In this document: positions 1 to 64,000 of the stretch, in pieces
How positions within the stretch are numbered: the first letter of the stretch is position 1
How the letters are laid out: each line of letters starts with the position of its first letter
Assembly (NCBI RefSeq): GCF_013167455.1
Contig: NZ_CP038328.1
Source of the DNA: Escherichia coli O157:H7
GTDB taxonomy: Bacteria; Pseudomonadota; Gammaproteobacteria; Enterobacterales; Enterobacteriaceae
Reading direction: 5' to 3' (one strand)
Length of the DNA stretch: 64,000 nt
Program-made: the position numbers and the translations under genes
Notes under the pieces: model-generated
The model's database searches: none
What the model was told of the DNA's origin: nothing
Seen by the model: the letters and a program-made list of their open reading frames with translations, nothing else

Positions 1-168
1 AAAGCGTAGCAGCAGACGTGCACGGCATAATGTAAAGATTCCAAATGATTCCAGTAATGGATTGTTATTGTTTAATATTCTAATTATTTGAAAAACATGA
101 ATTATGAAAAATGTGACGCAGATCCCTTGTAGTGGCACTCAGAATCCCTTCCGAGCAGTCTGATGCGG

Positions 169-369
<201 letters not shown>

Positions 370-409
370 TTATTTCACGGGATGAACGTTAAGTATAGGC
401 GCTCGAAAA

Positions 410-934
410 TCAACAATTGATCGTCTGCGCCAGGGCGCTGCGAATTTCAGAAATCACCTGGCTGGGTTCGTTTGTTGCGTCGATGATAATATGCGCAACT
501 TCGCGATATAGCGCATCGCGTTCTTCCAGCACTTCCTGAACTTCTTCGCTCAGCGGTTTTCCCGTTAAGGTTGGCCGTAAATCTTCTTCCGGTGCAGCTT
601 GCAGTCGGTTAACCAGGACTGATACTGGCGCACACAAATAAACCACGATCCCGTTATTTTGCATGAAGTGACGATTAAATTCCGTCAGAATAATGCCGCC
701 GCCTGTAGCGATAACGGTGGATGGCGCAGTTACCGCTTCCAGCGCCGCCGTTTCTCTGGCGCGAAATCCCGCCCACTCTTCCCTTTCGACGATCTCCGCG
801 ACCGTCATATTGAGCTGTGATTGCAACCACTGATCGGTATCGACAAACCGACGGTTAAGCGAATCGGCAAGGGCCATTCCGACCGTTGTTTTACCACAGC
901 CCCGAGGCCCGATCAGAAAAAGAGGTTGTGTCAT
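410..934 (-). CDS. aroL: Shikimate kinase II
   Basis: 174-aa ORF with Walker [10 protein letters not shown] and shikimate-kinase fold; sequence recognised as AroL. Confidence 0.95.
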
Positions 935-999
935 CGTGGGTTTTCCCCAATAGGTCGCAATGCGGCGAAAGCCGGTGTCATGAGAATAGCGATCATACC

Positions 1000-1116
1000 A
1001 TCAAACTAGTACAATTTCGATTGTAAAGAAAAAATTCCACTTAAAGTGAAAATCTCAATACATCCCTTACTATACCAATAAATATTCAAGAATGAAGTGT
1101 AAATAATAAATTACAT
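1000..1116 (-). promoter_or_regulatory. aroL upstream regulatory region with a TrpR-operator-like ACTAGTAC (~1004-1012) and TyrR-box-like TGTAAA-N6-ATTACA (~1098-1115) and TGTAAAG (~1022-1028)
   Basis: Motifs read directly; aroL is known to be TyrR/TrpR-regulated. Exact operator boundaries not verified. Confidence 0.45.
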
Positions 1117-1575
1117 TTAGCCACGACTACGTTGCACTTCCAGCCACCACTTCTCCAGCTCCGCGGCAAAGGCCTGGCGGTCACGTTGTGAAAGGCTATC
1201 TGGTCCGCCGGTCTGGATCCCACTGGCACGTAAGGTATCCATAAAATCGCGCATCGTCAGGCGCTCACGAATGGTCGCTGGCGTGTAACGTTCACCGCGC
1301 GGATTAAGCGCCGCAGCGCCTTTCTCGATGGCTTCAGCAGCCAAAGGTATATCTGCGGTGATCACCAAATCTCCCGCTTCACACTGCCGGACAATTTCGT
1401 TATCGGCAACGTCGAAACCTGCCGCGACGCGCAGCGTACGAATAAATCGCGATGGCGGCACGCGTAAACTCTGGTTTGCTACCAGTACCAGCGGCATCTG
1501 CATACGTTCCGCCGCGCGATACAAAATCTCTTTAATTACATTGGGACACGCGTCGGCATCCACCCAAATTGTCAT
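1117..1575 (-). CDS. yaiI: UPF0178-family protein YaiI (152 aa); listed ORF extends 40 codons upstream, start at MTIWVDADA preferred
   Basis: Translation matches remembered YaiI; a 1575 start avoids overlap with the divergent proC start. Confidence 0.8.
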
Positions 1576-1694
1576 AAAGTCATCCTTTGTTGGGTAATCC
1601 TCTATTGTGTCGCGCTTTTGCCTTCCGGCATAGTTCTGTTTATGCTTCTGCCAGCGATTATCAAAACAATGAATTTCACGGCAGGAGTGAGGCA

Positions 1695-2504
1695 ATGGAA
1701 AAGAAAATCGGTTTTATTGGCTGCGGCAATATGGGAAAAGCCATTCTCGGCGGTCTGATTGCCAGCGGTCAGGTGCTTCCAGGGCAAATCTGGGTATATA
1801 CCCCCTCCCCGGATAAAGTCGCCGCCCTGCATGACAAGTTCGGCATCAACGCCGCAGAATCGGCGCAAGAAGTGGCGCAAATCGCCGACATCATTTTTGC
1901 CGCCGTTAAACCTGGCATCATGATTAAAGTGCTTAGCGAAATCACCTCCAGCCTCAATAAAGACTCTCTGGTCGTTTCTATTGCTGCAGGCGTCACGCTC
2001 GACCAGCTTGCCCGCGCGCTGGGCCATGACCGGAAAATTATCCGCGCCATGCCGAACACTCCCGCGCTGGTTAATGCCGGGATGACCTCCGTAACGCCAA
2101 ACGCGCTGGTAACCCCAGAAGATACCGCTGATGTGCTGAATATTTTCCGCTGCTTTGGCGAAGCGGAAGTAATTGCTGAGCCGATGATCCACCCGGTGGT
2201 CGGTGTGAGCGGTTCTTCGCCAGCCTACGTCTTTATGTTTATCGAAGCGATGGCCGACGCCGCCGTGCTGGGCGGGATGCCACGCGCCCAGGCGTATAAA
2301 TTTGCCGCTCAGGCGGTAATGGGTTCCGCAAAAATGGTGCTGGAAACGGGAGAACATCCGGGGGCACTGAAAGATATGGTCTGCTCACCGGGAGGCACCA
2401 CCATTGAAGCGGTACGCGTACTGGAAGAGAAAGGCTTCCGTGCCGCAGTGATCGAAGCGATGACGAAGTGTATGGAAAAATCAGAAAAACTCAGCAAATC
2501 CTGA
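1695..2504 (+). CDS. proC: Pyrroline-5-carboxylate reductase (269 aa)
   Basis: [21 protein letters not shown]... Rossmann NAD(P)-binding N-terminus; internal ATG chosen over the longer listed ORF. Confidence 0.95.
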
Positions 2505-2512
2505 TGACTTTC

Positions 2513-2560
2513 GCCGGACGTCAGGCCGCCACTTCGGTGCGGTTACGTCCGGCTTTCTTT
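2513..2560. terminator. Hairpin GCCGGACGT...ACGTCCGGC followed by a T-tract, a likely intrinsic terminator for proC lying at the convergent junction with dgcC
   Basis: Inverted repeat plus TTTCTTT read directly after the proC stop; overlaps the dgcC 3' end. Confidence 0.5.
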
Positions 2561-3636
2561 GCTTTGTAGAGCGCCAAATCTGCCGATTTCAACCACTCGC
2601 GATAGTGACTCATTTGTGGGTTCAGCGGCGCAACCCCCACACTAATCCGTAAATTTACCTGTGGCGTATTCGGCAAACGTAATGTATTTAGCCCTTCATG
2701 CACCCGTAACATGGCGGTAATGGCGCTCTCAGCTGGCGTACCGGACATGATTACCGCAAACTCATCGCCGCCAAACCGACCAATCACATCGCTACCGCGC
2801 AGGGTAATTTGTAACTGTCGGGTAAGCGCCACAATCGCTTCATCGCCCACATCATGGCCCCAGGTATCGTTGATGCTCTTGAAATGGTCGATATCGATAA
2901 TCAGTAACGTTGCATCGCGATTATGCCGCCGACAGTTATCAAATTCATTGCGTAACATAGTTTCCCAATGACGTCGGTTATACACGCCCGTCATGCCGTC
3001 GCGGGTACTCATGACCTGCAACCTGCGTTTATGTTCCGCCAGTTTGGTTGCCGTCTGGTAGCTGACCCAGCCAAACAGCAGAGGATAAATGACAATAATG
3101 GGAAGGGAGAGCCACCATTCCAGCGGCGCACTATTGAACGACACGGTAATGCCCGTCAGCTCGAGGGTGACAAGGCAGGAAACCACCATCAACACCAGAC
3201 CCGCGACAAACAGACGGGGGCCGCCTGCCCCCATCAAATTCAGACACATAATCATCAACATCGCGGTGGAAGGCAGCACGTTTACGCCCATTACGCCTAC
3301 CCACATTCCCGCTAATACTGCATCGGTTTTTAAGTTGTAAATTTCCCGGCTAAGCGGATCGACGGCCCTGCTCGCTATCTGCCAGGCTAAATGCGGCCAG
3401 ACGAACGCCCAGCCGACCAACACCAGCCACCACCAGCCCGGCGGCGGGTGTGAAACCAGCGTTGAAGCAATCGGTAAGAACATGCCAGCCAGGCCAACCG
3501 CACGGGGTAGTCTGACGCGACGGGCGAAGCGCAGCCCGGACCGCTGATGTTCGTTTTGAGGAGTTAAAGGAGGTTCCTCCCCGTGCGCCGCCGCTTTTTT
3601 GAAAAAGTTTTCATCATTCATTATTTTTGGGAACAT
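2521..3636 (-). CDS. dgcC: Diguanylate cyclase DgcC (AdrA/YaiC), MASE2 membrane domain plus GGDEF
   Basis: 371-aa ORF with RFGGDEF motif and hydrophobic N-terminal half; matches remembered YaiC. Confidence 0.9.
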   Translation of the reverse strand: MFPKIMNDENFFKKAAAHGEEPPLTPQNEHQRSGLRFARRVRLPRAVGLAGMFLPIASTLVSHPPPGWWWLVLVGWAFVWPHLAWQIASRAVDPLSREIYNLKTDAVLAGMWVGVMGVNVLPSTAMLMIMCLNLMGAGGPRLFVAGLVLMVVSCLVTLELTGITVSFNSAPLEWWLSLPIIVIYPLLFGWVSYQTATKLAEHKRRLQVMSTRDGMTGVYNRRHWETMLRNEFDNCRRHNRDATLLIIDIDHFKSINDTWGHDVGDEAIVALTRQLQITLRGSDVIGRFGGDEFAVIMSGTPAESAITAMLRVHEGLNTLRLPNTPQVNLRISVGVAPLNPQMSHYREWLKSADLALYKAKKAGRNRTEVAA

Positions 3637-3737
3637 TCAGAAACAATTTTCCCAAATTATAGAGACGGGGCTAAAGGCAGAAGTATGAAATTTCGGGTGA
3701 GCCATTTTAGTAGCTCACCCGTTAGCACTATCAGGTA

Positions 3738-4058
3738 TCAGGCGGCTTTCTTGAGGCAGGCGCTCATAAACTTATTACGATCATCACCTTTCAGTGATTG
3801 TTGCGTTGCTTGATTATTACATTCGCGCATCTTTTGCTGCTGTGGCGTCAAACTTTTTTCACCAGGCGCAGACTTGCTGTTCTTCAGGCAATCACTCATG
3901 TAGGTCTTACGAGCATCCCCTTTCAACGCCTGTGCCGTCGCCTGCTGATTACAGGAGGTCATACGCTGTTGTTGTGGGGTTAAGGTTCTCTCGGCAGCGC
4001 CGACGGTGGTTAAAAAAACCAGACCGAAAAGCAAGGTAACCAGTAATGTAATTTTCAT
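3738..4058 (-). CDS. psiF: Phosphate-starvation-inducible protein PsiF (106 aa; ORF could start 6 codons earlier)
   Basis: Signal peptide plus two repeated TPQQQ...C..QA...LKGD modules; located downstream of phoA. Confidence 0.8.
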   Translation of the reverse strand: MKITLLVTLLFGLVFLTTVGAAERTLTPQQQRMTSCNQQATAQALKGDARKTYMSDCLKNSKSAPGEKSLTPQQQKMRECNNQATQQSLKGDDRNKFMSACLKKAA

Positions 4059-4132
4059 AGCACCATCCCTCTTCATGTTTTAACCATGAGCGTATGCGCC
4101 CGTGATCTGACATTAAGTCTGGTTGCTAACAG

Positions 4133-4169
4133 CAAAAAAACCACCCGGCAGCGAAAATTCACTGCCGGG
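4133..4169 (-). terminator. Stem-loop CCCGGCAG-N10-CTGCCGGG followed by a T-run on the minus strand, between phoA and psiF
   Basis: Read directly; classic intrinsic-terminator architecture 8-10 nt after the phoA stop. Confidence 0.6.
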
Positions 4170-4176
4170 AGCGGTT

Positions 4177-5615
4177 TTATTTCAGCCCCAGAGCGGCTTT
4201 CATGGTGTAGAAGAGATCGGTCTGGTCGGTCAGTCCAACGACATTGGCGGCATGCGGGCCATACGCCGCAATACGCAACTGACTGCCGGTATGTTCTTGT
4301 GAATCCTCTTCGGAGTTCCCGTAACTCATCACCATCACTGCGCCATCTTTGGTATTTAGCGCCTGAGTGAGGCCCGGAGCTTTGGTATCCGGCGCAACAA
4401 TCTGGCTGGCGTGGGCGTGATCAGCGGTGACTATGACCAGCGTGTTACCATCCTTTTTGGCGAATTCCAGCGCCCGTTGTACGGCTTCATCGAGATCGAC
4501 CGTCTCGCCAATTTGCCCACAAGGATTCGCAGCATGATCCTGTTTATCGATTGACGCACCTTCAACTTGCAGGAAAAAGCCTTTCTCATTTTTACTCAAC
4601 AATTCAATGGCTTTGTCGGTCATCTGTGCCAGGGTCGGTACACTGTCATTACGTTGCGGATTAGGCGTACAGGTGACTGCGGGCTTATCGATATTACCGT
4701 GGTACGTTGCTTTCGGTCCTAGCCAGCGCACTGGCATATTGCCGTCAGCAAACAGGCCAAGCAGGGGTTTTTGCTGATTCGCTTCCGTCACCGAATTCAG
4801 TGAGGCAGCATCGCTCACCAACTGATAACCACGCGCCTGTGCCTGTTCACGCAGCGTTTTTCCCTGCCATTCACCAGCGGTTGCCGTTTCAGCAAAGGTT
4901 TTTGCGCCGCCGCCAAGCGTAACGTCGGCACGAGCGTTAAGCAGCTGTTCGGTAATCGATCCTTTTCCGCCTTTTTCCAGAGCGTTACCCGGACATTTTT
5001 CACTGGTCGCGCTCGGACCGTAGCATTTGCGCGAGGTCACATGCGCCACCAGCGCGGCGGGCGTGGCATCCTGCAACTCTGCGGTAGAAACGTTACCGGT
5101 CGCCAGACCTGCGGCTTTTGCCATTTCCAGAATCGTTGGGTGATCTTTTTCGTGAATATCGACGCCCAGCGCGCCGTTATAGGTTTTGACACCGGTTGAC
5201 CAGGCGGTTGCTGATGCAGCCGAGTCGGTGACGTAGTCCGGTTTTCCGGTTTTTTTATTCAGCGCATAGTGAGTGTATTGCCCGGTAAGCGGTAAGGCAT
5301 CGATACCTTTAAAAAAGCCGCCCGCACCTTCGGCATAATTACGTGCGGCAGTAATTTCCGAATCCCCCATCCCATCGCCAATCAGCAAAATAATATTTTT
5401 TGCAGGTTTATCGCTAAGAGAATCACGCAGAGCGGCGGTCTGATCAGCCGTTAAGCGGCGGTCTGATCAGCCGTTAAGCGGCGAGCACCGCCGGGTGCAG
5501 TAATATCGCCCTGAGCAGCCCGGTTTTCCAGAACAGGCATTTCTGGTGTCCGGGCTTTTGTCACAGGGGTAAACAGTAACGGTAAGAGTGCCAGTGCAAT
5601 AGTGCTTTGTTTCAC
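4177..5615 (-). pseudogene. phoA: Alkaline phosphatase phoA, reading frame broken by a 23-bp direct tandem duplication in the region encoding the first residues of the mature protein
   Basis: N-terminal fragment (ORF 5451..5684: ...[54 protein letters not shown]) and C-terminal fragment (4177..5388) lie in different frames. The span from the GTG start to the stop is 1439 nt, which is 1416 + 23. Confidence 0.85.
5432..5477. repeat. Perfect direct tandem duplication of a 23-bp unit (plus strand GCGGCGGTCTGATCAGCCGTTAA x2) inside phoA
   Basis: Both copies read directly and adjacent; the second copy brings a TAA in frame. Confidence 0.9.
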
Positions 5616-5677
5616 TTTATTTTCTCCATGTACAAATACATTAAAAAATAAAAACAAAGCGACTATAAGTCTCGGCC

Positions 5678-5695
5678 GTGACAACTTTATGACAG
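5678..5695 (-). promoter_or_regulatory. Pho box (CTGTCATAAAGTTGTCAC on the minus strand) of the phoA promoter, with -10 TATAGT about 10 bp downstream
   Basis: Matches the remembered K-12 phoA promoter sequence CTGTCATAAAGTTGTCACGGCCGAGACTTATAGTCGC. Confidence 0.8.
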
Positions 5696-5715
5696 CTGTT
5701 GAAAAGATTAACTTT

Positions 5716-5976
5716 TTACTGACGAGGATGCTTCAATAACTTCTTTACGTAATCGCGCAGCAGCTCCGTATCGTCGTCAGGAATGCTGGCATCGGGCTTT
5801 ACCTCGTACAGCGCCCCCTCTACCTGATCAATCAACCGCTGTTGGTCATTTTGCGCCATATTGCGAAGCATTGCAGTGACGATAATCTCCAAAGCTTCTA
5901 CCTGCGCACACAGTTCTTTCGACTCTTCTTCTTTTTGGGCAAGCTTAAATAACAACTCAGCAATGAGATTTTTCAT
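5716..5976 (-). CDS. iraP: Anti-adaptor protein IraP (86 aa)
   Basis: [32 protein letters not shown]... coiled-coil small protein; position upstream of phoA. Confidence 0.85.
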
Positions 5977-6438
5977 GTCTGTATTTCCTTATCCAAAGTA
6001 TGGAGAAGTTAACATTATGTTTCACAACTTCATAGTGTCTGGAGGTATTATTTTTATGGCAAAGGAAATACTTTGCGCAAATATTTTTTGTTTGATTACC
6101 AGCGAAACGTTTCTCTTATTTAAATAATTACCCACACAAAACATAGGCTTTTAATTATCAACCTTTATTATAAATAAAAGTTATGAAATATATTCTCTTC
6201 GTTAACTTATAATTAAGAGAAAAAAACTCACCGCATGGCCATTTAAGCCAGGAATAAATTAGCTTCCCGTTCATCATTTTTGTGATCTTGCGCACATCTT
6301 TGAGATAACGCACTTTCTTCACCAGTACGTTGCACGCTTTGTCAGCAGAAGATTGCAACAATCTTTCAGAAGGCCGCGAATCCCCCGTTTTGTCGTGGTA
6401 ATGTATGCACTTTGTGTTAGACGGGATAGGTTTTTAAG

Positions 6439-7533
6439 ATGGAAAAACTGCGGGTAGGAATCGTTTTTGGTGGTAAATCAGCGGAACATGAAGTGTCTCT
6501 GCAATCGGCAAAAAACATTGTCGATGCCATTGATAAAAGTCGCTTCGACGTTGTGCTGCTGGGCATTGATAAACAAGGGCAATGGCACGTCAGCGATGCC
6601 AGCAATTATCTGCTAAATGCAGACGATCCTGCCCATATTGCGTTGCGCCCTTCGGCGACCAGCCTCGCCCAGGTGCCAGGTAAACATGAGCATCAGCTTA
6701 TCGACGCGCAAAACGGTCAGCCGTTGCCGACGGTGGATGTCATTTTCCCGATTGTCCACGGTACGCTGGGCGAAGATGGTTCCTTGCAGGGAATGCTGCG
6801 GGTCGCCAATTTACCGTTTGTAGGTTCTGATGTTCTGGCTTCAGCAGCCTGTATGGATAAAGATGTCACCAAACGTCTGCTACGCGATGCCGGGCTGAAC
6901 ATTGCGCCATTTATTACCCTGACGCGCGCTAATCGTCACAACATCAGTTTTGCCGAAGTGGAGTCTAAACTGGGGTTACCACTGTTTGTAAAACCGGCTA
7001 ATCAGGGCTCTTCTGTTGGTGTCAGCAAAGTAACCAGTGAAGAACAATACGCAATTGCCGTCGATCTGGCGTTCGAGTTCGATCATAAAGTGATCGTTGA
7101 GCAAGGGATCAAAGGTCGTGAGATCGAATGCGCAGTTCTGGGCAACGACAATCCGCAAGCCAGCACCTGTGGCGAGATCGTACTCACCAGCGATTTCTAT
7201 GCCTACGACACCAAGTACATTGACGAAGATGGCGCGAAAGTGGTAGTTCCGGCAGCCATTGCGCCAGAAATCAACGATAAGATCCGGGCGATTGCCGTTC
7301 AGGCTTATCAGACGTTGGGATGCGCAGGCATGGCGCGTGTAGACGTGTTTTTAACCCCAGAGAACGAAGTGGTGATCAACGAGATCAACACACTGCCTGG
7401 CTTCACCAACATCAGTATGTATCCGAAGCTGTGGCAAGCCAGCGGTCTGGGTTACACCGATCTGATCACACGTTTGATTGAGCTGGCGCTGGAGCGTCAC
7501 GCTGCGGATAACGCATTGAAAACCACAATGTAA
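6439..7533 (+). CDS. ddlA: D-alanine--D-alanine ligase A (364 aa)
   Basis: ATP-grasp ligase with [25 protein letters not shown]-terminus; recognised as DdlA. Confidence 0.95.
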
Positions 7534-7540
7534 TATTTTA

Positions 7541-7570
7541 ACGCCCGATAATATTCTTATTGGGCGTTTT
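7541..7570. terminator. Hairpin AACGCCCGATAA...TTATTGGGCGTT at the convergent ddlA/yaiZ junction
   Basis: Inverted repeat read directly after the ddlA stop; overlaps the yaiZ 3' end. Confidence 0.45.
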
Positions 7571-7769
7571 CAGTTTCTTCATCGCGACGACGAATAATCA
7601 ACCCCGCCAGCCAGAAACTAATCACCCACGTCACCAGACCGACGGCATAGGTCTGCCAACCTTTTGCTTCAAATCCCAGTAACCCCACCACGCCATTAAG
7701 AATGAATATAAGGCCAATGGCGAACGCATAGTAGTGCCAGTCACGGCGGATTTTTACAGGCAGATTCAT
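7557..7769 (-). CDS. yaiZ: Small inner-membrane protein YaiZ (70 aa; listed ORF is longer, start at MNLPVKIRRDW preferred)
   Basis: Two predicted TM helices; matches remembered YaiZ. Confidence 0.7.
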   Translation of the reverse strand: MNLPVKIRRDWHYYAFAIGLIFILNGVVGLLGFEAKGWQTYAVGLVTWVISFWLAGLIIRRRDEETENAQ

Positions 7770-8028
7770 GGCTGCTCCGTTAACGAAAAACAACATCCTT
7801 GCATATTCTGCAACAACCGTCTGTGGTGTAGACAACATTTTCGCAATTGTTAATAAATTTAACTTAAAGTTGCTATTTTGTGACTCGCAACGAAGATTCA
7901 CGCTTCGGGAATATTCCCAACATCAATTTACCATGATTCTGATATTGACAATCTAAATGACCTGTCAGACTTGCCATAAGCCGCTGGTATCACACCAGAA
8001 GAGAAGCAGATGACTTCCGGAGGTTTTT

Positions 8029-8337
8029 ATGGCTGATTTCACCCTGTCAAAATCGCTGTTTAGCGGAAAATATCGCAATGCCTCTTCAACGCCTGGCAAC
8101 ATTGCCTATGCGTTGTTTGTGCTGTTTTGCTTTTGGGCTGGGGCGCAATTGCTGAACCTGTTAGTGCATGCGCCCGGCGTCTATGAGCGTTTAATGCAGG
8201 TCCAGGAAACAGGTCGCCCACGGGTGGAAATTGGTTTAGGTGTCGGCACCATTTTCGGGCTGATCCCGTTTTTAGTAGGCTGCCTCATTTTTGCAGTGGT
8301 GGCGCTATGGCTGCACTGGCGACATCGCCGCCAGTAA
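8029..8337 (+). CDS. yaiY: Inner-membrane protein YaiY (102 aa)
   Basis: Two hydrophobic helices, ends RHRRQ; synteny with yaiZ and yaiW. Confidence 0.8.
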
Positions 8338-8395
8338 GATTTACGTTGCCAGATACGGCCTAAAACGCCTTATCTGGCATGACATTCCTGTTTGT

Positions 8396-9490
8396 TCACT
8401 GTTTCATACAACGCGCCCGCCGTTCGTCTACGCGCTTCGCAAACCAGGCCGTAGTCAGGTTGCGGGTGATTTTCGGGCTTTCCAGTTGAATGCCAGGCAA
8501 CATTTCGCGGGGGAGTGATTTACCCGTTTTCGCTTCGGCAAGTTGATAAACTTTCTTGTACAGCGCCGTCTCCTCAAAAGAGAAGCTGTCACCTTTCTCT
8601 AGCTGACGACGAATTTCGCTGTCGCTCATCCCCAGTTTTGCCGCCAGTTTGCGCGTTGCCAGTTCGGTTTTCCCGGGTTCTTTACTGTCGTAACGAATTA
8701 AATCACCGTCCAGTGCCAGCTTCACGCCGCTGGCCTTACTGACCGCGTTCTGAAACGCGGCATTACGGCTGGCGTACCAGCCAGCGTTAAAATCAGCAAA
8801 ACGGTATATCGGTGCGCTATAACTGGCGGGATAATTCAGTAAATGGTAAGTACCAAACCACAACCCGCCGCGGCGACTAAAGACTTCCTGACGGACTGTA
8901 CCGTCCATTTTCCACGGATACCCTTTGGTATGCTGTTCGGCAAAAGCAATGCTGACCTGCATCGGCCCACCGGTGCGCACCGGATTAAGCGAACCAAACA
9001 ACGTCTGCCCCATTGGCACCATGCTGATCAGATCGTCAAAAATCCCGCTCAATTGCTTTTCTGTACGCACCGAATCTAACCGTTCGCTATAACTTTTGCC
9101 GTTTGGCGATTTGATTTTTAGCGCAGTATGAACCAGAAAAGCAGGAATGTGCATCCGTTCAGCACGACGGTCAATCTCTTGCCAGGCGATCTTGCTTAAG
9201 CCCGGAACGGCCGGATCTGCCTGATAATTTGACTCCTGCTGCGCCACCGCCAGCACCGAGCAGACGTTTTCCAGCGTCGGTGCCAGCCCCTGACTTTCAA
9301 AGGTGGTGGCGAGATCTTTCGCCCAGGCATCGCGGTCTTTCACGCTCGCAGGCATCTTCTGCCGCACCACGCTAGCCACATCTATCGCTTTTTCGCCCTT
9401 TTTCAACGGCTGTGGCGCCTGACTGCTACACCCCGCTAAAACCAGAACCGCCAAAAATGAAAGCGAAGACAGATGATTGACTCGCGACAT
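8396..9490 (-). CDS. yaiW: Lipoprotein YaiW (364 aa), co-transcribed downstream of sbmA
   Basis: Lipobox LAGC in the signal peptide; 12-bp gap after sbmA. Confidence 0.85.
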   Translation of the reverse strand: MSRVNHLSSLSFLAVLVLAGCSSQAPQPLKKGEKAIDVASVVRQKMPASVKDRDAWAKDLATTFESQGLAPTLENVCSVLAVAQQESNYQADPAVPGLSKIAWQEIDRRAERMHIPAFLVHTALKIKSPNGKSYSERLDSVRTEKQLSGIFDDLISMVPMGQTLFGSLNPVRTGGPMQVSIAFAEQHTKGYPWKMDGTVRQEVFSRRGGLWFGTYHLLNYPASYSAPIYRFADFNAGWYASRNAAFQNAVSKASGVKLALDGDLIRYDSKEPGKTELATRKLAAKLGMSDSEIRRQLEKGDSFSFEETALYKKVYQLAEAKTGKSLPREMLPGIQLESPKITRNLTTAWFAKRVDERRARCMKQ

Positions 9491-9502
9491 TACTTCTCCT
9501 TT

Positions 9503-10723
9503 TTAGCTCAAGGTATGGGTTACTTCCTGAATTTTGTCACCATCCAGCTCATGTTCAAAGCTGCGCAGACGTTTGTAGATAGACATCAACTCAACCAGTG
9601 TGGTCCATGAGTTAATCAGGTACTGGAAAGCACCGCGAACCTGACCAAAAACGTTGGTAATCTGCGTCATCAGGCCGAGCGTAATCGTACCGGCAACAAT
9701 TGACGGAAACAGCAAGAACAAACCGAAAACGTTATCGACCTGCAAATAGAGAATGCGAGCGATGTTGAAATACATATAGTGAAAATAGAGGCGGAAATAG
9801 TTTTTCCGTACGGCGCTAAACAGCTCGCGTACCGTTGGCGGCGTCGCGCGCGTGGCATCGTCTTCACCATAAACCAGCTCTTTACGGTAGGCAGCCTCTA
9901 CACGCTGGTTTTTAAACTCCAGCCCCGGCAGTTTGATCCCTACCACTGCCAGCAATCCGGTCCCCATCAGCGACCAGACGATAGCGGCAATCACCAGACC
10001 ATACGGAATGTGCCCGATAATCGGCAGCTCCGGCACATGCGCGGAGAGCGTTACCAACACCGGCAGGAAGGCGATCAACGTCATGATGGCGTTGATAAAA
10101 CTGACACCCATATTCTCCAGCGTTGAAGCAAAACGCATGGTGTCTTCCTGCACACGCTGTGCGGCGCCTTCGATATGACGCAGTTGTTGCCAGTTCGCCA
10201 TGTAATATTCGTTCATCGCCGTACGCCAGCGGAACACGTAGTGACTGACAAAGAAGTTATTCAGCACACTGATCACTACCGCGATCAGCGCAATCCCCAG
10301 AAAGACGCCCACTTCGCGGTAAAATTGTTCGATAGTGACTTTATGCGGCGAACTTAGCGCGGTTTGAATCAGATCATAGAACGGTGCATACCAGGCGTTG
10401 ACGGCAACCCCAACTTCCACCAAAAACCAGGTGACGAAGATGATCAGTGCAGTACCGAGTATTGACCAGTATTGCCAACGGTGCGGGCTGTAGATAAACC
10501 AGAACAATGCAAAAAGTCCTACGCAAACAATGTAGTAAGCGTAAAAAATCAGGAAATCCAACGACCAGAAACGCGCGGCGCTAATCGGGATCTGCCCGGA
10601 AGCGCCGGTGATACGCGCCACCCAGTCCCCCCCACCGGCTTGCCAGAAGATAACGGCAATCAATGCCCAAACAAAGGCCGAGAGAAAAAACGTTCCCGGC
10701 TTTGGGAAAAAAGACTTAAACAT
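9503..10723 (-). CDS. sbmA: Peptide/antimicrobial-peptide transporter SbmA (406 aa; start at [10 protein letters not shown])
   Basis: Polytopic membrane protein matching remembered SbmA. Confidence 0.9.
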
Positions 10724-11074
10724 ATGCACTCCTGCTAACTTCTTATCGTTTTAACAACTGCTGTGTATTAACCGCATGACCGCTACAAAGCGTCAGCCAA
10801 ATGAAACCGCCCATTGTGACTCATAGCAAGGCGCTTAGTTCGCCAGCCTGGCCATAAGAATTGTTTCGACGGATTTCACAAACCAAAGATTGTTTACATA
10901 AGCGGATTAACACGCGCAGGATCACAAATGCAGGCATTGGTGAGCAGGAAAAAGATCGTGTTTACGCGCCGTTACGTTTTTAACACTATTATTGCACTAA
11001 TTCGCCCTTTGCAATCCATCAATGAGTAGTATAAATACGCTCAGTTACCTTCATTCAATTTATGGACACCACCG

Positions 11075-12232
11075 TTGAAACGTAGTCTGCTTTTTTCTGC
11101 CGTGCTGTGTGCGGCGTCATTGACCTCCGTCCATGCGGCGCAGCCGATCACTGAACCGGAGTTTGCCTCTGATATTGTCGATCGTTATGCCGATCATATT
11201 TTTTACGGCAGCGGTGCCACGGGGATGGCGCTGGTTGTTATCGACGGTAACCAGCGCGTCTTTCGCAGTTATGGCGAAACGCGACCTGGTAATAACGTTC
11301 GCCCGCAGCTGGATTCGGTCGTGCGTATTGCTTCCCTCACCAAGCTAATGACCAGTGAGATGCTGGTGAAATTGCTCGACCAGGGGACCGTGAAGTTAAA
11401 CGATCCGCTAAGTAAATATGCTCCGCCAGGCGCACGCGTGCCAACCTACAATGGGACGCCCATTACGCTGGTCAATCTGGCAACCCATACCAGCGCCCTG
11501 CCCCGTGAACAGCCCGGTGGCGCGGCACATCGTCCGGTGTTTGTCTGGCCAACGCGCGAGCAACGCTGGAAATACCTTTCTACGGCGAAGCTGAAAGCCG
11601 CGCCAGGCAGTCAGGCGGCGTACTCTAACCTTGCGTTCGACCTGCTGGCAGATGCACTGGCGAATGCGTCCGGCAAGCCTTATACCCAGTTGTTTGAAGA
11701 GCAGATTACCCGTCCATTGGGGATGAAAGACACCACCTACACTCCCTCACCGGATCAGTGCCGCCGTTTAATGGTTGCTGAGCGCGGTGCCAGTCCGTGC
11801 AATAACACGCTGGCGGCAATTGGCAGCGGCGGCGTCTATTCCACGCCTGGCGATATGATGCGCTGGATGCAGCAGTATTTGTCATCTGATTTTTATCAGC
11901 GCAGTAACCAGGCAGATCGCATGCAGACGTTGATTTATCAGCGCGCGCAGTTTACGAAAGTGATTGGCATGGATGTCCCCGGCAAAGCGGATGCGCTTGG
12001 TTTAGGCTGGGTATATATGGCCCCGAAAGAGGGTCGTCCGGGGATTATTCAGAAGACAGGTGGTGGTGGCGGTTTCATTACCTATATGGCGATGATCCCG
12101 CAGAAGAATATTGGCGCGTTTGTGGTGGTCACTCGTTCGCCGTTGACGCGCTTTAAAAATATGAGCGATGGCATCAATGATCTGGTGACCGAGCTAAGCG
12201 GGAATAAACCGTTGGTTATCCCCGCATCCTGA
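11075..12232 (+). CDS. ampH: Penicillin-binding protein AmpH (class C beta-lactamase fold), apparent TTG start
   Basis: 385 aa with signal peptide and SLTK (SxxK) active-site motif; first codon in the sequence is TTG. Confidence 0.9.
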   Translation: MKRSLLFSAVLCAASLTSVHAAQPITEPEFASDIVDRYADHIFYGSGATGMALVVIDGNQRVFRSYGETRPGNNVRPQLDSVVRIASLTKLMTSEMLVKLLDQGTVKLNDPLSKYAPPGARVPTYNGTPITLVNLATHTSALPREQPGGAAHRPVFVWPTREQRWKYLSTAKLKAAPGSQAAYSNLAFDLLADALANASGKPYTQLFEEQITRPLGMKDTTYTPSPDQCRRLMVAERGASPCNNTLAAIGSGGVYSTPGDMMRWMQQYLSSDFYQRSNQADRMQTLIYQRAQFTKVIGMDVPGKADALGLGWVYMAPKEGRPGIIQKTGGGGGFITYMAMIPQKNIGAFVVVTRSPLTRFKNMSDGINDLVTELSGNKPLVIPAS

Positions 12233-12921
<689 letters not shown>

Positions 12922-12922
12922 T

Positions 12923-15886
<2,964 letters not shown>

Positions 15887-16411
15887 TTGTCATCCCTCCT
15901 CAGGGACGTAATAAGTTGATCCATCAATTATCAATGCATAGAAAACATCTTATGTTTCGCGTTGACGATTATGCGGCGTTATAGAGGAATGGTTCAATTA
16001 TTCTTTCCCCTAAGTCCGATTGCGGACATATATAAAAATATCTATACGCACAAAGAATAAGTTGACAAAAACACTGCATTTCAACACGTTAATGAAATCA
16101 TTAATTTTGAATTATAGATCCTAAAAATACCAAAACAACAAATCAGACAAATAATTTATCAATAAGCAATGAACTTTAAGTAATTCAATTTTTGACAGTT
16201 CAACCAAATTGACAAAAATAATAACCAGCACCTATAAATAAAAATTAAAAAATATTTTCAGTGAATATGAAGTTATTGCTATTTCTATTACAAAGATGCC
16301 CTGGTCTCTCTTTCATTCTCTTCTTGTCAACATCGTGACAACTTTCGTAAAACACTCCAGCCCCGCTTCAGGTATACTGTGCACCTTAATTCCACAAACA
16401 TCAGGCAGACC
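15887..16411. promoter_or_regulatory. 525-bp AT-rich divergent intergenic region holding the yaiT and hemB promoters
   Basis: Long A/T runs read directly; individual promoter hexamers not confidently assigned. Confidence 0.4.
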
Positions 16412-17386
16412 ATGACAGACTTAATCCAACGCCCTCGTCGCCTGCGCAAATCTCCTGCGCTGCGCGCTATGTTTGAAGAGACAACACTTAGCCTTAACGA
16501 CCTGGTGTTGCCGATCTTTGTTGAAGAAGAAATTGACGACTACAAAGCCGTTGAAGCCATGCCTGGCGTGATGCGCATTCCAGAGAAACATCTGGCACGC
16601 GAAATTGAACGCATCGCCAACGCCGGTATTCGTTCCGTGATGACTTTCGGCATCTCTCACCATACCGATGAAACCGGCAGCGATGCCTGGCGGGAAGATG
16701 GACTGGTAGCGCGTATGTCGCGCATCTGCAAGCAGACGGTGCCAGAAATGATTGTCATGTCAGACACCTGCTTCTGTGAATACACTTCTCACGGTCACTG
16801 CGGTGTGCTGTGCGAGCATGGCGTCGACAACGACGCGACTCTGGAAAATTTAGGCAAGCAAGCCGTGGTTGCAGCTGCTGCAGGTGCAGACTTCATCGCC
16901 CCTTCCGCCGCGATGGATGGCCAGGTACAGGCGATTCGCCAGGCGCTGGACGCTGCTGGCTTTAAAGATACGGCGATTATGTCGTATTCGACCAAGTTCG
17001 CCTCCTCCTTTTATGGTCCGTTCCGTGAAGCTGCCGGAAGCGCATTAAAAGGCGACCGCAAAAGCTATCAGATGAACCCAATGAACCGTCGTGAGGCGAT
17101 TCGTGAGTCACTGCTGGATGAAGCCCAGGGCGCAGACTGCCTGATGGTTAAACCTGCTGGAGCGTACCTCGACATCGTGCGTGAGCTGCGTGAACGTACT
17201 GAATTGCCGATTGGCGCGTATCAGGTGAGCGGTGAGTATGCGATGATTAAGTTCGCCGCGCTGGCGGGTGCTATAGATGAAGAGAAAGTCGTGCTCGAAA
17301 GCTTAGGTTCGATTAAGCGTGCGGGTGCGGATCTGATTTTCAGCTACTTTGCGCTGGATTTGGCTGAGAAGAAGATTCTGCGTTAA
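16412..17386 (+). CDS. hemB: Porphobilinogen synthase (delta-aminolevulinate dehydratase), 324 aa; start at [13 protein letters not shown]
   Basis: Recognised HemB sequence; the listed ORF carries an 11-codon upstream extension. Confidence 0.95.
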
Positions 17387-17435
17387 TTTTGTTTCCTCTC
17401 AGAAAGGGGGAGTTAACCTGTTGAAAGCACGGTGA

Positions 17436-17470
17436 ACGCCCCCTCACCCTAACCCTCTCCCCAAGGGGGC
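17436..17470. terminator. GC-rich hairpin CCCTCTCCCCAAGGGGGCGAGAGG between convergent hemB and tauD
   Basis: Imperfect inverted repeat read directly. Confidence 0.5.
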
Positions 17471-17492
17471 GAGAGGACCGTCCACTCTCGTA

Positions 17493-18344
17493 TTACCCCG
17501 CCCGATAAAACGGTTTATCCCCAAGAATCGTCGCCCGATGCATAATCCGCCGCTGTGGCAGGTAATCGGCATTGGCATAGTGCTGAGTCACACGGTTATC
17601 CCAAATCGCAATATCATTCGGTTGCCAGCGCCAGCGCACCTGAAACTCCGGTTTAGTGATATGGGCGAATAAAAAGCCTAACAAGGCTTCGCTCTCTTTC
17701 TCGCTGACATCAACAATTCGCGTAGTAAAGCCTTCATTCACAAACAGCGCCTGTTTACCGCTCACCGGATGCGTTCGCACCACCGGATGTAGCAACGGCG
17801 GATTTTTCGCAACCGCCTCGCGCCAGCGTTGATGTTCCTCTTCGGTTTTGCGGTATTTGTATTCCGGGAACGATTTACGAAAATCATGCTCCGCACGCAG
17901 CCCGCTCAGCAGCTGGCGGAAGGGAACAGAGAGCGCCTCATAGGCCGCAATACCGCTGGTCCAGAGCGTATCGCCGCCGGTCGAAGGTAACTCTTTCGCT
18001 GCCAGAATCGCCCCTGCGGGTGGCGTTTCAATAAATGTCACATCGGTATGCCAGTTGTCGTTATCTGGCGGATTATCGTTATGGGTATCCAGCACGATGA
18101 TCTCGTCAACCCCTTCGGCATGAGGGTAAACAGGGTGAATATGCAGTTCGCCAAAACGCTGGGCCAGCGCGCGTTGCTGCTGCGGCGTAATGGCTTGATC
18201 GCGCAGAAACACCACCTGATGGCGCAGTACCGCATGGTAAAGTTGTTCAAACTGATTATCGCTTAACGGGCGCGTCAGGTCGGCACCCGAAATTTGTGCT
18301 CCGATATACGGCCCCAGCGGGGTAATGCTCAGACGTTCACTCAT
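17493..18344 (-). CDS. tauD: Taurine dioxygenase (alpha-ketoglutarate-dependent)
   Basis: 283 aa; recognised TauD sequence. Confidence 0.95.
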
Positions 18345-19168
18345 TGTACTTCTCCATGCCAGGGCGTCAGGCGGCGCTGTAACGCGCGCAGACCCAGTTC
18401 TAAAAGAAAGGCGATAATCGCAATCACCGCGATCCCCGCCAGCACCACGTCAGTCGCGAGAAATTCACCCGCTGACTGAACCATAAATCCTAAACCGCGC
18501 GTCGCGGCAATCAGCTCCGCCGCCACCAGCGTAGACCAGCCCACACCCAGACCAATACGTAATCCGGTGAGGATTTCCGGCAGCGCGCCGGGCAAAATGA
18601 CAAACCACAGCACCTGCGCACGGCTGGCACCCAGCGACTGGGCAGCACGAATGCGAACCTGCTGCGCGCTTTTCACCCCCGCCAGCGCCGACATCGCCAC
18701 CGGTGCAAAAATCGCTAAATAGATCAGTAAGATCTTCGAGGTTTCACCAATACCAAACCAGATCACCATCAGCGGCAAATAAGCCAGCGGCGGCACCGGA
18801 CGATAAAGCTCGATTATCGGATCCAGAATGCCGCGCACCGTCGGGCTTAGCCCCATGGCGATCCCGACCGGAATGCCGATCAACACCGCCGCGAGTAGCG
18901 CCAGCACAATGCGCGTCAGGCTGGCTGCCAGATGCTGCCACAGCGTGGCGTCCATAAATCCCTGCGGTCCGGCAATGGTGAGCAGTTTTGCCAGTACTTG
19001 TTGCGGCGGCGGCAAAAACAGCGGGCTAATCAGTTGCAGCGCCGCCACCGTCCACCATACAGTGAGTAAAACCGCTAACGTGCCAATGCTTAAGGTCACC
19101 TGACGCGAGAGCGGCCAGCGCCATTTCAGCCGCCGCGAATGCAGTTTTTCATTAATGAGCACACTCAT
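18341..19168 (-). CDS. tauC: Taurine ABC transporter permease
   Basis: 275 aa; 4-nt overlaps with tauB and tauD. Confidence 0.95.
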
Positions 19169-19932
19169 GAGAACGCCTCCCGTTGCTCAAATACGCGGCT
19201 TAAAACATATTCGCGCATGGCGATGAATTGTGGATCGGACTTGATGCTGCGGCTCGACTCTCCCGCAACAAAGCGGCGAGCAAAGTTGAGCGGCAGCCGC
19301 TCCAGCACGCGGCCAGGGCCGGGTGAAAGCAGAACCAGTTCAGTCGCCATAAACACCGCTTCTTCTATATCGTGGGTAATCAACAGCACCTGCTTGCCCG
19401 TCTCCTGCCAGAGTTTCAGCAGCAGGGTTTGCATCTGGTCGCGGGTGAAGGCGTCCAGCGCACCAAACGGTTCGTCGAGTAATAACAGCTGGGGATTCGC
19501 CGCCAGCGCGCGGGCAATCCCCACCCGCTGACGTTGACCACCGGAAAGCTGCCAGATGTAGCGTTTTTCTGCGCCTTCCAGCCCCACTTTTTTCAGCATC
19601 TGGTGCGCGATTTCCAGTCGCTGCATTTTCTCTATACCTGCCAATTGCAGGCCGAACGCCACGTTGTCCTGTACATTGCGCCACGGTAGTAGCCCTTCAT
19701 TCTGAAAAACTACGCCACGCTCTGCTCCCGGCCCCTCAATACGCTTACCCGCCAGTTGAATGCTGCCATGCTGATAAGGCACAAAACCGGCAATCAAATT
19801 CAGCAGGGTGGTTTTACCGCAGCCGGACGGCCCCAGCACCACCAGTAGCTCGCCGCTTTCCAGCGTCAGGTTGATATCTTCCAGTACCGGTTTGCCGCCA
19901 TAATCGGCGTAAAGATGAGAGATTTGCAGCAT
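19165..19932 (-). CDS. tauB: Taurine ABC transporter ATP-binding protein
   Basis: Walker [10 protein letters not shown] and LSGGQRQR signature. Confidence 0.95.
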
Positions 19933-19944
19933 CTGCGCCTCCTT

Positions 19945-20907
19945 TTATTGCACGAAGCGCGAGGTAACGTACTGGCTGTAATCATTCGCTACAGCCGGGA
20001 CCTTGCCCTGCTCTTTCAAAAACTGCGCGGTGTCGATGATCGCTTTGTTCACCGGTCCGGTCAGTTCTGCCGTTTGTTGCTGCGGCGTCAGATAGGTATT
20101 CCCCTTCACCAGCCCCGGAACGTCACCTTCAGGCACGCCGCTTAAACGCGCCAGTTTGCTGATGTTTTCCGGCTGTTTCAGCCACACGTCTGGGTTAGCA
20201 ATGTACGGTTGCTGAGCATCGATGGCGCTTTTAGAGAACGCTTTCACGACCTCAGGATGTTTCTCGGCAAAATCTTTGCGCACCACCCAAACGTCCAGCG
20301 TTGGCGCGCCCCACTGCCCGACCTGTTCAGAATCGGTCAACACCTTGCCGTCTTTTTCCAGGGCGTTAACCGCCGGTGCCCAGACATAAGCACCATCAAT
20401 ATCTCCCCGCTGCCAGGCAGCGATAATCGCGGGCGGCTGCAGGTTCACAATCTCCACTTGCCCGGGTTTAATGCCCCAGTGTTTCAGCGCCGCCAGCAGG
20501 CTGTAGTGGGTGGTGGAGATAAACGGTACGGCGATGCGTTTGCCAATCAGATCTTCCGGTTTGCTGATAGTTTTCTTTACCACCAGCGCTTCGGAGTTAC
20601 CCAGTTTTGACGCCAGCAAGAAGACTTCAATCGGCACCTGTTGGCTGGCTGCAACCGCTAACGGGCTGGAACCAAGGTTGCCGATTTGCACGTCGCCAGA
20701 AGCCAGCGCCCGCACGATGCTGGCTCCGCTGTCAAACTTGCGCCAGTCCACAGTTGCTCCACTTTCTTTAGCAAAGGTGTTATCGGCCTGAGCCACTTTC
20801 GCCGGTTCGGCTGAGGTTTGATACGCCACGGTGACGTTCACCGCCTGCGCCTGAAAAGCGATGAATGCCAGTGCGGCAAGAAGAGTGTTACGCGATGAAA
20901 TTGCCAT
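19945..20907 (-). CDS. tauA: Taurine-binding periplasmic protein
   Basis: 320 aa with signal peptide; first gene of tauABCD. Confidence 0.95.
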   Translation of the reverse strand: MAISSRNTLLAALAFIAFQAQAVNVTVAYQTSAEPAKVAQADNTFAKESGATVDWRKFDSGASIVRALASGDVQIGNLGSSPLAVAASQQVPIEVFLLASKLGNSEALVVKKTISKPEDLIGKRIAVPFISTTHYSLLAALKHWGIKPGQVEIVNLQPPAIIAAWQRGDIDGAYVWAPAVNALEKDGKVLTDSEQVGQWGAPTLDVWVVRKDFAEKHPEVVKAFSKSAIDAQQPYIANPDVWLKQPENISKLARLSGVPEGDVPGLVKGNTYLTPQQQTAELTGPVNKAIIDTAQFLKEQGKVPAVANDYSQYVTSRFVQ

Positions 20908-21209
20908 GATTGTCTGCTCCCCTGTCTTGTTATGGGAGCAGTATTTCGTTGCGGGTCAGTTTGATAAAGGAATTAAAAGGTCTTGTTAAGAACAAAGCGT
21001 TTTTAGAAAAAAATCGGCAATGGTTAGCGAGTTTGCGCATTTTGCGGTTTTGGCGAACGTATCCCGCCGGTTCACAAGCCAGATAAGATGTGCGCGCTCC
21101 GGCAAATTATTGCCATTTTGTTACATCCATTCCATATCTGTCGCTGGTTGATTGCCAGCGCCGCGCCGTGATGCATGATAGGAGAATTAGATAATAAGAG
21201 AAGAAAAGT

Positions 21210-21839
21210 ATGATTCGGGTAGTGCTGGTGGATGACCATGTTGTGGTGCGCTCTGGCTTCGCACAATTACTCTCTCTGGAAGACGATCTGGAGGTCATTG
21301 GTCAGTACAGTAGTGCCGCGCAGGCATGGTCGGCATTAATCCGTGATGACGTCAATGTTGCCGTCATTGATATTGCCATGCCGGACGAAAACGGCCTCAG
21401 TTTGCTTAAGCGCCTGCGTGCACAAAAACCGCAATTTCGCGCCATTATTCTTAGCATTTATGACGCGCCAACCTTTGTGCAAAGCGCGCTGGATGCCGGT
21501 GCCAGCGGGTATTTAACCAAACGCTGTGGGCCGGAAGAGTTAGTACAGGCGGTGCGCTCGGTCGGGCTGGGCGGGCATTATCTCTGTGCCGATGCGATTC
21601 GGGCTTTACGCGGCGGCGGGCAACCCGCCCAGGCGCTGGAAATTCTCACCCCACGAGAACGTGAAGTGTTTGAGTTACTGGTCAAAGGAGACAGCGTTAA
21701 AGAGATCGCCTTTAAACTCGAACTCAGTCATAAAACGGTACATGTGCATCGCGCCAATGTGCTGGGAAAACTGAACTGCCATAGCACCATTGAACTGGTA
21801 CATTTTGCGCTCGACCACCATCTGCTGGCGGGGCATTAA
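21210..21839 (+). CDS. UhpA-like NarL/LuxR-family response regulator (209 aa)
   Basis: MIRVVLVDDHVVVRSGFAQLL... receiver domain plus C-terminal LuxR HTH; strongly resembles UhpA along its length. Confidence 0.85.
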   Translation: MIRVVLVDDHVVVRSGFAQLLSLEDDLEVIGQYSSAAQAWSALIRDDVNVAVIDIAMPDENGLSLLKRLRAQKPQFRAIILSIYDAPTFVQSALDAGASGYLTKRCGPEELVQAVRSVGLGGHYLCADAIRALRGGGQPAQALEILTPREREVFELLVKGDSVKEIAFKLELSHKTVHVHRANVLGKLNCHSTIELVHFALDHHLLAGH

Positions 21840-23380
21840 TGTCGCGCAATCTTCGTCATTGGGTGATTTTGCTGTTTATTGTGCTAGCCTGGGGAACCGG
21901 CTGGCTGATGCTGTGGACGCTCAGCTTTTATCTGACCAATAACGGTCAACAGGCGGTGTTGTTTCTCCCGCAGGGAGTTTATCTCGCCCTTGTTATTTTG
22001 CTCTCTCGCCGCTACTGGCCTGCGTTGGTGCTCCCCCCTTTGCTGATGATGTTCTGGCTCCATAGTGAACAGCTATTGAACGGTTATCTCATGCTGGCAA
22101 CGCCGGTTATTAGCCTGTTTCCTGCCCTCCTTGCGCAAAACTTCTGGCACCGTTTTCCACTTTACTGGCAGCGTCTGACGTTGCTGTTAGCCACTGTCAC
22201 GGCAGCTTCATTGTTGAATACCGCCCTGCTCTCCCCTTTTATGTCAGGCCCAATAATGCTACCGGGTTTGACCTCATTTACCGGCGGCGTATTACTGACG
22301 CCGTTTGTCTATCTTATCTTTGAGTTTCTGCGCCAGCAGCATCGCTACCAGCTCCTGGGACTCGATACGCATAATCCCCCCTTGCGTACCTCTTTAATCA
22401 TCTGGTGTAGCCTGTTTTTTATTATTGGTATCGGCACTCAGATGGTGCTGTCACCTGAAATTGAACGTCTGCTGTTGATCGTGGTCTTTTTGCCCAATGT
22501 GGTGATGGCGTGGAAATTTGGCTGGCAAGGTGGCGTACTCTCCGGGCTTTTGGGCAGCATGATGATCACCATCGCCCGCCAGATTGGCGTGGGCTTTAGT
22601 AACCTGGTGGAGCTGGAGATTTTCCTCGCGACCCAGGCCTTGCTGGGAATTGGCCTGGGCATTGCCATCAGTCGCCAGCAACATCTGGCGCTAAACCTGC
22701 ACCATTACCGACAACGGCTGGAGGCCGAGCTGGCAGCGCGGCGGGCATTGGCGGAAAAGCTGATCCACACCGAGGAGGACACGCGAAAAAACCTGGCGCG
22801 AGAGCTGCACGACGAAATCGGTCAGAACATCACCGCCATTCAGATCCAGTCGCAACTGGTGAAGCGGGCGCGTGATCCGGCGCAAATTCAATCCGCAGCC
22901 AGCCAAATCAATGAGCTCGCCCGCCGCATTCATCTCTCCACCCGCCAATTGCTGCGCCAGTTGCGGCCTCCCGCGCTTGATGAACTGACATTTCGCGAAG
23001 CGTTGCTGCATCTGATTAATGAATTTGCCTTTAGTGAACGCGGCATTCATTGCCAGTTTGCCTATCAACTGAACTCCACACCAGAAAACGAAACGGTGCG
23101 CTTTACCTTGTATCGGTTATTGCAGGAGTTGCTCAATAACATCTGTAAACACGCCGAAGCCAGCGAAGTGACGATTATCCTGCGCCAGCAGGGAGAGGTA
23201 TTGCATCTGGAAGTCAGCGACAACGGTGTGGGGATCGCCAGCGGGAAAATGGCTGGATTTGGCATTCAGGGGATGCGTGAGCGCGTCAGCGCCCTGGGCG
23301 GCGACTTAACGCTCGAAAAACAGCACGGCACGCGGGTAATTGTTAACTTGCCCACATTTTTGCAACAAATCGCCGGATAA
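21839..23380 (+). CDS. UhpB-like sensor histidine kinase (membrane N-terminal domain plus HisKA_3/HATPase), 513 aa
   Basis: Hydrophobic N-terminal half, H-box LARELHDEIGQ, C-terminal ATPase; resembles UhpB. Start overlaps the regulator stop. Confidence 0.85.
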   Translation: MSRNLRHWVILLFIVLAWGTGWLMLWTLSFYLTNNGQQAVLFLPQGVYLALVILLSRRYWPALVLPPLLMMFWLHSEQLLNGYLMLATPVISLFPALLAQNFWHRFPLYWQRLTLLLATVTAASLLNTALLSPFMSGPIMLPGLTSFTGGVLLTPFVYLIFEFLRQQHRYQLLGLDTHNPPLRTSLIIWCSLFFIIGIGTQMVLSPEIERLLLIVVFLPNVVMAWKFGWQGGVLSGLLGSMMITIARQIGVGFSNLVELEIFLATQALLGIGLGIAISRQQHLALNLHHYRQRLEAELAARRALAEKLIHTEEDTRKNLARELHDEIGQNITAIQIQSQLVKRARDPAQIQSAASQINELARRIHLSTRQLLRQLRPPALDELTFREALLHLINEFAFSERGIHCQFAYQLNSTPENETVRFTLYRLLQELLNNICKHAEASEVTIILRQQGEVLHLEVSDNGVGIASGKMAGFGIQGMRERVSALGGDLTLEKQHGTRVIVNLPTFLQQIAG

Positions 23381-23422
23381 CCAGGAAAAAGTCTTAGGTA
23401 TCCCGGATTTTCTCTCATCCCC

Positions 23423-23445
23423 TTTCACTTTCATTTTCATATAGT
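23423..23445 (+). promoter_or_regulatory. Candidate activator-dependent promoter: three direct TTTCA(C/T) repeats, then -10 TATAGT with a poor -35
   Basis: Read directly in the 72-bp gap between the kinase and the UhpC-like gene; a GGAG RBS follows 6 nt before the 23465 ATG. Confidence 0.35.
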
Positions 23446-23464
23446 CAGCAACATGGAGACAACC

Positions 23465-24769
23465 ATGCACGCGCGTTCAGCGAGAGAAATTAATCAATGC
23501 TACCGGACATTACGTCCGCGATTGCTGATGTGCATGATTATTGGCTACGCCGCATTTTATCTGACGCGAAAAAGCGTGAATTACGTCCTTCCGGCGCTAC
23601 AAACCGACCTCGGACTGGATAAAGGCGACATTGGCCTGCTGGGTTCGCTGTTTTATCTCAGCTACGGATTGTCGAAATTTACCGCCGGACTGTGGCATGA
23701 CAGCCACGGACAACGCGGTTTTATGGGCGTCGGCTTGTTCGCCACCGGGTTATTGAACGTGGTGTTTGCCTTTGGCGAATCACTTACGCTTCTGCTTGTG
23801 GTCTGGACACTGAACGGTTTTTTTCAGGGCTGGGGATGGCCACCGTGTGCCCGCTTGCTGACCCACTGGTACTCACGCAATGAGCGCGGTTTCTGGTGGG
23901 GCTGCTGGAATATGTCGATCAACATTGGCGGAGCGATTATTCCGCTGATTAGCGCCTTTGCCGCCCACTGGTGGGGCTGGCAGGCCGCGATGCTGACACC
24001 GGGGATAATCAGCATGGCATTAGGGATCTGGTTAACGCTACAACTCAAAGGCACGCCCCAGGAAGAGGGATTACCGACAGTTGGTCACTGGCGTCACGAT
24101 CCGCTGGAGTTACGTCAGGAACAACAAAGTCCGCCGATGGGGCTGTGGCAAATGTTGCGCACCACCATGCTGCAAAATCCGCTGATCTGGCTACTGGGCG
24201 TCTCATATGTACTGGTTTATGTGATCCGGATTGCGCTTAACGACTGGGGCAATATCTGGCTGACGGAAAGCCACGGTGTCAACCTGCTCAGCGCCAACGC
24301 CACGGTAATGCTGTTTGAAGTGGGCGGCTTACTCGGCGCGTTATTTGCCGGATGGGGATCGGATTTGCTGTTTAGCGGGCAACGAGCGCCAATGATTTTG
24401 CTGTTCACGTTGGGGTTGATGGTGTCAGTCGCCGCACTGTGGCTGGCACCGGTTCATCACTACGCTCTGCTGGCAGTGTGCTTTTTTACCGTGGGCTTTT
24501 TCGTCTTTGGCCCACAAATGCTGATTGGACTTGCGGCGGTGGAGTGTGGGCACAAAGCTGCGGCGGGTTCAATCACCGGATTTCTCGGCCTGTTCGCTTA
24601 CCTTGGCGCGGCGCTGGCAGGCTGGCCGCTGTCGCTGGTCATCGAACGCTACGGCTGGCCGGGAATGTTCAGTTTACTCTCGGTCGCCGCAGTACTTATG
24701 GGTTTACTGCTGATGCCGTTACTGATGGCGGGCATCACCACCACTCACGCTCGAAGGATAAAACAATGA
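23465..24769 (+). CDS. UhpC-like MFS membrane sensor (organophosphate:Pi antiporter family), about 434 aa
   Basis: 12-TM MFS protein with strong resemblance to UhpC (FYLTRKS..., GPQMLIG...). Start at 23465 preferred over 23453 because of the RBS. Confidence 0.85.
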   Translation: MHARSAREINQCYRTLRPRLLMCMIIGYAAFYLTRKSVNYVLPALQTDLGLDKGDIGLLGSLFYLSYGLSKFTAGLWHDSHGQRGFMGVGLFATGLLNVVFAFGESLTLLLVVWTLNGFFQGWGWPPCARLLTHWYSRNERGFWWGCWNMSINIGGAIIPLISAFAAHWWGWQAAMLTPGIISMALGIWLTLQLKGTPQEEGLPTVGHWRHDPLELRQEQQSPPMGLWQMLRTTMLQNPLIWLLGVSYVLVYVIRIALNDWGNIWLTESHGVNLLSANATVMLFEVGGLLGALFAGWGSDLLFSGQRAPMILLFTLGLMVSVAALWLAPVHHYALLAVCFFTVGFFVFGPQMLIGLAAVECGHKAAAGSITGFLGLFAYLGAALAGWPLSLVIERYGWPGMFSLLSVAAVLMGLLLMPLLMAGITTTHARRIKQ

Positions 24770-25797
24770 AAATGACCTTTACCTCTACTCTGATTGCTTC
24801 TGCCGTTGCGCTGGCGACTTTAACGGGTGCCGCGCAGGCAAAAGGCCGGCTGGTGGTCTATTGCAGCGCCACCAATGAAATGTGTGAGGCCGAAACCAAA
24901 GCGTTTGGCGAGAAATATGATGTAAAAACCTCGTTTATCCGCAACGGTTCCGGAAGCACCCTGGCAAAAGTCGATGCTGAAAAGAAAAACCCCCAGGCTG
25001 ACGTCTGGTACGGCGGCACTTTAGACCCGCAATCGCAGGCTGGCGAGATGGGCCTGCTACAGGCGTATAAATCCCCTAACCTTGAGCAGATCATGGAGAA
25101 ATTCCGCGATCCGGCAAAAGTGAAAGGGAATCTGTCCTCTGCCGTTTATGTGGGGATCCTCGGTTTTGGCGTAAACACCGATCGTCTGAAAGAGAAAAAC
25201 CTGCCGGTGCCGAAGTGCTGGAAAGATCTCACCAAACCGGAATATAAAGGCGAAATTCAAATTGCCGATCCGCAAAGTTCCGGTACTGCCTACACCGCCC
25301 TGGCTACTTTTGCGCAGCTGTGGGGGGAAGATCAGGCCTTTGATTATCTAAAACAACTGAACGCCAACGTCTCTCAGTACACCAAATCAGGCATAGCCCC
25401 GGCACGTAACGCCGCCCGTGGCGAAACGGCGATTGGTATTGGCTTCCTGCATGACTACTCGCTGGAAAAAGAACAGGGCGCGCCGCTGGAGTTGATTTCC
25501 CCGTGTGAAGGTACGGGCTACGAAATTGGCGGCGTCAGCATTCTGAAAGGCGCGCGCAACCTCGACAACGCCAAACTGTTTGTGGACTGGGTATTATCAA
25601 AAGAAGCTCAGGAACTGGCGTGGAAGAAAGGGAAGTCTTATCAGATCCTGACTAATACCACCGCCGAAACGTCGCCAAATTCGCTGAAGCTCGACGACCT
25701 GAAATTAATCAACTACGACATGGATAAATATGGTTCCACGGATGTTCGTAAGGCATTGATTAATAAATGGGTCAGCGAAGTGAAGATGGGTAAATAA
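24766..25797 (+). CDS. AfuA/FbpA-family periplasmic substrate-binding protein (343 aa)
   Basis: Signal peptide MKMTFTSTLIASAVALATLTGAAQA then SBP fold; ATG overlaps the UhpC-like stop (ATGA). The long listed ORF 24439.. is an upstream extension. Confidence 0.8.
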   Translation: MKMTFTSTLIASAVALATLTGAAQAKGRLVVYCSATNEMCEAETKAFGEKYDVKTSFIRNGSGSTLAKVDAEKKNPQADVWYGGTLDPQSQAGEMGLLQAYKSPNLEQIMEKFRDPAKVKGNLSSAVYVGILGFGVNTDRLKEKNLPVPKCWKDLTKPEYKGEIQIADPQSSGTAYTALATFAQLWGEDQAFDYLKQLNANVSQYTKSGIAPARNAARGETAIGIGFLHDYSLEKEQGAPLELISPCEGTGYEIGGVSILKGARNLDNAKLFVDWVLSKEAQELAWKKGKSYQILTNTTAETSPNSLKLDDLKLINYDMDKYGSTDVRKALINKWVSEVKMGK

Positions 25798-25865
25798 ACC
25801 CGCATTAGGCGCATTTGCCGGGTGCAGCGCAGACGCCTGCCCCGGCCAACCATACCGGAACTGCT

Positions 25866-27944
25866 ATGTCACAGACACTTGCACTCCATCCCGTGAAAAA
25901 GCGGGATGCGATTTTCCTTTGGGTTTTGCTGGGCTGGCTGGCATTTGTCCTGTTGCCGAGCTGGAGCCTCGATTATGGCCTGCTGGAATCCACGAGTGAT
26001 GAGATCCTCGGGGCGTACGGCTGGTCGCATTTTAATATCAGCTGGCTGTGGTATTTACTCCCGAGCCTGTTGCTGGTCCGCCCGTTTCGTCAGGCCACGC
26101 GCGAACAGCGTAGTCGTCATTATTTCGATGCCGGCTGGGCATTGCTCTGTATGGCGTTTATCGTCATCAGCGCCACCGTGGCTGGACGCGGTTTAGGCTA
26201 CGCCGCCATCGTGCTGTTTGTCGAACTAGGCGCGATTATGACGCTGGCCTTAACCCGCCTCGAATGGCTGGGCGGCGACCGCTTCGTGATCGGCTCACTG
26301 ATTGCGATTGTGGCGCTGATTGGCATTTTTATCGTCTGGCCGAGCATCGCCATTTTTATCCCGATGTTCACCAACGACGCGGGAGAGCTCGCCCCGCTGG
26401 CGTTTATGACCGTGCTCTCGCAGGCACATATTGTTCAGGTGATCGTCAACTCTATCGTCTTGTCGATAGCGGTGGGGATAGGCTGTGCTTTCTTCGGCCT
26501 GGTGCTGGCGATTTATACCACGCGCATCGCTAAACGCAGCGCCATTATTGGTCGCATCTTTTCCATTTTGCCCATCGTTACGCCACCGTTTGTGGTCGGC
26601 TTAGGCGTGACGCTCATGATGGGGCGTTCCGGCTATGTTACGGAATTTATGGTGGAGTGGTTTGGGCTGACCAACACCAACTGGCTGTACGGTTTTACCG
26701 GGATCTGGCTGGCACAGGTTCTGGCATTCACGCCAATGGCATTTATGATCCTCGACGGGGCCATTAAAACCATTCATCCCTCGCTGGAAGAGGCCTCCTA
26801 CACCCTGCGCGCCAGCCGCTGGCAAACCTTTAACGGCGTGTTTGTGCCGTTGTTGAAGCCCGCGCTCGCCAATGCCTTTTTAATCGTCGTGGTACAGTCA
26901 CTGGCTGATTTCAGTAACCCGCTGGTACTTGGCGGTAACTTCGACGTACTGGCGACGCAAATTTACTTCTATATTACCGGCTCGCAGCTGGATTATCAGG
27001 CCGCCAGCACCCTTGGCGCTTTCCTGCTGCTGTTCTCGCTGCTGGTGTTCTGCATACAGTATATGTGGATTGGTAAACGCTCTTACGTCACGGTTTCCGG
27101 CAAATCCTACCGTGGCGACGTCCAGCCGCTTCCGGTCACCCTGGTGTGGAGCGTGGTCGCCATACTTGCGATATGGATTGCCTTTAACGCCCTGCTCTAC
27201 GGCAGCATTTTCTACGGCAGCTTCACGGTGAACTGGGGCGTGGACTACACCCTGACGCTGGATAACTTTATCAAGCTATTTGGTCAGGGAATGAGCGACG
27301 GCGCGTGGCCTTCACTGCTGGATACCCTGCTCTACGCCGGGATTGCCGCTCCCATTACCGCTATCTTTGGCCTGCTCATCGCCTGGGTGGTGGTGCGTCA
27401 ACAATTCAAAGGCAAAAAGACCATCGAGTTCACCACCATGCTGTGCTTTGCCGTACCGGGTACGGTGGCGGGCGTTTCGTATATTCTTGCCTTTAACAGC
27501 GCTCCGGTTTATCTCACCGGAACGGCGGCAATTGTGATTATCTCGATGGTGATGCGTAACGTTCCGGTGGGTATTCGCGCCGGGATTGCAGGCCTGGGGC
27601 AGATCGACAAATCGCTGGATGAAGCCTCACTCAGCCTGCGCGCGGGTTCCTTGCGAACCATAACCCACATTTTACTGCCGCTGCTGCGTCCGGCCATTCT
27701 CTCGGCCCTGATCTACAGCTTTGTGCGGGCCATCACGACGGTCAGCGCCATCGTCTTTCTCGTCACGCCGGACACCCGCGTGGCAACCGCCTACATTCTT
27801 AACCGCGTTGAAGACGGCGAATATGGCGTAGCCATCGCCTATGGTTCGATTCTGATCGTGGTGATGCTGGCGATTATTTTCCTCTTTGACTGGCTGATCG
27901 GAGAAGCACGTATCTCCCGTTCTAAAGCCAAAAACCAGGCGTAA
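25866..27944 (+). CDS. AfuB-type ABC permease with two fused transmembrane domains (about 692 aa)
   Basis: Large polytopic protein typical of FbpB/AfuB-type permeases; ATG at 25866 preferred over the TTG-initiated listed ORF. Confidence 0.8.
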
Positions 27945-27955
27945 TGGAGCGCACT

Positions 27956-29002
27956 ATGAGTCAGAAAAATTTTGTGGAACTGCGCAACGTCACTAAACGA
28001 TTCGGCAGTAATACGGTTATCGACAATATCAATCTCACCATCCCACAAGGGCAAATGGTGACGCTGCTTGGCCCTTCCGGCTGCGGCAAAACCACCATTT
28101 TGCGTCTGGTTGCCGGGCTGGAAAAACCGAGTGAAGGGCAAATCTTTATTGATGGCGAAGATGTCACGCATCGTTCCATTCAGCAGCGCGATATCTGCAT
28201 GGTGTTTCAGTCATACGCTCTGTTCCCGCATATGTCGCTGGGCGAAAACGTCGGCTACGGGTTAAAGATGCTCGGCGTGTCGCGTAGCGAAGTAAAGCAG
28301 CGGGTGAAAGAGGCGCTGGCAATGGTGGATCTGGAAGGGTTCGAGGACCGCTATGTCGACCAGATTTCCGGTGGTCAGCAACAGCGCGTGGCGCTGGCCC
28401 GCGCGTTGATCCTCAAACCAAAGGTGCTGCTGTTTGATGAGCCGTTAAGTAACCTCGATGCCAACCTGCGCCGCAGCATGCGCGATAAGATCCGCGAGCT
28501 GCAAAAGCAGTTTAATATCACGTCGCTCTACGTGACTCACGATCAAAGTGAGGCCTTCGCGGTTTCCGACACTGTGCTGGTGATGAATAAAGGTCACATC
28601 ATGCAGATTGGCTCACCGCAGGATCTCTATCGTCAGCCAGCCTCCCGCTTTATGGCAAGTTTTATGGGCGACGCCAACCTGTTCCCGGCGAACTTTAGCG
28701 AAGAGTATGTCGATATCTACGGTTATCGCCTGCCGCGCGCGGCGCATTTCCCGGTGCAAGGTAGCGGCACCGTCGGCGTTCGCCCGGAAGCCATCACCTT
28801 AAGCAATCACGGCGAAGAGAGTCAGCGTTGTGTTATTCGCCATGTCGCCTACATGGGGCCGCAGTACGAAGTGACCGTAGAGTGGCATGGACAGGAGATT
28901 TTATTACAAGTAAACGCCACCCGTTTACAGCCCGATATTGGTGAGCACTATTACCTCGAAATCCATCCTTACGGGATGTTTGTTTTAGCGGATGCGGCAT
29001 AA
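27956..29002 (+). CDS. AfuC-type ABC ATP-binding protein (about 348 aa; alternative start 27944)
   Basis: Walker [10 protein letters not shown], signature [15 protein letters not shown], Walker B LLFDEP; GGAG RBS upstream of 27956. Confidence 0.85.
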
Positions 29003-29084
29003 AAATAGCACATAAACGGTCCCCATCTGTCTTGAGGGACCGTTCACCTGGTTAGGCTTCGGACAACAATTATTCTCCATTGTT

Positions 29085-29137
29085 ATATACTATAGGGGGG
29101 TATGCATTGACATATAGCATACCCCCCTATAGTATAT
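29085..29137 (+). promoter_or_regulatory. frmR operator/promoter: perfect 21-bp inverted repeat ATATACTATAGGGGGGTATGC ... GCATACCCCCCTATAGTATAT around an 11-bp spacer containing TTGACA
   Basis: Palindrome verified base by base; lies about 25 bp upstream of the frmR start. Confidence 0.7.
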
Positions 29138-29161
29138 TGCGTGCAGATGATGAGGTGCGAA

Positions 29162-29437
29162 ATGCCCAGTACTCCGGAAGAGAAGAAAAAGGTCCTTACT
29201 CGAGTTCGTCGTATTCGAGGGCAGATTGATGCTCTGGAACGGTCGCTGGAGGGTGATGCCGAATGCCGTGCCATACTCCAACAGATCGCTGCCGTTCGGG
29301 GCGCGGCTAATGGGCTGATGGCAGAAGTGCTTGAAAGCCATATCCGGGAAACGTTTGACCGAAATGACTGCTACAGCCGCGAAGTCAGCCAATCCGTTGA
29401 CGACACTATTGAACTGGTTCGTGCCTATCTTAAATAG
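29162..29437 (+). CDS. frmR: Formaldehyde-responsive repressor FrmR (RcnR/CsoR family), 91 aa
   Basis: [30 protein letters not shown]...; listed ORF is 7 codons longer. Confidence 0.9.
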
Positions 29438-29441
29438 CTGA

Positions 29442-30581
<1,140 letters not shown>

Positions 30582-30673
30582 TTTCCCGCTGGTTTACCCC
30601 GTCCACTTCAGACGGGGTTCTTAATACTCTCTCCGGGCAGCCGTCCGGGGGATTAACCGTGAGATAATGACTG

Positions 30674-31507
30674 ATGGAACTCATTGAAAAACATGCCAGC
30701 TTTGGCGGCTGGCAAAATGTGTATCGGCATTATTCCGCATCACTGAAATGTGAAATGAATGTCGGCGTCTATCTCCCACCAAAAGCTGCAGGTGAAAAAT
30801 TACCGGTGCTGTACTGGCTTTCGGGCCTGACCTGCAATGAGCAGAATTTCATTACTAAATCGGGGGTGCAGCGTTACGCGGCTGAGCACAACATTATTGT
30901 TGTTGCGCCGGACACCAGTCCGCGAGGCAGTCATGTCGCAGATGCCGACCGTTACGATCTCGGGCAAGGTGCCGGGTTTTACCTGAACGCGACGCAAGCG
31001 CCGTGGAATGAACATTACAAAATGTATGACTATATCCGCAACGAGCTGCCGGATTTAGTGATGAATCATTTTCCGGCAACGGCCAAAAAGTCTATCTCTG
31101 GTCATTCTATGGGCGGACTGGGCGCGCTGGTGCTGGCGTTACGTAACCCAGATGAATATGTCAGCGTCTCGGCGTTTTCGCCCATTGTCTCCCCATCGCA
31201 AGTACCGTGGGGACAGCAAGCCTTTGCCGCATATCTTGGTGAAAATAAAGAGGCCTGGTTGGATTACCATCCGGTGAGTCTTATTTCACAAGGTCAACGC
31301 GTTGCGGAAATCATGGTTGATCAGGGGTTGAGTGATGATTTTTACGCGGAACAGCTGCGGACTCAAAATCTTGAAAAGATCTGCCAGGAGATGAATATCA
31401 AAACGTTAATCCGTTATCACGAGGGTTACGACCACAGCTATTATTTTGTCTCCAGTTTTATTGGCGAGCATATTGCCTACCACGCCAATAAACTGAATAT
31501 GCGTTGA
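30674..31507 (+). CDS. frmB: S-formylglutathione hydrolase (esterase D family)
   Basis: 277 aa with GHSMGG nucleophile elbow. Confidence 0.9.
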   Translation: MELIEKHASFGGWQNVYRHYSASLKCEMNVGVYLPPKAAGEKLPVLYWLSGLTCNEQNFITKSGVQRYAAEHNIIVVAPDTSPRGSHVADADRYDLGQGAGFYLNATQAPWNEHYKMYDYIRNELPDLVMNHFPATAKKSISGHSMGGLGALVLALRNPDEYVSVSAFSPIVSPSQVPWGQQAFAAYLGENKEAWLDYHPVSLISQGQRVAEIMVDQGLSDDFYAEQLRTQNLEKICQEMNIKTLIRYHEGYDHSYYFVSSFIGEHIAYHANKLNMR

Positions 31508-31516
31508 TAATAGTGC

Positions 31517-31620
31517 ACGACTGCCGGATGCGGCGTGAACGCCTTATCCGCCTACATTTCGCCCGCAGGCCGTAGGCATGATAAGACGCGCATAGCGTCG
31601 CATCAGGCATCTGCGCACGA
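31517..31620. repeat. REP-type palindromic elements downstream of frmB
   Basis: GCCGGATGCGGCGTGAACGCCTTATCCG and GGCATGATAAGACGCG...GCATCAGGC motifs read directly. Confidence 0.75.
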
Positions 31621-31631
31621 CTTATCTATGT

Positions 31632-32171
31632 TTACCACATCAAATCATCAGGCACTTTGAAGTCGGCATACGGGTCGTCTTCATCCTGCTCTTCGGCACT
31701 GAGCGCGCTGTGCAACACAATACTGCTGGCATCACGCTGAGCAATTTTATCGGCAACGCTGGCGGGAATAATGGCGTATTCACCTTCGCTATTGTTATCG
31801 ACCAACAAGCGGGCAATCGCCAGACGACCATTAATCAACTGCGCCTGTGTGAGCTTATCGACAAAAATCTTCTTAATCAGATTGCCATCAGTGAAGTTAA
31901 AACCAATATCGCCATTGGCAATGGTGATCCGGTTCATTTCAATAAGCTGCTTCACCTGAGCTTTATATTCTTTCGCCAACGCCGCTTGTTTTTGCTGTTC
32001 GCTAAGCTGTTTATCACGCTCAAGCTGTGCCTTTTTATTTTCTTCTACCGCCGCCCGAGCTTCACGCGCCTGAACGCGCGATTTTTTCGCCGTTCTCTCG
32101 ACCTTCGCCGCTTTTTTGCTGGTGACTAATCCTGCTTTGAGCAACTGCTCTTGTAAGGTAAGTTTTGCCAT
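31632..32171 (-). CDS. yaiL: YaiL (DUF2058-like basic, K/A/E-rich protein), 179 aa; start at MAKLTLQEQ preferred
   Basis: Translation matches remembered YaiL; listed ORF has a 39-codon upstream extension. Confidence 0.75.
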   Translation of the reverse strand: MAKLTLQEQLLKAGLVTSKKAAKVERTAKKSRVQAREARAAVEENKKAQLERDKQLSEQQKQAALAKEYKAQVKQLIEMNRITIANGDIGFNFTDGNLIKKIFVDKLTQAQLINGRLAIARLLVDNNSEGEYAIIPASVADKIAQRDASSIVLHSALSAEEQDEDDPYADFKVPDDLMW

Positions 32172-32272
32172 CTTTGTTTCCAAACCCGCTGAATAATTTT
32201 TAGCGAGTATACCTGTAAACGCCGTGGGTGTATTGGGGGCAAGTCCCTTTCGCCCCTGCTTAATAAGGCGCG

Positions 32273-33484
32273 TCAGGCATCGGCACACGGCTGCATTCTT
32301 AATCTCCGACTCATCAAAATAAACACCGCCAACCCAGCAACAAGAATACCCGGTGCAGAAGCGGCCATTACGCCGACCGTGCCAGTGCCTAATGCCAGCA
32401 TTTTCCCGGCCAGTAACGGACCGCTCATAGCCCCCAGACGCCCTACCGCCACGGCTGTTCCCACACCTGTTGCGCGGATCTGCGAACTGTAAAACAACGG
32501 TGCCAGGGCATACAAAACGCTTTGCCCACCTGTCGCAAACAACCCCGCGACAAATCCCGCCAGCAACATACCGTTAAATGACGACACCGTTCCAAGCGCC
32601 AGCAGCGAAGCTAACATGCCGCTATAAATCAGTAGCGACATGGTTACTGGACGCAGCTTATCCATCAATGCGCCCAACATTAACGTCCCGCTCGCCGCAC
32701 CCATTTGCAGTGCAAACATCACCCCTGCCGCCTGCGATGGCTGGAATCCTTGCTCCACCAAAAGCAGCGGTAGCCAGTTGATCAACATGTAAACCACCAG
32801 CAGAGTGAAGAAATAACACAGCCACAGCAGCAGCGTCGCGGTTGCCGTTTCTGGCGCAAATAACGCACGCAGTGGTGGCGCAGCCTGTTTTTCGCCAGCG
32901 AAAACCGCCGACTCCGGCAGCCAGCGCATTAATAGCGGCACCAGAATCAACGGCACCACACCACCTACCCAAAACACCGTTTGCCATGCTAAGTTTGCCC
33001 CCGCGAAACCCAGTGTCGCCGCCAGCGCCGCGCCAATGGGAACACCGCAATACATCAGGCTCACTGCCGTCCCACGAAAACGTGGACCCGCGGCTTCAGA
33101 CGTCAGGGCGATAAGATTCGGCAACGCCGCCCCCAGCCCGACACCGGTCATCAGCCGCGCAAAGACCAGTGAGGGGAAATCCCAGGCAATCGCCGTTGCC
33201 AGCGAGAACAAACCAAACAGCGCAACTGAGCCAATCAAAATGCGCTTGCGACCATAACGGTCCGCCAGCATTCCGCCAACCAACGCGCCGGGTAGTAAAC
33301 CGAGTATTCCGGCGCTGAATATCCAGCCCATTTGCATTTTATCGAGTGCGAAAGCCTGGGCGATGCCACCCGCCGCAATGCCAGCCGCCTGAAGATCCAG
33401 CCCTTCCATCAGAGCGACCAAAAAACAAAGCCCGATGGTCAGCATCAGGCGGGATGAAGATGATGAAGGGGTACGAGTCGACAT
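32273..33484 (-). CDS. mhpT: 3-(3-hydroxyphenyl)propionate MFS transporter (403 aa; start at MSTRTPSSSS)
   Basis: 12-TM MFS protein at the end of the mhp cluster. Confidence 0.85.
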   Translation of the reverse strand: MSTRTPSSSSSRLMLTIGLCFLVALMEGLDLQAAGIAAGGIAQAFALDKMQMGWIFSAGILGLLPGALVGGMLADRYGRKRILIGSVALFGLFSLATAIAWDFPSLVFARLMTGVGLGAALPNLIALTSEAAGPRFRGTAVSLMYCGVPIGAALAATLGFAGANLAWQTVFWVGGVVPLILVPLLMRWLPESAVFAGEKQAAPPLRALFAPETATATLLLWLCYFFTLLVVYMLINWLPLLLVEQGFQPSQAAGVMFALQMGAASGTLMLGALMDKLRPVTMSLLIYSGMLASLLALGTVSSFNGMLLAGFVAGLFATGGQSVLYALAPLFYSSQIRATGVGTAVAVGRLGAMSGPLLAGKMLALGTGTVGVMAASAPGILVAGLAVFILMSRRLRMQPCADA

Positions 33485-33555
33485 AAGATGAACCTCATTG
33501 CGTGTGCAGGTGAATCGCGACTGATACATTGCCAGCCGCGTAATCAGAACTATTT

Positions 33556-33625
33556 AATGACTGCCTACGGGCGAAATGTAGACCGGATAAGGCGTTCACG
33601 CCGCATCCGGCAGTCGTGCTGGGAT
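33556..33625. repeat. REP-type element between mhpE and mhpT; reverse complement of the element at about 31517-31565
   Basis: CGGGCGAAATGTAGACCGGATAAGGCGTTCACGCCGCATCCGGCAGTC read directly. Confidence 0.75.
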
Positions 33626-33659
33626 GGGCATACAAAATGCACGTTCTCGGCAGTCAATA

Positions 33660-34669
33660 TTATTTGTTGTTGCGCAGATCCAGCGCCACGTCGACGATCA
33701 TATCCTCCTGGCCGCCAACCATCCGGCGTTTGCCCAGCTCAACGAGAATATCCACCGCGCTTAAGCCATAACGCGCCGCCGCCGTTTCACAGTGACGCAG
33801 GAAGCTGGAGTAAACACCAGCGTATCCCAGCGCCAGCGTTTCGCGATCGACTCGTACCGGTCGATCCTGCAACGGACGCACCAGGTCGTCAGCAGCATCC
33901 ATTAACGCATAGAGATCGGCCCCATGCTGCCAACCCAGTTTATCCACGGCGGCAATAAATACTTCCAGCGGCGCGTTACCTGCGCCCGCTCCCATTCCCG
34001 CGAGGCTGGCGTCGATTCGGTCGCAGCCCTCTTCCACCGCCGCGATAGAGTTCGCCACGCCAAGACTCAGGTTATGGTGAGCGTGCATGCCGGTTTGCGT
34101 TTCTGGTTTCAGCACTGCTTTCAGGGCGCGGAAACGGTCACGGATATCGCTCATGTTCATCGCACCGCCAGAATCCACCACATAAATACAGGTCGCACCG
34201 TAGCCTTCCATCAGCTTTGCCTGCTTTGCGAGATTCTCCGGCGTGGTCATATGGCTCATCATCAGAAAACCAACGGTGTCCATTCCGAGCTCGCGGGCAT
34301 ACTGAATATGCTGGGCGGAAACATCAGCTTCGGTACAGTGCGTAGCCACACGAACCACCCGCGCGCCAGCCTGCCAGGCATTTTTCAGATCGTGAATAGT
34401 GCCGATTCCTGGCAGCAACAACGTCGCGATTTTGGCGTGCTTCACCACATCCGCCGCTGCTTCAATCCATTCAAGGTCGCTATGTGCGCCGAAACCATAG
34501 TTAAAGCTGGACCCCTGCAAACCGTCGCCGTGGGCCACTTCAATCGAATCCACGCGGGCATCGTCCAGTGCTTTGGCAATCTGGCGAACGTTTTCCAGCG
34601 AATACTGATGACGAATGGCGTGCATACCGTCACGCAACGTGACGTCCGAGATATAAAGTTTTTTACCGT

Positions 34670-34673
<4 letters not shown>
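33660..34673 (-). CDS. mhpE: 4-hydroxy-2-oxovalerate aldolase
   Basis: 337 aa, recognised MhpE sequence. Confidence 0.95.
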
Positions 34674-36435
<1,762 letters not shown>

Positions 36436-37302
36436 TTAAGCACGTGCGAGGAAATTCAGCACCAGTTGATTGAAAGCGTCGGCATGTTCCCACTGCGCCC
36501 AATGCCCACAGTCGCGGAAGATATGCAGTTCAGAACCGGCAATGCCGGACAGCAGACGCAGACCCGCATCCATCGGCACAAAGCGGTCGTTGCGCCCCCA
36601 GACAATCAGGGTTTGCGCTTTGATTTCCGCCAGACGTGGGCCAAAATCCGGGAACTGTTTCGGATTAGCTTCCAGGCTCTTAACGAAGTTTTCCAGGTGA
36701 TCGCGGCGCGACAGCATATTATTCAGGCGCGCTTCAAACAGGGCGTCGGTCAAATCGCTGGTATCAAAAACGAAGATATCCATCATCAGCTTCAGGTTTT
36801 CGATAGTCGGCTGACGATAAAGCTGATTCAGTCGCTTAATACCTTCGGTTGGCATCGGCGTAAACAAACTCATGCCGCCCGTACCGCCGCCCATCAGCAC
36901 CAGTTTGCCGACGCGCTCCGGCCAGTTAAGGGTGAACGCCACAGAACTATGGCCACCCATCGAGTTGCCCAGCAGGTGGATTTTGGCGATATCCAGTTGA
37001 TCCACCACGCTTTTCAGGATTCGTGCATTAAGATCCGATCGCGAACCACTATTAACGATCGAATCGCTCTTGCCCCAACCCGGACAATCCAGCAGGATCA
37101 CCCGATAGCCCGCCTCTACCAGCGGATCGATATTGCGGCTGAAGTTCGCCCAGCCAGTAGCACCCGGGCCGGAACCATGCAGCAGGACAACGGTTTCGTC
37201 GCCTTGTCCGCAGTCATTAAAATGGATGCGCAGCGTTTTACCCGCTTCTTCTACATTCAGAAAACGGCTGGTGGCGGCTTCGGTTTGTGGCTGATAACTC
37301 AT
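36436..37302 (-). CDS. mhpC: 2-hydroxy-6-oxononadienedioate hydrolase (alpha/beta hydrolase), 288 aa; start at [10 protein letters not shown]
   Basis: GNSMGG nucleophile elbow; the longer listed ORF would overlap mhpB. Confidence 0.9.
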
Positions 37303-37319
37303 CATCTTCTCCTGCATAT

Positions 37320-38264
37320 TCAGTTCTCTGTTCTGGCGCTTAACGAGCCAAATCCGGCAATCCACTCCGGGATTGGGCGGTAATAACGCCCTTCGCTACG
37401 CCAGTTGCCAAATGCAGAAATAGCGGCAAAAGCGGCGACCCAGGTTTTGATTTCATGTGTCGACTTTCCGGCAATGGCGGAAAGCTCTTCGTTACTGACG
37501 GCATCCAGTTCCTGTATGCGTCCCTGCTCCAGCAAAGTCATGAACTGGTTATCCCAAATCGGGTTGAGCGGATGCAGAGTTCTCTGATCCTCAACAAACT
37601 TCTCAGCGGCGCTAATCACCCGTTGCTGACGCAATTCGCGCTCACTGGCGGGTAAATCTTTCCCGCTCCCCAACAGGCGGTCGCGCATATGGGCATCGGC
37701 TTTCGCCAGTTCGGGCACCGGCGGCTGATGGGAAAGCCCACCGGAACCTAGGAACAGCACGCGTTTATTGAGAGTGCTGGTGAAACGTCCAATGGCTTCA
37801 CCCAACATGCGGGTACGCTGGAAACCGGGCAGCGGCGTGGCGACACCGTTGATGAACACAGGCAGAACTGGCACCTTATCCAGCCCACCGAGCAGGAACT
37901 CCAGCGGCTGGGCGAACCCGTGGTCCACCTGCATACAGTAAGAAACGGCAAGATCGATCCCGCTCTTCATGACGGCATGCGCACAGGCCTCCGCCAGCTC
38001 CACAGGCACGGGCAGCTCTCCTGCCGCACTGCCGAAATCACCAATTGCCGTCGCTCCAACGCCTAAACAGAACGGTGGCATCACGTCATAGAAAAAGCCG
38101 TTGTAGTGATCTGGCGCAAACAGCACCACCAGTTCAGGGGAGAAAGCCGCAATACGCTCGCGGGCGCTGGCAATCACGCCATTGACCTCATCGAGTACCT
38201 CTTGTGCCGGGTCGACATACCCCACCAGCGGCGAGTGGGAAAGACAATGAAGATAAGCGTGCAT
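37320..38264 (-). CDS. mhpB: 2,3-dihydroxyphenylpropionate 1,2-dioxygenase (extradiol)
   Basis: 314 aa, recognised MhpB sequence. Confidence 0.9.
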
Positions 38265-38265
38265 A

Positions 38266-39930
38266 TCAGGCTACCTTTTCGACAGAAACGTCGGCATCAG
38301 GGCGGGTCAGCGTCATCACCGACGCCAGTTTATTCAGGGTCTTGCCCAGTGTTTGCGGAATGGCGGTGGCGGCAACAAAGCGATCCGGGCGCATCACCAC
38401 CAGCGAAGCATTGTGTTGCGCGAACCAGCTACGCAGGCGACCTTGCGTATCCCCCACGCGTAGTACGCCGTCGTGGTTATCCTGTGCGGTATGAATTTGC
38501 ACTTCCGGCACCACCTGAATGAAGCGTGTGCTCAACGCGCGCCACTGCTGGATTTGCTCGTCGCTCATCCCCCACAGTGGATTGCATCCCCAGCCAATTA
38601 CCGCGAAGTTCGCGCCGATCGCGTTATCGAGCAGCGTCACGTCGCCGTTTTCCAGCGTGACTTTCGGCTGAATAAACATCTTGCCGACCGGAGAGTGCTT
38701 CGCTTCGCCCTCACGCACCAGCGCACCGCCGTAATATTGCGGCATCGGCTTGAAGCGCATTTCGAGGAAGTAGCGTTTTACTGGCGGCAGATAATTCAGC
38801 AGCCAGGAAACGCCGTCACGTAACGTACCCTGCCAGCGTTTCGGCGGAGCCAGCACGTTGCCCGCCGTCACGGACAGGTCAATCATCGCTTTGGCGTGAT
38901 CGCGACGTTCTTGTTGATAGGTATCGAGCAGCGCATCGCGGGCTTTCCCCTGGATAACCAACGCCAGTTTCCATGCGAGGTTAAAGGCGTCGCGCATACC
39001 ACTGTTATAGCCCTGCCCCTGCCATACCGGCATGATGTGCGCGGCATCGCCCGCCAGCAGTACGCGATCAATACGGAAACGTTGCGCCAGTCGCGCGTTG
39101 TGGGTGTAGACACGCTGGCGAATCAATTCAACATTGTCCGGATTAGGCAGCACTTTGCTTAACAGCTTGCGCATATTTTGCGGCTCACGCAGCTGTTCTT
39201 CGGTTTCTCCCGGCATCACCATAAATTCAAAGCGACGTACCGCATGAGGTAGCGCGGCAGAAACATACGGGCGCACCGGATCGCAACACAAATAGATATG
39301 CGGCGTACTTAACGGATCGTTGGCGATATCTACCACAATCCACTGATTTGGCGCAGTTTTACCTTCAAACGGCACATTCAGGGTGCGACGGACAAAACTT
39401 GCCCCACCATCACAGGCCACCAGCCACTGGGCTTTGACTATTTCCCGCAGCCCTTCTGCCGTTTTCAGGTGCAAGGTCACTTCGTCATCTTGCTGACTGA
39501 AGGCCTCCAGCTCGCGGGAAAACAAGCAGCGCACATTCGGAAAACGCGACACCCCTTCCAGCATCACCGCATCGACCTGCGGCTGAATAAAGGCGTTACG
39601 GCGCGGCCAGCCAAATTCATCGGTCATTGGCTGAATATCAGCAAAACAGCGGCCCTTCGGGGTGAGAAAACGCATCGCGTGCCACGGCGTAGTATGCGGC
39701 AGAACATTATCGACCAGGCCGACCGACTGCATGGTGCGCAGCGCCTCGTCATCAATACCAATCGCACGCGGGTAGTCGATCAACTTATCGAGTTTCTCCA
39801 CCACCAGCACGTCAATGCCCATCTGGCCGAGATAGTTCGCCATCATCAGCCCGACCGGACCGGCACCAGCGATCGCCACCTGAACGCTATGGTTAACAGC
39901 AGGCTGGATGTCAGGGTGTTGTATTGCCAT
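38266..39930 (-). CDS. mhpA: 3-(3-hydroxyphenyl)propionate hydroxylase (FAD monooxygenase)
   Basis: 554 aa with GAGPVG FAD-binding motif. Confidence 0.9.
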
Positions 39931-40071
39931 TTCAGTACCTCACGACTCGGACAAAATGCCGTTGCGCGCACAGTACAGCGCAACTTATTTTGTTAAAAAT
40001 ATGTAAATGATTTTTTATTGTGCGCTCAGTATAGAAAGGGTGTTTTCGGCTACAATCAAAACATGCCCGAA

Positions 40072-40088
40072 TGTGCACCAGGTGCACA
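40072..40088. promoter_or_regulatory. Near-perfect palindrome TGTGCACCAGGTGCACA in the mhpR-mhpA divergent region, a candidate MhpR/IclR-type operator
   Basis: Read directly; a second inverted repeat GTTGCGCGCACAGTACAGCGCAAC lies at about 39961-39984. Confidence 0.35.
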
Positions 40089-40120
40089 ACGTTGTTTTAA
40101 CTATAGAAATGTCAATTAAT

Positions 40121-40954
40121 ATGCAGAACAATGAGCAGACGGAATACAAAACCGTGCGCGGCTTAACCCGCGGTCTAATGTTATTAAATATGTTAAATAA
40201 ACTTGACGGCGGTGCCAGCGTCGGGCTGCTGGCGGAACTCAGCGGCCTGCATCGCACCACTGTGCGGCGACTGCTGGAGACGCTGCAGGAAGAGGGATAT
40301 GTCCGGCGTAGTCCCTCCGATGATAGTTTTCGTCTGACCATCAAAGTGCGGCAATTAAGCGAAGGATTTCGTGACGAACAGTGGATTTCTGCACTGGCGG
40401 CCCCACTGCTGGGCGATCTGTTGCGCGAAGTGGTATGGCCGACAGATGTGTCCACGCTGGATGTTGATGCAATGGTGGTACGCGAAACCACTCACCGTTT
40501 CAGCCGCTTATCCTTTCACCGGGCAATGGTCGGGCGGCGTTTACCGCTTCTGAAAACCGCCTCGGGCCTGACCTGGCTGGCCTTTTGCCCGGAACAAGAA
40601 CGCAAGGAATTAATCGAGATGTTAGCCTCCCGCCCCGGTGATGACTATCAACTGGCACGAGAACCGTTAAAGCTGGAAGCCATTCTGGCGCGCGCGCGCA
40701 AAGAGGGTTACGGACAGAACTACCGCGGCTGGGATCAGGAGGAGAAGATCGCCTCTATCGCCGTACCGCTGCGCAGTGAACAACGGGTGATTGGCTGTCT
40801 GAATCTGGTGTATATGGCGAGCGCAATGACCATCGAACAGGCAGCGGAAAAGCATCTTCCGGCACTACAACGGGTAGCAAAACAGATCGAAGAAGGGGTT
40901 GAATCGCAGGCTATTCTGGTGGCCGGACGGCGAAGCGGCGTGCATTTACGCTAG
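40121..40954 (+). CDS. mhpR: IclR-family activator of the mhp operon (277 aa; start at MQNNEQTEY)
   Basis: IclR-type HTH plus effector domain, divergent from mhpA. Confidence 0.9.
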   Translation: MQNNEQTEYKTVRGLTRGLMLLNMLNKLDGGASVGLLAELSGLHRTTVRRLLETLQEEGYVRRSPSDDSFRLTIKVRQLSEGFRDEQWISALAAPLLGDLLREVVWPTDVSTLDVDAMVVRETTHRFSRLSFHRAMVGRRLPLLKTASGLTWLAFCPEQERKELIEMLASRPGDDYQLAREPLKLEAILARARKEGYGQNYRGWDQEEKIASIAVPLRSEQRVIGCLNLVYMASAMTIEQAAEKHLPALQRVAKQIEEGVESQAILVAGRRSGVHLR

Positions 40955-41068
40955 TTACGCCAATGTGTAATTTGGCCCATTCTCATCGTTATTCGCCCAT
41001 TTGCCCACATGCACAGTACGGGCTGCACGCTACGCTAATGACATCAATACTGTGATGTGGAGCAAATC

Positions 41069-41845
41069 ATGAAAATTACGCAAATTCGTAATGCCACCCA
41101 AATTATCCAATACGCTGGCAAAACATTTCTTATCGACCCGTTACTCGCGCCTAAAGGAAGTTATCCGGGTTTTGCCGGAACGGCACGCGCAGAAATCCGC
41201 AATCCAACGGTAGAATTACCGTGCGATTTAACAACGTTACTCAACGTTGACGCCCTAATCGTGACCCATTTGCATGAAGATCACTGGGACGAAACAGCCT
41301 CCCGCGTCGTCCCTAAAGATAAACTGATTTATGTGCAAAATGAGCAAGATGCTGAATCACTGAATAAACAAGGATTTACGCATCTTACCGTACTTACCGA
41401 CGAGACTAAATTTGGCGATATTACTCTGCATAAAACGACAGGGCAGCACGGCTCCGATCGCACCTATGCCGACCCGGCGATGGCGAAGCGTTTAGGCGCA
41501 GCTTGCGGCGTTGTTTTCCAGCACCCGACAGAGAAAACGCTCTATCTGGCTGGCGATACCCTCTGGCGTGACGACGTCGAGGCTACAATGCTAACTTTCC
41601 AACCAGAAGTGGTTGTGTTGAATGCCGGATTTGCGCATGTTCTGGGGCATGGCGCGATAATTATGGGAGCAGAAGATATTCTCAAAACACATTTTACCCT
41701 CCCAGAAGCGCAAATTATCGCGACACATATGGAGGCCGTAAACCACTGTTTGCTGACGCGTGATGCGCTCAAGGAATACGCCAGAGATAATCAAATTATC
41801 GAATTTGTGAACGTACCAGAAGATGGTGAAACGTTGACATTCTAA
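41069..41845 (+). CDS. Metallo-beta-lactamase-fold hydrolase (about 258 aa), function unknown
   Basis: HxHxDH zinc motif THLHEDHWDE; GGAG RBS 6 nt upstream of the ATG. Confidence 0.75.
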   Translation: MKITQIRNATQIIQYAGKTFLIDPLLAPKGSYPGFAGTARAEIRNPTVELPCDLTTLLNVDALIVTHLHEDHWDETASRVVPKDKLIYVQNEQDAESLNKQGFTHLTVLTDETKFGDITLHKTTGQHGSDRTYADPAMAKRLGAACGVVFQHPTEKTLYLAGDTLWRDDVEATMLTFQPEVVVLNAGFAHVLGHGAIIMGAEDILKTHFTLPEAQIIATHMEAVNHCLLTRDALKEYARDNQIIEFVNVPEDGETLTF

Positions 41846-41864
41846 TTCGGAGATAAAGAGTGTT

Positions 41865-42818
41865 ATGCGCCCGCTAACTGTTGCCATTATCGCCGTTGCC
41901 GGTTTTAGTCCTTTTCACCTTTCCGTACCGTTTATCGTGTTTAGTGAAAAGATGGCGGAGAAAAAACGCTTTCACGTGATTATTTGCGCTGAAAAGCCGG
42001 GAAACGTGGACTCTGCCGATGGGTTTTCCGTAACCGCCACCCATGACTATACCGCAGTCATCCAGGCAGATATTGTGATAATTCCTTACTGGGGAACCAT
42101 TACACAAAAACCGCCACAAAAACTGCTGGAAGCCTTAACGACCGCACGGGATAACGGCGCACAGATTGTCGGGCTTTGCCTGGGCACGTTTGTGCTCGGC
42201 TATGCAGGTTTACTGAAAAATAAGCGTGCCGCCACGCACTGGGAGTTCGAGCGTGAATTTCAGGCACGTTTTCCACAAACACATCTGGATATTAACGCGT
42301 TGTACGTAGACGATGACGGCATTATTACCTCTGCCGGTACTGCCGCGGCGCTGGATTGCTGTTTGTATATTGTTCGGCAACATTTTGGCAGCGACTATGC
42401 TAACCATATTGCCCGACGGATGGTCGTACCGCCATATCGCACCGGCGGTCAGGCGCAGTTTATTGAGCAACCGGTGCCGAAAAATACCCATGATGAACGC
42501 ATAAACCTCCTGCTGGATTACCTGCGGCAAAACATTGCGCAACAGCATGATCTCGACTCGCTGGCGCAGCGAGTAATGATGAGTCGCCGCACATTAACTC
42601 GCCATTTTATGAAAGCGACCGGTTCGAGTATCGCCGAATGGCTCATTACTGAACGCTTACGCCGTAGCCAGGAACTGTTGGGATCCAGTCAGTTGCCCGT
42701 TGAGCGGATAGCGGCTGAGGTGGGTTTTCTCTCACCTGTGACCTGGCGTCAGCATTTTAAATCTCACTTCGGCGTCAGCCCCGCCGAATGGCGCAAAACC
42801 TTTCGCGGTATGGCATGA
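41865..42818 (+). CDS. GlxA-type AraC-family transcriptional regulator (DJ-1/PfpI-like N-terminal domain plus AraC HTH), 317 aa
   Basis: N-terminal class-I glutamine-amidotransferase-like domain with conserved Cys (GLCLGTF) and C-terminal AraC HTH. Confidence 0.8.
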   Translation: MRPLTVAIIAVAGFSPFHLSVPFIVFSEKMAEKKRFHVIICAEKPGNVDSADGFSVTATHDYTAVIQADIVIIPYWGTITQKPPQKLLEALTTARDNGAQIVGLCLGTFVLGYAGLLKNKRAATHWEFEREFQARFPQTHLDINALYVDDDGIITSAGTAAALDCCLYIVRQHFGSDYANHIARRMVVPPYRTGGQAQFIEQPVPKNTHDERINLLLDYLRQNIAQQHDLDSLAQRVMMSRRTLTRHFMKATGSSIAEWLITERLRRSQELLGSSQLPVERIAAEVGFLSPVTWRQHFKSHFGVSPAEWRKTFRGMA

Positions 42819-42819
42819 T
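42791..42819 (+). promoter_or_regulatory. lacI promoter (-35 GCGCAA, -10 CATGAT) lying inside the 3' end of the upstream AraC-family gene
   Basis: Sequence GCGCAAAACCTTTCGCGGTATGGCATGATAGCGCCCGGAAGAGAGTCAATTCAGGGTGGTGAATGTG matches the remembered K-12 lacI promoter. Confidence 0.8.
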
Positions 42820-42854
42820 AGCGCCCGGAAGAGAGTCAATTCAGGGTGGTGAAT

Positions 42855-43937
42855 GTGAAACCAGTAACGCTATACGATGTCGCAGAGTATGCCGGTGTCT
42901 CTTATCAGACCGTTTCCCGCGTGGTGAATCAGGCCAGCCACGTTTCTGCGAAAACGCGGGAAAAAGTGGAAGCGGCGATGGCGGAGCTGAATTACATTCC
43001 CAACCGCGTGGCACAACAACTGGCGGGGAAACAGTCGTTGCTGATTGGCGTTGCCACCTCCAGTCTGGCCCTGCACGCGCCGTCGCAAATTGTCGCGGCG
43101 ATTAAATCTCGCGCCGATCAACTGGGTGCCAGCGTGGTGGTGTCGATGGTAGAACGAAGCGGCGTCGAAGCCTGTAAAGCGGCAGTGCACAATCTTCTCG
43201 CGCAACGCGTCAGTGGGCTGATCATTAACTATCCGCTGGATGACCAGGATGCCATTGCTGTGGAAGCTGCCTGCGCTAATGTTCCGGCGTTATTTCTTGA
43301 TGTCTCTGACCAGACTCCCATCAACAGTATTATTTTCTCCCATGAAGACGGTACGCGACTGGGCGTGGAGCATCTGGTCGCATTGGGTCACCAGCAAATC
43401 GCGCTGTTAGCGGGCCCATTAAGTTCTGTCTCGGCGCGTCTGCGTCTGGCGGGCTGGCATAAATATCTCACTCGCAATCAAATTCAGCCGATAGCGGAAC
43501 GGGAGGGCGACTGGAGTGCCATGTCCGGTTTTCAACAAACCATGCAAATGCTAAATGAGGGCATCGTTCCCACTGCGATGCTGGTTGCCAACGATCAGAT
43601 GGCGCTGGGCGCAATGCGCGCCATTACCGAGTCCGGGTTGCGCGTTGGTGCGGATATCTCGGTAGTGGGATACGACGATACCGAAGACAGCTCGTGTTAT
43701 ATCCCGCCGTTAACCACCATCAAACAGGATTTTCGCCTGCTGGGGCAAACCAGCGTGGACCGCTTGCTGCAACTCTCTCAGGGCCAGGCGGTGAAGGGCA
43801 ATCAGCTGTTGCCCGTCTCACTGGTGAAAAGAAAAACCACCCTGGCGCCCAAGACGCAAACCGCTTCTCCCCGCGCGTTGGCCGATTCATTAATGCAGCT
43901 GGCACGACAAGTTTCCCGACTGGAAAGCGGGCAGTGA
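42855..43937 (+). CDS. lacI: Lactose repressor, GTG start
   Basis: VKPVTLYDVAEYAGVSYQTVSRV... 360 aa. Confidence 0.95.
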   Translation: MKPVTLYDVAEYAGVSYQTVSRVVNQASHVSAKTREKVEAAMAELNYIPNRVAQQLAGKQSLLIGVATSSLALHAPSQIVAAIKSRADQLGASVVVSMVERSGVEACKAAVHNLLAQRVSGLIINYPLDDQDAIAVEAACANVPALFLDVSDQTPINSIIFSHEDGTRLGVEHLVALGHQQIALLAGPLSSVSARLRLAGWHKYLTRNQIQPIAEREGDWSAMSGFQQTMQMLNEGIVPTAMLVANDQMALGAMRAITESGLRVGADISVVGYDDTEDSSCYIPPLTTIKQDFRLLGQTSVDRLLQLSQGQAVKGNQLLPVSLVKRKTTLAPKTQTASPRALADSLMQLARQVSRLESGQ

Positions 43938-43950
43938 GCGCAACGCAATT
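43930..43950 (+). promoter_or_regulatory. lac auxiliary operator O3 (GGCAGTGAGCGCAACGCAATT) overlapping the lacI 3' end
   Basis: Matches the K-12 O3 sequence. Confidence 0.8.
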
Positions 43951-43972
43951 AATGTGAGTCAGCTCACTCATT
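43950..43972 (+). promoter_or_regulatory. CAP/CRP binding site of the lac promoter (TAATGTGAGTCAGCTCACTCATT); one central substitution relative to K-12
   Basis: Read directly; K-12 has GAGTTAGCTC. Confidence 0.8.
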
Positions 43973-43985
43973 AGGCACCCCACGC

Positions 43986-44015
43986 TTTACACTCTATGCG
44001 TCCGGCTCGTATGTT
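43986..44015 (+). promoter_or_regulatory. lac promoter -35 TTTACA and -10 TATGTT
   Basis: Hexamers with 18-bp spacing as in K-12 Plac; the spacer carries two substitutions relative to K-12. Confidence 0.85.
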
Positions 44016-44021
44016 GTGTGA

Positions 44022-47134
<3,113 letters not shown>

Positions 47135-47140
47135 TAATAA

Positions 47141-48439
<1,299 letters not shown>

Positions 48440-48448
48440 GCAATCAAT

Positions 48449-48478
48449 GTCGGATGCGGCGCGAGCGCCTTATCCGAC
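48449..48478. repeat. REP element between lacY and lacA
   Basis: GTCGGATGCGGCGCGAGCGCCTTATCCGAC read directly. Confidence 0.8.
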
Positions 48479-48504
48479 CAACATATCATAACGGAATGAT
48501 CGCA

Positions 48505-49116
48505 ATGAACATGTCGATGACAGAAAGAATAAAAGCAGGCAAGCTATTTACCGATATGTGCGAAGGCTTACCTGAAAAAAGACTTCGTAGAAAAACGTTA
48601 ATGTATGAGTTTAATCACTCGCATCCATCAGAAGTTGATAAAAGAGAAAGCCTGATTAAAGAAATGTTTGCCACGGTAGGGGAAAACGCCTGGGTAGAAC
48701 CCCCCGTCTATTTCTCTTACGGTTCCAACATCCATATAGGCCGCAATTTTTATGCAAATTTCAATTTAACCATTGTCGATGACTACACGGTAACAATCGG
48801 TGATAACGTATTGATTGCACCCAACGTTACTCTTTCCGTTACGGGACACCCTGTACACCATGAATTGAGAAAAAACGGTGAGATGTACTCTTTTCCGATA
48901 ACGATTGGCAATAACGTCTGGATCGGAAGTCATGTGGTTATTAATCCAGGCGTCACCATTGGGGATAATTCTGTTATTGGCGCGGGTAGTATCGTCACAA
49001 AAGACATTCCACCAAACGTCGTGGCGGCTGGCGTTCCTTGTCGGGTTATTCGCGAAATAAACGACCGGGATAAGCAATATTATTTCAGAGATTACAAAGT
49101 TGAATCGTCAGTTTAA
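48505..49116 (+). CDS. lacA: Galactoside O-acetyltransferase (203 aa; start at MNMSMTER)
   Basis: Hexapeptide-repeat acetyltransferase; listed ORF extends upstream through the REP element. Confidence 0.9.
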   Translation: MNMSMTERIKAGKLFTDMCEGLPEKRLRRKTLMYEFNHSHPSEVDKRESLIKEMFATVGENAWVEPPVYFSYGSNIHIGRNFYANFNLTIVDDYTVTIGDNVLIAPNVTLSVTGHPVHHELRKNGEMYSFPITIGNNVWIGSHVVINPGVTIGDNSVIGAGSIVTKDIPPNVVAAGVPCRVIREINDRDKQYYFRDYKVESSV

Positions 49117-49126
49117 ATTATAAAAA

Positions 49127-49200
49127 TTGCCTGATACGCTTCGCTTATCAGGCCTACAAATTCAGTGATCTATGTAGGCCGCATCCGGCGTGAACAAAGC
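49127..49200. repeat. Pair of REP elements between convergent lacA and cynX
   Basis: GCCTGATACGCTTCGCTTATCAGGCCTAC and GTAGGCCGCATCCGGCG read directly. Confidence 0.8.
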
Positions 49201-49218
49201 GCAGAAACAAGCGTCGCA

Positions 49219-50373
49219 TCATGCCTCTTTGACCCACAGCTGCGGAAAACGTGCTGGTGCAAAACGCAGGGTTATAATCATCAGCCCTACGACGCACAGC
49301 GCATGAAACGCCCAGTCCATCAAGTAATTGCCGCTGATACTACGCAGCACGCCAGAAAACCACGGGGCAAGCCCGGCGATGATAAAACCGATTCCCTGCA
49401 TAAACGCCACCAGCTTGCCAGCAATAGCCGGTTGCACAGAGTGATCGAGCGCCAGCAGCAAACAGAGCGGAAATGCGCCGCCCAGACCTAAACCACACAC
49501 CATCGCCCACAATACCGGCAATTGCAGCGGCAGCCAGATAAAGCCGCAGAAACCCACCAGTTGTAACGCCAGCGCCAGCATTAACAGTTTGCGCCGATCC
49601 TGATGGCGAGCCATAGCAGGCATCAGCAAAGCTCCTGCGGCTTGCCCAAGCGTCATCAATGCCAGCAAGGAACCGCTGTACTGCGCGCTGGCACCAATCT
49701 CAATATAGAAGGCGGGTAACCAGGCAATCAGGCTGGCGTAACCACCGTTAATCAGACCGAAGTAAACACCCAGCGTCCACGCGCGAGGAGTGAAAACCAC
49801 GCGAACCGGAATGGTTGTTGTCTTGTGGGAAGAGGCGACCTCGCGGGTGCTTTGCCACCACCAGGCAAAGAGCGCAACAACGGCAGGCAGCGCCCACCAG
49901 GCGAGTGTTTGATACCAGGTTTCGCTATGTTGAACTAACCAGGGTGTCAGGGCGGCACCAAGCCCACCGCCGCCCATCAGAGCCGCGGACCACAGCCCCA
50001 TCACCAGTGGCGTGCGCTGCTGAAACCGCCGTTTAATCACCGAAGGCATCACCGCCTGAATGATGCCGATCCCCACCCCACCGAGCAGTGCGCTGCTAAG
50101 CAGCAGCGCACTTTGAGGGTAAAGCTCACGCATCAATGCACCGACGGCAATCAGTAACAAACTGATGGCGACGCTGCGACGTTCGCTGACATGCTGATGA
50201 AGCCAGCTTCCGGCCAGCGCCAGCCCGCCCATGGTAACCACCGGCAGAGCGGTCAACAGGGCAGCCACGCTAAAGCTCATTCCGCTTGCCTGGCGCAATT
50301 GCGGTAGCAGTGGCCCGACGGAGGTGAGCAGTGGTCGCATATTAAGACCAATCAGCACCAGAACCAGCAGCAT
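49219..50373 (-). CDS. cynX: Cyanate MFS transporter (384 aa; start at MLLVLVLIGLN)
   Basis: 12-TM MFS protein downstream of cynS. Confidence 0.9.
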   Translation of the reverse strand: MLLVLVLIGLNMRPLLTSVGPLLPQLRQASGMSFSVAALLTALPVVTMGGLALAGSWLHQHVSERRSVAISLLLIAVGALMRELYPQSALLLSSALLGGVGIGIIQAVMPSVIKRRFQQRTPLVMGLWSAALMGGGGLGAALTPWLVQHSETWYQTLAWWALPAVVALFAWWWQSTREVASSHKTTTIPVRVVFTPRAWTLGVYFGLINGGYASLIAWLPAFYIEIGASAQYSGSLLALMTLGQAAGALLMPAMARHQDRRKLLMLALALQLVGFCGFIWLPLQLPVLWAMVCGLGLGGAFPLCLLLALDHSVQPAIAGKLVAFMQGIGFIIAGLAPWFSGVLRSISGNYLMDWAFHALCVVGLMIITLRFAPARFPQLWVKEA

Positions 50374-50405
50374 CGTGAACGTCTTTTGATGGTTACGCAT
50401 GGCTG

Positions 50406-50894
<489 letters not shown>

Positions 50895-50906
50895 TTAAAA
50901 ATAAGG

Positions 50907-51566
50907 TTACGCTGCGGTCGGTTGGCGTAGCGGTATGGCACAAACGCGAGGATTAGCTGCCAGTGGCACAAACTGGCGGGTTGCGCCGTCAAACGCTGCG
51001 ATGCTGCCGCTTTCAATGTCGTAGACCCAGCCGTGCAGGGCGATCCGCCCCTCTTCGAGCGCCAGGCGCACCGATGGATGAGTTTGCAAATTAGCCAACT
51101 GAGCAATGACGTTTTCACGTACCATCGCCGCAGCTTTTGACGGTAAATCGGAATGCGGGCGCGCCTCATTAACGACGCGGGCTGAATCGGCATAACGCAG
51201 CCAGTGGGAGACGGCAGGCATATGGTCCATGCACTGACAGCTGGCAATGGCGGTCATCGCGCCACAGTTGGAATGACCGCAAATCACAATGTCAGATACC
51301 CGAAGCGCAGCGACGGCATACTCCACCGAAGCAGAAACGCCACCGGGTTCCGGCCCGTAGGAAGGGACGATATTGCCCGCATTGCGAATAACGAAAAGAT
51401 CGCCAGGCTCACGTTGCGTCACCAGCTCAGGGACCAGACGGCTGTCGGAGCAGGAGATAAAAAGTGTGCGCGGGCTTTGCTGTGTCGCCAACTGTTTAAA
51501 TAAGGCTTCCCGCTTCGGAAATGCCTCGCGCTGGAATTTAAGGAATCCATCAATAATCTCTTTCAC
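50907..51566 (-). CDS. cynT: Beta-class carbonic anhydrase
   Basis: 219 aa with CSDSR and HSNCG zinc-ligand motifs. Confidence 0.9.
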
Positions 51567-51675
51567 CGTTAACCTCTATCTGTCTCTGGAATGAGAGGCA
51601 GACTACTCGCCGATTGTCATAAGGTAAAAGTCTCATTTATGATGAGTTCTATTGAATTTACTTATAGGTTGGCGA

Positions 51676-52575
51676 ATGCTCTCTCGACATATCAATTATT
51701 TTCTTGCCGTGGCTGAACATGGCAGCTTCACCCGTGCCGCCAGTGCGTTGCACGTCTCTCAGCCTGCGCTTTCCCAGCAGATTCGCCAGTTAGAGGAGAG
51801 TTTAGGCGTGCCGCTGTTTGACCGTAGCGGGCGAACGATTCATCTCACTGATGCAGGAGAAGTCTGGCGACAGTACGCCAGCCGGGCGTTACAGGAACTG
51901 GGAGCGGGTAAACGGGCGATTCATGATGTTGCCGATCTGACGAGAGGATCGCTGCGTATCGCCGTCACCCCCACCTTTACGAGCTACTTTATCGGCCCCT
52001 TAATGGCGGATTTCTATGCGCGCTACCCCGGCATCACGCTCCAGCTACAGGAAATGTCGCAGGAGAAAATCGAAGATCTGCTTTGTCGCGACGAGCTGGA
52101 CGTTGGGATTGCCTTCGCGCCTGTGCATTTGCCGGAGCTGGAGGCAATTCCTTTACTGACAGAAAGTTTAGCGTTAGTCGTGGCGCAACATCATCCGCTG
52201 GCTGCCTGTGAACAGGTGGCGTTGAGTCGCTTGCATGATGAAAAACTGGTCCTGCTCAGCGCGGAATTTGCCACCAGAGAGCAGATTGACCACTACTGCG
52301 AGAAAGCGGGGCTGCATCCACAGGTGGTCATTGAGGCGAACTCAATTAGCGCGGTTCTGGAGCTGATTCGCCGCACTTCCCTTTCCACATTGTTACCAGC
52401 AGCGATTGCCACACAACATGACGGGCTTAAAGCGATTCCTCTTGCCCCGCCACTACTGGAGAGAACGGCGGTTTTGTTGCGGCGGAAAAATAGCTGGCAG
52501 ACAGCCGCCGCGAAGGCATTTTTGCACATGGCGTTGGAGGAATGTGCGGATGTTGGCGAGAATGAATCGCGGTAA
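51676..52575 (+). CDS. cynR: LysR-type regulator of the cyn operon (299 aa; start at MLSRHINYF)
   Basis: LysR HTH N-terminus; divergent from cynT. Confidence 0.9.
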
Positions 52576-52588
52576 CCACTGACACAAT

Positions 52589-52670
52589 TGCCTGATGCGT
52601 TACGCTTATCAGGCCTACGAGTTCAGTGCTCTACGTAGGCCTGATAAGGCGTTCAAGCCGCATCCGGCAT
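52589..52670. repeat. REP elements between convergent cynR and codA
   Basis: GCCTGATGCGTTACGCTTATCAGGCCTAC and GTAGGCCTGATAAGGCGTTCAAGCCGCATCCGGC read directly. Confidence 0.8.
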
Positions 52671-52707
52671 AAACTACGCTCGCTTTGTCAACACACAGCC
52701 CAGCCGA

Positions 52708-53991
52708 TCACCGTTTGTAATCGATGGCTTCCGGCTGCTCCAGATATACGGTGGTTTGTGCCGGTTGTGTGCTGGCAATCACCTTGCCGCCACGTACCGA
52801 ATAACGTACCGGAACCTGACGGCGCAGCGCATCAAATCCATTTTCAGCCGGCAGGATAATCAGGTTGGCGCTGTTTCCGGCGGCAATGCTGTAATCCTGC
52901 AAATTCAACGTCCTGGCGCTGTGGTGGGTGATTAAATTCAGGCCATCGTTAATCTGCCCATAGCCCATCAGCTGGCAAACATGCAGCCCCATATGCAGCA
53001 CTTGCAGCATATTCGCCGTTCCCAGCGGATACCACGGATCGAAGACATCATCGTGACCAAAGCAGACGTTAATGCCGGACTCCAGCATCTCTTTAACGCG
53101 CGTGATGCCGCGACGTTTTGGATACGTATCGAATCGTCCTTGCAGATGAATATTGACCAGCGGGTTGGCGACAAAGTTAATACCGGACATTTTCAGCAAG
53201 CGGAACAGACGTGAGGTATACGCCCCGTTATAAGAGTGCATTGCCGTGGTGTGGCTGGCGGTGACTCGCGCGCCCATGCCTTCACGGTGCGCCAGGGCAG
53301 CAACGGTTTCGACAAAGCGCGACTGCTCGTCATCGATCTCATCACAGTGAACGTCGATGAGACGGTCGTATTTTTGCGCCAGGGCGAAGGTTTTATGCAG
53401 CGACTCCACGCCGTATTCACGGGTAAATTCAAAATGCGGAATCGCCCCCACTACATCTGCCCCTAAGCGTAACGCCTCTTCCAGCAACGCTTCACCGTTG
53501 GGATACGACAAAATCCCTTCCTGAGGGAAGGCGACGATTTGCAGATCAATCCACGGCGCGACTTCCAGCTTCACTTCCAGCATTGCTTTCAGCGCAGTTA
53601 GCGTTGCATCCGAAACATCGACATGGGTACGCACATGCTGAATGCCGTTGGCAATCTGCCATTTCAGCGTTTGCCATGCGCGTTGTTTCACATCGTCATG
53701 GGTTAATAACGCTTTGCGCTCGGCCCAGCGTTCAATGCCTTCAAACAGCGTGCCGGACTGATTCCAGTTCGGTTGTCCGGCGGTTTGCGTGGTGTCCAGG
53801 TGAATATGTGGCTCCACAAACGGCGGTATAACTAAACCTTGTTCGGCATCCAGGCTGTTTTCAGTTATGGGCATCACGCCGGATTGCGCATCAATGGCGC
53901 TGATTTTTCCGTCCTGCAGATGAATCTGCCACAGCCCCTCTTTGCCTGGCAACCGGGCGTTAATAATTGTTTGTAAAGCGTTATTCGACAC
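52708..53991 (-). CDS. codA: Cytosine deaminase, GTG start (427 aa)
   Basis: Amidohydrolase with HIHLD metal-binding motif; overlaps the codB 3' end by 11 nt. Confidence 0.9.
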
Positions 53992-55240
53992 TGTTAGCCT
54001 CCACATGCGTCATTGCTGCTGTCGTTTTACGATTCAAAATCGGGTTAAGGATCAGATAGCTCAGCGCGCCACCTAATACCGCGTTGACCGGAACAATTCC
54101 CGGTAACCAGTGGCCTGCAGCAATCCCCAGGGCGACCGCCAGAATCGCCACCCAATTGACACTCATCATACGCGTGGTCGCAAAGTGCTCATAGCGGCGA
54201 CGGTTCATCAGATAGTCGGCAATGATCACGCCACCCACTGGAGGAATAGCTGCCGAAAGGAAGGTCAACCAGCCGACAAAATTGTTATACAGCCATAATG
54301 CACAGACCGTACCGATAATACCGTTGATTACCGAAAGGGTTTTGCTCGACATCCCGGTAATGTTGGCGAAACCTAAACCCGACGCATAGAGCGCGTTATC
54401 GTTGGTGGTCCAGATATTTAGCCCCAGCACCACAATCGCAGGCAACAGCAGGCCCTGAGCAATCATCACATCAGAGATATCCGCCATCCCCAGTGCCGCA
54501 GCGCCCGCTGCACCGAAAATAAACATCAACGAGTTGCCGAGGAAAAAGGCCACCATCGCCACCAGCACCGCCAGTTTGGCATTGCGACCAAAGCGGACAA
54601 AGTCAGCGGTGAGCGTGCCCGCACTGATAAATGACCCCACAACCAGCGCCAGCGCGACATTGAAATCTAACGGTTGTGCGGGAACGACCGCTTTTAAGGC
54701 GTCCAGGCCGCCCATGCCGTTAACGGCCAGCCACACGGAATAACCGCCAAGACAGGCGATAGCCGGAACCGCAATCAACGAAAGAACCGTCAGCGCCGAA
54801 ATGCCAAAGAAGACGGTGACGGTCATCAGTAAACCGGAAACGGCAATCAGCAAATTAATATCCAGCCCGGTTGCCTTGCCCACCGGAATAGCAAACATCG
54901 CCACACCGACGCCAAACCAGCCAACCTGGGTGCCGCCCAGCAGCAGTGAAGGCAGCCATGAGCCTTTAACACCAAACGAGAAGCGAGCAAGAAGATGAGT
55001 GGTCAGGCCGGTTTTTGCGCCAATGTAACCGAGAAATGAAGTGTAAATACCGAGGAGAAGATTACCGATGAGAACTGCGAGGAAGAAATCATGATAGCTA
55101 AGACCGGTTCCGAGAGTGCCGCCGGTCCACATACTGGCGGAAAAGAAGGTTAATCCCAGCATGACGAACGTCAATGCCAATACCCCTTTCCGCGCCGACT
55201 GCGGGACCGGCCCCTGGCTAAAGTTGTTATCTTGCGACAC
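53981..55240 (-). CDS. codB: Cytosine permease (NCS1 family)
   Basis: 419 aa polytopic membrane protein. Confidence 0.9.
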
Positions 55241-55384
55241 GAAATTCCCCCTTTTTGCTGTTTGAAACCCAAAAAATCCGCCGCATTCTATTCATCTGAA
55301 GATAAAAAGCAATCGTTTTCGTGGGGAAATATATTTTTTATATGAATGAGTGCAAAAAGGTGGGGGGAAAATTATCGGTGTAAA

Positions 55385-56128
55385 AACAGTGGGTAGGCAT
55401 GATAAGACGCGTCAGCGTCGCATCAGGCAACTACGCACGGTGTCGGATGCGGCGCGAGCGCCTTATCCGACCTACGGTTCAGGCCTGTAGGCATGATAAG
55501 ACGCGCCTGCGTCGTATCAGGCATCTGCGCACGGTGTCGGATGCGGCGCGAGCGCCTTATCCGACCTACGGTTCAGGCCTGTAGGCATGATAAGACGCAT
55601 CAGCGTCGCATCAGGCACTGAGCACGGTGTCGGATGCGGTGCGAGCGCCTTATCCGACCTACGGTTCAGGCCTGTAGGCATGATAAGACGCATCAGCGTC
55701 GCATCAGGCATCTGCGCATGGTGTCGGATGCGGCGCGAGCGCCTTATCCGACCTACGGTTCAGGCCTGTAGGCATGATAAGACGCGCCTGCGTCGCATCA
55801 GGCATCGGCGCATGGTGTCGAATGCGGCGCGAGCGCCTTATCCGACCTACGGTTCAGGCCTGTAGGCATGATAAGACGCATCAGCGTCGCATCAGGCATC
55901 GGCGCATGGTGTCGAATGCGGTGCGAGCGCCTTATCCGACCTACGGTTCAGGCCTGTAGGCATGATAAGACGCATCAGCGTCGCATCAGGCATCTGCGCA
56001 TGGTGTCGGATGCGGCGCGAGCGCCTTATCCGACCTACGGTTCAGGCCTGTAGGCATGATAAGACGCGCCAGCGTCGCATCAGGCATCTGCGCACAACTG
56101 TCGGATGCGCCACGCGACGCATCCGACA
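55385..56128. repeat. Tandem array (about 8 copies) of a roughly 94-bp composite REP/BIME-type unit between the codB promoter and the prpE 3' end
   Basis: The motif TAGGCATGATAAGACGC recurs at about 55394, 55488, 55582, 55675, 55769, 55863, 55957 and 56051, each followed by GTCGGATGCGGCGCGAGCGCCTTATCCGACCTACGGTTCAGGCCTG. Confidence 0.9.
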
Positions 56129-56133
56129 ATACC

Positions 56134-58020
56134 TTACTCTTCCATCGCCTGGCGGATCTGATTCAACGACGCAGGATCATCAATGGTCGTCAGATCCCCA
56201 GGATCGCGTCCTTCGCAAATCGCCTGGATCGTGCGGCGCAGCATTTTTCCGGATCGCGTTTTTGGCAATTGCGAGACAAACCAGACGTGCGCCGGGCGGC
56301 CAAAGTTGCCAATCTGGCTGTCCACCAGCGCCATAATCGCCTTCTCTTGCGAATGCGCCACATCACGATCTTCCAGACTGTCGCTCTCTTTCGGAATGAC
56401 AAACGCCACCGCCACCTGCCCTTTCAGCGCATCTTTCACCCCAACCACCGCCACTTCGGCAACGCCCGGATGACTGGAGATACTCTCTTCAATCTCGCGC
56501 GTCCCCAGCCGATGCCCGGCAACGTTAATCACATCGTCAGTGCGCCCGAGAATAAAGTGATAACCGTCAGCGTCACGGATGCCCCAGTCAAAGGTGGCGT
56601 ACACCGGGCGGGAAAACAGCGACCAGTACGTCTTCACAAAGCGGTCGTCGTCGCCCCAGATGGTCTGAATACACCCCGGCGGCAGCGGCCCTTCCACCAC
56701 CAGCATCCCTTTCTCGTTGACGCCACACGGTTCGCCGGTGACTTCATTAAGCAACTGCACGTTATAGCCATACATCGGCACGCCGGGGCTTCCCAGACGC
56801 GTCGGCCTGTCGTCCAGACCGCGAGCAATCGCCATAATCGGCCAGCCGGATTCGGTCTGCCAGTAGTTGTCGATGACCGGCACATCCAGCGTATTGCTCA
56901 CCCAACTGGCGGTCGGCTCGTCCAGCGGTTCTCCAGCCAGATAGAGCACTTCCAGCGACGAGAGATCGTGTTTGCGAATTTCAGCGGTAGGGAATTTTTT
57001 CAGCACGCGAATGGCGGTCGGCGCTGAGAACATCCGGCTAACCTGATATTTCTCGACGATTTTCCACCACACGCCGCAGTCCGGCCAGGTCGGTAATCCT
57101 TCGTAAACGATAGTCGCCATCCCCGCCAGCAGCGGCGCGTAGACGATATACGAATGCCCCACCACCCAGCCGATATCCGAAGCACAAAAGAACACACCGC
57201 CCGCTTTGCCGCCAAAAATGGTGTCCATCGAGGTCGCCAGCGCCACCGCATATCCGCCAACGTCACGCTGCACGCCTTTAGGTTTGCCGGTCGTGCCGGA
57301 GGTGTAGAGAATGCAGGAGGTTTCGTTGGATTCCAGCCACGCCACCGGTACCCGCGCGCCGATGTGTTGATGGCGCAACGACGCGAAATCGACATCCCGC
57401 CCGCTGACGCGTGCCATTTTCGCCAGCCCGCGATCCACCAGCAAAACATGGCGTGGCTGGTGCTGCGCCTGACTTATCGCATCGTCGAGCAATTTTTTAT
57501 AGGGAATGATTTTGCCACCGCGCGCTCCGGCATCAGCCGAGACAATCAGCACCGGTTTAGCATCATCAATTCGCGCCGCCACGCTGTGCGAGGCAAATCC
57601 CCCAAACACCACCGAGTGAATAGCGCCAATGCGCGCGCAGGCCAGCAGAGTAATATGCGCTTCGGCAATCATCGGCATATACACCAGCACCCGATCGCCA
57701 CGCTGCACGCCCAGCGAGCGCAGCATTGACGCCACCGCGTTTACTTCGTCATGAAGCTGGCGAAAGGTAAAGGTGCGCTCTTCTTCTGTTTCCGAAGAGA
57801 CGGCAATCAGCGCCAGCGCCTCTGGTTGTTTCTCCAGCCAGCGGTCGATAGCGTTGTGGCACAAGTTGGTTCGGCCTTCACAAAACCAACGGGCAAACGG
57901 CGGATTGCTGTGATCGAGCGTTTGCGTAAAGGGCGTCTGCCAGTCAATACGCCGGGCCTGCTCGGCCCAGAACTGCTCCGGTTCGTTAATCGAACGCTGA
58001 TAAAATTCGCTAAAAGACAT
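56134..58020 (-). CDS. prpE: Propionyl-CoA synthetase
   Basis: 628 aa acyl-CoA synthetase with YTSGTTGKPKG motif. Confidence 0.95.
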   Translation of the reverse strand: MSFSEFYQRSINEPEQFWAEQARRIDWQTPFTQTLDHSNPPFARWFCEGRTNLCHNAIDRWLEKQPEALALIAVSSETEEERTFTFRQLHDEVNAVASMLRSLGVQRGDRVLVYMPMIAEAHITLLACARIGAIHSVVFGGFASHSVAARIDDAKPVLIVSADAGARGGKIIPYKKLLDDAISQAQHQPRHVLLVDRGLAKMARVSGRDVDFASLRHQHIGARVPVAWLESNETSCILYTSGTTGKPKGVQRDVGGYAVALATSMDTIFGGKAGGVFFCASDIGWVVGHSYIVYAPLLAGMATIVYEGLPTWPDCGVWWKIVEKYQVSRMFSAPTAIRVLKKFPTAEIRKHDLSSLEVLYLAGEPLDEPTASWVSNTLDVPVIDNYWQTESGWPIMAIARGLDDRPTRLGSPGVPMYGYNVQLLNEVTGEPCGVNEKGMLVVEGPLPPGCIQTIWGDDDRFVKTYWSLFSRPVYATFDWGIRDADGYHFILGRTDDVINVAGHRLGTREIEESISSHPGVAEVAVVGVKDALKGQVAVAFVIPKESDSLEDRDVAHSQEKAIMALVDSQIGNFGRPAHVWFVSQLPKTRSGKMLRRTIQAICEGRDPGDLTTIDDPASLNQIRQAMEE

Positions 58021-58059
58021 AATGCTCTCCTGTTGAACTTACGCCTTACCGCCGTTTAC

Positions 58060-59511
58060 TTAAATGACGTACAGGTCGAGATACTCATTGACCGGCATCT
58101 GTTCCAGGCGAGCTCTGTCGAGAGAAACCTCCAGAATGCGCTGCTGTTGGCGAGTCGGGAACTGGCGCGCGAGATTGATTTTGAATTTATCGACCAGTTT
58201 CGGAATACCATCCTGACGGCGGCGAGCATGACCAATGGGGTACTCCACCACCACTTCTTCAAATCGTGTGCCGTCGGTGAACTCAAGGGTAATGGCATTG
58301 GCGATGGCGCGTTTTTCCGGGTCGTGGTAGTCAGCGGTAAATACCGGATCTTCAAAGCAATTGATCTTCTCGCGCAGGGCGTCAATGCGTTTATCTTGCG
58401 CAACGTTGTCCTCGTAATCTGCCGCCGTTAAGCGCCCGAATAGCAGTGGGATCGCCACCATGTACTGAATGCAGTGGTCGCGGTCTGCCGGGTTATTGAG
58501 CGGCCCCTTTTTGTCGATGATGCGAATACAGGCTTCGTGGGTGCGGATGGACACTTTTTCGATATCTGCCGCCGTTTTGCCTGCTGCCTGCATCTGTTCA
58601 TAGAGCGTCATCGCTGCTTCAACTGCCGTCTGGGAGTGGAACTCCGCCGGGAAGGAGATTTTGAACAGCACATTTTCCATCACGTAAGAACCGTACGGAC
58701 GCTGGAAGCGGAACGATTCACCTTTAAAGGAGACGTCGTAGAAGCCCCACACAGGCGCAGTCAGGGCTGACGGGTAACCCATTTCGCCCGTTTTCGCCAT
58801 CAGTGCCAGACGTACCGCGCGGGAAGTGGCATCGCCCGCCGCCCAGGATTTACGCGTGCCGGTGTTCGGCGCATGGCGATAGGTGCGCAGCGACTGACCG
58901 TCCACCCACGCCAGCGAAACAGCGTTGAGAATTTCCTCGCGGGTCAGGCCAAGCATTTCGGCGACCACGGCGGTGGAAGCCACTTTCACTAACAGAACGT
59001 GGTCGAGGCCGACGCGGTTAAAGGAGTTTTCCAGCGCGATGCAGCCCTGAATTTCATGGGCTTTAATCATTCCGGTCAGCACCTGTTTCATGGTCAACGG
59101 CGCTTTGCCGCTGGCGACCGCGTTGCGTGAAAGCCAGTCCGCCGTTGCCAGAATGCCGCCGAGATTGTCGGAAGGATGGCCCCACTCTGCCGCAAGCCAG
59201 GTATCGTTGAAATCGAGCCAGCGGATCATCGCGCCGATGTTAAATGCCGCCTGGACGGGGTCGAGCTGGAACTGAGTTCCGGGGACGCGCACGCCGTTAG
59301 GTACGACGGTGCCGGGGACAATTGGCCCCAGCAGTTTTTTACAGGCTGGGTATTCGAGAGCTTCAAGACCGCAGCCGAGCGTGTCGAGCAGACAGTAATG
59401 TGCGGTGTCGTAGGCTACTTTGGAGCTGATTTCGTAGTTCATGACGTAATCGACGATATCAACGATTTCACGATCAAATTCCGGGCGGATGTTGTTGATT
59501 TGAGCTGACAT
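58060..59511 (-). CDS. prpD: 2-methylcitrate dehydratase
   Basis: 483 aa, recognised PrpD sequence. Confidence 0.95.
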
Positions 59512-59544
59512 TGGGTACGTTTCCTTATTGTTATTCGTAGAGGT

Positions 59545-60714
59545 TTACTGGCGCTTATCCAGCGCGACAAACTGGCGGTCTTCCGGTCCAACATAATTGG
59601 CGGAAGGACGGATAATTTTGTTGTCCTGACGTTGTTCGATAATGTGCGCCGCCCAGCCGGTGACGCGGGCGATAACAAACAGTGGTGTGAACATCTCGGT
59701 GGGAACGCCCATCATGTTGTAGGAAACAGCGGAGAACCAGTCGAGATTGGGGAACATCTTTTTGCTCTCCCACATCACCGTTTCCAGGCGATCGGCGATG
59801 TTGTACATCTTCAGCGAGCCGCCTTCCTGCGAGAGCTGCTTCGCCACACGTTTAATCACCTGGTGGCGCGGGTCGGCGATGGTATAAACCGGATGACCAA
59901 AACCAATGACCACTTCTTTGCTTTCCACCCGCTTGCGGATATCGGCTTCGGCTTCGTCCGGCGTTTCGTAGCGTTGCTGGATCTCCAGCGACACTTCATT
60001 CGCCCCGCCGTGCTTCGGCCCGCGCAGTGCACCAATCGCGCCAATAATCGCGGAATACATATCAGAGCCAGTGCCCGCAATCACCCGGCTGGTAAAGGTG
60101 GAGGCGTTAAACTCGTGTTCGGCGTACAGCACCAGCGAAATATGCATCGCCTTTTCCCAGCTTTGCGACGGCTTTTCGCCGTGCAGCAGATGCAGGAAGT
60201 GACCACCGATGGAGTCGTCATCGGTTTCCGGCTGGATGCGTTCGCCGTTGTGGCTGTAGTGATACCAGTAGAGAAGAATCGAGCTAAGTGACGCCAGCAG
60301 TTTGTCGGCAATATCCCGCGCGCCAGAGACGGTATGCCCCTCTTTTTCTGGCAGCGTGCAGCCGAGCGCGGAAACGCCGGTGCGCATAACATCCATCGGG
60401 TGTGACGCCGCCGGTAAGGCTTCCAGCACGGTACGCACGTTAGCCGGTAAACCGCGCAGGGCTTTCAATTTCGTTTTGTAGGCGGCGAGTTCGTCACGGG
60501 TCGGCAGTTTGCCGTGGATCAGCAGATGCGCCACTTCTTCAAATTCGCAATGTTCCGCCAGATCAAGAATATCGTAGCCACGGTAATGCAAGTCATTGCC
60601 ACTTTTACCCACGGTGCAGAGCGCCGTATTGCCCGCCGGAACGCCAGAAAGCGCCACAGATTTTTTCGGTTTAATGACATGGGTACTGTTTTGCAGGATC
60701 GTTGTGTCGCTCAT
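59545..60714 (-). CDS. prpC: 2-methylcitrate synthase (389 aa; start at [10 protein letters not shown])
   Basis: Citrate-synthase family; listed ORF extends 28 codons upstream into REP sequence. Confidence 0.95.
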
Positions 60715-60755
60715 ATTGTCCTCGTCATTGTTATCATTTGTAGGGTCGAGATTGT

Positions 60756-60850
60756 TGTCGGATGCGACGCCATGCGTCTTATCCGACCTACAGTTCACCC
60801 CGTAGGCCTGATAAGTCGCGTCAGCGGCGCATCAGGCATCGGTTGTCGAA
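60756..60850. repeat. REP elements in the prpB-prpC intergenic region
   Basis: GTCGGATGCGACGCCATGCGTCTTATCCGACCTAC and GTAGGCCTGATAAGTCGCGTCAGCGGCGCATCAGGC read directly. Confidence 0.8.
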
Positions 60851-60869
60851 TACAACCAACGGGCGTTTT

Positions 60870-61760
60870 TTATTTCGCCTGGCTACGGACAAACAGGTCG
60901 TCGAGCTTCTCTTCGTAGTGGTAGTAGTTGATGCTTTCGTACAGCTCGTTGCGGGTCTGCATGGTGTCGATGACGCTTTTCTGCGTGCCTTCCTGGCGCA
61001 GGACGTTGTAGACATGTTCGGCGGCGCGGTTCATGGCGCGAAACGCTGAAAGCGGGTACAGCGCCATCGCGACATGAGCGCTGCGTAATTCGTCGGTGGT
61101 AAACAGCGGCGTGGCGCCAAATTCGGTAATGTTGGCGAGGATTGGCACCTGCACCGCATCGGCAAACTGGCGGTACATGGCGAGTTCGGTAATCGCCTCC
61201 GGGAACAACATCTCGGCACCCGCTTCAACATAGGCCTGCGCACGCTCGATCGCCGCATCCAGCCCCTCTACCGCCAGCGCATCGGTGCGCGCCATGATCA
61301 CAAAATCAGGATCGGTTTTCGCATCCACCGCCGCGCGGATCCGATCCACCATCTCCTCTTTCGAGACGATCGCTTTGTTCGGGCGATGACCACAGCGTTT
61401 TGCACCAACCTGATCTTCAATATGCAATCCCGCCGCACCGGCTTTAATCATCGATTTCACCGTACGCGCAACGTTAAAAGCAGAAGAACCAAAACCGATA
61501 TCCGCATCCACCAGCAGCGGCAGCGAACAAACGTCGGTGATACGGCGAATATCTGTCAACACGTCATCAAGAGTAGAAATACCGAGATCGGGCAGCCCCA
61601 GCGACCCTGCCGCCACGCCACCGCCGGAGAGATAAATTGCCTGATATCCGGCACGCTGCGCCAACAGCGCATGGTTGGCGTTAATGGTGCCAACAATCTG
61701 CAATGGATTTTCTTTAGTCAGTGCAGCGCGAAACGCTTTACCTGGAGAGTGTAGAGACAT
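60870..61760 (-). CDS. prpB: 2-methylisocitrate lyase
   Basis: 296 aa, isocitrate-lyase/PEP-mutase family. Confidence 0.95.
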
Positions 61761-61805
61761 AGCCCATCCTTTGTTATCAACTTGTTATTTTCGTTGATAA
61801 CGACA

Positions 61806-61823
61806 AAGCAAGGGGTGTGCCAC
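61806..61823 (-). promoter_or_regulatory. Sigma-54 promoter for prpBCDE (minus strand TGGCAC-ACCCC-TTGCT)
   Basis: Near-consensus -24/-12 element about 50 nt upstream of the prpB start; the divergent prpR encodes a sigma-54 enhancer-binding protein (GAFTGS motif). Confidence 0.65.
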
Positions 61824-61998
61824 AATTGCCTTAATAAAATTAAATCTTTAATTTCAATTTGTTAGAGATAAAGTCATGAACTAATCCGCAAATATGCGTT
61901 TCAGTTAACGTTTCAGGCAATGTTTCACCGCGTTTCATTGCAACAATTATGAAACAAGACTAAACCCAATATTCGGTATCTTAACTTTGCGGTGCGCT

Positions 61999-63585
61999 AT
62001 GGCACATCCACCACGGCTGAATGACGACAAACCGGTTATCTGGACGGTATCTGTAACGCGCTTATTCGAGCTGTTTCGCGATATCAGCCTCGAGTTTGAT
62101 CACCTGGCGAACATTACCCCTATTCAGCTTGGCTTTGAAAAAGCAGTGACCTACATCCGCAAGAAACTGGCAAACGAACGCTGTGACGCCATCATCGCCG
62201 CTGGCTCTAACGGCGCGTACCTGAAAAGCCGCCTGTCAGTGCCAGTTATTTTGATTAAACCGAGCGGCTACGATGTGTTACAGGCACTGGCAAAAGCCGG
62301 AAAACTCACCTCTTCTATCGGCGTTGTCACTTATCAGGAAACTATTCCGGCACTGGTGGCGTTTCAAAAAACCTTTAATTTGCGCCTCGATCAACGTAGC
62401 TACATTACCGAAGAAGACGCACGCGGGCAGATTAACGAGCTAAAAGCTAACGGCACCGAAGCGGTGGTCGGCGCGGGGCTGATTACCGATCTGGCAGAAG
62501 AAGCCGGAATGACCGGAATTTTTATCTATTCCGCCGCCACCGTGCGCCAGGCGTTCAGCGATGCGCTGGATATGACGCGCATGTCGTTACGCCATAACAC
62601 TCACGATGCCACCCGCAACGCCCTGCGTACTCGTTACGTGCTGGGCGATATGCTCGGTCAATCACCACAGATGGAGCAGGTGCGGCAGACTATTTTGCTG
62701 TATGCCCGCTCCAGTGCGGCGGTGTTGATTGAGGGGGAAACGGGGACGGGCAAAGAGCTGGCGGCCCAGGCAATTCATCGGGAATATTTTGCCCGCCACG
62801 ATGCGCGACAGGGCAAAAAGTCGCATCCGTTTGTTGCCGTCAACTGCGGGGCGATTGCCGAATCGCTGCTGGAAGCGGAGCTGTTTGGCTATGAGGAAGG
62901 GGCGTTTACCGGCTCGCGACGCGGAGGTCGCGCCGGGCTGTTCGAAATTGCCCACGGTGGCACGCTGTTTCTGGATGAGATTGGCGAAATGCCGCTACCT
63001 TTGCAGACTCGCCTGTTACGGGTGCTGGAAGAAAAAGAGGTCACCCGCGTCGGCGGGCATCAGCCTGTTCCGGTAGATGTACGGGTCATTAGCGCCACTC
63101 ACTGCAATCTGGAAGAAGATATGCGGCAAGGGCAGTTTCGCCGTGATCTGTTTTATCGGCTGAGTATTTTGCGTCTGCAATTGCCACCACTGCGCGAGCG
63201 GGTGGCAGATATTCTTCCGCTGGCGGAAAGCTTTTTGAAAGTGTCTCTGGCGGCGCTCTCCGCCCCATTTTCTGCCGCATTACGCCAGGGATTACAGGCA
63301 AGCGAAACCGTGCTGGTGCACTACGACTGGCCAGGTAATATTCGTGAACTGCGCAATATGATGGAGCGACTGGCGCTATTTTTAAGTGTGGAACCGACGC
63401 CGGATTTAACGCCGCAGTTTTTGCAGCTGCTACTGCCGGAACTGGCGCGCGAGTCGGCGAAAATTCCCGCTCCACGCTTGCTGACACCACAACAGGCACT
63501 GGAGAAATTTAATGGCGATAAAACAGCAGCGGCGAATTATTTAGGCATCAGCCGGACGACGTTCTGGCGGCGGCTGAAAAGCTGA
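61999..63585 (+). CDS. prpR: Sigma-54-dependent activator of the prp operon (528 aa; start at [10 protein letters not shown])
   Basis: AAA+ sigma-54 interaction domain ([14 protein letters not shown]) and C-terminal HTH. Confidence 0.9.
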
Positions 63586-63588
63586 ACT

Positions 63589-63618
63589 GCCGAATGCAGC
63601 GCGAACGCTTTATCCGGC
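63589..63618. repeat. REP element between convergent prpR and yahO
   Basis: GCCGAATGCAGCGCGAACGCTTTATCCGGC read directly. Confidence 0.7.
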
Positions 63619-63682
63619 ATAAATTTCAATAGATGATCACCGATAAACTTACGCATCGGGGATGTTTACATAGGATTCAGAA

Positions 63683-63958
63683 TTACTTCTTCTTATAAAT
63701 ATCCGCCGTGCCGTGGATCTTATTGTCAGTTTGACCGGAGGTCAGTACCAACACATCAGCCCCTTTTTCATCGGCTTTTTTGATTAAATCTTCTTTTGCA
63801 TCTGCAGTCGACATTTCATTACTGGTTGAAATATCACCTATTTTTTCATACTGCGATTCAACTTTTTCAAATTCCGCTTTGGTCATCAATTCAGCGGCAT
63901 AGACATTGGTAACGGCAAACGCTAACGCACCGACTAACATTTTAGAGATTATTTTCAT
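63683..63958 (-). CDS. yahO: Periplasmic DUF1471-family protein YahO (91 aa)
   Basis: Signal peptide [21 protein letters not shown] plus small soluble domain; position next to prpR. Confidence 0.8.
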
Positions 63959-64000
63959 ATTACGGCTCCAGAGTTGTTATCACACTATCACCCACCGACA

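Follow-up and report, generated by a model that had tools for sequence, protein, structure and literature searches.

In a 64-kb stretch of Escherichia coli DNA, the whole of which is called the window below, the alkaline phosphatase gene phoA carries an exact 23-bp tandem duplication that breaks its reading frame. Judged from the sequence, this allele is very probably a genuine spontaneous null, made by replication slippage as a microhomology-mediated tandem duplication (MTD).

The duplication and the interrupted phoA frame

Tandem Repeats Finder detects an array with a period of 23 bp (2.3 copies, 100% matches, no indels) at positions 5431–5483, inside phoA on the minus strand; a score of at least 60 is reached by just one further tandem array in the 64-kb window. 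The unit GCGGCGGTCTGATCAGCCGTTAA is present at 5432–5454 and again at 5455–5477, so that the back-to-back repeat described for 5432–5477 in the initial annotation is seen alike in the sequence, in the Tandem Repeats Finder result and in an alignment with the O157:H7 genome ECP19-598. Because the repeated tract comprises 2 × 23 + 7 = 53 nucleotides, the register of the repeat is arbitrary within 7 bp. The plus strand around 5400–5500 can be written ...CACGCAG AGCGGCGGTCTGATCAGCCGTTA AGCGGCGGTCTGATCAGCCGTTA AGCGGCG AGCACC..., with copy 1 of the unit at 5431–5453, copy 2 at 5454–5476 and a third 7-bp microhomology arm, AGCGGCG (CGCCGCT in the coding orientation), at 5477–5483. The other two arms of the window lie at 5431–5437 and 5454–5460; ancestrally there are two, at a spacing of 23 bp. 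A 30-mer formed by one unit and the adjoining 7-bp arm, AGCGGCGGTCTGATCAGCCGTTAAGCGGCG, begins at both 5431 and 5454, a repetition seen in 0 of 100 shuffles, and the junction k-mers of the duplication allele, in their phoA context, are GATCAGACNGCNGCTTAACGG. Elsewhere in the window, the codB–prpE interval contains a 94-bp tandem array (55393–56109; 7.6 copies, 94% matches) of the REP/BIME type, six units of which match the Rfam family RF02564 naRNA4 (CssrE) on the minus strand. ECP19-598 has this array too.

The first 20 kb of the window match O157:H7 genomes at 99.9%, over a record span of 19,977 nucleotides. Compared with ECP19-598, this part has zero mismatches and a single 23-nt insertion located exactly at the duplication; the alignment places the gap at copy 2, and either copy may be counted as the inserted one. 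In the other 44 kb a single base differs, at position 60468 (A here, G in ECP19-598), and the change is synonymous in prpC. With no further difference in the 20 kb and only this synonymous substitution in the other 44 kb, the assembly is locally clean.

The identical locus of ECP19-598 is annotated in RefSeq with a phoA of 1,416 nucleotides, whose GTG start corresponds to position 5615; on this basis the gene occupies 4177–5615 on the minus strand of the window and measures 1,439 nucleotides (1,416 + 23). The gene order iraP–phoA–psiF–adrA, on the minus strand, is also that of the RefSeq annotation. When one 23-bp copy is removed in silico, the translation is 471 aa long and agrees at every residue with RefSeq WP_001301493.1, 'alkaline phosphatase', and the earlier identification of the gene as phoA therefore stands.

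In the window, the frame that begins at the GTG runs for 54 codons (5451–5615, minus strand). The minus-strand junction reads ...GCC GCT TAA, and this junction-made stop, at 5453–5451, interrupts the frame that would join the signal peptide to the catalytic domain. The initial annotation correctly described a second copy that shifts the frame into an immediate TAA and leaves the rest of the gene out of frame, but the N-terminal fragment that it gave as 76 residues is 54 aa long from the annotated GTG, and comprises the signal peptide (residues 1–21) and 33 mature residues. The figure of 76 derives from a 77-aa open reading frame in the program-made list, which begins at an upstream in-frame TTG (5684) that is not the annotated start. 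The out-of-frame remainder forms a 403-aa open reading frame that starts from a TTG (4177–5388, minus strand) and has no signal peptide. PF00245 is recorded on this remainder, which also carries the active-site residues Asp51 and Ser102 (conventional numbering from Thr1). As sequenced, then, phoA is a frameshifted pseudogene.

The Pho box of the phoA promoter, CTGTCATAAAGTTGTCAC, is intact at 5678–5695 on the minus strand, with two mismatches to the consensus. It is the sole match in the window to that consensus, and 0.02 matches would be expected by chance. The duplication shifts the frame by +2 and puts the TAA right after Ala54. Under phosphate starvation the intact promoter would still fire, and only the 54-aa signal-peptide stub would be made. 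This stub has no catalytic domain, and the other 417 codons lie out of frame, without an export signal. PhoA folds and is active only when it is exported. Since the remainder, even if translation re-initiated on it, has no export signal, active periplasmic alkaline phosphatase is not expected; we infer a loss of activity, and a strain with the duplication allele is predicted to be PhoA-negative.

Downstream of phoA, psiF (3738–4058, minus strand) is intact and identical in sequence to that of ECP19-598. The initial annotation supposed that psiF would lose its translational context, but the gene starts 118 nucleotides downstream of the phoA stop. Between that stop and psiF, a consensus scan finds a strong terminator-like hairpin of 11 pairs, eight of them G–C, followed by the T-run TGGTTTTTTT (4144–4169, minus strand). 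Given this gap and the hairpin within it, psiF is not translationally coupled to phoA, and any effect of the duplication on psiF would therefore be, at most, transcriptional polarity on read-through transcripts. The hairpin sequence also suggests that psiF may be only partly co-transcribed with phoA.

Occurrence of the duplication and of other phoA lesions

Positions 1–15615 of the window are 100% identical, over 15,615 nucleotides and with the duplication included, to AOET01000012.1 of E. coli 3.4880 (GCA_000335195.2), a strain filed under serogroup O157 in the NCBI taxonomy. The window thus represents this strain or an identical isolate. In an exact-sequence look-up, both parts of the gene match GenBank proteins of E. 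coli 3.4880 encoded on a single 269,489-bp contig: ELW39406.1 corresponds to the 54-aa stub, and ELW39407.1 to the 403-aa remainder. GenBank already lists the halves of this phoA as two separate proteins; the annotation should show one phoA pseudogene instead.

The junction is also found in a Logan contig from a separate de Bruijn assembly of the run SRR575718. This contig matches the window at 100% identity over 4,194 nucleotides, and the run may represent data from the same strain as the 3.4880 assembly. A further case of the 23-bp duplication is present in a Logan contig of ERR8516841, in which both copies have GGT (Gly49) and the phoA allele is 97.8% identical to that of the window. The complete genomes closest to this contig are B2-like (dog and human isolates, A0 34/86, and Nissle 1917 at 99.0%), and in these relatives phoA is intact and differs from the contig by those 23 nucleotides. 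Because the duplication is present both in the allele of the window and in a distant B2-like lineage whose nearest relatives have intact genes, it arose at least twice; judging from the alleles, the duplication in ERR8516841 originated independently, between the same two arms. Support for the allele thus comes from three assemblies, namely 3.4880, SRR575718 and ERR8516841.

The 53-nt tract had no match in the 5,426 complete E. coli genomes of RefSeq, either by megablast (E ≤ 1e-10) or by blastn with 11-nt words (E ≤ 1e-8), a search that tolerates allelic SNPs. A control search (E ≤ 0.01) recovered the single 30-bp copy in 371 complete genomes, none of which has two copies, and the query was thus not masked. 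Searches of JGI metagenome contigs, with allele-specific and degenerate junction patterns, and of GTDB representative genomes gave zero true junctions; the degenerate 21-mer matched three sequences, but these are unrelated and do not resemble the window.

Two Logan contigs (L004 and L006) stop precisely on the final base of the repeated 30-mer (window 5454), and one of the two matches the window at 100% identity over 10 kb. Such ends are compatible with a break of a k = 31 graph at the duplication, but are not diagnostic of it. Proteins of 54 and 46 aa recorded as 'partial alkaline phosphatase' (index blocks, 151 and 97, respectively) were considered as further duplication alleles and rejected, being nearly all contig ends: most of them run on into the wild-type bases C or CT, or break off at positions of known SNPs, such as CGC/CGT at codon 46, often in gut metagenomes. 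The contig of a 427-aa partial protein (L031), considered as a possible downstream piece of a duplication allele, begins with the wild-type predecessor T and is uninformative.

Several other lesions were observed in the same part of phoA. IS10 is inserted right after codon 56 (target, window 5426–5434) with a 9-bp target duplication, CGCTCTGCG; it occupies 3156–4506 of L014 and 3156–4505 of L015, and its orientation in KO11FL (CP002970.1) is opposite to that in CP044021.1. The same IS10–phoA junction occurs in several draft and Logan contigs, including one with a K-12-type allele (L018), and the resulting 56-aa stub occurs in 116 index blocks. On this sequence record the codon-56 site looks like an IS10 hot spot that overlaps the microhomology arm. 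A phage Mu end (...CGTTTTTCGTGCGCCGCTTCA) abuts phoA GCCGCTCTGCG, with a Mom-family gene upstream, at approximately 1300–1450 of L028 (GCA_965265435.1), and this insertion lies within a few bases of the duplication site. A Leu47 nonsense change, TTA to TAA, which leaves a 46-aa stub, is present in E. coli O32:H37 strain P4 and in one Logan sample (L032, 2636–2641; L021). Approximately 45 bp downstream of the duplication, shortening of the CCTGCAAAAAATATT run from A6 to A5 frameshifts phoA in L020, L023, L027 (around 1470–1480) and L026. At least some of these frameshifts are likely to be homopolymer assembly errors, because many of the genes nearby are fragmented in L026, an NCTC long-read assembly.

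Origin of the duplication

The ancestral O157 sequence, in the coding orientation, is GCT CGCCGCT TAACGGCTGATCAGAC CGCCGCT CTGCG. Wild-type phoA therefore contains the 7-bp arm CGCCGCT twice, in codons 45–47 and 52–54, and the duplicated unit corresponds exactly to the 23-bp spacing of these arms; the chance of a 7-bp arm extension is about 4^-7. Only four direct repeats of at least 7 nucleotides exist in wild-type phoA at spacings of 8–60, and the CGCCGCT pair is the most closely spaced and the most G+C-rich (6/7) of them. Both duplication-bearing alleles have the full 7-bp arms, and other alleles among the fetched loci (L018 and L023: CGCCGTT...TGCCGCT) share only around 4 bp. The allele has the features by which an MTD is recognized, namely an exact head-to-tail copy of a segment that is single-copy in relatives, identical arms longer than the 3–4 bp minimum, and a junction that contains neither filler nor foreign sequence. 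Folding of the 45-nt region as DNA gave z-scores of −0.41 and −1.02 for the two strands relative to shuffles, and thus lends no support to a slippage-promoting hairpin.

In the proposed slippage, the nascent strand, after copying the second arm, would re-pair with the first arm on the template, and the 23-bp segment would then be copied again, giving an exact head-to-tail duplication with no filler. MTDs strongly favour long G+C-rich arms, in E. coli as well (PMC8639346), and approximately 13,000 loci with variable tandem duplications, most of them bearing microhomology arms, have been reported among E. coli genomes (bioRxiv 10.64898/2026.02.28.708716). In Schizosaccharomyces pombe, MTD alleles revert precisely at around 100 times the forward frequency (PMC8639346). 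The two copies in phoA now share 30 bp of perfect overlap, and precise reversion should therefore occur much more often than formation; by this reasoning, the allele should return precisely to the wild type at a rate well above the forward rate.

The initial annotation had left open whether the duplication is a genuine allele or an artefact of assembly or sequencing, in which case the strain would have one copy and the second would have arisen during library preparation or draft assembly. We consider an artefact unlikely. It is true that the source of the 3.4880 sequence, AOET01000012.1, is a contig-level draft, that all of the complete genomes carrying the identical 30-bp segment have it once, and that a repeated 30-mer forms a loop in k = 31 de Bruijn graphs and may be mis-resolved, precisely where L004 and L006 end. 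However, the rest of the 64 kb shows no other indel relative to a finished O157:H7 genome, and assembler errors rarely produce exact, microhomology-bounded duplications in unique sequence. A different assembler working on the raw reads of SRR575718 also yields the junction, so that the junction k-mers are present in those reads, and the same event is found in an unrelated lineage from another run (ERR8516841). The clean flanks, the reproduction of the junction by a second assembler and the recurrence in an unrelated lineage together argue against an artefact, and a genuine allele is favoured.

Recurrence at an identical site in two distant lineages could also be read as the mark of a selected, reversible on/off switch, in which the CGCCGCT pair would serve as a contingency site that toggles PhoA. 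The high-frequency precise reversion expected from MTDs (PMC8639346) and the several further independent lesions within approximately 10 bp would fit such a switch. We nevertheless regard it as very unlikely: two or more copies of the unit, in whatever allele, occur in none of the 5,426 complete genomes, and the absence of standing copy-number variation in any genome argues against a phase-variable contingency locus. Moreover, the arms depend on synonymous sites and are not conserved across alleles. Arm pairs of at least 7 nucleotides occur at 4.7 per kb in the window, and because such pairs are common and millions of isolates have been sequenced, recurrence is expected without selection. A related proposal, that the CGCCGCT pair in O157- and B2-type phoA is a real mutational hot spot which maintains a rapidly reversible PhoA-off subpopulation in many cultures, is speculative and hardly more probable than the switch. 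Were it true, such a subpopulation would also account for the public contigs that end at the repeated 30-mer, and the PhoA-off state could be used by selection under phosphate-related or host conditions. An origin in a mobile element or in laboratory work, for instance through imprecise excision or an engineered insertion, is the most improbable of all and can be given almost no credence. IS10 and Mu insertions do lie a few bases away in other strains, but the inserted 23 nucleotides are wholly native, with no foreign bases and no element end left behind, and IS10 at this site makes a target duplication of 9 bp rather than 23 bp. Spontaneous slippage between the two arms thus remains our preferred explanation of the allele.

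Relation to known systems

A literature search found no paper on a phoA tandem-duplication allele or on strain 3.4880. The type of mutation is well known, the gene is well known and non-essential, and the allele constitutes no new system or mechanism. Its practical consequences are small, and concern phoA-based phenotypic or PCR assays and annotation. It is a clean natural example of an MTD, and the recurrent arm pair could be exploited as a BCIP colour reporter of slippage rates, forward as well as reverse, in wild E. coli alleles.

The classical slipped-mispairing frameshift hot spot of E. coli is the threefold CTGG repeat of lacI. In both lacI and phoA, misaligned direct repeats add one unit and shift the frame, and the change may revert by loss of a unit. 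However, in lacI a 4-bp unit was already arrayed in tandem, whereas in phoA the 7-bp arms are separated and the array was created de novo. The other phoA nulls described above (phoA::IS10, the Mu insertion, the Leu47 nonsense change and A6>A5) affect the same N-terminal region of the gene, within 0–45 bp of the duplication, but differ from it in mechanism, since they involve transposition, base substitution or homopolymer slippage, and some of them are perhaps long-read assembly errors. There is also a close likeness to the MTDs of S. pombe ssp1 (PMC8639346) and to the variable tandem-duplication loci of E. coli (bioRxiv 10.64898/2026.02.28.708716), which, like the phoA allele, are exact head-to-tail copies of a short segment bounded by 5–8 identical base pairs. 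A G+C-rich arm, inactivation by frameshift and recurrence at the same arm pair are common to MTDs and the phoA allele, although the phoA unit, at 23 bp, is shorter than the ssp1 examples of 55–92 bp.

Follow-up and report, generated by a model that had tools for sequence, protein, structure and literature searches.

The TTG codon at which ampH begins in Escherichia coli O157:H7 is a real start, correctly read and already present in public annotation; it is not new, and no re-annotation is needed in E. coli. This codon was analysed within a 64,000-nucleotide stretch of contig NZ_CP038328.1 (hereafter, the window), for which a sequence-only reading had claimed that AmpH initiates at TTG. The geometry of the open reading frame, the signal peptide, two independent annotations, the 80 orthologs with their codon invariance, and an in vitro initiation peak all agree with that claim. 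Taken as a whole, it is very probable that the UUG at 11075 is the true start, and the presumably modest initiation region around it appears to have been kept by selection, most likely for a low and fixed translation.

The ampH reading frame and its product

The features on which the reading of the frame depends are the following.

11075..12232, plus strand: ampH coding sequence, 385 codons and TGA (NF007943, RefSeq and K-12 annotation, 3ozh)
11075..11077, plus strand: TTG initiation codon of ampH (open reading frame list, annotation, 80 of 80 orthologs, INRI-seq peak)
11027..11029, plus strand: in-frame TAG closing the ampH frame upstream, 48 nt before the TTG (there is a stop at -48 in Escherichia)
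11075..11137, plus strand: predicted Sec signal peptide, codons 1-21, with an M-KR n-region, SLLFSAVLCAASLT as h-region and cleavage between VHA and AQP
11333..11344, plus strand: catalytic SxxK motif, S87-L-T-K90 (sequence motif)

In the mechanical list of open reading frames, ampH extends over 11075..12232 of the plus strand and encodes 385 aa from a TTG start, with AAA at 11078-11080 as its second codon. The RefSeq/PGAP coding sequence (L001 2726-3883, equivalent to window 11075-12232) has the identical TTG start, and the curated K-12 record b0376 (395130..396287, minus strand of NC_000913.3) comprises the same 1158 nt with the same TTG. Read backwards from 11075, the frame passes through CCG CCA ACA TGG TTA AAT TTC TCA CCT TTA CAG GCT TAC AAA TAT before reaching TAG, and none of these fifteen sense codons is ATG, GTG, TTG, CTG, ATT, ATC or ATA. 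The UUG is therefore the earliest possible start after the upstream in-frame stop, and it yields the full-length conserved protein.

The ATG closest to the TTG (11062-11064) lies 13 nt upstream and is out of frame, and downstream no in-frame ATG occurs before codon 51 (11225), which is 29 residues beyond the site where the signal peptide is predicted to be cleaved. Thus, the statement that no in-frame ATG precedes the signal peptide holds, and the alternative named by the same reading, a shortened signal peptide made from a downstream ATG, cannot arise for structural reasons, the first such ATG being past the whole peptide. Over 501 nt around the start, the sequence matches O157:H7 strain PV15-279 with 100% identity, and the start region was found in 5420 of 5426 complete genomes.

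The identity of the product is given by the NCBIfam equivalog NF007943 (700.6 bits against a cut-off of 266, E = 3.4e-211), in which model positions 1-380 align with residues 1-378. AmpH is a class-C beta-lactamase-like PBP whose homologs carry Pfam PF00144, with 3ozh as a structural homolog in the PDB (E = 5e-152). In addition to the SxxK motif listed above, the other serine-PBP motifs are found as Y183-S-N (YxN) and K327-T-G (KTG). The gene is divergent from sbmA-yaiW and convergent with iprA, a conserved context. AmpH has been described as a periplasmic bifunctional DD-endopeptidase/DD-carboxypeptidase (PMC9600279, citing Henderson 1997 and Gonzalez-Leiza 2011).

With the TTG as start, the predicted signal peptide is MKRSLLFSAVLCAASLTSVHA, followed by AQP. 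Its features, assigned by rules, are the basic residues K2 and R3, a 14-residue core with a mean Kyte-Doolittle hydropathy of 1.93, V at -3 and A at -1. Every bacterial start codon is decoded by the initiator fMet-tRNA. Since this tRNA would also read the UUG at 11075, the precursor would begin with Met-Lys-Arg-Ser, and the 21-residue Sec signal peptide would later be removed on export, releasing periplasmic AmpH. N-terminal proteomics of the ordinary kind cannot decide where translation starts, since export removes the signal peptide and leaves a mature protein beginning at about AQPIT.

Conservation of the start codon and initiation in vitro

Orthologs were collected with one genome per species, giving 80 loci of 83-99% protein identity from more than 20 genera of Enterobacteriaceae, which include Escherichia, Salmonella, Citrobacter, Kluyvera, Klebsiella, Raoultella, Enterobacter, Leclercia, Lelliottia, Kosakonia, Atlantibacter, Franconibacter, Trabulsiella, Pluralibacter and Phytobacter, among others. 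The homologous codon is TTG in all 80. A codon test was then applied to the 267 degenerate positions whose amino acid is conserved in at least 90% of the species, and only four of them proved codon-invariant: codons 1 (TTG), 2 (AAA), 3 (CGT) and 93. By comparison, none of the other 27 conserved Leu positions is invariant; each uses 2-6 codons and none prefers TTG. Because its codon is invariant against 27 variable Leu codons, the TTG behaves as a start and not as a Leu codon.

The invariance extends to the codons that follow.

11078..11083, plus strand: codons 2-3 of ampH, AAA CGT, invariant even at synonymous sites

AAA is present at codon 2 in 80/80 species and CGT at codon 3 in all 78 in which the residue is Arg, whereas the top-codon frequency at the other Lys and Arg codons of ampH ranges from 0.36 to 0.97. 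All bases from -2 to +8 around the TTG are invariant, synonymous sites included. By column conservation, three islands stand out: TAGTATAAATA at -48..-38, (A)TGGA at -13..-9, and the invariant CG-TTG-AAA-CGT.

The TTG has been kept even where an in-frame ATG has been gained at -9, as occurs in Kluyvera, Klebsiella, Leclercia, Pseudocitrobacter and Silvania. The protein homolog search returned only matches of at least 85% identity, and Serratia and more distant relatives were reached through a search of a representative library. In Serratia, whose AmpH is 65% identical, the start is also TTG, the surrounding ATGGAT...CCG-TTG-AA is shared, and a stop at -9 closes the frame; a metagenomic relative with 50% identity has a TTG start and a stop at -6. 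A 58% relative starts with ATG, but there a lipoprotein-type signal (LSAC) has taken the place of the N-terminus. From these alignments, the arrangement GGA ... CG-UUG-AAA-CGU appears to be held by purifying selection from Enterobacteriaceae into Serratia.

Gene callers disagree about the start of ampH in other genera, where the protein has been deposited with 385 aa (TTG), with 388 aa (ATG at -9) and with 404-430 aa. In Enterobacter sp. kpr-6 the same gene appears twice, as MKRCLLL... (385 aa) and as MLSLKRCLLL... (388 aa). The 404-430 aa versions carry implausible extensions before the signal peptide, running through the promoter region. The codon-invariance test favours the TTG.

Direct evidence of initiation comes from INRI-seq, an in vitro translation of a synthetic E. 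coli transcriptome in which initiation complexes are stalled with retapamulin (PMC9825163). In the part of its Table S2 that was available, the start of ampH (b0376, 396287, minus strand) is called TRUE, with 41.9, 43.6, 29.7, 44.4 and 43.5 CPM in the five replicates (PMC9825163). The template carried the native -30 leader, and a peak call requires footprint 3' ends that fall 12-18 nt past the first start-codon base (PMC9825163). This peak belongs to the TTG, since a ribosome placed on the ATG at -13 would leave 3' ends near +2. Among the rows listed, it is a mid-range peak, about 40 of some 95 called genes being higher in replicate 1. It has thus been shown that initiation complexes form at the ampH UUG in vitro, the published peak being seen in 5/5 replicates. 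[quoted passage not shown] This zero is uninformative, because that dataset captures only some 18% of the annotated starts. No ampH entry was found in the supplements of TRAINSPOTTER nascent N-terminomics and TetRP.

With these data, the possibility can be weighed that the real start is an in-frame codon further downstream, GTG10, TTG16 or ATG51, the TTG at 11075 being an upstream Leu codon or untranslated. GTG (11102) and TTG (11120) are in frame in E. coli, and Ribo-RET gives no in vivo initiation signal for ampH. However, neither GTG10 nor TTG16 is conserved: the sequence varies at +27..+29 and +45..+47, and most species and most genera have Ala as residue 10. An intact signal peptide is obtained only from the TTG start: a product begun at CTG5, GTG10, CTG11 or TTG16 would lack the n-region with K2/R3, and nothing of the peptide would be left in one begun at ATG51. 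The alignment with the AmpH family model begins at residue 1, the INRI-seq peak is placed 12-18 nt from the TTG of the annotation, and the invariance of the TTG is that of a start, unlike any other Leu codon. A downstream start has been effectively refuted by conservation, signal peptide, INRI-seq and family model, and the probability left to it is negligible.

Strength and persistence of the initiation region

The Shine-Dalgarno (SD) sequence of ampH is minimal.

11064..11066, plus strand: GGA, minimal Shine-Dalgarno core, 8 nt before the TTG, 100% conserved

Pairing of the leader with the anti-SD involves GGA only, with -3.0 kcal/mol against -12.5 for a consensus SD. At the 5-10 nt spacing expected of an SD, ampH therefore has nothing but this very weak element. 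The baseline was taken from 52 cleanly mapped annotated genes of the window (mapped on NZ_AP018488.1, with six genes below about 5000 left out), of which 45 start with ATG, 5 with GTG and 2 with TTG. The SD of ampH is among the eight weakest of these 52, whose median is near -6 kcal/mol. The conserved A and T of ATGGA are not accounted for by SD pairing.

UUG starts about 3% of E. coli genes, and initiation by the class formed by AUG, GUG and UUG ranges over 10-100% of that from AUG (Hecht et al., bioRxiv 10.1101/063800). Genome-wide, selection favours AUG starts, and UUG genes are more often compensated by a strong SD (959) than left with a weak one (392) (PMC5622118). The general remark that non-ATG starts usually imply low translational efficiency fits this literature and the weak SD of ampH, but the in vitro peak of the gene, at 30-44 CPM, is mid-range among the rows listed and not low. 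A weak initiation region is plausible for ampH as predicted from its sequence.

RNA structure does not seem to contribute. A single-sequence fold at the ampH start was no better than shuffles (z = 0.58), the alignment fold gave no conserved structure (-2.5 kcal/mol, with a covariation term of -0.1), and no Rfam match was found for the leader. Control of the TTG by RNA structure was thus rejected, taking into account also that the stem sequestering the TTG in E. coli is not conserved.

Based on these features, initiation at ampH would be intrinsically modest, combining a near-cognate start, a 3-nt SD located 8 nt upstream, an A-rich codon 2 (AAA), and an mRNA with no stable or conserved structure. 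The invariant AAA-CGU context may help this weak start to work. Such a start would keep the translation of this peptidoglycan hydrolase at a low and fixed rate, which is the most likely reason for the conserved arrangement. A weak start frozen together with a weak SD speaks for selection on a low, fixed production of the cell-wall enzyme, and we infer that selection favours a low output of AmpH.

It could also be that the TTG is indeed the start but persists by phylogenetic inertia or mutational chance, an ATG being equally good and simply not having arisen. On a neighbour-joining tree of the same genes, 4-fold sites have undergone at least about 21 changes on average, with only 1 of 109 never changing, and about 8 pyrimidine-purine events are counted at sites with a T majority. 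The rate at which UUG starts become AUG or GUG is about half that of 4-fold sites (Belinky et al., PMC5622118), so about four switches would be expected on this tree for a typical UUG start and none has been observed; the resulting P(0) of about 0.02 is rough, as it depends on parsimony and on rates obtained from closely related genome triplets (PMC5622118). The roughness of this estimate, with a P of only about 0.02, leaves some room for inertia, as do the general conservation of start codons and the fact that the UUG-to-AUG bias is not significant in gamma-proteobacteria (PMC5622118). Against it stand the zero switches in 80 species, Serratia and the 50% relative, while neutral sites change about 21 times, the flanks from -2 to +8, invariant at synonymous sites too, and the weak SD, which is uncompensated against the genome-wide trend of UUG genes (PMC5622118). 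Inertia is consequently considered unlikely, and selection on a modest start is the explanation preferred here.

The start itself being already known, what is mildly interesting is how deeply it is conserved and that its weak SD is uncompensated. These features make ampH a clean case of a sub-optimal start and a weak SD frozen together across two families of Enterobacterales, and a simple testable system for how weak initiation regions persist.

The ampH leader and comparison with known systems

The leader contains further conserved elements, some of which have been considered as possible regulators of the TTG.

11062..11085, plus strand: putative mini-ORF, ATG GAC ACC ACC GTT GAA ACG TAG (MDTTVET and a stop), out of frame and overlapping the TTG start
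11027..11037, plus strand: conserved TAGTATAAATA, inferred -10 region (TATAAA, 11030-11035) of the ampH promoter, conservation 0.91-0.99 in 80 species
11008-11013, plus strand: possible -35 element, TTTGCA, by inference only
10961..10975, minus strand: CpxR-box-like GTAACGGCGCGTAAA, sbmA-ampH intergenic, with one mismatch to GTAAA-N5-GTAAA

An upstream NTG is retained at -12, -13 or -14 in 79/80 species (ATG in 76, GTG in 2 and TTG in 1), the remaining one having ACG. T(-12) is conserved in 99% and A(-13) in 96%, though SD pairing needs only GGA. An ORF of 5-7 codons (MDTTVET or MDAFR, each followed by a stop) is found in 66 of the 80 species and in Serratia, ending either at +1 (the UGA in U-UGA-A) or with UAG at +8. 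In 13/80 species the upstream ORF runs for 30-39 codons or more, and in one of the 80 it is in frame with ampH.

Two minority readings have been built on these observations. According to the first, a conserved upstream mini-ORF of 5-7 codons, ending on or just after the UUG, would control the TTG either by re-initiation (coupling, to the rescue of a weak start) or by occlusion (as a decoy, with less output). The UUGA overlap of stop and start resembles the classical arrangement of translational coupling. The retention of the NTG in 79/80, the conservation beyond what GGA needs, and the fact that the ORF ends at +1 or +8 whichever its frame, in 66/80 and Serratia, point in the same direction. 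However, when an SD for the upstream AUG was sought by anti-SD pairing, none was found (+0.9 kcal/mol); the ORF is long in 13 species and in frame in one; the peptide sequence is not conserved across frames; and the relative with 50% identity, which has no upstream AUG, still uses TTG. Moreover, the part of the INRI-seq supplement text that was available lists no alternative initiation site for ampH, with the -30 leader present on the template (PMC9825163). Control by the mini-ORF is thus quite improbable, and an equally low probability is given to the broader proposal in which the upstream AUG of ATGGA and the frozen UUG-AAA-CGU would together form a conserved translational device, by coupling or occlusion, fixing the dosage of a peptidoglycan hydrolase.

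A parallel can be drawn with the 7-aa out-of-frame ORF of oppA described in the INRI-seq paper, as the 7-codon ORF of ampH also overlaps the main initiation region (PMC9825163). The difference is that ribosome peaks occur on the oppA ORF both in vivo and in vitro, none being reported for ampH in the portion of that source that was available (PMC9825163).

The second minority reading considers the conserved A-N-GGA over the SD to be bound in trans by a regulator of translation, such as a protein of the CsrA type or an sRNA, to which a weak TTG and a weak SD would make ampH sensitive. The match of ATGGA to the ANGGA core, its overlap with the SD and its conservation beyond the needs of SD pairing would be in agreement with this.

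ANGGA is the core of CsrA sites, and CsrA dimers usually need two nearby sites. The E. coli leader and the first 80 nt of the coding sequence contain a single GGA, with the next at about +84, and no conserved hairpin presents the GGA. A literature search for a link between ampH and CsrA found none. This reading is therefore highly unlikely. A CsrA-repressed leader was rejected as such, as it needs at least two GGA within some 10-60 nt, including one that covers the SD, and only one is present.

Upstream of these elements, the conserved TATAAA suggests an ampH promoter. A consensus promoter and terminator scan of 10700-11200 found nothing, and in the text of the Cappable-seq supplement no TSS is listed at K-12 396290-396349 or close by. 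It has been reported that sbmA-ampH contains a CpxR box and that the transcription of ampH depends on CpxR (PMC9600279). Thus, the transcription of ampH would be regulated separately from the fixed translation rate proposed here, for instance by CpxR.

As regards other systems, the ampH of E. coli K-12 (b0376; UniProt P0AD70) shares its TTG start and leader with the window, the sole difference being one SNP at -15. A weak start used for the control of expression is that of infC, which encodes IF3 and starts with AUU; like infC, ampH has a conserved sub-optimal start codon, which would be retained for reasons of regulation or dosage. Unlike it, infC is autoregulatory through discrimination by IF3, and the UUG of ampH is far less discriminated against than AUU. 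To our knowledge, there is no IF3-type autoregulatory loop for ampH. Both infC and pcnB have AUU starts (bioRxiv 10.1101/063800). With the canonical UUG-initiated genes of E. coli, ampH has in common a UUG read by the initiator tRNA, but it differs from them in a weak and uncompensated SD, reduced to GGA, and in having undergone no switch where about four would be expected.

Translation starts of ampH and other genes

Automated annotation has assigned conflicting starts to the orthologs of ampH, with both the 385-aa and the 388-aa versions of AmpH having been deposited for one and the same organism. The deposited proteins take three forms:

Form 1: 385 aa, beginning at the TTG.
Form 2: 388 aa, with the in-frame ATG at -9 as its start codon, as in MLSLKRC... 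and MPPLKRS....
Form 3: 404-430 aa, with long extensions preceding the signal peptide.

Among the 52 cleanly mapped annotated genes of the window, the sole CDS with a TTG start besides ampH would encode a hypothetical protein whose Shine-Dalgarno (SD) sequence is likewise weak (-3.1 kcal/mol):

about 6158-6361, minus strand: WP_001300163.1, hypothetical protein of 67 aa, between ddlA and iraP.

The reading frame of iprA extends open for 15 codons 5' of its annotated ATG (12856-12901, minus strand), giving two possible forms:

from 12901, minus strand: longest form of the iprA ORF, 222 aa in the ORF listing.
from 12856, minus strand: annotated iprA CDS, 207 aa.

[quoted passage not shown]

The sbmA-ampH intergenic region

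In the sbmA ORF (minus strand), the earliest start-type codon is a GTG located two codons 5' of the annotated ATG (10723-10729), and this GTG overlaps a strong AGGAG SD (AGGAGTGCATATG); of the two codons, the ATG used in the annotation makes better sense as the start. The strong SD of sbmA contrasts with the weak signals of ampH at the opposite side of one intergenic region, which also contains a predicted regulatory site:

10961-10975, minus strand: near-consensus CpxR box, GTAACGGCGCGTAAA, with one mismatch.

This CpxR-box-like sequence, placed approximately 100-114 nt 5' of the ampH TTG, fits the published prediction of the CpxR regulon. A weak FlhDC ChIP signal has also been described in this intergenic region (PMC4183435).

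The ampH-iprA junction and differences between strains

The genes ampH (plus strand) and iprA (minus strand) are convergent, with no intergenic bases between their stop codons (12230-12235):

12230-12232, plus strand: ampH stop, TGA, adjoining the iprA stop.
12233-12235, minus strand: iprA stop, TAA, directly next to the ampH TGA.

Such a junction offers no room for a terminator and makes overlap between the two transcripts inevitable. The layout is identical in K-12, where the boundary falls at 395129/395130.

Between position 1 and about 5000, coordinates derived from the reference record NZ_AP018488.1 gave nonsense start codons for psiF, adrA, proC, yaiI, aroL and yaiA, which points to an indel in the window with respect to that record, somewhere around 4100-5600, and to an incomplete collinearity with the O157:H7 strain PV15-279. 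Two gene blocks, for which the O157 annotation gives generic product names only, may be strain-variable islands with respect to K-12:

21210-27956, plus strand: fbpC, ABC permease, substrate-binding protein, uhpC-like gene, MASE1 histidine kinase and response regulator.
41069-42818, plus strand: GlxA-family regulator and MBL-fold hydrolase, between lacI and mhpR.

The window also carries an adhesin gene:

12944-15886, minus strand: EhaB, intact autotransporter adhesin of 980 aa.

As would fit an O157:H7-like source for the window, this copy is intact, whereas the corresponding locus in K-12 is occupied by yaiT, an IS-disrupted pseudogene.

Follow-up and report, generated by a model that had tools for sequence, protein, structure and literature searches.

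Results

Location and identity of the six-gene locus

The window, by which we mean the whole 64-kb stretch of DNA analyzed, contains six ORFs at positions 21210–29002, all on the + strand, with tauA (19945–20907, - strand) on one side and frmR/frmA/frmB on the other. The features described below also lie on the + strand unless stated otherwise. In a blastn comparison with E. coli K-12, homology ends at position 20945 and restarts at 29070, which delimits an 8.1-kb replacement island (20946–29069, no strand assigned); at this site K-12 carries yaiS, ykiC, yaiP, an IS2-disrupted yaiX' and yaiO. An earlier note on this DNA, made from the sequence alone, had described six co-directional genes between tauA and frmR and had proposed a replacement island on the grounds that K-12 has other genes here, and both statements hold. 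What it missed is that this six-gene cassette has been described before, as O-island 20 of E. coli O157:H7 (named OI-20 in PMC4546632), with FusR (Z0463), FusK (Z0462), Z0461 and AfuABC (Z0460-Z0458); the two are one locus. The window shows a single-base difference from O157:H7 Sakai (ECs_0413-0418) over 11.7 kb, and the WP_ accessions, read from a 100%-identical genome, are those listed for Z0459 and Z0461-Z0463, so that the kinase and regulator match Z0462/Z0463. Since OI-20 is a characterized colonization and transmission determinant of attaching-effacing pathogens, its presence in an O157:H7-like window is expected. Of 5426 complete E. coli genomes, 518 contain the entire island.

The regulator and kinase genes

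The first gene (21210–21839; FusR, Z0463, ECs_0418; WP_000621918.1) encodes a response regulator whose best NCBIfam match is UhpA, at 194 bits against an equivalog cut-off of 258 bits. It is 49% identical to K-12 UhpA, and its recognition helix, KTVHVHRAN, is identical to the UhpA helix and recurs in the regulators of 78 of 80 cassettes. Thus, the protein is best described as a paralogue, not an orthologue, of UhpA. The second gene (21839–23380; FusK, Z0462, ECs_0417; WP_000089287.1), which overlaps the first by 1 nt at 21839, encodes a sensor histidine kinase with the Pfam domains MASE1 (residues 11-281), HisKA_3 and HATPase_c. This UhpB paralogue is 35% identical to K-12 UhpB over its full length, and its best NCBIfam match is UhpB (379 bits, just under the 408-bit equivalog cut-off).

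Upstream of the pair, a promoter-like site found by consensus scan, TTGCCA-16-CATGAT (21152–21179), may serve as the promoter P1 of the regulator and kinase genes; both hexamers are conserved across genera. Farther upstream lies a candidate factor-binding motif, TGTTAC-N8-CCATA (21119–21136), which a MAFFT alignment showed to be kept across 21 genera despite a differing upstream neighbor gene.

The UhpC-type MFS protein

The third ORF opens at 23453, and its likely start is the ATG at 23465, which is the RefSeq start and is preceded by a conserved GGAG. The gene (23465–24769; Z0461, ECs_0416) encodes an MFS protein that we predict to be a hexose-phosphate receptor. Its score on the NCBIfam UhpC model (NF008661) is 588 bits, above the cut-off of 564 bits, whereas on the UhpT model it reaches 214 bits against a cut-off of 497 bits; the corresponding identities are 53% to UhpC and 29% to UhpT. 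At the position of UhpT D388/K391, where UhpT has DGIKG, the protein carries the UhpC-type sequence TGFLG, and the residues aligned to UhpT Arg46 and Arg275 are retained.

The AfuABC importer

The afuA gene (24766–25797; ECs_0415), whose ATGA start overlaps the stop codon of the MFS gene, encodes a periplasmic binding protein that is ~ 80% identical to the AfuA proteins crystallized with glucose-6-phosphate (G6P), fructose-6-phosphate (F6P) and sedoheptulose-7-phosphate (S7P) (PDB 4R72-75). The E-values were 1.5e-169 to these structures and 1.7e-173 to 8X1A, compared with 2e-12 or weaker for ferric FbpA/HitA proteins. The precursor, with its 24-residue signal peptide, keeps H229, D230 and E253, equivalent to H205/D206/E229 of Sit et al., and L228-H229 stand where HitA has its Tyr-Tyr iron ligands. 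Both surroundings of these residues are conserved: GFLHDY is present in 83 of 83 AfuA sequences, and the motif G[TS]GYE.GG around E253 in 77 of 83, the remaining six being unmatched by the pattern. The next gene, afuB (25866–27944; Z0459, ECs_0414; WP_000084161.1), encodes a fused permease of 692 aa with two BPD_transp_1 domains, and afuC (RefSeq start 27956, with an in-frame ATG at 27944 as a possible alternative, to 29002; ECs_0413) encodes an ABC ATPase that scores 699 bits, over the 496-bit cut-off, on NF008513, the NCBIfam 'ferric' FbpC/AfuC model. The fused two-domain permease followed by a single ATPase gene is the arrangement of the AfuABC class.

Import of G6P and F6P by AfuABC was shown in 2015 by Sit et al. 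(PMC4546632), who demonstrated transport with the orthologues from A. pleuropneumoniae and C. rodentium and showed the iron annotation to be wrong. The C. rodentium AfuABC binds G6P and restores growth of a uhpT mutant on G6P/F6P, and the OI-20 region of that species is >83% identical in amino acid sequence to that of EHEC (PMC4546632). The E. coli island shares with both orthologues the H/D/E sugar-binding motif and the permease and ATPase architecture. Sequence similarity to such close orthologues, from which transport itself is known, supports the view that the EHEC AfuABC is a sugar-phosphate importer.

These assignments bear out the reading of the earlier note, which had named a UhpA-like regulator and an overlapping UhpB-like kinase, a UhpC-like MFS sensor whose stop overlaps the start of the binding protein gene, a periplasmic binding protein that would fit the hexose-phosphate type, a double-domain permease and an AfuABC/FbpABC-type ATPase. 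The opposite case that it had set out for the binding protein, namely retention of the FbpA iron-coordinating residues together with an affinity to iron transporters, was checked with a negative outcome.

Two predicted RNA structures lie within or behind the importer genes. A GC-rich hairpin (25817–25846) occupies the afuA-afuB spacer (ViennaRNA, 25795-25868, -25.1 kcal/mol) and is possibly an mRNA stabilizer or an attenuator; in about two of every three loci this spacer measures ~ 53-75 nt, and in the others it is longer. A hairpin 3' of afuC at the edge of the island (29015–29044, -18.5 kcal/mol) is a weak terminator candidate whose function is uncertain, since no T-run follows it.

Conservation of the cassette across genera

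Is the importer a separate unit that happens to lie beside the sensor genes, or do the six genes belong together? The six-gene order is kept in all 81 informative loci, which represent ~ 35 genera of Enterobacterales and Vibrionaceae; order and strand are identical in 79 of 79 informative Enterobacterales loci as well as in Vibrio and Photobacterium. The spacer between the kinase and MFS genes is constant at 83-90 nt. The MFS gene and afuA overlap or are separated by a gap of at most 60 nt in most genera, whereas in Yersinia and Pectobacterium the spacer is 86-300 nt, so that afuABC may have an extra promoter there. A UhpT-type gene was absent from all 82 loci, and what follows downstream is the UhpC-like MFS gene and afuABC. 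In the one Pasteurellaceae locus examined (Gallibacterium), afuABC stands alone, with a class B acid phosphatase gene behind it and no sensor genes, indicating that the transporter does not require the sensor. In RNA-seq of strain EDL933 in bovine gut contents, afuB (Z0459) was upregulated together with Z0461-Z0463.

The Vibrio cholerae/metoecus cluster comprises these six genes in unchanged order; its proteins are 62% (regulator), 42% (kinase), 53% (MFS protein) and 67-76% (AfuABC) identical to their E. coli counterparts. The V. cholerae counterpart presumably carries the locus tags VCA0682-VCA0687. Moisi et al. (2013, J Bacteriol 195:1800) are said to have described a V. cholerae hexose-6-phosphate uptake system and its Pho regulation.

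A predicted uhpT-type promoter between the kinase and MFS genes

Immediately behind the kinase stop codon stands a 17-bp inverted repeat, CCAGGAAAAAGTCTTAG (23381–23397), the sole match to this element in the window. We predict it to be the binding site of the regulator on account of its conservation and its match to the uhpT promoter. The repeat was found in 82 of 82 loci, in 75 of which no base separates it from the kinase stop. It is a perfect palindrome in 16 of the 82; in Vibrio and Photobacterium it is perfect, with the box CTAGGAAATATTCCTAG at the kinase-MFS junction of the V. cholerae/metoecus cluster; in E. coli and Citrobacter it is imperfect, with two mismatches in the right half. 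The same pattern matches the canonical uhpT promoter of K-12 and Sakai, where it is centered at -64, and this position fits the CRP site at -103, which lies upstream of the UhpA site in that promoter (PMC5352689).

Further elements follow the repeat at fixed distances. The element TCTCATCC (23413–23420, ~ -35/-40), whose conservation across 76 distinct sequences is 90% or higher, is the counterpart of TCTCAGGCC in the uhpT promoter, and the offset between box and element is 32 nt here versus 33 nt in uhpT. Within a conserved TA.A.T column block, TATAGT (23440–23445) is the -10 hexamer of a predicted inducible promoter, P2, and the distance from the start of the box to the -10 hexamer is 59 nt here versus 60 nt in uhpT. 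With the transcription start predicted near 23452, the repeat is centered at ~ -63; thus, the UhpA-type inverted repeat near -64 of the target promoter that characterizes UhpABC systems is present, with the reservation that the start site is a predicted one.

Since this uhpT-type promoter precedes the gene of the UhpC-like protein, the predicted inducible unit consists of the MFS gene and afuABC. The coupling of sensor and importer that the earlier note had put forward is thus strengthened by the conserved six-gene order and the uhpT-type box, whereas its view of the importer genes alone as the output has to be given up in favor of a predicted unit that includes the MFS gene.

Comparison with the canonical Uhp system

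To the question raised in the earlier note of whether the same genome also has the canonical locus, Sakai gives a positive answer: intact uhpABCT (ECs_4603-4606) is present beside the island genes, and island-positive genomes show two uhpC-like places. Both Uhp-type systems therefore coexist in O157:H7, and the idea that the uhp-like genes of the island are the only uhpABC copy is ruled out. Both systems consist of three components, namely a NarL-type regulator, a MASE1 kinase and a UhpC receptor. The recognition helices of the two regulators are identical, and the two target promoters share the inverted repeat at -64, a TCTCA element and spacings that agree to within 1 nt. They differ in that the island regulator and kinase score under the UhpA/UhpB equivalog cut-offs, and in the output, which is the antiporter UhpT in the canonical system but an ATP-driven ABC importer in the island. 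In addition, the receptor gene of the island follows the predicted inducible promoter, whereas that of the canonical system belongs to the constitutive uhpABC operon, and no CRP site is evident at the island promoter, unlike that of uhpT.

Discussion

The evidence makes it likely, with a probability that we put at about 0.72, that the six genes are a single cassette, ancient and mobile, by which hexose and heptose phosphates are sensed and taken up. P1, a conserved sigma-70-like promoter, would drive the regulator and MASE1 kinase genes, and the UhpC-type MFS protein would sense periplasmic sugar phosphate and activate the kinase, as UhpC does UhpB. The phosphorylated regulator would then occupy the inverted repeat directly after the kinase stop and activate P2, giving a transcript of the MFS gene, afuA, afuB and afuC. 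In E. coli, OI-20 would be an accessory island alongside uhpABCT, and the published influence of FusK/FusR on the LEE and the fuc genes would represent a side activity of this regulator. The signal, the binding of the regulator to the repeat and the start of transcription are inferred from homology and context. The conservation of the cassette and its UhpA-type promoter in ~ 35 genera suggests that its core job is hexose-phosphate sensing and import. In the published description of EHEC OI-20, FusKR and Z0461 constitute a fucose system and AfuABC a separate sugar-phosphate transporter; contrary to this split, the conserved cassette and promoter argue for FusKR, Z0461 and AfuABC as a single unit.

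In the published model, FusK senses fucose directly, FusR acts mainly as a repressor of LEE, fuc and z0461, Z0461 is a fucose importer, and afuABC is separate and merely co-located. Several observations run in its favor or against the cassette reading. According to reviews and follow-up papers, FusK autophosphorylates in response to fucose (Pacheco et al. 2012, the sole direct biochemical study of this kinase, as summarized in PMC11644481 and PMC5120142), FusR binds the ler promoter at a 29-bp site, and a z0461 mutant grows more weakly on fucose; the reported ler site does exist in Sakai. Moreover, z0461 is reportedly repressed, not activated, by FusKR, and Z0461 has been described as aiding fucose import (PMC6199705). 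The cassette reading is also weakened by the two mismatches in the E. coli/Citrobacter box, by the long MFS-afuA spacers of Yersinia and Pectobacterium and by the sensorless afuABC of Pasteurellaceae. The comparative data are harder to reconcile with this model. Contrary to a published statement, FusKR is not confined to O157:H7, being present in 518 of 5426 E. coli genomes and in other genera, and the cassette is whole in ~ 35 genera, among them bacteria of plants, insects and the sea, in which its flanks are unlike those of E. coli. To our knowledge, most of these genera lack LEE. A MASE1/UhpB-type kinase would, by analogy, be expected to need an MFS partner for sensing, and Z0461 passes the UhpC cut-off, belongs to the organophosphate:phosphate MFS group and keeps the Arg46/Arg275 equivalents. 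Neither the region upstream of ler nor that between fucA and fucP contains a match to the conserved box with two or fewer mismatches, the three-mismatch matches in the fuc region all lie inside coding sequence, and the reported 29-bp ler site is unlike the box. We therefore regard the fucose model, with afuABC as a bystander, as rather unlikely for the locus as a whole. As to the signal of the kinase itself, the literature names fucose, whereas genomic context and homology point to hexose phosphates. We see about even chances that FusK/FusR/Z0461 is not primarily a fucose sensor but the enterobacterial form of a widespread UhpABC-paralogue cassette with a hexose-phosphate-induced Z0461-afuABC unit, the regulation of LEE and fuc being a lineage-specific addition or cross-talk.

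Other readings concern single components. The MFS protein could be a working sugar-phosphate/phosphate antiporter that substitutes for UhpT, with the kinase sensing something else: its gene occupies the place of uhpT relative to a uhpT-type promoter, both arginines are retained, and a chlamydial UhpC homologue reportedly transports G6P. We consider this improbable given the family scores and identities, which favor UhpC, and the TGFLG sequence in place of the DGIKG ion pair; a second transporter for the same substrates would also be redundant beside a high-affinity ABC importer. The inverted repeat could instead act at the RNA level, as a hairpin that terminates or attenuates the transcript of the regulator and kinase genes, in keeping with its usual position at the first base after the stop and with symmetric changes that preserve the palindrome. 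Yet no T-run follows it, the E. coli repeat pairs poorly, the minimum-energy fold of the spacer (-11.5 kcal/mol) leaves it unused, conserved promoter elements stand at fixed distances behind it, and the same sequence is found at -64 of the uhpT promoter, inside the region of reported UhpA binding. This leaves an RNA role very improbable, and the missing T-run, the weak fold and the uhpT copy eliminate an intrinsic terminator as the main reading. The chance that the ABC transporter imports ferric iron is negligible: the RefSeq and NCBIfam names (fbpC, 'periplasmic iron-binding protein') and a distant FbpA/HitA similarity speak for it, but the replacement of the Tyr-Tyr ligands by Leu-His, the similarity to the solved sugar-phosphate complexes and the correction of the annotation by Sit et al. 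(PMC4546632) rule it out.

For the cassette reading preferred here, our literature search for a link between FusK and UhpB or glucose-6-phosphate returned only Sit et al. and one passing mention. That the "fucose sensor" FusKR is a UhpAB paralogue by sequence, synteny and promoter architecture should be a useful point for specialists, and its tie to a UhpC-like receptor and AfuABC in ~ 35 genera could revise the view of a widely cited virulence signal. Two errors are also corrected, the lingering "ferric transporter" annotation and the supposed restriction of FusKR to O157:H7. Finally, cross-activation between the two systems may occur in O157:H7, each regulator acting at the promoter of the other, given that the recognition helices of FusR and UhpA are identical and their boxes nearly so.

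Organization and distribution of the six-gene island

The six co-directional genes described in the earlier note were recovered, at unchanged coordinates, as six ORFs on the + strand. They comprise the response regulator gene fusR (21210-21839), the kinase gene fusK (21839-23380), which overlaps the regulator gene by 1 base, the MFS gene Z0461 (an ORF opening at 23453 and ending at 24769, with the RefSeq start at 23465), the binding protein gene afuA (24766-25797), the permease gene afuB (start at 25866 in RefSeq, ~692 aa) and the ATPase gene afuC (start at 27956 in RefSeq, end at 29002). The RefSeq starts were taken from the annotation of a 100%-identical genome. The stop of the UhpC-like gene and the start of the binding protein gene do share the sequence ATGA. 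The island is flanked by tauA upstream, on the opposite strand, and by frmR-frmA-frmB downstream, and the GC content of the region is unremarkable. Window positions 19900-31600 differ from O157:H7 Sakai by 1 base in 11.7 kb, and the Sakai counterparts of the six genes are ECs_0418 to ECs_0413.

Homology to K-12 stops at 20945 and restarts at 29070; as claimed previously, K-12 carries other genes at this site, namely yaiS, ykiC, yaiP, yaiX split by IS2, and yaiO. Of 5426 complete E. coli genomes, 518 carry the whole island; carriers among the genomes sampled include one labelled O145 (99.1% identical) and a more diverged cattle isolate (94.5%). The 3' portion of afuB together with afuC (27596-29002) shares 86% identity with a truncated "permease + fbpC" fragment, which recurs across several hundred E. 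coli records lacking the island, including K-12-like genomes at ~0.278 Mb, and which we take to be what remains of afuBC in the CP4-6 prophage. Forty-four matching places lie on plasmids, and one listed example is this fragment.

A UhpABC-like sensor and a sugar-phosphate importer

The system is already known, as OI-20 (O-island 20)/FusKR/Z0461/AfuABC in EHEC and as a hexose-6-phosphate system in V. cholerae, where Moisi et al. in 2013 reportedly described the cluster VCA0682-0687 as uhpABC-like genes plus an ABC transporter. The top NCBIfam model of the regulator is UhpA (194 bits, under the equivalog cut-off of 258 bits); the protein shares 49% identity with K-12 UhpA, and the K-12 protein has the same recognition helix, KTVHVHRAN, as do 78 of 80 cassette regulators. 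The kinase combines a MASE1 domain with HisKA_3 and HATPase_c; its top NCBIfam model is UhpB (379 bits against a cut-off of 408), to which it is 35% identical across the full length. The MFS protein clears the UhpC model (588 > 564 bits) and is 53% identical to UhpC and only 29% to UhpT; its TGFLG motif corresponds by position to TGFVG of UhpC and to the DGIKG ion pair of UhpT. These genes are not the sole uhp-like copy, because Sakai also possesses an intact uhpT-uhpC-uhpB-uhpA locus (ECs_4603-4606), and a DNA search for distant matches to the island MFS gene located two places per island-positive genome and a single one in nearly all other genomes.

On the importer side, the permease contains two BPD_transp_1 domains, and the ATPase clears the "ferric" FbpC/AfuC model. 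The binding protein matched PDB 4R72-75, which are A. pleuropneumoniae AfuA structures solved with G6P, F6P and S7P (Sit et al., PMC4546632), at E = 1.5e-169, and 8X1A, which is 99% identical to a Vibrio cholerae/metoecus protein cluster, at E = 1.7e-173. Once numbered without the 24-residue signal peptide, H229, D230 and E253 match H205, D206 and E229, which coordinate the sugar; H229 and D230 are invariant (83/83 sequences), and the motif around E253 was found in 77/83. An FbpA-type iron binder was rejected, since Leu228-His229 stands in the place of HitA's tandem tyrosines and the matches of ferric FbpA/HitA were far weaker (E = 2e-12 or weaker). The protein is thus of the AfuA type, in line with the earlier note's remark that some AfuA-family proteins bind hexose phosphates; it is close to the solved sugar-phosphate AfuA, with its ligand residues kept and the tyrosine pair missing, and its predicted ligands are sugar phosphates, not iron.

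For orthologues, the transport substrates have been established in published work. C. rodentium has an OI-20 with >83% identity; its AfuA binds G6P and its afuABC restores growth of a uhpT mutant on G6P/F6P; afuA also has a role in competitive colonisation and transmission (Sit et al., PMC4546632). A GC-rich hairpin (25817-25846) lies in the afuA-afuB spacer, which folds at -25.1 kcal/mol and measures ~53-75 nt in about two-thirds of the loci and more in the others; the hairpin may raise expression of the binding protein relative to the membrane components.

Conservation of the cassette across genera

Is the coupling of sensor and importer peculiar to E. coli? An AfuA alignment was searched against one genome per species, the best 80 of 374 relatives' loci were used, and the six window proteins were mapped onto them by tblastn. 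In all 79 of these loci with enough upstream sequence, the genes run regulator-kinase-MFS-AfuA-AfuB-AfuC on one strand. The genera include Citrobacter, Klebsiella, Raoultella, Enterobacter, Leclercia, Serratia, Buttiauxella, Rahnella, Erwinia, Pantoea, Yersinia, Photorhabdus, Pectobacterium and Brenneria, and the same six genes occur in one Vibrio and one Photobacterium locus. Divergence is greatest in the kinase (55-59% identity in distant genera) and least in AfuA (81-87%). Flanking genes vary between genera, and the cassette therefore moves as a unit. A Gallibacterium anatis (Pasteurellaceae) locus (record L086, 12411-13118) has afuABC without the sensor genes; directly after afuABC lies a class B acid phosphatase gene, which suggests that sugar phosphates, imported or periplasmic, are put to use differently there.

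A conserved promoter layout between the kinase and MFS genes

The kinase and MFS genes lie 83-90 nt apart in nearly all loci; the MFS gene and afuA are separated by -4 to 60 nt in most, and by 86-300 nt in Yersinia, Pectobacterium and Samsonia. Alignment of 76 distinct kinase-MFS spacers revealed four blocks of conservation in otherwise variable sequence, all on the + strand in the window: a 17-bp inverted repeat, CCAGGAAAAAGTCTTAG, directly after the kinase stop (the box, 23381-23397), the element TCTCATCC (23413-23420), the -10 hexamer TATAGT (23440-23445), and GGAG followed by the MFS start, ATG at 23465. We refer to the predicted promoter as P2. In other genera the box is a perfect palindrome, e.g. 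CCAGGAATAATTCCTGG and CTAGGAATTATTCCTAG; it reads CTAGGAAATATTCCTAG in Vibrio and CTAGGAATTTTTCCTAG in Photobacterium. The pattern CYAGGAANNNTTCCTRG was present in 82/82 loci at ≤3 mismatches, 16 of them perfect, and in 75/82 the box begins at the first base past the kinase stop codon. It has one match in the 64-kb window, with 2 mismatches, and 27 of 100 shuffles had one by chance alone; the case for the box therefore rests mainly on its fixed position and conservation.

The same pattern matches the canonical uhpT promoter in Sakai. On the uhpT strand that box reads CTAAGAAATTTTCCAGG, and the reverse complement of the island box reads CTAAGACTTTTTCCTGG. From the box start, the -10 hexamer lies at 60 nt in K-12 uhpT and 59 nt in the island, and the TCTCA element at 33 and 32 nt, respectively. 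A CRP site has been published at -103 in the uhpT promoter (PMC5352689); setting the CRP-like site at -103 places the K-12 uhpT TSS at position 4199 of record L002 and centres the box on -64. In the island, the centre of the box lies at about -63, counting from a TSS predicted 7 nt past the -10 hexamer, near 23452. UhpA has been reported at two uhpT promoter sites, a strong upstream and a weak downstream one.

Proposed mechanism and the fucose model

The invariant six-gene order, the MFS/afuA overlap and the fixed promoter layout support the proposed sensor-importer coupling. In the most likely mechanism, P1, a promoter-like site before the regulator gene, would supply regulator and kinase, plus a little receptor by read-through; on meeting sugar phosphate in the periplasm, the UhpC-type receptor would signal to the MASE1 kinase, and the phosphorylated regulator would bind the box and activate P2, from which the receptor gene and afuABC would be expressed as one transcription unit. 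A transcriptome paper, whose RefSeq protein accessions are those of the genome identical to the window, found afuB up along with Z0461-Z0463 in bovine gut contents, which is consistent with one operon.

That paper names Z0462 fusK, Z0463 fusR, Z0459 afuB and Z0461 a "fucose transporter (optimal import)". In the published model, fucose is the FusK ligand, FusR represses z0461 and Z0461 imports fucose (PMC11644481, PMC5120142, PMC6199705); reviews (PMC11644481, PMC5120142) add that FusR represses ler via a 29-bp site, and the reported site is found in Sakai. A 2024 review places FusKR only in EHEC O157:H7, which does not hold: fusR/fusK occur in the 518 E. coli genomes counted above and in ~35 genera (55-97% protein identity). 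The spread of the cassette over those genera, with plant, insect and marine bacteria among them, the placement of the receptor in the organophosphate-type UhpC family and the lack of the box (≤2 mismatches) in the ler and fucA-fucP regulatory regions stand against fucose and LEE control as the conserved role, and we argue from these comparisons that they are probably not the cassette's conserved function. The hexose-phosphate and fucose views do not rule each other out, since FusR could have gained extra targets in EHEC. The K-12 fuc region (L089) holds six 3-mismatch box matches against 0.84 expected from shuffles, all within genes and none in the fucA-fucP regulatory region, an excess that is probably a composition effect. 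The gene arrangement reported in the earlier note is thus confirmed and its interpretation supported; what is added is the comparative argument and a defined promoter, which make fucose versus hexose phosphate directly testable.

Elements upstream of the regulator gene and frmR

P1 (TTGCCA-16-CATGAT, 21152-21179), the second conserved promoter-like site, lies upstream of the regulator gene. About 20 nt upstream of its -35 is a TGTTAC-N8-CCATA motif (21119-21136), which is kept across genera though the upstream neighbour varies and may be a candidate site for a regulator of the sensor genes. At the other end of the island, a ~53-nt near-perfect palindrome, ATATACTATAGGGGGGTATGCATTGACATATAGCATACCCCCCTATAGTATAT (29085-29137), also present in K-12, lies directly upstream of frmR; it overlaps the region's best sigma-70-like match, TTGACA-17-TAGTAT, and is presumably the FrmR operator/promoter.

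Follow-up and report, generated by a model that had tools for sequence, protein, structure and literature searches.

The window analysed here, a stretch of 64,000 nucleotides, is identical to E. coli O157:H7 chromosomes, and its tauA-frmR interval corresponds to the island OI-20, in which fusR (UhpA-like), fusK (UhpB-like), z0461 (UhpC-like) and afuABC follow one another in this order. The gene fusR (Z0463; 21210-21839, plus strand) encodes a UhpA-like response regulator of the NarL family, whose top NCBIfam match is UhpA, with 194 bits against an equivalog cutoff of 258, and which is 49% identical to K-12 UhpA, the recognition-helix segment KTVHVHRAN being the same in both proteins. The gene fusK (Z0462; 21839-23380, plus strand) encodes a UhpB-like MASE1 histidine kinase, annotated in RefSeq as a MASE1 sensor histidine kinase, with UhpB as its top NCBIfam match (379 bits, equivalog cutoff 408). 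Because both proteins score below the equivalog cutoffs of UhpA and UhpB, FusR and FusK are, judged from their sequences, a sister or paralogous system and not the canonical Uhp system itself.

The third gene, z0461 (23465-24769, plus strand), encodes a UhpC-like MFS glucose-6-phosphate receptor and is the first gene of its operon; its product passes the 564-bit cutoff of the NCBIfam UhpC subfamily with 587.7 bits and is 52-57% identical to K-12 UhpC. It is followed on the same strand by the RefSeq genes afuA (24766-25797), afuB (25866-27944) and afuC (27956-29002), which together (24766-29002) encode a hexose/heptose-phosphate ABC importer. According to a previous study, AfuABC imports glucose-6-phosphate, fructose-6-phosphate and sedoheptulose-7-phosphate and contributes to gut colonisation by Citrobacter rodentium (PMC4546632). 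The start of afuA at 24766 overlaps the z0461 stop by 4 nt in the RefSeq coordinates, and 75 of the 79 loci measured have a spacing of -4 to +60 nt at this junction; the longer receptor-afuA gaps contain repeat-element insertions. As well, both z0461 and afuB (Z0459) were upregulated in published RNA-seq of bovine gut contents.

Transcription starts were taken from published Cappable-seq tables of strain EDL933, the window position being 467141 minus the EDL933 coordinate, a conversion that was confirmed on the sequence. For fusR-fusK, a promoter of the form TTGCCA-16-CATGAT (21152-21179, plus strand) was found by consensus scan, and Cappable-seq places its start at 21186. This start, EDL933 445955(-), and another at 446045(-), which is 21096 in the window, were detected in all eight conditions (PMC10469882 Table S5).

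The gap between fusK and z0461 reads ...TAA CCAGGAAAAAGTCTTAGGTATCCCGGATTTTCTCTCATCCCC TTTCAC TTTCAT TTTCA-TATAGT CAGCAAC ATGGAGACAACC ATG. It contains three TTTCA(C/T) repeats (23423-23440, plus strand), namely TTTCAC at 23423-28, TTTCAT at 23429-34 and TTTCAT at 23435-40, and the final T of the third repeat doubles as the first T of the -10 hexamer TATAGT (T23440; hexamer at 23440-23445, plus strand), which was recognised from the sequence, from its conservation and by bTSSfinder. Further downstream on the plus strand (23455-23467), a GGAG Shine-Dalgarno sequence (23455-58) precedes an ATG (23465-67) that is supported by conservation and by RefSeq. The repeat 18-mer occurs a single time in the window; with a tolerance of two mismatches, the shuffles predict 0.04 matches, and a match turned up in 4 of 100 of them. 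No -35 hexamer is present, the candidates at a 16-18 bp spacer being TCCCCT, ATCCCC and CATCCC, and the TGn extension of the -10 is absent from the sequence. The '-35' given by bTSSfinder, tctcat, implies a spacer of 21 bp and for that reason is no working -35. The repeats, TATAGT, the missing -35, GGAG and the ATG, all named in the original prediction from this DNA, are thus present in the sequence. That prediction also gave the gap as 72 bp, which holds up to an in-frame ATG at 23453; up to the conserved ATG at 23465, the RefSeq start in most strains, the gap is 84 bp, so that the quoted length and the coordinates of the prediction imply different start codons. The gap RNA had no Rfam match, and the segment 23320-23470 folds no better than shuffles (z = -0.62). 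No terminator was found in the fusK-z0461 gap. A terminator-like hairpin at 23332-53 was considered and rejected, because one base, 23335, changes between the sequences and the base that it should pair with never does.

The primary start of the z0461-afuABC operon lies at 23453 on the plus strand (Cappable-seq, EDL933 443688(-), assigned to uhpC; PMC10469882), 8 nt past TATAGT, which is also the bTSSfinder -10 of this start ('tatagt'; PMC10469882 Table S9). The resulting leader is 12 nt long and carries GGAG. The start was detected in seven of the eight conditions and was called differentially regulated (PMC10469882 Tables S4, S5, S7). Its mean read scores in exponential phase were 11.8 in LB, 61.7 in MM, 0 in acid and 5.1 in salt, and in stationary phase 72.8, 422.9, 65.7 and 83.6, respectively, so it is active in ordinary media to which no hexose phosphate or fucose was added. 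The peak in stationary minimal medium fits catabolite control, because glucose is expected to be exhausted at that point. The fusK-z0461 gap holds a real promoter with a mapped start, which excludes read-through as the sole source of z0461 expression; the original prediction had proposed the mapping of the transcription start as a check, with read-through from the kinase gene as the alternative, and the primary start at 23453 removes that alternative.

One scan of species-representative genomes gave 80 loci from about 25 genera, including Citrobacter, Klebsiella, Raoultella, Enterobacter, Serratia, Edwardsiella, Buttiauxella, Rahnella and Pectobacterium. The regulator, the kinase, the UhpC-like gene and afuABC stand in the same order in 80 of 80 loci, in keeping with the predicted placement of the UhpC-like receptor inside the regulated operon, unlike in canonical uhpABC, and the kinase-receptor gap measures about 84 bp in nearly all of them. 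When 78 orthologous gaps from about 25 genera were aligned, the invariant or near-invariant columns fell into four clusters, which are 23381-97 (S box), 23402-19 (W box), the T, A and final T of the -10, and GGAG with the ATG. Information content over the 78 gaps is 1.77 bits for the S box, 1.43 for the W box, 1.67 for the -10 and 1.63 for GGAG. Within the -10, T23440, A23441 and T23445 are invariant in 78 of 78 sequences, giving the signature TAnnnT, while 23456 is invariant and 23455 and the ATG are conserved in at least 90%.

The S box (23381-23397, plus strand), which begins directly after the kinase stop and is the most conserved segment of the gap, is a 17-bp inverted repeat of 7-3-7 form, CCAGGAAAAAGTCTTAG (CCAGGAA-AAA-GTCTTAG), centred at -64. 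Its counterpart in Buttiauxella is CCAGGAA-AAA-TTCCTGG, and that in Pectobacterium is a perfect palindrome, CTAGGAATTATTCCTAG (CTAGGAA-TTA-TTCCTAG). Apart from the O157 S box, nothing in the 64-kb window fits the box pattern CYARGAMNNNKTCYWRG exactly, and this box is predicted to be a high-affinity site for a FusR/UhpA-type dimer; no S-type box was found by regex upstream of fusR or of afuA in any locus searched. The W box (23402-23418, plus strand) was recognised from its conservation as a degenerate 7-3-7 repeat, CCCGGAT-TTT-CTCTCAT, centred at -43 and lying over the -35 position. Its segment TCTCATC (23413-23419) is mostly invariant across the 78 sequences, and the EHEC W box fits the box pattern only in part, at 9 of its 13 specified positions. 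As for the FusR site reported in ler, it is unlike the S box; it also agrees with the box pattern at 9 of 13 positions, and 21% of 5,000 ler shuffles reached at least that number, so that this chance-level match is uninformative as support for the S-box motif. FusR may bind DNA in at least two ways, unless the S box or the ler site has been wrongly assigned.

Similar boxes are present in the promoter of uhpT. According to previous work, UhpA occupies adjacent strong and weak sites at uhpT, and the names S and W used here follow this literature, with the strong UhpA site upstream and the weak one downstream (PMC4790336). The centre of the -64 element of K-12 uhpT, CTAAGAAATTTTCCAGG, is identical to the reverse-complemented O157 S box at 14 of 17 positions. 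Downstream of it, K-12 uhpT reads GGACGCTATCTCAGGC, 19 nt and TACAAT, and the afu-type gaps read GGAyTTTCTCTCATCC, 19 nt and TATAGT, so that in afu-type loci and uhpT promoters alike the W box is followed after exactly 19 nt by the -10. The uhpT promoter of Plesiomonas consists of CTAGGAAATAGTCCTAG, 16 nt, TCTCATGT, 19 nt and TACACT, and the same plan is found in the uhpT promoters of an Enterobacter and of a second enterobacterial contig. The W site of the Enterobacter uhpT promoter itself fits the box pattern, 22 bp past the S box, which indicates that the downstream block is a second, weaker copy of the box. Scaled from the -10, the centres are CAP -103.5, S -64 and W -42 in K-12 uhpT, and CRP-like -103.5, S -63 and W -42 in EHEC.

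The z0461 and E. coli uhpT promoters thus resemble each other in having a -10 without a -35, an inverted-repeat box near -64, a weaker TCTCA box over -50 to -32, the same distances of the boxes from the -10, and a CRP/CAP-type site 91.5 bp upstream of the -10, which at z0461 is a predicted site only. Their regulators, FusR and UhpA, have KTVHVHRAN in common, and because this segment is identical a shared box specificity would be expected; the genes downstream of both promoters import hexose phosphates. As we know from the Kadner laboratory, the uhpT promoter is UhpA-dependent and CAP-stimulated. On the other hand, the uhpT promoter drives the UhpT antiporter alone, whereas the z0461 promoter drives the ABC importer AfuABC together with a UhpC-like receptor; unlike the uhpT promoter, it is situated between the kinase and receptor genes, with the receptor in the regulated unit, and its CRP-like site is embedded in the kinase gene. 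S and W are 21 bp apart at z0461 and 22 at uhpT, the leader is 12 nt against about 40, and the unequal halves of the S box stand in opposite order. In addition, the canonical uhpT promoter is essentially silent without inducer, whereas the z0461 promoter is active without added inducer, and the published sign of its regulation is repression. Finally, the uhpT of Tatumella has none of the boxes, and no uhpABC was found within the 2 kb fetched on either side of it.

To express the shared layout as one pattern, a regex was written (box, 15-16 nt, TCTCA, 22 nt, TAnnnT) and 1.12 Mb were searched. It gave one match in 73 of the 80 afu-type loci, each time just ahead of the gene for the UhpC-like protein, and one match per canonical uhp locus, upstream of uhpT and on the correct strand, with no other match in the 1.12 Mb; the seven afu-type loci that it missed are single-base variants or carry insertions. 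The sensitivity of this search is partly circular, because the pattern was written with both promoter sets in view, and the absence of off-target matches is its only independent evidence. An nhmmer profile was also built from afu-type gaps alone, and it found the uhpT promoter of Plesiomonas with E = 7.5e-5; for K-12 and Enterobacter uhpT the values were non-significant (E = 2.2 and 4.4), with the best hits on the S box.

Upstream of the gap, the last codons of fusK appear to contain regulatory DNA (23336-23368, plus strand), as suggested by conservation at synonymous sites. Counted back from the stop, fusK codons 15 to 5 have 1.2-2.0 bits at their third positions, four-fold degenerate codons included, against 0.1-1.2 bits in the preceding 30 codons, even at conserved amino acids. 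Within this stretch lies a CRP-like 22-mer, AATTGTTAACTTGCCCACATTT (23338-23359, plus strand), a predicted site that shares 16 of its 22 positions, and 8 of the 10 core ones, with the CRP consensus; only two sites this good, this one included, are found in the 64 kb. Its centre is 91.5 bp upstream of the -10, or at -104.5 from the mapped start, which is the distance to the -10 of the known CAP site of K-12 uhpT, reported to be centred at -103 (PMC5352689). However, the second G of TGTGA is missing, and the conserved stretch, at 33 bp, is longer than a CRP site. From these sequence features, the odds that CRP binds 23338-59 are about even.

The original prediction had taken the three TTTCA(C/T) direct repeats as the sites through which the UhpA-like regulator activates, and had likened the layout to one with a poor -35 and repeats upstream. 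The repeats are real and unlikely to occur by chance in the window, and a looser TTTCnnTTTCACTTTC pattern is kept in Citrobacter, Klebsiella and Raoultella. Relative to the mapped start, however, they span -30 to -13 and take up the spacer that separates the -10 from the -35 position, rather than standing upstream of or at the -35, and their 6-bp period sets neighbouring units on different faces of the helix. With 0.78 bits over the 78 gaps, they are also the least conserved segment. The distance from TCTCATCC to the -10 is always 19 nt, while the sequence in between varies, being CCTTTCACTTTCATTTTCA in O157, CCTTTCGCTTTTATTTTCA in another E. coli, CTTTTACGCCGCGCCCGCC in an Enterobacter, GCCCGACAAAACACCCGCC in Rahnella and TTTTTAATTCGCATCCCCC in Pectobacterium. 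Two of the three units are broken even in another E. coli, and in Enterobacter, Rahnella and Pectobacterium the repeats are swapped for unrelated sequence of the same length, with the flanking promoter elements retained. Such repeats are absent from canonical uhpT promoters, and a contiguous 6-bp direct repeat is unlike the inverted heptamers that NarL/UhpA-family regulators bind. It is therefore very improbable that activation runs through the repeats. Their fixed length and free sequence mean that they behave as a free spacer, and by this comparative evidence the TTTCA repeats are a non-conserved spacer and not a regulator binding site. What may instead be read from the repeats is the opposite strand, on which a primary antisense start lies within them at 23426 (minus strand; Cappable-seq, EDL933 443715(+); PMC10469882 Tables S4/S6) in eight of eight conditions. 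Their reverse complement could supply the -10, GAAAAT (candidate, reverse complement of 23433-38, minus strand), of a promoter that fires into the fusK 3' end; this hexamer ends 7 nt upstream of the start, and a candidate -35, TTGTCT (reverse complement of 23457-62), stands 18 bp beyond. The two hexamers are weak, agreeing at 8 of 12 positions and lying under the threshold of the consensus scan, and conservation of the repeat sequence does not extend beyond E. coli. As AT-rich intergenic DNA often yields antisense starts without known function, this role of the repeats is regarded as possible but somewhat doubtful; it is compatible with the main explanation given below.

Two other accounts concern how z0461-afuABC is switched on. 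A gap without terminator and the tight spacing of the genes would allow the operon to be expressed by fusR-fusK read-through only, with no promoter of its own, but the 5'-triphosphate-enriched start at 23453, seen in seven of eight conditions with read scores from 0 to 423, and a -10 conserved at a fixed distance leave this account with next to no likelihood. A more serious one is that the promoter owes its activity to CRP or to a stationary-phase factor, and that FusR represses it from the S and W boxes. According to PMC6199705, which cites Pacheco 2012, z0461 is repressed by FusKR, and reviews describe repression of ler and of the fuc genes. Moreover, the W box overlies the -35 position, and the start is active without known inducer and peaks in stationary minimal medium. 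Against repression, a promoter with neither a -35 nor an extended -10 is unlikely to be strong alone. The boxes equal those of uhpT in sequence, spacing and position, and there the arrangement activates (PMC4790336). The conservation of this layout ahead of a sugar-phosphate importer in 80 species fits induction by the substrate, and we speculate that the higher z0461 expression reported for deletion mutants could in principle stem from a change in transcription reading through from fusR's own promoter. Repression by FusR is thus rather unlikely, and it is kept as the main rival because of the published repression, the inducer-free firing and the weak O157 W box.

Together with the homology to uhpT promoters, the conservation, the promoter elements, the start site and the operon structure described above, activation is preferred here, and the gap is probably an activator-dependent sigma-70 promoter, a paralogue of the uhpT promoter that drives z0461-afuABC. 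Counted from 23453, its anatomy comprises the CRP-like element at -104.5, the S box at -64, the W box at -43, the 19-bp spacer TTTCACTTTCATTTTCA and TATAGT. It has the marks of a uhpT-type promoter, a -10 without -35, a box at -64, a weak box and a start used in vivo, and a hexose-phosphate transporter downstream. The activator-type layout that was originally foreseen holds up at the level of sequence, with no usable -35 and a uhpT-like arrangement, although not with the repeats as its operators. Standing against the preferred explanation are the FusKR repression of z0461 stated in secondary sources (PMC6199705), the activity without added inducer and the poor EHEC W box.

By homology, a working mechanism is put forward here for how FusR binds, in which direction it regulates, what CRP contributes and which signal induces. 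The genes fusR-fusK would be transcribed from their own promoter, and read-through from them could provide a basal level of the UhpC-like receptor, because the gap has no terminator. On receiving a signal, phosphorylated FusR dimers would fill first the S box and afterwards the W box, and the bound FusR would recruit RNA polymerase to the promoter that lacks a -35, assisted by CRP-cAMP. The transcript from 23453 would then encode the UhpC-like receptor and the translationally coupled AfuABC. As the promoter lies upstream of z0461, the receptor gene is inside the regulated operon, and positive feedback would act on the receptor only and not on the kinase or the regulator. The contrast between such receptor feedback and a constitutive uhpABC had been foreseen in the original prediction.

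FusKR of EHEC (Pacheco et al. 2012) refers to the same genes, Z0462/Z0463 in OI-20, and z0461 is a reported target. In the literature consulted, FusKR is described as fucose-sensing and as repressing ler, the fuc genes and z0461 (for z0461, PMC6199705), z0461 being regarded as a fucose-related transporter under FusKR repression, and no description of a binding site at z0461 was found there. In contrast to this picture, the sequence and comparative evidence here favours an activating layout of the Uhp type that serves a sugar-phosphate importer, and the cluster is distributed far more widely than O157:H7. Within the regulator family, NarL and NarP bind as dimers to 7-2-7 pairs of inverted heptamers, with tandem sites upstream of and overlapping the -35. 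The promoter described here is like theirs in the family of the regulator, in the inverted heptamer pairs and in their tandem placement, but its spacer is 3 bp (7-3-7) and its half-site is CYARGAM rather than TACYYMT.

The start at 23453 was already listed in a published table (PMC10469882), and FusKR control of z0461 has been published. In literature searches, no published description was found of regulator sites at the z0461 promoter, nor of the box architecture, the embedded CRP-like element or the breadth of conservation. FusKR is a much-cited virulence regulator of EHEC, and no published account was found of how AfuABC is switched on. The model proposed here, a uhpT-type promoter with the receptor gene in the regulated unit and a CRP-like site in the kinase gene, is testable and names precise bases for mutation, and it also questions whether the primary signal is fucose or hexose phosphate.

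Found in about 25 genera, the module is widespread and not a peculiarity of O157:H7. In a broader reading, which we consider to be as easily wrong as right, FusR-FusK-Z0461 would be a conserved Uhp-like hexose-phosphate sensor with this promoter as its native target, inducing AfuABC and, by positive feedback, its own receptor under catabolite control in at least 25 genera of Enterobacterales, and in EHEC the nearly identical boxes and the identical recognition helices would permit UhpA and FusR to cross-talk at uhpT and z0461. If this is true, the picture of an O157-specific fucose sensor that represses z0461 would need revision.

The 3' end of the kinase gene fusK carries a stretch (23336-23368) in which the synonymous codon positions are near-invariant over about 25 genera, a mark of regulatory DNA lying within the gene. 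A CRP-like site is found in this stretch, and so are two palindromes, GTTAAC and TTGCAA, with a spacing of 18 bp; as judged from these motifs, it is possible that a factor other than CRP acts here. Elsewhere in the 64-kb window, the sole other 16/22 match to the CRP consensus lies at 109-130, and the pattern of the S box, a predicted FusR-type site, was matched with one mismatch at 55098-55114.

In the EDL933 RefSeq annotation, the UhpC-like receptor gene uhpC (z0461) begins with the ATG at 23453, which is the same base as the mapped transcription start, so that the mRNA would be leaderless under this annotation. Other strains use the ATG at 23465, the conserved start, which is accompanied by GGAG. 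The two ATGs share a frame and give products of 438 or 434 aa, respectively, and most genera are without the upstream one.

Two further start sites have been published for EDL933. An antisense primary start site, detected in all 8 conditions (EDL933 443715, + strand; PMC10469882), corresponds to 23426 on the minus strand of the window and lies within the TTTCA repeats, with a weak promoter (TTGTCT-18-GAAAAT, hexamers inferred from sequence) on the reverse complement. RNA from this site would cross the W and S boxes, the predicted regulator sites, and run antisense into the fusK 3' end. As well, an internal start site within afuA (25604; EDL933 441537, - strand), about 260 nt upstream of afuB, could serve as a secondary promoter for afuBC.

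FusKR has been called O157:H7-specific in reviews. About 25 Enterobacterales genera (related loci L003-L082) carry the six-gene cluster, as do 519 of the 5,426 complete E. coli genomes, a genome being counted if the 4-kb query (window 21000-25000) was matched over 80% or more of its length. The cluster has been invaded by ERIC-like repeat elements in some of these loci. In L018 (Raoultella planticola) the insertion (5722-6001) splits the promoter by separating the W box from the -10. The insertion in L070 is located in the 5' leader, and those in L067, L079, L080, and L082 (one Klebsiella and several Pectobacterium species) separate the UhpC-like gene from afuA. Moreover, the kinase gene is apparently interrupted or truncated in L010, L046, L050, and L059; in L050 (Citrobacter koseri), the regulator gene and the afu genes seem degraded as well, and the S box has lost its first base through a deletion. 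The apparent damage to the kinase genes, together with the apparent degradation in Citrobacter koseri, suggests that the system is decaying in some lineages.

Follow-up and report, generated by a model that had tools for sequence, protein, structure and literature searches.

The frmRAB operon is the main formaldehyde detoxification operon of Escherichia coli, and its promoter (Pfrm) is widely employed as a formaldehyde biosensor promoter. A previous study by Denby et al. (2016, Sci Rep 6:38879; PMC5146963) revealed that Pfrm of E. coli K-12 carries a large inverted repeat centred at -29, which corresponds to tandem type-I FrmR sites of the form ATAC-N9-GTAT, the position of the K-12 transcription start being itself a prediction in that work. 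FrmR was found to bind Pfrm with a Kd of ~220 nM, against ~3,600 nM for control DNA, and this binding was abolished by formaldehyde treatment; moreover, transcription of frmRAB in vitro was inhibited by FrmR, an effect that formaldehyde reversed. The same authors addressed the roles of Pro2, Cys35 and His60 in formaldehyde sensing, and the release of FrmR from Pfrm via a formaldehyde Pro2-Cys35 cross-link has been published for K-12. Another study (PMC11127321) demonstrated that ATAC-N9-GTAT sites placed in a synthetic promoter led to FrmR-dependent repression, and that repression in a reporter assay was lost once Pfrm had been cut back to a point just upstream of the FrmR sites.

Two related operators have also been described. 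The frmRA operator of Salmonella Typhimurium (Osman et al. 2015, 2016; PMC4528141, PMC5016687) consists of one compact site, to which two FrmR tetramers bind, and this binding is weakened by formaldehyde. As in E. coli, it harbors a C6 tract and T/A-rich inverted repeat flanks that are required for binding; however, it is one compact site, whereas in E. coli the -35 hexamer stands between two distinct sites separated by 32 bp. The E. coli RcnR operator, found in the rcnR-rcnA intergenic region, was reported by Iwig and Chivers (2009, as quoted in PMC5146963) and is composed of tandem type-I sites, TACT-G6-N-AGTA. Like the FrmR sites, it has short AT-rich inverted half-sites on either side of a G6 tract, and a TACT-N7-AGTA frame is common to the RcnR motif and the FrmR sites (e.g., ATACTATAGTGGAGTAT in locus L011 of the survey presented below). 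Nevertheless, the RcnR sites are 19 rather than 32 bp apart, they respond to Ni/Co rather than to formaldehyde, and the RcnR G tract abuts TACT, while the FrmR sites have TATA between.

The frmR locus considered here lies in a stretch of 64,000 nucleotides (64 kb) from E. coli O157:H7, hereafter the window, to which all positions refer. Its features are as follows:

27956-29002, + strand: afuC (annotated fbpC), ABC ATPase, last gene of the O-island OI-20 (identity from PMC4546632)
29015-29044, + strand: hairpin after afuC, AACGGTCCC...GGGACCGTT, with no U-run following, not a canonical intrinsic terminator
29055-29069, no strand: right junction between OI-20 and the backbone, with clear K-12 homology from ~29070
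29085-29105, no strand: left (distal) arm of the inverted repeat, ATATACTATAGGGGGGTATGC (repeat finder)
29087-29103, no strand: distal type-I FrmR site ATAC-N9-GTAT, ATACTATAGGGGGGTAT, including the G6 tract 29095-29100 (pattern search)
29106-29116: spacer between the arms, 11 nt, ATTGACATATA, holding TTGACA
29107-29112, + strand: -35 hexamer TTGACA (consensus), between the FrmR sites, in the spacer (promoter scan)
29117-29137, no strand: right (proximal) arm, GCATACCCCCCTATAGTATAT, exact reverse complement of the left arm (repeat finder)
29119-29135, no strand: proximal type-I FrmR site ATAC-N9-GTAT, ATACCCCCCTATAGTAT, including the C6 tract 29122-29127 and overlapping the -10 (pattern search)
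29130-29135, + strand: -10 hexamer TAGTAT, within the proximal FrmR site, at 17-nt spacing from the -35 (promoter scan)
29140-29143, + strand: predicted transcription start, placed 5-8 nt downstream of the -10
29152-29155, + strand: Shine-Dalgarno GAGG, 6 nt before the frmR ATG (direct reading)
29162-29437, + strand: frmR, 91 aa, CsoR/RcnR-family repressor (Pfam PF02583, E = 3e-23)
29472-30581, + strand: frmA, S-(hydroxymethyl)glutathione dehydrogenase
30674-31507, + strand: frmB/fghA, S-formylglutathione hydrolase

A preliminary description of this DNA had noted a perfect 21-bp inverted repeat with G6 and C6 tracts, an 11-bp spacer containing TTGACA and a -10-like hexamer within the right arm, the whole lying downstream of accessory ABC-transporter genes. 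All of these elements were recovered: the repeat finder returned 29085-29137 exactly, with 21-nt arms that are 100% complementary, 11 nt between them and the G6 and C6 tracts in the left and right arm, respectively; the promoter scan placed TAGTAT 17 nt from TTGACA; and the afuC stop lies at 29002, with the palindrome starting at 29085. A search of the whole window revealed that this is its longest perfect inverted repeat with arms no more than 60 nt apart. Folded as single-stranded DNA, the 53-mer reached -21.2 kcal/mol (z = -7.5), which none of 200 shuffles equalled, and by our own arithmetic ~1e-6 such repeats would be expected in a random 64-kb sequence. On these three grounds, the palindrome is real, and a chance origin is dismissed.

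Under the same limit on arm distance, the runner-up inverted repeats in the window were found at 44009-44055, at 52605-52648 (REP-like) and at 44158-44175 (a short palindrome). The one at 44009-44055, the second-longest short-range inverted repeat of the window, has 19-nt arms that are 89% complementary (GTATGTTGTGTGAAATTGT / ACAATTTCACACAGGATAC) and encloses what we regard as the region of the lac operator O1. This operator is comparable to that of frmR in being a palindromic repressor site beside a promoter, but its palindrome is imperfect, it comprises a single site, and it belongs to an unrelated repressor family. The repeat at 52605-52648, perfect over 15 nt with a 14-nt loop (CTTATCAGGCCTACG / CGTAGGCCTGATAAG), looks like a REP-type extragenic palindrome.

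With the motif definition taken from Denby 2016 (PMC5146963) and PMC11127321, the pattern search detected two exact ATAC-N9-GTAT matches in the 64-kb window, one per arm, where 0.45 would be expected by chance. Both present the type-I organization, in which a G/C tract of 3-8 bp is found between AT-rich inverted half-sites (ATAC...GTAT), and the distance between their centres, 29095 and 29127, is 32 bp, while Denby 2016 (PMC5146963) states 31. The pair TTGACA-17-TAGTAT matched the consensus at 10 of 12 positions and was the sole promoter-like (sigma-70-like) site reported by the promoter scan in 28700-29500; the two FrmR sites bracket its -35, and the proximal one contains its -10. Since the repeat centre, here 29111, was placed at -29 from the predicted start by Denby 2016 (PMC5146963), transcription is predicted to start at ~29140. 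A divergent promoter on the minus strand was rejected, as the scan of 28700-29500 yielded a + strand promoter only, and it is also disfavoured by the gene upstream of frmR being co-directional in both O157 and K-12.

The right arm is separated by 25 bp from the frmR ATG, which is located at 29162, against 29163 suggested by an initial scan. Thus, the gene directly downstream of the operator is that of the cognate repressor, followed by frmA and frmB. The FrmR protein accession, WP_001141271.1, is common to the O157:H7 window and K-12 (identical protein), and Pro2, Cys35 and His60 could be read directly in its translation (GDAEC(35)RAIL...LESH(60)IRE). The window and K-12 Pfrm (PMC5146963) share the locus, FrmR, the two ATAC-N9-GTAT sites, the G6/C6 tracts, the -35 and the -10, and the 53-mers are identical at 52 of 53 bases, differing only by A (K-12) versus C (window) at 29118, just outside the proximal 17-mer. 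As a result of this single base change, the perfect arms of K-12 span 19 bp and its loop 15 nt.

The exact sites, their overlap with the promoter, the downstream FrmR, the near-identity with K-12 and the data of Denby 2016 (PMC5146963), together with the conserved sites in 65 of 80 frmR loci, the near-universal presence in E. coli (both detailed below) and the site transfer of PMC11127321, altogether indicate that the palindrome is almost certainly the operator of the frmRAB promoter, in which two inverted type-I CsoR/RcnR-family sites allow FrmR to shut off transcription. An RcnR/CsoR-family operator with G/C tracts had been proposed for FrmR in the preliminary description, and this was borne out by the K-12 experiments (PMC5146963), by the 52/53 match and by the shared repressor. 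Its further suggestion, that the repressor could occlude its own promoter, agrees with the overlap between the sites and the -35/-10 and with the in vitro repression reported for K-12 (PMC5146963), and the comparison with the K-12 frmR upstream sequence, which it had put forward as a check, is the one given above. The operator reading is correct and already published for K-12, and no new biology comes from recognising the O157:H7 copy. To judge from the sequence, the O157:H7 allele, with C at 29118 and OI-20 as its upstream flank, would behave as the K-12 operator does.

In the proposed mechanism, FrmR tetramers would occupy both 17-bp sites when formaldehyde is lacking, probably with one tetramer per site, both this stoichiometry and the geometry on the E. 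coli operator being modelled. The two sites, each offering a G6 or C6 tract adjoining TATA, form an inverted pair with a centre-to-centre distance of 32 bp and bracket the -35, with the proximal one over the -10, so that RNA polymerase would be barred from forming an open complex. The expression of frmR, frmA and frmB would thereby be repressed, in a case of negative autoregulation. Formaldehyde would then cross-link Pro2 to Cys35 between FrmR subunits, leading to a remodelled DNA-binding face, and, with FrmR off the DNA, the strong core promoter (10/12 consensus) would fire.

At the population level, 5,391 of the 5,426 complete E. coli genomes contained the 96-bp region 29070-29165. The window, from E. 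coli O157:H7, was 100% identical to NZ_AP018488.1 over the region. Since 3,554 of the 5,426 genomes carried the exact 53-mer, the majority allele is that with the perfect 21-bp form, K-12 being a minority variant. The variants sampled alter the inner GC dinucleotide, the spacer or the C-tract length, and the ATAC/GTAT half-sites were intact in all of them. Changes within the tracts are exemplified by strain 06-00048, whose distal G tract reads CAGGGG, and by E. albertii, whose proximal C tract reads TCCCC; the palindrome was also found in other Escherichia species. At least two genomes, those of strains G5 (L085) and ETEC1716 (L087), showed C7 instead of C6 at 29122-29127. This allele, which would give ATAC-N10-GTAT and a -35/-10 spacing of 18, may be due to homopolymer slippage or to sequencing error.

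The conservation of the operator outside E. coli was assessed in 80 frmR loci, obtained from a scan with one genome per species and covering gamma-, beta- and alpha-proteobacteria, in nearly all of which frmA lies immediately downstream of frmR. Within the 130 nt preceding frmR, 65 of the 80 loci contained an exact ATAC-N9-GTAT, against ~0.002 expected per 130 nt. In most of these 65 loci, the proximal site was located 28-58 nt before the frmR ATG, in taxa including Brucella/Ochrobactrum, Pseudorhodoferax, Variovorax, Chiayiivirga, Luteimonas aquatica and Pasteurellaceae. The proximal site is therefore old, as an exact copy precedes frmR in taxa that range from Escherichia to Brucella and Pseudorhodoferax. 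Seventeen of the 80 loci have, in addition, a distal site at a distance of 32-35 bp, all of these loci belonging to Enterobacterales, Aeromonas or Deefgea (genera Escherichia, Pantoea, Edwardsiella, Enterobacter, Providencia, Aeromonas, Erwinia, Serratia, Morganella and Deefgea). Between the two sites, all dual-site orthologues keep TTGAC (TTGAT or TTGCA in three loci), and the -35/-10 placement is conserved in other species.

Inverted orientation is the rule for the two sites, and the identity between the N9 cores of the arms ranges from 5/9 to 9/9; full identity was seen in most Escherichia and in one locus type (L011, L013 and L021), which is apparently mobile, and 5-8/9 elsewhere. In Erwinia endophytica (L019), the sites 79 and 46 nt upstream of frmR are in direct orientation, their N9 cores being 7/9 identical when compared directly and 2/9 when inverted. 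This arrangement argues that the long palindrome is dispensable for the dual-site layout and, together with the variable arm identity, that selection acts on the 17-bp sites and not on the long palindrome itself; concerted evolution of the two arms had been considered and was set aside. From these comparisons, the 17-bp sites are the conserved functional units. The ancestral proximal site was duplicated in inverted orientation, and the long perfect palindrome is the extreme form of this duplication, specific to Escherichia and to the L011 type. A spacing that varies between 32 and 35 bp argues against a strict helical phasing of the two bound tetramers.

The region upstream of the operator differs between strains. 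In the window, frmR is preceded by co-directional genes for a response regulator, a sensor kinase, a UhpC-like MFS protein and a three-gene ABC transporter ending at 29002. This block fills the slot between tauA and frmR, while K-12 has yaiO before frmR, and it corresponds to the O-island OI-20, which comprises FusKR and the sugar-phosphate transporter AfuABC (PMC4546632). The ABC transporter genes (24766-29002) are annotated as 'ferric' (fbpC) in RefSeq, yet they correspond to AfuABC, for which experiments in the Actinobacillus pleuropneumoniae and Citrobacter rodentium systems (OI-20 sharing >83% amino-acid identity with EHEC) demonstrated the transport of glucose-6-P, fructose-6-P and sedoheptulose-7-P (PMC4546632). 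The RefSeq label is probably misleading. The arrangement afuC-frmR was present in 450 of 5,426 complete E. coli genomes. Clear K-12 homology begins 15 bp upstream of the palindrome, with a weaker CGGAYAA match from ~29060, so that OI-20 ends ~16-30 bp upstream of the distal site, and upstream of ~29070 the two strains diverge into OI-20 (afuC) and yaiO; O157:H7 and K-12 thus share the operator and nothing above it. An island end within ~30 bp of the operator constitutes a natural test of the effect of the upstream flank on FrmR repression, a question to which the loss of repression in the truncated Pfrm (PMC11127321) is relevant.

No canonical intrinsic terminator was detected by the promoter/terminator scan or by hairpin inspection between the afuC stop (29002) and the operator. 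The segment 29010-29060, which includes the hairpin after afuC, folds at -18.2 kcal/mol (z = -2.6). The sole terminator-like match of the scan, 28964-28978, was treated as chance, as it lies inside the afuC coding sequence and its surroundings (28960-28995) fold at only -6.5 kcal/mol (z = -0.6). Read-through of transcription from afuC into frmRAB, which the preliminary description deemed conceivable, is no more than a conjecture, and one may speculate that FrmR bound at the operator would act as a roadblock to the incoming RNA polymerase.

A distinct allele was identified in strain FJ_Ec_21 (NZ_CP143627.1, 3528785-3528837; L003, 4001-4053), in which a K-12-type operator has its central 15 bp, GCATTGACATATAGA, exactly inverted. 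The inverted loop corresponds to 29104-29118 of the window and lies between 19-bp arms. Because the arms are identical, the full TTGACA-17-TAGTAT is found on the opposite strand, directed away from frmR, and the promoter-like site still facing frmR is only ATGTCA-18-TATATT (9/12 matches). The comparison of the flipped 96-mer with all complete E. coli genomes (5,426) revealed no carrier beyond FJ_Ec_21, the next full-length match being at 93.9%. This flip is either a rare one-off palindrome-mediated mutation or an assembly artefact.

Other explanations for the palindrome were weighed against these data. Folded as RNA, the 53-mer would pair perfectly over 21 bp (-35.9 kcal/mol, z = -7.2), and afuC and the palindrome have no canonical terminator between them, which would suit a hairpin acting in read-through RNA from afuC, where it would terminate, pause or mark the transcript for processing (e.g., by RNase III), insulating frmRAB. 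However, the stem tail, UGCGUGCAG, presents no U-run and fails the intrinsic-terminator pattern, a nearly identical element is found in ~4,900 genomes without afuC upstream, and the position of the palindrome is fixed relative to frmR and not to the upstream gene. Furthermore, other species conserve only the 17-bp protein sites and not the long stem, with Erwinia endophytica having its sites in direct orientation, so that an RNA-level role is very unlikely. A Rho-independent terminator in particular was rejected, considering the 11-nt loop, the tail without a U-run, the silence of the scan at this position and the conservation without afuC. The proximity of the OI-20/backbone boundary, merely ~15-30 bp upstream of the left arm, might also suggest that the palindrome simply arose with the island junction, for instance as a mobile-element end or an insertion scar, and has no regulatory role. 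Nonetheless, the palindrome belongs to the backbone side and occurs in K-12, in almost all E. coli without OI-20 and in other Escherichia, which refutes a junction scar and leaves this origin a negligible probability.

The exact inversion seen in FJ_Ec_21 is what would be expected of a miniature invertible promoter, in which recombination or template switching between the arms flips the spacer carrying the -35 and turns the promoter away from frmR. Against this, the flipped spacer was found in one of 5,426 complete genomes, and an assembly artefact or a one-off palindrome mutation explains it equally well; no recombinase gene is annotated in the neighbourhood of the operator. Such a switch is therefore extremely unlikely, and a fimS-like system was rejected, as the repeats flank the -35 only, no recombinase is annotated nearby and the flip is limited to that single genome. 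A broader proposition combines a promoter physically reversible by exchange between the 19-21-bp arms, as seen once in FJ_Ec_21, with an OI-20 flank that couples detoxification to sugar-phosphate/fucose-regulated transcription, or that loosens repression relative to K-12. Looser or coupled detoxification in O157:H7 might follow from the replacement of the upstream DNA by OI-20 and from the lack of a canonical terminator after afuC, but the combined proposition is improbable. The palindrome is thus best read as the FrmR operator described above.

Two further groups of loci from the survey deserve mention. In a Citrobacter freundii MAG (L009), Klebsiella grimontii (L012) and Maribrevibacterium harenarium (L014), unrelated hosts share an frmR-like gene that is near-identical among them and shows 90-91% identity to FrmR, with a distal site of N10 spacing. 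Neither frmA nor frmB was found within 2.5 kb downstream of the frmR-like gene in these three loci, and the gene looks like a mobile FrmR-type regulator of something else. In Tatumella spp. (L022-L024, L027 and L028), a compact single operator, ATACTATA-CYCCCA-TATAGTAT, is located ~50-56 nt upstream of frmR; it contains two ATAC-N9-GTAT frames with a 5-bp offset and resembles the Salmonella type.

Follow-up and report, generated by a model that had tools for sequence, protein, structure and literature searches.

What does an inverted pair of near-identical REP sequences mean when it brackets two genes? REP/BIME elements have been known since the 1980s, and such a pair lies on either side of yaiL and mhpT in the window analysed here, a 64,000-nt stretch of an Escherichia coli O157:H7-type chromosome (contig NZ_CP038328.1 of assembly GCF_013167455.1). 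The gene order is frmB, yaiL, mhpT, mhpE, with frmB on the + strand and the other three on the − strand. The last frmRAB gene, frmB/fghA (S-formylglutathione hydrolase, 30674–31507), is convergent with yaiL (DUF2058 protein, 31632–32171) across a gap of 124 nt, and beyond it lie mhpT (3-hydroxyphenylpropionate transporter, 32273–33484) and mhpE (4-hydroxy-2-oxovalerate aldolase, 33660–34673), with which the enzyme genes of the mhp operon end. An earlier, sequence-only reading had named these genes in agreement with the RefSeq annotation of identical or colinear genomes, and had proposed that the pair could serve for DNA inversion or for RNA duplex formation. The RefSeq record of MG1655 carries no REP repeat features across the corresponding stretch.

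Two y-type REPs in opposite orientation

The left arm of the inverted repeat (31515–31573, + strand) consists of a tail flank, GCACGACT, a y-type REP and a short head-to-head (S-type) linker, and the right arm (33560–33619, − strand) lies 76–135 nt upstream of the mhpT ATG. A repeat search found 36 nt of 100% complementarity (31515–31550 with 33584–33619) and 22 nt of 91% complementarity (31552–31573 with 33560–33581). When the left arm was aligned with the reverse complement of the right using MAFFT, the match was continuous over 59/60 nt, with an identity of 56/60 (93%) and differences amounting to three substitutions and one 1-nt indel. The near-identical, REP-containing segments that the sequence-only reading had placed around yaiL and mhpT are real and do bracket both genes, at an identity well over the 85% that it had set as its lower limit. 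Its count of one mismatch was nearly right, as the 47 nt that it quoted differ by one substitution but also by one 1-nt indel, and its coordinates need small corrections: the quoted left segment is really 31519–31565, and the right one, given as 33556–33612, is a few bases off and lies at about 33568–33615. Chance similarity can be discarded, because shuffled versions of the window give an expectation of 0.00 for the 34-nt y-REP consensus with ≤3 mismatches.

REPs are defined as imperfect palindromes of 30–40 nt with an internal mismatch and a GTAG/CTAC foot (PMC3333891), and both copies show a palindrome with a stem mismatch and this foot. Compared with the y, z1 and z2 consensus sequences of PMC11208160 (y being TGCCGGATGCGGCGTAAACGCCTTATCCGGCCTAC), each copy matches y at 33/35 positions and scores much lower against z1 and z2. 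Both are extragenic, downstream of frmB/yaiL and of mhpE, respectively. The likeness of the arms reflects their membership of a repeat family. There are 584 REPs in K-12, and a REPtron has been shown for an O157:H7 strain (PMC3333891); the 59-nt arm itself has a median of at least 39 matches per genome, and at least 40 in 2,453 records. The pair is not special as a pair, its members being two of the 24 REPs that the window contains, spread over 9 loci. A possible remnant in the yaiL–mhpT gap (32240–32295), which resembles the z2 tail at 20/24 nt, was not counted as a REP, as it scores ≤18 against all three consensuses and folds no better than shuffled sequence (z = +0.8).

At the left site, between frmB and yaiL, the y REP (31522–31555, + strand) ends in CCTAC, its CTAC foot occupying 31552–31555 of the + strand. 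It is in sense orientation in the frmB 3′ UTR, with a stem that begins 15 nt past the stop codon and a fold, ((((((.((((....)))).)))))), that has one internal mismatch and an energy of −15.4 kcal/mol. Apart from a 1-nt deletion, which removes one stem-base G (CCG-CCTAC), it shows no substantive difference from the consensus. A head-to-head linker (31556–31570), made of ATTTCGCCC and GCAGGC(C), the second part of which looks like a degenerate duplicate of the z2 head, joins it to a z2-type partner (31571–31608, − strand; 35/37 to the z2 consensus with one 1-nt insertion). This partner scores 59 against z2 and 30 against z1, and is sense in the yaiL 3′ UTR, 23 nt past the stop codon. The whole element folds at −56 kcal/mol on the + strand (z = −4.5) and at −63.6 kcal/mol on the − strand (z = −5.6). 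With its order of y, linker and z2, in 1–3 copies depending on the strain, it corresponds to BIME-2 in the Bachellier/Gilson nomenclature (PMC3333891), and not to BIME-1, in which z1 and y flank a long L linker with an IHF site; here the partner is z2 and the distance from y to z2 is 15–16 nt.

The right site, between mhpE and mhpT, holds a lone y REP (33578–33612, − strand), with its GTAG foot at 33578–33581 of the + strand. It is sense in the direction of the mhpE–mhpT transcript, its stem begins 48 nt past the mhpE stop codon, and it folds as ((((((((.((((....)))).)))))))) at −19.6 kcal/mol; GGTCTAC replaces the GGCCTAC of the consensus, with otherwise no substantive difference. Adjoining it (33560–33577) are the sequence ACTGCCTAC and then the linker GGGCGAAAT, the latter the same as at the left site. 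Alignment with other strains identifies ACTGCCTAC as the stub of a lost z2 REP head, and strain L009 has kept a longer z2 stub, gatacaggcctac, at this site. The right site of the window is therefore not a BIME-2 but a y REP with a linker and a z2 stub, that is, a solitary REP or partial BIME, whereas in K-12-like strains the same site is a tandem y/z2 array. Cutting at two published iREP sites would give a TGCC/TAC product (PMC3333891), and the stub was considered as a precise excision footprint of TnpA_REP. This reading was dropped, as GCCT is directly repeated at the base of the stem and slippage between these repeats gives the same product, and the different, longer stub of L009 also disfavours it.

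The inverted orientation of the arms has a simple explanation. Each follows its own operon in the same sense, and these operons, frmRAB (+) and mhpABCDFE (−), face each other; the arms are consequently inverted with respect to one another.

Hairpins and duplexes in RNA

REPs have been described as context-dependent 3′-UTR terminators and stabilisers, with ~60% of them found in convergent and ~40% in tandem intergenic regions (bioRxiv 10.64898/2026.03.23.713779). A search for intrinsic-terminator-like sites found none in either gap (31508–31631 and 33485–33659), all six hits falling within coding sequence, which leaves the REPs as the only strong structures in these gaps. By analogy with published work on other REPs, both sites would act locally in RNA as 3′-UTR hairpins that block 3′→5′ exonucleases, and the hairpins may cause partial termination, which at the convergent frmB/yaiL site would affect transcription from either side. 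The left y REP may also damp translation of frmB, since its stem begins so close to the stop codon. A related case is REP325/naRNA4 (Rfam RF02564), a 3′-UTR terminator-stabiliser that likewise carries y and z2 hairpins. The arms score 35.6 and 31.8 bits with its model, far below the gathering score of 59.5; the naRNA unit is made of two hairpins, whereas here there is one.

A long-range duplex between the arms, within or between transcripts, that regulates mhpT or yaiL, e.g. via RNase III, was the RNA function that the sequence-only reading had raised, and we consider it very unlikely. Thermodynamically the pairing is strong, the isolated duplex reaching −121.8 kcal/mol as compared with −15 to −20 for the local hairpins, and in the minimum free energy fold of a hypothetical minus-strand RNA of 2,163 nt, running from the mhpE stop codon to past the frmB–yaiL BIME, 56/60 bases of the right arm pair with the left arm. 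However, the annotated frmB (+) and mhpE (−) mRNAs carry the y REP in the same sense and so are not complementary; complementary arms meet only in the hypothetical read-through RNA. Such a molecule requires transcription through the 3′ end of yaiL and the whole BIME, a structure published as attenuating (bioRxiv 10.64898/2026.03.23.713779), and the local hairpins form earlier, during transcription. The array at the right site is moreover very different in K-12-like strains, where the genes are nonetheless conserved.

Inversion of the yaiL–mhpT block

As a substrate for inversion, the other role proposed in the sequence-only reading, the pair qualifies in principle, and one laboratory event involved these REP clusters, but no natural genome with the block inverted was found. 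A synthetic inversion junction, composed of the frmB 3′ end, the left arm and the reverse complement of the mhpT 5′ end, was matched at ≥80% coverage in 0/5,426 complete E. coli genomes, as against 3,579 of the same 5,426 for the native arrangement at the same threshold. All of the 12 strains inspected by eye were colinear.

The laboratory event is the 2.4-kb inversion PJH1479 of K-12 F′128 (Lin et al., 2011; PMC3161906, Table 1 and Fig. 4), with junctions in the mhpE–mhpT REPs and the yaiL-side REPs. It was one event among 540 starved isolates screened, its junctions were non-reciprocal, and Lin et al., 2011 ascribe it not to homologous exchange but to template switching at hairpins; the same study describes the mhpE–mhpT REP array as a rearrangement hot spot (PMC3161906). 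MG1655 carries the 30-nt junction sequence of PJH1479 at both sites, inverted from one to the other, and this sequence also occurs in the left BIME of the window, at 31593. The two intergenic REP clusters and the inverted geometry around mhpT–yaiL are thus shared between the event and the window. PJH1479 differs in that it used z2 units, of which the right site of K-12/F′128 has several and that of the window none, so that only the y-based homology of 36 nt would be available here for exchange. Elsewhere in the region, REP–REP deletions arise around lacZ after Cas9 cuts (PMC4872102), and F′128 itself was formed by REP–REP recombination (Kofoid et al., 2003, as cited in PMC4872102).

That the arms are a working substrate, by which the block flips at a rate that matters, whether as a phase-variation-like switch or as a recurrent polymorphism, through homologous recombination or template switching between them, nevertheless appears extremely improbable. 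Besides PJH1479, this idea can draw on the perfect inverted identity of 36 bp, which is about the length of the RecA-dependent REP–REP exchanges seen after Cas9 cuts (35-bp repeats, PMC4872102). It is opposed by the genome counts and the colinear strains given above, by the rarity of the event among stressed isolates and its non-reciprocal junctions, and by the absence of a recombinase gene in or beside the block. Furthermore, yaiL and mhpT retain their own upstream regions within the block, so flipping would switch no promoter. A programmed, site-specifically invertible segment was rejected, given the lack of any inverted genome among the 5,426 and a block of only yaiL and mhpT. In DNA, the REPs are hairpin-prone and homologous to one another, and slippage, template switching and recombination are therefore favoured at them; a flip of the yaiL–mhpT block would be a rare, accidental by-product of this proneness and not a function.

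Strain variation and the origin of the pair

Both sites change in length between strains by steps of ~100 bp. The number of BIME units at the left site varied among 59 evenly sampled genomes, being 1 in 33, 2 in 23 and 3 in 1. The right site was a single y REP in 29/59 and was longer by ~100, 200 and 300 bp in 5, 4 and 1 genomes, respectively; a further 14/59 gave a partial match of 57%, as does K-12, whose right site is a large array. Between strains this site ranges from 1 to at least 9 REPs, and explicit BIME arrays were seen in strains L001, L041 and L042. In strain JSWP021, IS621 is inserted inside a z2 REP of the right-site array, at its natural target ATCAGGC/CT/AC. Throughout 12 diverse strains, including one cryptic-clade Escherichia, the arrangement of both sites was the same and the REP copies clustered by site rather than by strain, with a linker that is invariant at the right site and differs by lineage at the left. 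Identity between the y-plus-linker units of the two sites was 0.86 within a strain and 0.85 across strains in these 12, a small and non-independent sample, which gives no sign of concerted evolution, and ongoing gene conversion between the arms was set aside.

The arms are very probably independent, old, orthologously conserved members of the REP/BIME-2 family, which would act as local 3′-UTR hairpins, with inversion accidental. One feature that a plain reading as independent members leaves unexplained is the linker variant CTAC-ATTTCGCCC, which is common to both arms and suggests that they may be closer relatives than two random family members. The arms could, although we hold this only as a tentative possibility, be sister copies, one BIME-2 unit having been copied 2 kb away in inverted orientation, by intra-fork template switching or the REP-associated transposase TnpA_REP, to seed the second site, with separate evolution after. 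Their likeness extends past the REP core into the linker, ATTTCGCCCG-AGGC, and REP linkers are reported to vary between loci and to be conserved within a locus (PMC3333891). Elsewhere in the window the variant was not found; ~12 other y REPs are without it, and the other BIME-2 array uses a different linker, GGTTCAGGCCT. A strict exact-match scan for TCCG-N(1-2)-CTACAYTTCGCCCG in 100,044 species-representative genomes gave two Escherichia hits, both at the mhpT site, and ~30 chance hits in unrelated taxa. A 38-mer across the left linker matched a median of one place per genome by BLAST, a search too insensitive to detect the O157 right arm, which shows only that a near-identical copy is absent elsewhere. 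Against common descent, a scan so strict and a BLAST so insensitive leave room for other, diverged copies in the genome, and the linkers of different loci are visibly variants of one motif, so that two similar ones could be a coincidence.

We give next to no credence to the block being a mobile unit, i.e. a composite element between inverted repeats, in spite of its ~59-nt inverted terminal repeats around a 2-kb segment. Target-site duplications are absent outside the arms (GATAATAGT versus TGGGATGGG), there is no transposase inside the block, and what is present or absent among natural strains is the entire mhp cluster, mhpT with it. In the one mhp-lacking strain examined, L003, mhpT is missing and yaiL is kept next to lacI; the break falls near 32236, in the yaiL–mhpT gap, rather than at either arm. 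A composite transposon or MITE-like unit was accordingly rejected, there being no flanking direct repeats and L003 having lost one gene of the block and kept the other. Inverted REP pairs are also the substance of REPIN/RAYT systems, in which a REP-associated tyrosine transposase mobilises REP doublets, and E. coli TnpA_REP binds and cuts such sequences in vitro (PMC3333891). The region examined contains no tnpA_REP gene. REPIN doublets, however, lie tens of bases apart, as in the left BIME itself, whereas the yaiL–mhpT arms are 2 kb apart around a block without a transposase gene.

The arms of the inverted repeat are thus ordinary copies of the commonest intergenic repeat of E. coli, REP/BIME, at the ends of neighbouring operons, and the pair is already known, its clusters being documented as rearrangement hot spots near lac, with one inversion of the block included. 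In practice, this region calls for a REP/BIME-2 annotation; genomes that differ by ~100 bp or by an IS621 insertion in either gap reflect the variation to be expected among strains, not faulty assembly, and the inverted geometry of the arms should not be taken for a switch. Beyond such bookkeeping the importance of the pair is small. It is rather doubtful that it is a preserved natural record of a BIME seeding a neighbouring intergenic region by one short-range inverted copying event; if the arms were such sister copies, the pair would since have held its position throughout the phylogroups of E. coli and in the single cryptic-clade Escherichia that was inspected.

REP make-up of the inverted repeat

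The frmRAB operon on the plus strand (frmA, 29472-30581; frmB/fghA, 30674-31507) and the mhpABCDFE operon on the minus strand (mhpE, 33660-34673) are convergent, with yaiL (32171-31632) and mhpT (33484-32273), both on the minus strand, lying between them. O157:H7-type E. coli chromosomes are 100% identical to the window in this region. The annotation of the porcine strain UMNK88 (L042 1-806) treats fghA/frmB as a pseudogene with a frameshift. A repeat search of the window recovered a perfect 36-nt inverted repeat (31515-31550 and 33584-33619) adjoined by a 22-nt segment at 91%. When one arm is reverse-complemented and the two are aligned as a single stretch (59 versus 60 nt), identity is 93%, with three substitutions and one 1-nt indel. 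The near-identical inverted segments proposed around yaiL-mhpT from sequence alone are therefore real, and their positions were right apart from small offsets at the right segment.

REPs were typed by comparison with three published E. coli consensus sequences (PMC11208160), using established nomenclature (PMC3333891). Each arm contains a y REP, as its description as REP-containing implied, on the plus strand at the left (31522-31555; 33/35 identical to consensus, one deletion) and on the minus strand at the right (33578-33612; 33/35 identical). At the left site, a 15-16-nt linker separates the y REP from an oppositely oriented z2 REP (31571-31608; 35/37 identical, one insertion), and the site is thus one BIME-2 unit. 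The linker recurs at the right site (GGGCGAAAT on the plus strand), where it is followed by no more than a stub of the z2 head, ACTGCCTAC; this stub is longer in a divergent E. coli (L009). The y REPs are predicted to fold into the expected imperfect hairpins (-15.4 kcal/mol left, -19.6 kcal/mol right), and the left BIME into a long y:z2 hairpin (-56 kcal/mol, z = -4.5). In Rfam, all matches of both arms to naRNA4, a piece of REP325, were sub-threshold.

The 64-kb window holds 24 REPs spread over nine loci. These include a BIME-2 array at 55393-56109 (7.6 tandem 94-nt units, 94% match, z2 and y REPs in alternation), whose head-to-head linker, GGTTCAGGCCT, is unlike that of the frmB site, a z1/y pair at 52.6 kb (52590-52669), single z1, y and z2 copies among 49129-49157, 48448-48482, 60801-60837 and 63588-63621, and a weak y-like match at 8347-8378. 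In the yaiL-mhpT gap, 32240-32295 shares 20/24 nt with the left z2 tail and flank (32269-32292 versus 31599-31622), matches no REP consensus and folds no better than shuffles; the similarity may reflect chance or the remnant of a decayed REP. At 5431-5483, the 23-nt unit AGCGGCGGTCTGATCAGCCGTTA forms a perfect tandem repeat of 2.3 copies. The RefSeq MG1655 record (L044) has no REPs or other repeats annotated in either intergenic region (374882-375458 and 377312-377534), where we count nine and four REPs, respectively, with L001 as the K-12-like sequence.

Variation between strains

Both sites are kept in diverse strains, with REP number varying in steps of ~100 bp. Copy number was surveyed in 59 genomes taken as evenly spaced samples. 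The frmB-yaiL site has one BIME in 33, two in 23 and three in one, with partial matches or small deletions in the other two rows. The mhpT-mhpE site has a single y REP like the window in 29 genomes, and is longer by ~100 bp in five, ~200 bp in four and ~300 bp in one; 14 give a partial (57%) match, a pattern also given by K-12 strains, five give no match, the mhp locus being apparently absent, and one row is a laboratory deletion strain. The K-12-like locus L001 carries five y and four z2 REPs here.

In strain JSWP021, a z2 REP of this array (orthologous to window ~33560-33620) is interrupted by IS621 (L002 4456-5740), a bridge-RNA recombinase element of the IS110 family. The insertion is exactly at the natural target ATCAGGC|CT|AC, and each of its two junctions has the CT core. 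The urinary isolate FDAARGOS_144 (L003 6573-6775) lacks the entire mhpR-mhpABCDFE-mhpT cluster; next to yaiL come a GlxA-family pseudogene fragment and then lacI. Its homology to the window stops at ~32236, between yaiL and mhpT and away from the arms, hence yaiL-mhpT is not an evolutionary unit. In the laboratory strains DH10B and DHB4, homology ends at 33541, short of the right arm by 19 nt, where the sequence continues into a DUF1116 gene; this is presumably a lacX74-type deletion end, beside the REP and not within it.

Inversion, local copying and RNA pairing

The predicted inverted junction was built and searched in all 5,426 complete E. coli genomes, and none had it at ≥80% coverage. The native arrangement reached this threshold in 3,579, the remainder differing in array length or missing mhp. 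Inversion of the block is nevertheless known. In a screen of a K-12 F'128 strain (300 isolates with Lac amplification, 240 controls), the mhpE-mhpT REP array was involved in 20% of junctions, and a 2.4-kb inversion (junction sequences TAGCGTCGCATCAGGCATCTGCGCACGACT and ATTTGTAGG) was recovered in a single isolate, PJH1479; rather than homologous recombination, the authors favoured template switching at stalled forks (Lin et al., 2011; PMC3161906). In MG1655, the mhpE-mhpT array has three forward copies of the 30-mer at this junction, and the yaiL-frmB BIME, 2.1-2.3 kb away, has one reversed copy. In the window this 30-mer occurs at the left site only (31593), since the right site lacks a z2 unit; unlike K-12 F'128, the window offers solely the y-based 36-nt homology. 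RecA-dependent deletions between REPs around lacZ have used 35-bp repeats (Cui and Bikard, 2016; PMC4872102). Inversion of yaiL-mhpT is rare and unfixed. The sequence-only reading is partly supported, having been right on REP identity and on a potential for inversion that was already in the literature.

Its other suggestion, RNA duplex formation, is unsupported: the y REP is carried in one and the same sense by the frmB and mhpE mRNAs, so these are not complementary. Pairing of the arms within one read-through transcript is very improbable. Modelling of a hypothetical 2,163-nt minus-strand RNA, starting at the mhpE stop and spanning yaiL and the left BIME, predicts that 56/60 right-arm bases would pair with the left arm at equilibrium (-121.8 kcal/mol for the isolated duplex), but such an RNA requires read-through of a BIME expected to attenuate transcription. 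Whether the two units are sister copies from a single local copying event turns on the linker. Arm similarity runs on into this segment, which is described as variable between loci (Ton-Hoang et al., PMC3333891), and its sharing by the two arms is not generic; it is absent from all other y REPs of the window. A strict, exact-match scan of 100,044 species-representative genomes placed it next to a REP in just two Escherichia genomes, both times at the mhpT site, the remaining 30 matches being in unrelated taxa at a chance-expected level. We consider a sister-copy origin possible but rather unlikely. Within-strain identity between the sites in 12 strains (0.86) is no higher than between strains (0.85), with no sign of exchange between arms; the linker is invariant at the mhpT-mhpE site and lineage-dependent at the frmB-yaiL site.

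Likely local function

By analogy with studied REPs, the left BIME would be a 3'-end element common to frmRAB and yaiL, and the right y REP would mark where mhpABCDFE ends, before mhpT. REP325 stabilises the mRNA upstream of it and terminates transcription in a partly Rho-dependent way, and action in both directions has been proposed for REPs between convergent genes (bioRxiv 10.64898/2026.03.23.713779). Neither the frmB-yaiL nor the mhpT-mhpE gap has intrinsic-terminator-like sites. From the frmB stop codon (31505-31507) to the first y stem base (31523) is 15 nt, and the outer helix of the predicted y:z2 fold begins inside this codon. Distances <16 nt are reported to allow REP-dependent ribosome stalling and translational down-regulation (PMC12306157, in a passage citing Liang et al. 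2015); frmB would fall inside this range, with mhpE (48 nt) and yaiL (23 nt) outside it.

Neighbouring REP pairs are inverted in half of cases by chance. Here, orientation follows the genes, as each y REP has the same sense as the operon ending just upstream and those operons converge. The 59-nt arm matches a median of at least 39 places per genome (at least 40 in 2,453 records), and the reported K-12 total is 584 REPs. The feature is an ordinary REP/BIME-2 family member that has been described before, as has the rearrangement hot spot where it lies.

Follow-up and report, generated by a model that had tools for sequence, protein, structure and literature searches.

The 190 bp between mhpA and mhpR hold two palindromes, of which the first (40072-40088) is the already known operator of MhpR and the second (39961-39984) is not supported by its sequence as an operator in its own right. 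The chances are about even that palindrome 2 instead acts as an RNA stem-loop in the mhpA leader, after transcription initiation. The rival readings of palindrome 2 rank, in decreasing order, as a role purely as DNA in a CRP site, no function, a plus-strand terminator or insulator, and an operator of another factor. The region is a well-mapped textbook promoter pair, its strong palindrome is the published operator, and the finding is largely ordinary; the correction is that palindrome 2 should not carry an operator annotation, and a leader stem-loop tuning mhpA expression is a testable hypothesis.

In the window, the 64-kb stretch of DNA analysed here, mhpA (38266..39930, minus strand, start codon 39930..39928) and mhpR (40121..40954, plus strand, ATG at 40121, encoding 277 aa) are divergent, and 39931-40120 is precisely the spacer between them on the E. 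coli chromosome. Strain 2017C-4109 matches positions 39700-40400 at 100 % identity, and 4,896 out of 5,426 complete genomes contain the same stretch, with mhpA and mhpR as its annotated genes. This spacer is where divergent transcription of the E. coli mhp cluster is known to be controlled. On the far side of mhpR, the interval before lacI (41057-42818) contains genes for an MBL-fold hydrolase (262 aa) and a DJ-1/PfpI-AraC (GlxA-family) regulator (317 aa), with lacI at 42846-43937; in K-12, these two intervening genes are absent and lacI is 76 bp after mhpR.

Both palindromes are where the earlier note had placed them and the arms are 100 % complementary in each. Palindrome 1 is the 17-mer TGTGCACC-A-GGTGCACA (40072-40088), with 8-bp arms and a 1-bp centre. 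Perfect inverted repeats of this type (arms of at least 8 bp, spacer of no more than 3) occur 4 times in the 64-kb window vs 3.65 times in shuffles, and the number expected in 190 bp is 0.012. The published MhpR operator is GGTGCACCTGGTGCACA (Torres 2003, as given in Table 1 of PMC8222616), which is exactly the sequence of the mhpA-sense strand in K-12 and is matched by the window at 16 of 17 bases. The sole difference is the outermost base, a T for the first G, and it is this T that makes the operator a perfect 8+1+8 palindrome in this strain. Within E. coli, the outermost bases of the operator vary, with T, G, or C at one end (40088) and A or C at the other (40072); a base that is polymorphic in this way is probably not one that MhpR reads.

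Of 80 loci, from Escherichia to Pseudomonas, Azotobacter, and Nitrincola, 78 have the operator core, GTGCAC-N3-GTGCAC (40073-40087), ahead of their mhpR orthologue, 69 of them in exact form. The enteric loci and many of the others place it ~41 bp in front of the mhpR ATG (range 29-242 bp). The N3 spacer is free to change, with more than 10 different triplets among the orthologous loci, and the conserved hexamers about a freely varying N3 therefore give palindrome 1 the signature of a protein-binding site. Allowing up to two mismatches, the core is single copy in the 64 kb, besides an unrelated site at 46154. Palindrome 1 is the same site, in the same placement between mhpR and mhpA, as the MhpR operator at Pa (Torres 2003), which belongs to the IclR-family group with the motif GTNCG-N5-6-CGNAC. 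The published sequence and the core in the orthologous loci thus uphold the earlier suggestion that MhpR binds here; that MhpR protects the operator is reported by Torres 2003. The suggestion that CRP might do so did not hold, because although palindrome 1 has CRP-like ends there are 7 bases between them, not 6, and the axis has fewer than 6 of the 10 core positions.

The -10 hexamer of Pa is TATACT (40028..40033, minus strand), which is invariant in all of the enteric loci examined and in most of the Pseudomonas loci shown; some short-leader Pseudomonas loci have CCATACT in its place. The distance from TATACT to the operator centre is 47-52 bp in every enteric locus examined. From the position of this hexamer, the Pa start would be at about 40021-40022, the operator centre would be at about -58, and the mhpA leader in the window would be ~91-92 nt. 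The MhpR operator is reportedly centred at -58 of Pa, with CRP at -95.5, and the likely position in the window agrees with the former figure. A CRP-like core, TGTCA-N6-ATGCA (40110-40125, centre 40117.5), is centred 37.5 bp from the operator centre, within a candidate CRP site of Pa at 40107..40128 that overlaps the mhpR start codon. As this spacing is the gap between the reported -95.5 and -58, it lends the candidate site internal consistency. CRP control of the catabolic promoter through either palindrome, which had been proposed, is therefore not supported, the fitting CRP-like site being elsewhere. In the published mechanism, the IclR-family activator MhpR with bound 3-hydroxyphenylpropionate binds GTGCAC-N3-GTGCAC, with its centre ~58 bp upstream of the Pa start, and aids CRP at a weak site 37.5 bp further upstream, so that MhpR and CRP jointly activate mhpABCDFE. 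For 367.6-368.6 kb, there were no entries in the available part of the Cappable-seq supplement.

Two further features were seen around the operator. On the plus strand, 40072-40098 reads as a perfect hairpin, the MhpR operator, followed by ACGTTGTTTT, and was called by the terminator scan. If Pr starts near 40005-40040, this hairpin would be within the mhpR leader, in which case the operator might have a second role, as an attenuator-like structure or as a roadblock to mhpR transcription. In addition, an imperfect inverted repeat, CTACAATCAAAACA / TGTTTTAACTATAG (79 %; 40050-40063 and 40093-40106), flanks the MhpR operator off-centre and is strongly conserved in sequence between genera (TAAAACAACG ... 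GTTTTGATTGTAGC). This flanking repeat may make extra contacts with an MhpR tetramer, or may be the -35 region of Pa.

Palindrome 2 is GTTGCGC-N10-GCGCAAC (39961-39984), with 7-bp arms and a 10-nt spacer, which inverted-repeat search and folding present on the minus strand as an inner stem with a 10-nt loop. The 64-kb window has 86 perfect inverted repeats of this class (arms no shorter than 7 bp, spacer no longer than 12) vs ~50 in shuffles, a frequency at which 190 bp should hold 0.26. Palindrome 2 taken by itself is thus no more than chance would give, and its case rests on comparative data. A second inverted repeat, ACAAAAT/ATTTTGT (39951-39957 and 39987-39993), encloses palindrome 2 and was overlooked in the earlier note. 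The outer stem, an internal loop, and the inner stem together make up a 43-nt hairpin in the mhpA 5′ leader (39951..39993, minus strand); counted from the likely Pa start, the hairpin would run from about +30 to +72 and palindrome 2 from about +39 to +62. The hairpin folds with -16.7 kcal/mol (z -1.9) in the mhpA-sense direction and -18.2 kcal/mol (z -3.0) on the plus strand, and folding of the whole leader is unremarkable (z -0.46). Two conserved boxes bound the hairpin, TTAACAA on the 5′ side and, directly 3′ of it, the ribosome-binding block GTCCGAGTCGTGAGGT (39937..39952, minus strand), which includes the Shine-Dalgarno GAGG at 39938-39941 and is nearly invariant in Escherichia, Citrobacter, and Kluyvera.

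Other identities for the hairpin element were considered. There is a single copy of it per genome, which rules out a dispersed (REP-like) repeat. A cruciform is ruled out on geometry, by the short arms and 10-nt loop, and a CsrA site is ruled out by a loop that contains no GGA. The best scores of Rfam families on the element were 14-18 bits vs gathering thresholds of 37-101.

The arm sequence of palindrome 2 differs in Escherichia, Citrobacter, C. sedlakii, Kluyvera, Raoultella, and Klebsiella. The segment between the TTAACAA and GTCCGAG boxes nevertheless forms one end-to-end hairpin in every Escherichia, Citrobacter, Kluyvera, Raoultella, and Klebsiella sequence. The hairpin is kept in Escherichia, the Citrobacter freundii group, C. 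sedlakii, a divergent Citrobacter, two Kluyvera groups, Raoultella, K. pneumoniae, and K. michiganensis, with stems that are unrelated from lineage to lineage (GTTGCGC, AATTGC, GGCGG, GCGCG, GTGCC+GCGTC, TGCCTG, and AAATTGCC). Combining 11 lineage representatives gives a shuffle p for the whole hairpin of 4e-9 sense and 2e-7 antisense. These values are too favourable, since the lineages inherited the outer stem from a common ancestor; for the hairpin stripped of that stem, the combined p rises to 0.0017 sense and 1.3e-4 antisense. Taken lineage by lineage, the inner-core fold scores are mostly non-significant.

Escherichia and Citrobacter can be aligned unambiguously, and in this alignment 83 % of cells are paired vs 32-54 % when the partner column is slid. 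Three pairs are changed on both sides, for example from G-C to A-U with G.U intermediates, and the covariation score was reached by 2 out of 500 shuffles. There is therefore modest support for a conserved hairpin structure with compensatory changes, these changes being few evolutionary events. Among 17 E. coli sequences, five of the seven variable sites in the hairpin are at unpaired positions (p 0.055). A covariance model from Escherichia and Citrobacter found the orthologous site in C. sedlakii (E 2e-5) and K. michiganensis (E 8e-4); Kluyvera, K. pneumoniae, Raoultella, and the locus L084 were reached at E 0.2-9 only, with their inner stems placed in insertions, and the model is unsuited to counting inner-stem covariation. 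On a plain MAFFT alignment of the whole leader, RNAalifold did not recover the hairpin. It offered instead a structure in which the hairpin loop pairs weakly with the Shine-Dalgarno; this shows no covariation and was rejected.

On the mhpA-sense strand, there are 16 G.U pairs vs 8 A.C mismatches, and several Citrobacter (L004, L005, L006, and L012/L013), K. pneumoniae, and L084 have a good fold in the sense direction only. Several Kluyvera and C. sedlakii, however, fold better on the opposite strand, and the strand of the hairpin is therefore ambiguous. The hairpin is weak in C. gillenii and in L010. Taxa whose leaders are only 23-39 nt long (Edaphovirga, Pluralibacter, and many Pseudomonas) have no such hairpin, and Pa can thus do without it. 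An Escherichia-like mhpR-mhpA-lacI locus that is 86 % identical to the query (L089, Logan assembly ERR3985422) has a mutated operator (GGTGCTCCTGGTGGACA), a degraded hairpin, and no mhpR start codon; either the copy is decaying or the assembly is poor.

Were palindrome 2 to act as RNA, its arms would form the inner stem of the 43-nt leader hairpin, ending ~10 nt before the Shine-Dalgarno. Its role would then most likely be post-transcriptional: the hairpin could shield the 5′ region of the mRNA against attack by RNase, or alternatively could prevent base-pairing between the ribosome-binding site and the AU-rich leader upstream. A weak CRP site of Pr probably occupies the same DNA as well, off-centre. 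Stabilizing or insulating stem-loops in 5′ UTRs, such as the ompA leader hairpins, are comparable in that palindrome 2 is likewise a predicted stem-loop in a leader, just upstream of the ribosome-binding site, in which structure is kept while sequence drifts. Unlike these, the palindrome 2 hairpin would begin at about +30 and not at the extreme 5′ end, its strand is ambiguous, and several relatives do not have it. In phenylpropanoid biosensors built on MhpR and Pa, constructs that cut the leader at different points may differ in behaviour.

The strongest competing explanation, a tentative but serious possibility that is also compatible with an RNA role, is that palindrome 2 matters only as DNA, through overlap with a class II CRP site and the -35 region of Pr, with its dyad symmetry being incidental. 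Next to the hairpin is a conserved box, TGTTA-N6-TGTAA (39991..40006, plus strand), an ArcA-type direct repeat seen on the mhpA-sense strand as the invariant TT.ACAT....TTAACAA. In Citrobacter, the second half of the repeat is TGTGA. The TGTTA motif is retained in all enteric loci, including those without the hairpin, which speaks for the DNA-only reading. On the plus strand, TGtTAAAAA (39991-39999) is a plausible candidate for the extended -10 of Pr, and the Pr start site would be near 40005-40013. The candidate class II CRP site of Pr, AAATGCCGTTGCGCGCACAGTA (39954..39975), overlaps the left arm and the loop of palindrome 2. In K-12 the site reads AAATGTCGTTGCGCGCACAGTA, which scores highest among the CRP-like 16-mers of that spacer. 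With its centre (39964.5) 29.5 bp ahead of the candidate -10 hexamer, the site has the geometry of class II promoters. All 18 Escherichia sequences share GCACA, the better of its two half-sites, and differ elsewhere in the loop.

CRP is said to act on Pr at -40.5, in class II fashion. Reg-Seq annotates CRP at -59..-38 of mhpRp2 and an ArcA-like site near -10/-20, with ArcA and GalS enriched on mhpRp2 in its mass spectrometry, and mhpR expression is raised in an arcA ihf double mutant. The layout in the window, 39954-39975 followed by the ArcA-type repeat at 39991-40006, fits the Reg-Seq statements for CRP and ArcA as well as the -40.5 position, and the ArcA-type repeat fits anaerobic repression of an oxygen-dependent pathway. 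It is probable from these positions that a weak CRP site of Pr overlaps palindrome 2 off-centre. The conserved box at 39988-40009 was also considered as the CRP site of Pr and is less likely, being a direct and not an inverted repeat.

As at class II CRP promoters, where CRP is near -41.5, the CRP-like 22-mer is at the right distance from the candidate extended -10. The match is weak, however, with 6/10 core positions in the window and most E. coli and 7/10 in K-12. The left half is TGCCG in the window and TGTCG in K-12, owing to position 39959, where the window has C but K-12 and three other genomes have T, the T giving the more CRP-like half. The site is also confined to Escherichia; Citrobacter, Kluyvera, and Klebsiella have no CRP-like equivalent of 39954-39975 but keep the hairpin. 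In addition, the CRP-like axis is 8 bp from the axis of palindrome 2, therefore palindrome 2 itself is not what CRP would read, and the start site of Pr on which the geometry depends is itself deduced from the candidate -10.

That palindrome 2 has no function is unlikely. The inverted repeat would then have arisen by chance, with hairpin-templated mutation preserving or recreating it in a spacer that evolves fast. The expectation of 0.26 such repeats per 190 bp, the mostly non-significant inner-core scores within lineages, and the several relatives without a hairpin are all in keeping with this, as is the gain of perfect complementarity in some lineages in the style of quasi-palindrome correction (L007). 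Chance accounts less readily for five genera having a hairpin in one and the same position, flanked by the same pair of anchors but built from unrelated stems, and for combined p values that stay low in both directions once the shared outer stem is removed.

It is improbable that palindrome 2 is a plus-strand intrinsic terminator or insulator, which would halt transcription running antisense through mhpA ahead of Pr. The plus-strand stem is followed directly by TTATTTTGTT, and the plus-strand fold is equal or better in Escherichia, several Kluyvera, and C. sedlakii. Antisense transcription of mhpA is real, as a Rho termination region antisense to mhpA is reported at 369,964 on the minus strand of MG1655 (~38577 in the window, plus strand; Adams et al. 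2021, supplementary file 2); being inside mhpA, this region shows that antisense transcription runs through the gene towards the spacer. However, palindrome 2 was not called by the terminator scan, its 10-nt loop exceeding the 3-8 nt limit of the scan, and the curated Term-seq lists for MG1655 have no 3′ end labelled mhpA or mhpR. The same Citrobacter loci that fold well in the sense direction only (L004, L005, L006, and L012/L013), together with K. pneumoniae and L084, are weak on the plus strand, with z ~0. The T-tract is accounted for by the conserved TTGTTAA box, which is kept where the hairpin is missing.

The earlier note had offered palindrome 2 as an operator, whether for MhpR, CRP, or a second factor. 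It has no GTGCAC-type half-sites and no sequence shared with the MhpR site, and its axis has fewer than 6 of the 10 positions of TGTGA-N6-TCACA, so neither MhpR nor CRP is supported as reading it. The only further protein with evidence in the spacer is NtrC, for which gSELEX-chip in vitro gave a K-12 peak in the mhpR/mhpA spacer at 88 % of the maximum and a peak at mhpC-mhpD at 71 %. The NtrC box TGCACCAnnnTGGTGCA, at up to three mismatches, has three matches in the window and none in 39931-40120. Both of its half-sites (TGCACC/GGTGCA) are the arms of palindrome 1, although 1 bp apart there vs 5 in the box, and palindrome 2 bears no resemblance to it. The supplements of Reg-Seq, PredCRP, Footprint-seq, and the NtrC study contain no mhp rows. 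An operator of a second dimeric transcription factor is most improbable: the perfect 7-bp arms and an NtrC peak somewhere in the spacer speak for it, but the arms are not conserved between genera, differing in each one, unlike palindrome 1, and palindrome 2 would lie downstream of the Pa start, within the Pa transcript.

Long mhpA leaders of 200-370 nt were found in Pseudomonas and Zobellella (L026, L027, L031, L032, L035, L036, L040, L043, and L051) and in enterics (L082, L083, and L090), those in Pseudomonas being unannotated. Scans of nine loci matched no Rfam family, and the long leader may be an undescribed leader or attenuator. It is quite unlikely that the hairpin of palindrome 2 is a real cis-regulatory RNA element of this kind, as a reduced form of the longer Pseudomonas and enteric mhpA leader; were it so, the mhp operon would have a further, undescribed layer of control after initiation besides MhpR and CRP, through attenuation or mRNA stability. 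The first feature of the long leaders is a short reading frame close behind the Pa start, for example MRHACLPSLPVACALPYPSVAPRR and MNNYLYLHRN..., and in Shimwellia (L021), where the leader is 82 nt, a 16-codon frame overlaps the mhpA ATG. Between the short frame and the Shine-Dalgarno, the long-leader loci have conserved hairpins with at least one compensatory change (CTCTTGC/GCAAGAG vs CTCCTGC/GCAGGAG).
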